Shown: positions 1 through 10,550 of the stretch, in pieces
How positions within the stretch are numbered: the first letter of the stretch is position 1
Layout of the letters: each line of letters starts with the position of its first letter
Assembly (NCBI GenBank): GCA_048939015.1
Contig: JBHLPW010000103.1
Coordinates: 1 to 10,550, forward strand
Source: Promethearchaeota archaeon
GTDB taxonomy: Archaea > Asgardarchaeota > Lokiarchaeia > Sigyniarchaeales > SOKP01
Direction: 5' to 3'
Length of the DNA stretch: 10,550 bases
Position numbers and translations under genes: made by a program
The notes under the pieces: generated by a model
The model's database searches: none
The model's input: only the letters and a program-made list of their open reading frames with translations
What the model was told of the DNA's origin: nothing

Positions 1-396
1 GATAATCATATATTTATTAAATAAAAAAAAGATTTGAACCTTAATATTAGAACCGTGAATCTCTAAATTTGATAAATTCTGAATGTTGGTCTGTCCTGCA
101 AAAGCATTAAATGAACTAAAATACATTGATACTAAATCAATTTCTAAGAAATTTCTATCATGCTCAGATAAATATGATTTTATTGGTCCATAATTGTTAT
201 CATTCTTAGAATCATATTCAAATACCATTAGAGTATTTCCATTCTGATCTGCAACTAAGCAACCGAATATTGGAGGAATTATGTTAAAATTGTTAGAGAT
301 AAATGCACTTTCAATAAGTTGTTTTTCGAATTTGCTTGAAACTTTATCATTATTATTTTCTTTTTCCTGTAGATAGTCATTATGACTAGAAACCAT
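1..396 (-). CDS. Longin/roadblock-like (profilin-like fold) domain protein, 5' part; runs off the window edge
   Basis: Not in the ORF track. The frame from ATG at 396 stays open for 132 codons to base 1: MVSSHNDYLQEKENNNDKVSSKFEKQLIESAFISNNFNIIPPIFGCLVADQNGNTLMVFEYDSK...EIDLVSMYFSSFNAFAGQTNIQNLSNLEIHGSNIKVQIFFLFNKYMII. The pattern of a beta-hairpin (IFGCLVADQNGNTL), a helix (DLVSMYFSSFNAFA) and further strands (LSNLEIHGSNIKVQIF) resembles Asgard longin/roadblock domains. The family call is by eye. Confidence 0.75.
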   Translation of the reverse strand, partial: MVSSHNDYLQEKENNNDKVSSKFEKQLIESAFISNNFNIIPPIFGCLVADQNGNTLMVFEYDSKNDNNYGPIKSYLSEHDRNFLEIDLVSMYFSSFNAFAGQTNIQNLSNLEIHGSNIKVQIFFLFNKYMII

Positions 397-594
397 AAAA
401 TAAACCAGAATATATAATTTAAATTTTTATTTAGAAGAAATTAAGTTTTTATCCATAAAATCTAAACATAAACAATATAAAGGACTCAAATCTCTAAAAA
501 TGAAAGAGAGACCATTAAATTTCAAAAAAAGTAATATTGGTTATTTTTAAAAAAATGAATTAAATTTCAGTTTTTATTTAATAACGAGCGAAGA

Positions 595-1560
595 ATGATA
601 ATGTATGGAGAAATTATGGCCGTTTTTACAGGAATATCTTTTGCACTCTCATTTGTACTAGCCCGAAAAATAGAAAATGAAGCTACAGCGATTTTTCAGA
701 ATACTGTTAGATCAATAGTAGGATTTTTGACATTTCTAATTATAAGTCTATCTTTTGGTGTTTTTATTGAAATATTTAAATTAAGTATTTTCATTGTATT
801 ATTATTATTTTTAAGTATTACTTTTACAGTAATCATAGGAGATACAACATATCTTCAATCACAGAAATATTTAGGGCCCGCTAAAGCTTTAGCGATTACG
901 ACTACGACTCCATTCTTCACTATTTTATTTGAAATTTTCTTTTTAAACCGTTTAGTATCAATTCAAATGATCTTCTCAGGTATTTTAATAGGATTAGGAG
1001 TTATTATAATTACAAAAAAGGATCACAATAATTTAATTATTGACGAATCACATTCTCATCAATTTCAAACTATTAATGCTCAAAATAATGTGAATGAAAC
1101 CCGAATTCCTAAGTCTGTCAGAGGAACCATATTAGCACTAATTGCTGCAATCTCTTGGGCTATTGGTATCGGTTTATCAGATTATTCAATAAATCAAGTT
1201 GATCAAACTGTGAATTTAGGAATTTTAAGTACTACGATTGCCATGATGATAAGATTTCTATTTGCTTCTGTTGTTTTAAGTTTAATTACTATAATGACTA
1301 GAACAAGAACATCAATACCTAGAACTCGGAATTCTTGGTGGATTCTAATTATTTCTGCCATTTTAAGTTATTCTTTGGGGAGTATATTTTTTGGGGAGGC
1401 AGTTCATATAGCTGGGGCGACCTTTATGTCCCTTATTTCCACAGCAATGCCTTTATTTACAATACCATTCTCCTATGGAATAAATAAAGAAAAAATTTCA
1501 AAGGAAGGATTTTTAGGAGTGGTAATAACGTTAATTGGTGTTTTTATGCTATTCATATAA
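595..1560 (+). CDS. EamA/DMT-family drug/metabolite transporter
   Basis: About 10 hydrophobic helices in two repeated halves joined by a polar loop. Both halves carry EamA-type motifs (IGDTTYLQSQKYLGPAKALAITTTTPFFT...GILIGLGV; LGSIFFGEAVHIAGATFMSLISTAMPLFT...KEKISKEGFLGVVITLIGV). The start could be the ATG at 595 or 601. Confidence 0.9.
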   Translation: MIMYGEIMAVFTGISFALSFVLARKIENEATAIFQNTVRSIVGFLTFLIISLSFGVFIEIFKLSIFIVLLLFLSITFTVIIGDTTYLQSQKYLGPAKALAITTTTPFFTILFEIFFLNRLVSIQMIFSGILIGLGVIIITKKDHNNLIIDESHSHQFQTINAQNNVNETRIPKSVRGTILALIAAISWAIGIGLSDYSINQVDQTVNLGILSTTIAMMIRFLFASVVLSLITIMTRTRTSIPRTRNSWWILIISAILSYSLGSIFFGEAVHIAGATFMSLISTAMPLFTIPFSYGINKEKISKEGFLGVVITLIGVFMLFI

Positions 1561-1571
1561 AAAAAATAAAA
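1561..1571 (-). terminator. Oligo-T tract between convergent genes; probable archaeal intrinsic terminator of the UPF0182 gene
   Basis: The 11-bp gap between the two stop codons reads TTTTATTTTTT on the minus strand. Confidence 0.45.
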
Positions 1572-4500
1572 TTAAGAGACAATTATAAAATCTTCTTGTG
1601 AAGTGTAGATAATTTCATTATTAACTATCAAAATCCACTTAAATCTAATTATGATATCGCTGATTGTACAATTAACCAATCCATTCAAAATCACTCCCTC
1701 TCCAGAATATAGAATATTGTCAATCAAGGTAAAATTAATACCACTATACATACCATGAGTAAATGTCTTATTTTCTATCGGATAATAAGTTGGGGGTACA
1801 AGGACTGAAAATGATCCGCCTCCATCTCGATAAAGAGACAAATTTACCTCAACATTATAACCTGGAGCAGTTATCGTTTCATTTATATTCTCAAGTTCTA
1901 TTCTAAAGCTTGCAAGATCATTAGGTAATGTCATTGAATTATCCATCTCAAAGTTAAATCTTATTGTGTATATTCTTGCATTAATTAATATCTTATTTGA
2001 TGTGGTGTTTCCATATGTATTTGAAGCTTTCACGTAAAATTCATAATACCCTGAAGTTAATTCAGAAATTGCAAATGAAGTCTGTGAACTAGGTAAATTA
2101 CTAATAAATAAACTATCATTTCTATAAATAGAATAACTATTAGCAAATTGAGATTCCGTCCAATTTAATATGAATGATCCATCTATATCGGGATTACCTG
2201 CATCACTTGTTAAGCTAAATGTCCCGGGTTTGAAATTTTCTAAATTATTATATGCCTCAAAAGCTTCAGCTCCATAACCTACCCTTCTAGTAAAGGCTTC
2301 AACAAATCCTGCCAATTTTAATTGCTGTAGACCACCAATAGTACTATAAGTTGGTATATAATAATATACCGAGCCTCCAAGAGGATAGAGTAAAGTATTC
2401 CCATTTCTGGCACCAGAAATTAATGTAATTTCCTGAGTTGCTTCTGTTTCATATGTATTTCTAGCAGTTTTAGGCCCAATTAAATTCTCTGTAGAATTTC
2501 TTGTATGATAAAAACGTGCTTCTCCAAAATTTTGACCGTGTCTTACGATATACATCCCTGCTAATGTATTTGCTTCAGTACCTCGATATTCTACTAAATC
2601 TAAACCAACATATTCAATACCATTTCCTAAATCCGTTTCAATATAGAAGAGATCACCATTTTCTGGTCTTTCATGAAAATCGTCTCCCCTCTTCCAAGTT
2701 TTTAGATCTTGTACATGGTATATATAATTGGCATCTAATTGCAATTCAAATAAATCTTCGGGATATCTTAACTGTGTACTTAACCAGATTGGAAGAATTT
2801 TCCAATTATATGCATCTACGTAATATTTCCATATAGAATAAGTTGGATCACTACTAGATTCAATTAGATTTGGGTTTTTATAAAATTCCATTTCACCAGT
2901 AATTACATCAACTAAACTAATGCCTAAGAATCTTAGAATTGGAGATCGAGAATAGGAACCAATATCTATTGAAGTATAAATGGACACAGCATAATACATT
3001 TTCTCATTATTTCTATCAAATACTAAATAAGGATCATTATCTACTTTTAATTGTGGTAACAGAATATTACTAACACGGTTTCTAACGTTCCTATTTATTA
3101 AATATGGCATTGCTCCTCCTTGAAAAACATAACCCCATAACCCTAAACTAGCCGTATACCAAAAAGCTTCCAATCCGTAAAGTACACCATCCGGTTCACC
3201 TTCATAAACATAGATATTATTTGGGATTCCTCCACTCCAATTAGTTCCAAGTAAAATGCTATTATCATAAGCTCCAAGATTGCCAAAAGACTCATGTTGT
3301 TGGAGGAATTTCTCACTTTCAGATTCACCAAAAAATATTGGATAATTTTCATCGATATTGAAAATCGAGCTTACGTCGACTAGTTCTCCTGTGTTTGTAT
3401 CCAATGCTAAGAATCCTTCAATGTGATCGTATAATTCAGTTGATACTCGTACAGGATCTCCAGCAAATTGGGATAATCTTATTGTTTTGGGAGCAACCCA
3501 ATATTCTGACCCATTTAAATAAACAATATCAGAGTCAGCTAAACCTTCATATGTAGTACCTATCTTTGCTGCCAAACTCTGTACTGCAAAATCTTGATCA
3601 AATTGTCTAATTCTTTCAAGCATTTGTGTATCATTTGCTACTGATGATGATAAAGTAAAATTTTCAATAGGTAACTCATCAAACATGTCTAATCCCGCAC
3701 ACACTCTGGTCCACATTATTTCTCTTTGAATTTTTTTATCCCATTCATACTCTGAATAAACAGAGGTATTACTTAATGTAAATATAGGCCCAATGCTTAT
3801 TATTAATGGAAATAAAATCATAATAATTAATGCTCCTGCTATAATTCCTACTTTCAATTTATTTCTTTCTAAAATTAATTTCATCCTTGGATATTTCGCT
3901 GACTTAATCCTACCAAAGATATAAATGATTATACCAAACCCAGTAAGAACTAAAAAAGCTATAATATAGGACCACATCTGAATGAGTTCAATTCCATTTA
4001 AAGCCAGAGTAGGTAAAGAAAGAAAAATTGAACCACAAATCAAACAACCTATAAATAGAGTGTTTGCTACGACATTGTAATCATTTTTTTTCAAGTAACT
4101 ATTACTAACAATATTTAAAATCAATCTTAATACTATGATTGCAACAATATAATATATAAGTGGTAAATAAATCCTGCTATAGATGAAAAGGAATTGTATA
4201 TTTACGCTGTATTGATTCATGAGGATATTAAATGCATCAATAAAAATGGTGAATGGTGAAACATTAATTTCACCTTTTTCTATTAAATACATAGCCCAGG
4301 AAAATTGTCCACCAATATCAAGCAAAAAACCTATAAAATAAAATAAAATAAAACCAGCTGTCCACCAAAAAATTAAGGTTTTTAGAATTGAAGGTTTACC
4401 GAACCTTAATCGAGTTCCTATTATAGTCAATAAATTTCGATTGGGAGGTAAACTCATTATAATACACCCAATTAACGCTCCAATTAAGGCTGTTTTGTTA

Positions 4501-4886
4501 AAAATAAAATTAGTTGACCAAAAATTAAGAAAGAAAACTTCATAATAACTAAGACCACCTGCCTTATTATTGTAAAGTTGAGCATTCAGATTTATCGGAC
4601 CAAACCAAGCAGGCCACCACCATAAAAGTGTTAAAACAGTTATGATAATTGCGATTGTTGGAAGTATAATCTTTAAATATTTTTTTAGTTTAGGCCTAAG
4701 TTGAAAAAGACCAAGTTTTAAAGGTCTTGTTATTGGAGGTTTTTCAGAGGCTTCAATATCTTCAAAACTTTCTCCACGTTCTAACCTTTCAATTTTTTTT
4801 TGAAATTCATACTTTCTTAGTTCTTCTCTGCACTTTTCACAGTAATAGTTAAATTTCTTATGTTTTTCGCAACTTGGTTTATCCAT
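1572..4886 (-). CDS. UPF0182-family (COG1615-like) multi-pass membrane protein with an N-terminal Cys/His zinc knuckle and a C-terminal FN3-like/beta-rich extracellular extension
   Basis: An N-terminal block of about 8-9 TM helices precedes a large soluble domain with UPF0182-like motifs (YDHIEGF, NRNVRNRVSNILLPQLKVDNDPYLV, QLRYPEDLFELQ...YH, IGPKTAR, RNGNTLLYPLGGSVYYYIPTY). The N-terminus has CEKH-x6-CEKC. An FN3-like segment reads PGTFSLTSDA...LNWTES..ANSYSIY...GYYEFYVKASNTYG, and there are many N-x-S/T sequons. Confidence 0.85.
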   Translation of the reverse strand: MDKPSCEKHKKFNYYCEKCREELRKYEFQKKIERLERGESFEDIEASEKPPITRPLKLGLFQLRPKLKKYLKIILPTIAIIITVLTLLWWWPAWFGPINLNAQLYNNKAGGLSYYEVFFLNFWSTNFIFNKTALIGALIGCIIMSLPPNRNLLTIIGTRLRFGKPSILKTLIFWWTAGFILFYFIGFLLDIGGQFSWAMYLIEKGEINVSPFTIFIDAFNILMNQYSVNIQFLFIYSRIYLPLIYYIVAIIVLRLILNIVSNSYLKKNDYNVVANTLFIGCLICGSIFLSLPTLALNGIELIQMWSYIIAFLVLTGFGIIIYIFGRIKSAKYPRMKLILERNKLKVGIIAGALIIMILFPLIISIGPIFTLSNTSVYSEYEWDKKIQREIMWTRVCAGLDMFDELPIENFTLSSSVANDTQMLERIRQFDQDFAVQSLAAKIGTTYEGLADSDIVYLNGSEYWVAPKTIRLSQFAGDPVRVSTELYDHIEGFLALDTNTGELVDVSSIFNIDENYPIFFGESESEKFLQQHESFGNLGAYDNSILLGTNWSGGIPNNIYVYEGEPDGVLYGLEAFWYTASLGLWGYVFQGGAMPYLINRNVRNRVSNILLPQLKVDNDPYLVFDRNNEKMYYAVSIYTSIDIGSYSRSPILRFLGISLVDVITGEMEFYKNPNLIESSSDPTYSIWKYYVDAYNWKILPIWLSTQLRYPEDLFELQLDANYIYHVQDLKTWKRGDDFHERPENGDLFYIETDLGNGIEYVGLDLVEYRGTEANTLAGMYIVRHGQNFGEARFYHTRNSTENLIGPKTARNTYETEATQEITLISGARNGNTLLYPLGGSVYYYIPTYSTIGGLQQLKLAGFVEAFTRRVGYGAEAFEAYNNLENFKPGTFSLTSDAGNPDIDGSFILNWTESQFANSYSIYRNDSLFISNLPSSQTSFAISELTSGYYEFYVKASNTYGNTTSNKILINARIYTIRFNFEMDNSMTLPNDLASFRIELENINETITAPGYNVEVNLSLYRDGGGSFSVLVPPTYYPIENKTFTHGMYSGINFTLIDNILYSGEGVILNGLVNCTISDIIIRFKWILIVNNEIIYTSQEDFIIVS

Positions 4887-5087
4887 AAAATTTCATCCAA
4901 TTATTTTAAATTAATAATTGTATCTAAAAATGTTTAAGAAATATTAAATAAATCATTTATGCTTAAGATTAATAGAAAATTTTAATTTCGAGTTAGATTA
5001 TAATTAAATATATTTTTATATATACATTTATCTTTGACGATATAGATCTATGTTTAAAAACTAAACATATGATTCTTTATCAGAACA

Positions 5088-5100
5088 TTTAAATATATAT
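5088..5100 (+). promoter_or_regulatory. Candidate TATA box for the small ORF at 5170
   Basis: TTTAAATATATAT lies about 70-80 bp upstream of the ATG. The region is very AT-rich, so specificity is low. Confidence 0.3.
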
Positions 5101-5169
5101 TTTTATATACTAGATTGGGTAATAAGGTATATTAATAACTAATGAAATAAAGAGGCGAAAAAATAGACT

Positions 5170-5274
5170 ATGAATGTGAAAGAGTTATATGAAATTCTTC
5201 TAGGGTTGATAGGAATTTCAGGTTTAGCAGCTCTATGTATTGTTCTGTTGATCTTAATTGGTATAATTACCTAG
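5170..5274 (+). CDS. 34-aa single-TM hydrophobic small protein (MNVKELYEILLGLIGISGLAALCIVLLILIGIIT)
   Basis: Below the ORF-track size cutoff. It runs from ATG 5170 to TAG 5272-5274, with a purine-rich AAAGAGG upstream (5149-5155) and a T-rich tract after the stop. A run of about 25 uninterrupted hydrophobic/small residues follows a short charged N-terminus. Confidence 0.65.
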   Translation: MNVKELYEILLGLIGISGLAALCIVLLILIGIIT

Positions 5275-5453
5275 TCTTTCGCTTTTTAAATAGTATATTT
5301 CTTTCTAGTTTCTTCTCTATCTTTATACATATACCATTCAGCAACAATATCATGTTCGATTTTAGCCACCCATATACCCATATTGGATAATCTTTAATTT
5401 CATATAATATAAATATTTCTTAATATTTATGGTATTTAAATTAAATTTTATGA

Positions 5454-5840
5454 ATGATTAATATGATTTTCCTATCTTTTGAAGAAATAATGTGGCTTTT
5501 GGTTATTTACCTTATAGTCCTGTTGATAATGGCAATTTTTTTGAGTATTGCTTTAAGTTTTTTTAGTAAAGCTCAACATACTAATTTTGGAAACGTTTTC
5601 TTAACAGCATTCTTGATTACTATAGTCTATGCTGTGGTGTTTTACTTTTTAGAAGGCTCGCTTGCTTTGGTTGGATGGTTGATAGTTTTAATCTTAACAT
5701 GGATAATAATCAGTGTTAGCCATAATGTTGGATTTTTGAGTGCAATAGTTATAACTGTTTTAGCTTTTCTATTGTACGTTCTCGTTGTTCTTTTACTTAA
5801 CTTTCTATTACCTATAACAATCGATCTTTTCCCTTTCTAA
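5454..5840 (+). CDS. Hypothetical 4-TM membrane protein
   Basis: 128-aa ORF with four hydrophobic helices and a weak internal two-fold similarity (HTNFGNVFLTAFL / HNVGFLSAIVITVL). A long T-rich tract follows it. The start could be 5454, 5463 or 5490. Confidence 0.8.
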   Translation: MINMIFLSFEEIMWLLVIYLIVLLIMAIFLSIALSFFSKAQHTNFGNVFLTAFLITIVYAVVFYFLEGSLALVGWLIVLILTWIIISVSHNVGFLSAIVITVLAFLLYVLVVLLLNFLLPITIDLFPF

Positions 5841-5844
5841 CCTA

Positions 5845-5867
5845 TTTTCTTCTTTTTATTTTATTTA
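5845..5867 (+). terminator. T-rich archaeal terminator after the 4-TM gene
   Basis: TTTTCTTCTTTTTATTTTATTT begins a few bases after the stop codon. This suggests that the downstream RNA element is a separate transcript. Confidence 0.5.
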
Positions 5868-5969
5868 TCATTAATTTACAATAAATTTTGCAAACAGAGA
5901 TCCCCGACGTAAAGAATTTATTAATGAAGTCCCACGACAAAAAAATATAATACCACATTAATAGTTGCA

Positions 5970-5980
5970 TTTAAATATAA
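5970..5980 (+). promoter_or_regulatory. TATA box of the putative ncRNA
   Basis: TTTAAATA(TAA) is centred about 25 nt upstream of the first paired base (5998) of the structured element. This is the canonical archaeal spacing between TATA box and start site. Confidence 0.6.
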
Positions 5981-5997
5981 TTTCTTCCAAATATTAA

Positions 5998-6342
5998 ATG
6001 TTCACTCCTAACGGTGTGAACGTCGAGAAGTAGTATTGTTAACTCGATGCATTGGACCGTAAGGTAATCAGAAGCGATTTGAAAGGAAATTATGTGTAAT
6101 AGCATAATATGAACTCAAATATAAATCGTTAGGTTTATAATGACGTTCAATCTGGCTAGTTCGTAAGAATTAGTGAGGTTATCAAACGATAACACCATTC
6201 AAAAAATAAGAAATTATTAATTGATTGGTATCTCTTTTCACGACGCACCCCTGATGTAATGTGTTGAGATTTCTTTGCATCTTGTAAAGAAAGGCAATAC
6301 TGTTGCAATGGACGCTTTAACGCATTCATTAGCAACTTCTCG
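5998..6342 (+). ncRNA. Large (~345 nt) highly structured non-coding RNA of unrecognised family
   Basis: Nested long-range helices found by hand: 6024-6029/6337-6342, 6032-6040/6293-6301, 6043-6054/6257-6268, 6067-6071/6251-6255, 6074-6076/6244-6246 and 6080-6087/6233-6240. There are nine local hairpins, three closed by GNRA loops. About 13 G-U pairs form on the plus strand, against about 1 A-C opposition. GC is about 35% (119/340 counted for 6001-6340) versus about 17% in the 60 bp at 6361-6420. A TATA box lies upstream, and I found no long plus-strand ORF. Confidence 0.85.
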
Positions 6343-6469
6343 TCCCTTCTATACCTATTAAAAAATAATTATTCTTCTAGTTTTGATATCAATCCAATAT
6401 TGAAATTTCATAAGAAAATTTTATAATATCCGTTACTTATAAGTTTTAAGTTTAAAATAGAAGTCAGAT

Positions 6470-7210
6470 TTGATTAAAATTCTCACAAAAAAAAGAAAAA
6501 GGTTCTTTATAACATCGGTAATAATCTTATTTATTGCATCAGGAATTGTTCTCTATTATTTTATAAATCTCTTTAACATATTTGACGTACGGCATTATCA
6601 AACTGATAATGACTTTATAATTGATTATGGTGAAGAGTATGGTGGTGTAAATGTAAATTTTCAAATCTCATATCAGAATTATGCATCCTTTGATTCATTA
6701 CTAATCTTTCATACAATTTCCTCTGCTAATGTTGAAGAAATTGGAATAACCAAAGTCTCTTTTGATGTCTATAGTGATACAACACTTGTTTGGTTAAATG
6801 ACTTTAATTATGATCCACCTGTTACATATGAATACGATTCATTTGTGATTGGAGGTATAGGCCAGTATGATAATATTTCATGTATTGGAATAATTTATGC
6901 TCAATTCAACGTTGAAGGTATTGTTCAAAATGAAACTTTACCTTTTGTATTATCAATTGTAATGCCAGTGAATCCACTTGAAATACGGGATGTCCATTTT
7001 ATGAATTTAATTTGGATTGAATATGGTTTAGGAATATTACTACTAGTTCTTGTCCTATTGACTTTTAGAACAATTCAGATTTGGAAACGGGAAGCCACTT
7101 ATACAGACGATGAGATTAAAAAAGATAAAGAATTTTGGGACTTTATTAATGATGAGTTGGAGAAATTTAAAAAAGAGTCATCTGATCAAAAGAATAAGAA
7201 AAAGAGTTAA
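6470..7210 (+). CDS. Hypothetical membrane-anchored protein (N-terminal TM, acidic beta-rich ectodomain, C-terminal TM, charged tail); paralog 1
   Basis: 246-aa ORF with a TTG start. A basic N-terminus (KKRKR) precedes the first TM, and a second TM is IWIEYGLGILLLVLVLL. It aligns without gaps to 7468-8175. Confidence 0.85.
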   Translation: MIKILTKKRKRFFITSVIILFIASGIVLYYFINLFNIFDVRHYQTDNDFIIDYGEEYGGVNVNFQISYQNYASFDSLLIFHTISSANVEEIGITKVSFDVYSDTTLVWLNDFNYDPPVTYEYDSFVIGGIGQYDNISCIGIIYAQFNVEGIVQNETLPFVLSIVMPVNPLEIRDVHFMNLIWIEYGLGILLLVLVLLTFRTIQIWKREATYTDDEIKKDKEFWDFINDELEKFKKESSDQKNKKKS

Positions 7211-7467
7211 AATCTTTTTCTTATTTTCACGAGATTTAAAAATTACTCAACTTGTTTGAAGATGTTTAAAAATTCTTAAAAAAATAAGTTAAAAATCCTG
7301 TCCAAATATAAAAAAAATCAATAATACTAAATTTTATCTTATCCTAAATCTCTCTAAAAATCCGACTAGTTAAGATATTAAGACAAAATTGATTTTAGAC
7401 AAGAACTATTTTTAAAATTTTACTCCTATAAAGTTTTAGATTAAATTAAACACTAAATATAAGTGAA

Positions 7468-8175
7468 ATGCTCGATAAAAAAAAGAAAAGGAAGTTATTG
7501 TTAAAATTACTATTATCAATTTTTGCATCAGGGATTGTTCTTTCTTTGTTTTTCATTCTCCCTCACTATTTGGACGTATCGAATTATAGATCAACCAATG
7601 ATTTGATTATTGAACATAATGAAGGATTTAGTGGTGTGAATATAGATTTTCGAATGTCTCATAGAATTGGAAATTCATTTGATACTCTGTTAATTTATCA
7701 AACAATTTCTTCAGCTGATATTGAAGAAATTGGTATAACAGATATTACATATGATATATATAGAGATGAGGATCTCATTTGGATTGATGATCTGGATTTT
7801 TCTGAACCTATGATGTATGTGGATAGATCCTTAATTTTGCAAAATATTGGTTTATATAATAATATTACATGTATAGGTACAATAAAAGCGCAATTTAATG
7901 TTGAAGGTACATCCCAAGAAGAAACTTTTGATTTTGTTCTAAGTATTTTTATGCCTGTCAATCCGCATGAAATAAGAAGCACATATTTGTTGAATTCAAT
8001 ATGGATTTACACGGGACTCGGTTTTGGATTGTTGGTCCTAATTGGATTAATTTATAGAACAACCAATGAATGGAGACGAGAAATCAAATACTCAGACGAG
8101 GAAATAAAAAAAGATCGGGACTATTTTGACTACATCTCATACAAAGTAAAGGAAAACAAAAAGAAATCAACTTAA
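7468..8175 (+). CDS. Hypothetical membrane-anchored protein; paralog 2 (tandem duplicate)
   Basis: 235-aa ORF with the same topology. It is about 50% identical to paralog 1 over about 205 aa by hand count (shared ASGIVL, TISSA.EEIGIT, CIG.I.AQFNVEG, FVLSI.MPVNP.EIR, EIKKD). Confidence 0.88.
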   Translation: MLDKKKKRKLLLKLLLSIFASGIVLSLFFILPHYLDVSNYRSTNDLIIEHNEGFSGVNIDFRMSHRIGNSFDTLLIYQTISSADIEEIGITDITYDIYRDEDLIWIDDLDFSEPMMYVDRSLILQNIGLYNNITCIGTIKAQFNVEGTSQEETFDFVLSIFMPVNPHEIRSTYLLNSIWIYTGLGFGLLVLIGLIYRTTNEWRREIKYSDEEIKKDRDYFDYISYKVKENKKKST

Positions 8176-8333
8176 ACAAGACTTAGGCCACTCTAATTCT
8201 AATTTTTTAACGAAAAAATAAAAATATTTTTCATTAATCTCTTTCTCTTACATAAAAGAAGATATCAATAGTAAATTGTAATTAAAAATTGCTTTTACAG
8301 CATTAAAATAAAAAAAAATAGGATTTATTGATT

Positions 8334-9428
8334 TTAAATTTTTATAATTATATTTCTTTTAGCTAAGAGCATTGCAATTCCAGCTTCAATAGCAATAGGT
8401 AGAATGCCAATTAAGAGCATTGTGAGTAATGGATTATCTATTAAGAAATCTTTGGGAAAAATCTGAACGTATTGATCAAAAATAAAAGCTAATATGAATA
8501 AGAGTAATAGATTTCTTCCCATCTCACTTAAGATAGGCACCTTAAAATTCATTTTCTGAAAGCTATAAAAAACGGCAATTAAAAAACCTGATGCTGCTAT
8601 TGCTAACAGGGCTAAAGAAGTGGTAGCGTCATGATGTTCTGCAGGTTGAATCCAATCAAAACAATAAAAAGCTAGAATTGAAATAGTTGCTGCTGGTAAA
8701 ATTCTTTTTTTAAATCCTACAGCAGGATCATTAGGATCCATTTTATACCATTGACAAAAGCATGTCCCTGCTATAGCAATTGCCGCATGGTTGAGAGCAT
8801 TCCATGGGAATACTATTGTTCCCGTTGAGGGACTATGTTGATCAAACACACTGGGAAATGCATATAGAACAGCATGTATTACAAGAATACCTATACTAAC
8901 TATAATTCTTTTATCTGCTTCTTTTGGAATTAAATAAACGGCAAGATATGCAAAAAAAGATCCAATCGCCAGATTAGCTAAAGTTCCATACCATAGTACT
9001 TCATTCCATGGGATCTCGCCATTAGCAACCAATCCTCCAATTAAACCATCATCTAAGAAGGCTAACCCGTATAAAACTGCAACCCGTATAATAGCATGTT
9101 TCCAAGCTGCTTTTACACCTTTCTTCTCTCTTCTACTAGTAAATGCGAGATAAGCCCCTAAACCTAAAACAAACATAAATATTTGCTGTCCAATGTCAAT
9201 TATAGTTATCAATGCGGGATACCCATTAAGATATCGAAATCCATGATTTAATAATGGAGGACCTATTGGTGGATCAATTGTACTCATTGGATCACCTGAA
9301 AGTGGCCATGTTATTACCGAAATAATAAGGAAAATGATTATCATTCCTCTGAATTGATCTAACCATTGCCATCTCTCGTGAAGACCTTTTTTTCTCTCTG
9401 GTTTAACTTCAATAGCTTCTTCTGACAT
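8334..9428 (-). CDS. Transmembrane acyltransferase of the HGSNAT (heparan-alpha-glucosaminide N-acetyltransferase)/DUF5009/COG4299-like family
   Basis: The N-terminal ERWQWLDQFRGMIIIFLI matches the R-x-x-(S)LD-x-FRG signature. LNHGFRYLNG...IIDIGQQIFMFVLG matches the catalytic-His...D-x5-F-x-F-x-x-G pattern. Later motifs include IIRVAVLY, YGTLANLAIG and LSEMGRNLLLLFI, with about 10 TM helices. The substrate is unknown. Confidence 0.8.
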   Translation of the reverse strand: MSEEAIEVKPERKKGLHERWQWLDQFRGMIIIFLIISVITWPLSGDPMSTIDPPIGPPLLNHGFRYLNGYPALITIIDIGQQIFMFVLGLGAYLAFTSRREKKGVKAAWKHAIIRVAVLYGLAFLDDGLIGGLVANGEIPWNEVLWYGTLANLAIGSFFAYLAVYLIPKEADKRIIVSIGILVIHAVLYAFPSVFDQHSPSTGTIVFPWNALNHAAIAIAGTCFCQWYKMDPNDPAVGFKKRILPAATISILAFYCFDWIQPAEHHDATTSLALLAIAASGFLIAVFYSFQKMNFKVPILSEMGRNLLLLFILAFIFDQYVQIFPKDFLIDNPLLTMLLIGILPIAIEAGIAMLLAKRNIIIKI

Positions 9429-9878
9429 TTTTTTTTCACTTCATTTATAGTTTTAATTTTCTTTTTATTTAGATAAAAATGTAATAAAAAAAAATCGACT
9501 TTTAAGAATATAAATGTTAATTATTGTTGCTAAAAAGATATAATTATAATTTTGCAAGGGATCTTTCTATTGGCATACTACCAACATAAAGAACCTCGAA
9601 AATATAAGGAGAAATCAGAATTCTGTTTTTAAAACACGATATTTTTACTTTTCCATATTTTAATGAATCTTTTGAAATCTTCTACAGAAATTCCCAAATT
9701 ATTCATATTCTTTTTTTTCTTGTTTTTATTGCGTGGTTTGGTTTTTAATTCCAATTCCCAATCATAATATGATTTTGTCACAAGAATATGATTTAGAATT
9801 TCTTAAATAAATTCATAGAGTCCGACAAATTTCAGAAAAAGAAGTATTGCTAATCGACTGACTAAAGATAAAACTATA

Positions 9879-10358
9879 TTATTCTATATCGATACCACAT
9901 ATAGGACAAATTTTTGCAGTTTCTTCTATTCTATTTCCACAATATTTGCAATATTTAAGTTTGATACCTTGAATAATATTTGGTTTTCCAGGTATTTCAT
10001 GTTTAATAGAAGGTCCTACTGTTTGAAGTAATGAAAACAAATGAGAGAATAGCCCATCATACCAAGATTGCTTTAATTTATCAACTCTAAATATATTACG
10101 TGCAAGTGGTGTAGCTTCGACTCTTATTAGTGTTTGGTTTCCTTCTAAAGTATAAAAATTAATCATAATTCTTTTTTTCCAATTTGGATCATGACCAGTA
10201 TTTGTCATCATAGTCCCTTGTTTTGCTTCAATAAATAATGGAGGGTTCGATGTTTTGATTTTTGACTTATACTGACCATTTAACCATTGTATTGTAAGAT
10301 CAAATGCTTTTTGAGCATCAATTGGAAGTTTTTCTTCATACACAACATTTATTTTCAT
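9879..10358 (-). CDS. Hypothetical protein with a C-terminal zinc ribbon (CxxC-x10-CxxC)
   Basis: The C-terminus is YCKYCGNRIEETAKICPICG, preceded by an alpha/beta domain. The ATG at 10358 (MKINVV) is preferred to the track's TTG at 10376. Confidence 0.85.
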   Translation of the reverse strand: MKINVVYEEKLPIDAQKAFDLTIQWLNGQYKSKIKTSNPPLFIEAKQGTMMTNTGHDPNWKKRIMINFYTLEGNQTLIRVEATPLARNIFRVDKLKQSWYDGLFSHLFSLLQTVGPSIKHEIPGKPNIIQGIKLKYCKYCGNRIEETAKICPICGIDIE

Positions 10359-10441
10359 AATTATAATGTAAAACAACTACTAAATTAATGTAACTGTTTT
10401 CTTGAATAACCCTAAAATTTTAGATAATTTTAGGTAATTAG

Positions 10442-10550
10442 TCAATAATATGGATAATAAAAAGGATAAAAAACTGAAGGGAAAACTCCTGGGATATATA
10501 TAAAAATCATTAATAGTTGAATCAAAATACCTGGAATTAAAGAGCGCCGA
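10442..10550 (-). CDS. Probable 3' end of a membrane-protein gene entering from the right edge
   Basis: The frame from 10549 reads RRSLIPGILIQLLMIFIYIPGVFPSVFYPFYYPYY to a stop (TGA 10444-10442), giving a TM helix and a Tyr/Pro tail. A second frame also stays open until about 10380, so the frame is uncertain. Confidence 0.4.
   Translation of the reverse strand, partial: RRSLIPGILIQLLMIFIYIPGVFPSVFYPFYYPYY

Follow-up and report, generated by a model that had tools for sequence, protein, structure and literature searches.

The 10,550-nt stretch of DNA analysed here (the window) belongs to a 4.86-Mb archaeal genome assembled in 125 contigs (29.8% G+C, 95% complete). Between a 128-aa ORF (5454–5840) and a 246-aa ORF (6470–7210), its plus strand carries a gene predicted to encode an RNA of ~355 nt (5998–6352), which consists of a 5′ hairpin, a closed multi-junction body, and a pyrimidine-rich tail. 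The prediction draws on the stability of the fold (z = −9.1), on homologues, and on the covariation among them, and the gene is present once in the genome. The 246-aa ORF and the 235-aa ORF behind it (7468–8175) are tandem paralogues that have no Pfam match; this pair lies behind the RNA at no more than 4 loci. Farther upstream, the minus strand (1572–4886) encodes a protein of 1104 aa in which a UPF0182 domain and, weakly, Y_Y_Y are matched.

The sequence-only reading that drew attention to this locus had proposed that the RNA is transcribed from its own promoter, and the comparative data bear this out. A TATA box, TTTAAATA (5970–5977, plus strand), is centred ~25 nt upstream of 5998, where transcription is predicted to begin, and both its sequence and its spacing to the 5′ hairpin are invariant in nearly all homologues. 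Upstream of it lies a promoter cassette (5904–5964, plus strand) that is conserved in ~40 loci of differing genomic context; in the window it comprises CCGAC with an A-rich box (5904–5913), CGAC with an A-run (5935–5946), TATAATA (5946–5952), and TTAATAG (5958–5964). The order shared by all homologues is the CCGAC and A-rich box, the CGAC and A-run, TTTAATAA-CC, TTAATAG, five bases, and TTTAAATAT, which together span ~110 bp in fixed register, with the 5′ hairpin ~20 bases past TTTAAATAT. TTAATAG-N5-TTTAAATA upstream of a gene start is essentially unique to the RNA gene in the 4.86-Mb genome. The CCGAC/CGAC boxes with their A-runs are direct, ~31 bp apart, and conserved with the RNA in every context; together with the TATAATA-CC-TTAATAG block, they look like sites for a dedicated transcription regulator. 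T-rich sequence also lies past the 3′ end (5840) of the upstream gene. At the other end of the RNA, a pyrimidine-rich tail, UCCCUUCU... (6343–6352, plus strand), directly follows the body. Nearly all homologues have an N-CC-U-rich tail at this position (UCCCUUCUUU and similar), which is likely an archaeal terminator and the 3′ end of the RNA. That the predicted RNA is transcribed and stable, with the ends given here, is what we infer from its promoter and tail together with the covariation.

The plus strand of 5998–6342 has a minimum free energy (RNAfold) of −117.6 kcal/mol, compared with −70.9 ± 5.1 kcal/mol for 100 dinucleotide shuffles, none of which folds as well (z = −9.1). The minus strand folds much more weakly (−86.9 kcal/mol, z = −5.7). 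The helices proposed in the sequence-only reading were all found at their coordinates and are identical to those of the computed structure, and the estimates of ~70–75% pairing and ~13 G-U pairs compare with computed values of 76% of bases in 131 pairs, 14 of them G-U. The predicted structure begins with the 5′ hairpin. A closing helix of 7 bp comes next and leads to a pair of trunk helices with one side hairpin each, an upper trunk, and a six-way junction with five hairpins. Its hairpin loops include UAAC, GUAA (twice), GUUA, AAAC, and GAAA.

BLAST identified single-copy homologues within the genus at 69–86% identity, and RNAalifold on 20 sequences gave 101 consensus pairs, 30 of which show compensatory changes. 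Searches used two covariance models, R1, which spans the body from P1 to P1, and R2, which was built on the short forms described below. The window RNA scores 301.7 bits with R1 and 85.5 bits with R2 and contains all elements of the family, namely the promoter cassette, the 5′ hairpin, P1 (CGAGAAG/CUUCUCG), the P2/P3 trunk, and a hairpin at the 3′ position, which has a UUCG loop in most relatives. In the set of 51 sequences aligned with R1, 93.2% of cells pair, compared with 33–46% when partners are slid, 60 of 92 pairs have changed on both sides, and none of 500 shuffles reaches the observed values. Since an R1 alignment is fitted to the model, we added a test in which 36 full-length long forms were aligned with MAFFT, blind to structure, and the window's own minimum-free-energy structure was projected onto the alignment. 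Here 86.7% of cells pair (36–44% when slid). Both sides have changed in 64 of 131 pairs, a count that, like the others, overstates the number of independent events because the sequences are closely related. Every helix received support in this test except one variable side hairpin, which MAFFT misaligns. The structure is thus far beyond chance and is maintained by compensatory substitutions in dozens of homologues, a test that the sequence-only reading had proposed.

The strand is also settled by these comparisons. In many conserved pairs G-U alternates with A-U and G-C (for example, 22 A-U with 14 G-U), and this alternation fixes the plus strand, which the difference in z-scores between strands and the conserved promoter and tail also support. 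A 59-aa ORF on the minus strand (6156–6335) is not credible as a coding region because of indels and pair covariation.

Support for the fold can be followed from one end of the RNA to the other; all elements lie on the plus strand. The 5′ hairpin (5998–6023), with its UAAC loop, stands immediately 5′ of P1 and is 86% paired, with double changes in 7 of 10 pairs (MAFFT test). P1 (CGAGAAG, 6024–6030, with CUUCUCG, 6336–6342), which closes the whole body, is 89–97% paired in the RNAalifold, R1, and MAFFT alignments, and its sequence is nearly invariant despite its being a helix. The trunk continues with P2 (6032–6040 with 6293–6301) and P3 (6043–6054 with 6257–6268), which are 88–90% paired in the MAFFT test, with 3 and 5 double-change pairs, respectively, and 6 and 7 in the R1 alignment. 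A small GNRA hairpin, ACC[GUAA]GGU (6056–6065), is supported in the MAFFT test and has a GYAA or GAAA loop in most homologues. The 5′ strands of the upper trunk, AUCAG, GCG, and UGAAAGGA (6067–6087), have their partners in 6233–6255 and are 85–91% paired, with 3, 3, and 2 double-change pairs; the region 6233–6268, in which both the upper trunk and P3 have their 3′ strands, is covered by the MAFFT test. The upper trunk carries the crown (6089–6229), a six-way junction with hairpins at 6089–6108, 6110–6149, 6156–6173, 6178–6193, and 6194–6229 that are 83–99% paired in the MAFFT test. Some unpaired junction bases of the crown are conserved, such as AUCUGG and GURAGG. The variable side hairpin (6270–6292) keeps its stem, and in most relatives a GNRA loop, while its sequence and length vary; although MAFFT aligns it poorly, 3 of 3 pairs have double changes in the R1 alignment. 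Finally, the conserved 3′ hairpin (6302–6335), which has a UUCG loop in most relatives, is 80% paired in the MAFFT test, with 5 of 5 double-change pairs in the R1 alignment.

The family varies in a modular way. The long form, to which the window RNA belongs, is ~345 nt including the 5′ hairpin and has the six-way-junction crown in 36 of 36 cases. A short form of ~265 nt keeps the 5′ hairpin, P1, P2, P3, the GNRA side hairpin, and the 3′ UUCG hairpin, while its crown is replaced by four small UUCG-type hairpins. Two copies under separate promoters occur in some species, and in others a long unit comes directly behind a short one. In several species, three units occupy ~740 nt with a single promoter and a single tail, and the spacers between tandem units consist only of homologues of the 5′ hairpin. 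Such three-unit arrays occur at L116:3047–3790 and likewise in G149, G117, G119, G089, and G018, and at L099:3284–3763. As the canonical P1 3′ strand and the tail are found solely after the last unit, a three-unit array might fold as one giant RNA. Taken together, the alignments describe a near-invariant trunk (5′ hairpin, P1, P2, P3, and 3′ UUCG hairpin) bearing an exchangeable, GNRA-rich crown, in units that are single or tandem.

Could such units assemble with one another? UMAC/UNAC tetraloops adopt GNRA-like folds, and on that reading each unit has five or six GNRA-type loops. In the second genus that carries the RNA, a UAAC loop replaces the GNRA loop of hairpin 11, and the same loop recurs inside unit B of the arrays. 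Together with the two GUAA loops, the GAAA loop, and the two- and three-unit arrays of several species, this would fit an assembly made of RNA only, in which units dock through tetraloop/helix contacts and the tandem arrays represent covalently fused oligomers. There is precedent in GOLLD, ROOL, and OLE RNAs, for which homo-oligomers have been reported by cryo-EM (PMC12286853). However, complementarity between loops is not conserved. The UAAC loop of the 5′ hairpin could in principle kiss the GUUA loop at 6128–6131, to which it is complementary in the window, but this idea fails because the two loops do not co-vary: homologues have GUGA, ACUA, AUUU, GCAA, UUCC, and others in place of GUUA, while UAAC stays constant. 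Pseudoknots were sought both as pairwise covariation and as stacks of conserved pairing between columns left unpaired; these searches returned only noise, and no stacked, non-nested covariation was found. We consider assembly through RNA contacts unlikely. If it did occur, the RNA would be an archaeal counterpart of the GOLLD/ROOL/OLE RNA-only complexes, with the tandem genes as natural fused oligomers.

It is also conceivable that the RNA is a ribozyme, processing itself or acting on another substrate, with an active site formed by conserved nucleotides of the trunk or of the crown junctions. In size it resembles large catalytic RNAs, and so it does in having multi-way junctions, more than one GNRA loop, and junction bases that are unpaired yet conserved. 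Yet no Rfam ribozyme family matched, no pseudoknot was detected, and the crown, which holds most of the conserved junction bases, is wholly replaced in the short forms, so that any active site would have to sit in the simple trunk. We regard catalysis as improbable. The broader proposition that this is a first Asgard-specific class of large ornate RNA that works by self-assembly or catalysis, and not as a passive protein scaffold, is doubtful in our judgment.

How widely is the RNA distributed? R1 found it in 37 of 54 genomes of the window's genus and also in two further genera belonging to that family. With R2, 59 of 135 species of the family were positive (36 of 53, 21 of 42, and 1 of 6 in the three genera, and none in the ten other genera), and by both models the RNA is found in 3 of the 13 genera of this one Loki-type Promethearchaeota family. 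R1 found nothing in three sister families and 26 other sampled Asgard families except one marginal 20-bit match, and closed genomes of the sister family (4.4, 4.3, and 6.0 Mb) gave no match at E ≤ 1. A pattern search for the 5′ hairpin and P1, using one genome per prokaryote species, matched 35 contigs from MAGs that bear the label Promethearchaeota or Promethearchaeia, in agreement with the Asgard host that had been thought probable from the sequence. This places the host in the Loki-type order, to which the closed 4.4- and 6.0-Mb genomes without the RNA belong as well; some matching MAGs carry the submitter labels Hermod-, Hod-, or Thorarchaeota, and the matches include the closed 3.34-Mb chromosome CP070831.1. 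Two matches in bacterial MAGs were set aside as chance, being without a covariance-model match. About 20 sediment metagenome contigs also contain the RNA. As far as searched, the family appears restricted to one Loki-type Asgard family.

Against known RNAs, the long form matched none of the 4227 models of Rfam 15 (cmscan), either at gathering score or at E ≤ 10, and the one chance mir-15 match at E ≤ 10 falls within the promoter. At permissive thresholds, the tandem array and the short form gave only chance miRNA and snoRNA matches to Rfam 15, and full-text searches of the literature found no description of the RNA. The expectation of the sequence-only reading that no Rfam family would claim the RNA thus holds for the long, short, and tandem forms, and the family, absent from Rfam 15, appears to be previously uncatalogued. 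The models for OLE, ROOL, GOLLD, raiA, and HEARO were among those that none of the three forms matched.

The RNA might still be a divergent version of a universal or eukaryote-like RNA, such as an RNase P/MRP paralogue, SRP RNA, Y RNA, an RNA resembling tmRNA, or an intron of group I or II. Its size is comparable, it has a terminal closing helix like those of RNase P/MRP and SRP RNAs, and RNAs of eukaryotic type are conceivable in an Asgard host. Against this stands the lack of any Rfam match even at E ≤ 10, and the sequence-only reading had likewise set aside RNase P RNA, SRP RNA, tRNA, and group I/II introns. Archaeal RNase P RNA (RF00373) has no match in the window at E ≤ 10, and the RNA has neither a P4-type pseudoknot nor stacked non-nested pairing; the genome encodes its genuine RNase P RNA on another contig (C19:1733–2055, 129 bits). 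Archaeal SRP RNA (RF01857) likewise has no match in the window, and the genome's SRP RNA lies on a third contig (C111:42426–42662); unlike the universal SRP RNA, the RNA described here is absent from many complete relatives. That SRP RNA match is partial, covering only model positions 67–307 of Archaea_SRP at 63 bits (gathering score 96.5), so that in this lineage the 5′ part of the SRP RNA seems to have diverged. ARAGORN found no tRNA or tmRNA gene in the window, and the 3′ hairpin ends in a UUCG tetraloop in most relatives and has no 7-nt T-loop. With default settings ARAGORN reported only 13 tRNA genes in the whole host genome, with one tRNA-SeC; most tRNA genes of the host are probably intron-bearing or unassembled. 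A Y RNA is excluded in practice because no TROVE (Ro) protein (PF05731) was found in the 95% complete genome. As to introns, there was no Rfam group I or II match, the RNA is intergenic with its own promoter and interrupts no gene, and the sites that lack it lack promoter and RNA together, which counts against an intron. Since the RNA is also dispensable, as described next, kinship with any of these RNAs is very improbable.

The genomic context is variable. The usual site, used in the second genus by long and short forms and in the window's genus by short forms, lies ~150 nt past a gene for a family-B DNA polymerase (~805 aa, PF00136) and before a convergent gene of 184 aa. In all polymerase-linked loci, a conserved ORF of ~99 aa without a Pfam match precedes and slightly overlaps the polymerase gene (for example, L074:117–431 and L070:137–433). 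In the window's clade, the long form lies elsewhere and follows the 128-aa membrane protein in 17 loci. Other subclades show three or four further contexts, including five loci in which a homologue of the UPF0182 membrane protein adjoins the RNA in two different arrangements; one genus holds at least four or five contexts. These follow subclades, as would be expected from ordinary rearrangement. The host genome itself and two relatives (G023 and G064) have empty polymerase sites, in which the polymerase gene and its neighbour are directly adjacent and the ~480 bp of promoter and RNA are absent together, without duplication or inverted ends. In G064, G005, and G030, unrelated DNA follows the 128-aa gene. 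Because such clean empty sites are verified in relatives estimated to be 100% complete, the RNA is dispensable, and with its presence in only 59 of 135 species, this means that it does not belong with core RNPs such as RNase P and SRP.

None of the neighbours appears to be a functional partner. Adjacency to the polymerase is best read as an inherited position and not as a sign of function, since RNA-less genomes keep the polymerase gene and its neighbour simply adjacent. The 128-aa membrane protein occurs in genomes that lack the RNA and is missing from some that have it, with empty sites directly after its gene. More generally, the neighbouring membrane-protein genes vary between loci, the 128-aa protein does not co-occur with the RNA, and no consistently linked partner protein was found among the neighbours of the loci examined.

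The same observations bear on two further explanations. Patchy presence in several positions could mean that the RNA belongs to a mobile or defence-type element, as a guide, an omega-like RNA, or a small non-autonomous element. The clean presence or absence of a ~480-bp cassette of promoter and RNA after both the polymerase gene and the 128-aa gene, the four or five or more contexts within one genus, and the duplications of the RNA would all be accommodated. However, the RNA is a single copy in a 4.86-Mb genome, and comparison of occupied and empty sites revealed no terminal inverted repeats and no target-site duplication, which also disposes of a MITE, as anticipated in the sequence-only reading. 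The loci examined have no adjoining transposase, nuclease, reverse transcriptase, or Cas gene, none of 2.9 million viral contigs matched the RNA, which likewise argues against a viral origin, and the contexts track subclades in the manner of ordinary rearrangement. A mobile or defence role therefore has only a slim chance of being correct. The second explanation is that the RNA is a giant riboswitch-like leader acting in cis on the genes at 6470–8175. In the window the RNA is co-oriented with these two paralogous membrane-protein genes and lies 127 nt upstream of them, but they follow it in only 4 of ~50 loci, and a conserved pyrimidine-rich tail comes right after P1. Elsewhere, the downstream gene is a different one and is often convergent; since downstream genes vary and converge in this way, a cis-regulatory leader is refuted in practice, and we give it scarcely any credence.

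What, then, does the RNA do? We hold it very probable that the RNA is genuine, structured, and trans-acting, and that it represents a new family; action in trans is favoured because downstream genes differ between loci and are convergent at the polymerase locus. Our preferred explanation, which we think probable, is that 5998 to ~6352 on the plus strand is a stand-alone gene for a stable, compact noncoding RNA of an uncatalogued family that serves as a trans-acting scaffold, with its trunk as a recognition platform. The RNA would act as a folded scaffold, and its invariant trunk would be recognized by a partner, which could be a protein or further copies of the same RNA. The trunk is assigned this role because P1 is nearly invariant although it is a helix. 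The crown may provide tertiary packing through tetraloop docking, for compaction or for contacts, and could be swapped with function retained. As to mechanism specifically, the chance that the RNA works as a protein-binding scaffold or sponge seems to us about even.

Large, intricately folded RNA classes are rare, and nearly all of those known are bacterial or universal. The Asgard RNA resembles OLE, ROOL, GOLLD, and raiA RNAs, as the sequence-only reading had suggested, in being a stand-alone gene of several hundred nucleotides with multi-way junctions, many tetraloops, strong covariation, and a patchy phylogenetic distribution. Given the homo-oligomers reported for OLE, ROOL, and GOLLD (PMC12286853), a tandem or oligomeric organization is plausible for it as well. 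However, it shares no sequence or structural homology with these classes, whose Rfam models do not match; it has an archaeal host and an archaeal TATA promoter, is smaller (265–355 nt per unit), and shows no prophage or membrane-protein linkage in our searches. With archaeal RNase P and SRP RNAs, it has in common the character of a stable ~300-nt RNA with its own promoter, a helix closing the 5′ and 3′ ends, side hairpins, and GNRA loops. Yet it has neither their conserved motifs nor the P4 pseudoknot, carries a 5′ hairpin outside the closing helix, coexists with both in the host genome, and is absent from many complete relatives. A third comparison is with protein-sponge RNAs of the CsrB/RsmZ type, in which each transcript holds repeated structured modules whose copy number depends on the species. 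Repeated modules in one transcript, in variable number, are a shared feature, but the Asgard modules are multi-junction folds of 230–350 nt and not short GGA hairpins.

Because the RNA is dispensable and restricted to one lineage, it is unlikely to bear directly on eukaryote origins. Covariation nonetheless supports it well, and it is confined to relatives of those archaea that stand closest to eukaryotes. Its modular design is unusual: the trunk is fixed, the crown can be swapped, and units may be arranged in tandem. Although its hosts are uncultured, at 265–355 nt the RNA is within reach of in vitro transcription, chemical probing, and cryo-EM. Its partner or activity, once found, would define a new functional RNA architecture and might reveal a process specific to Asgard archaea.
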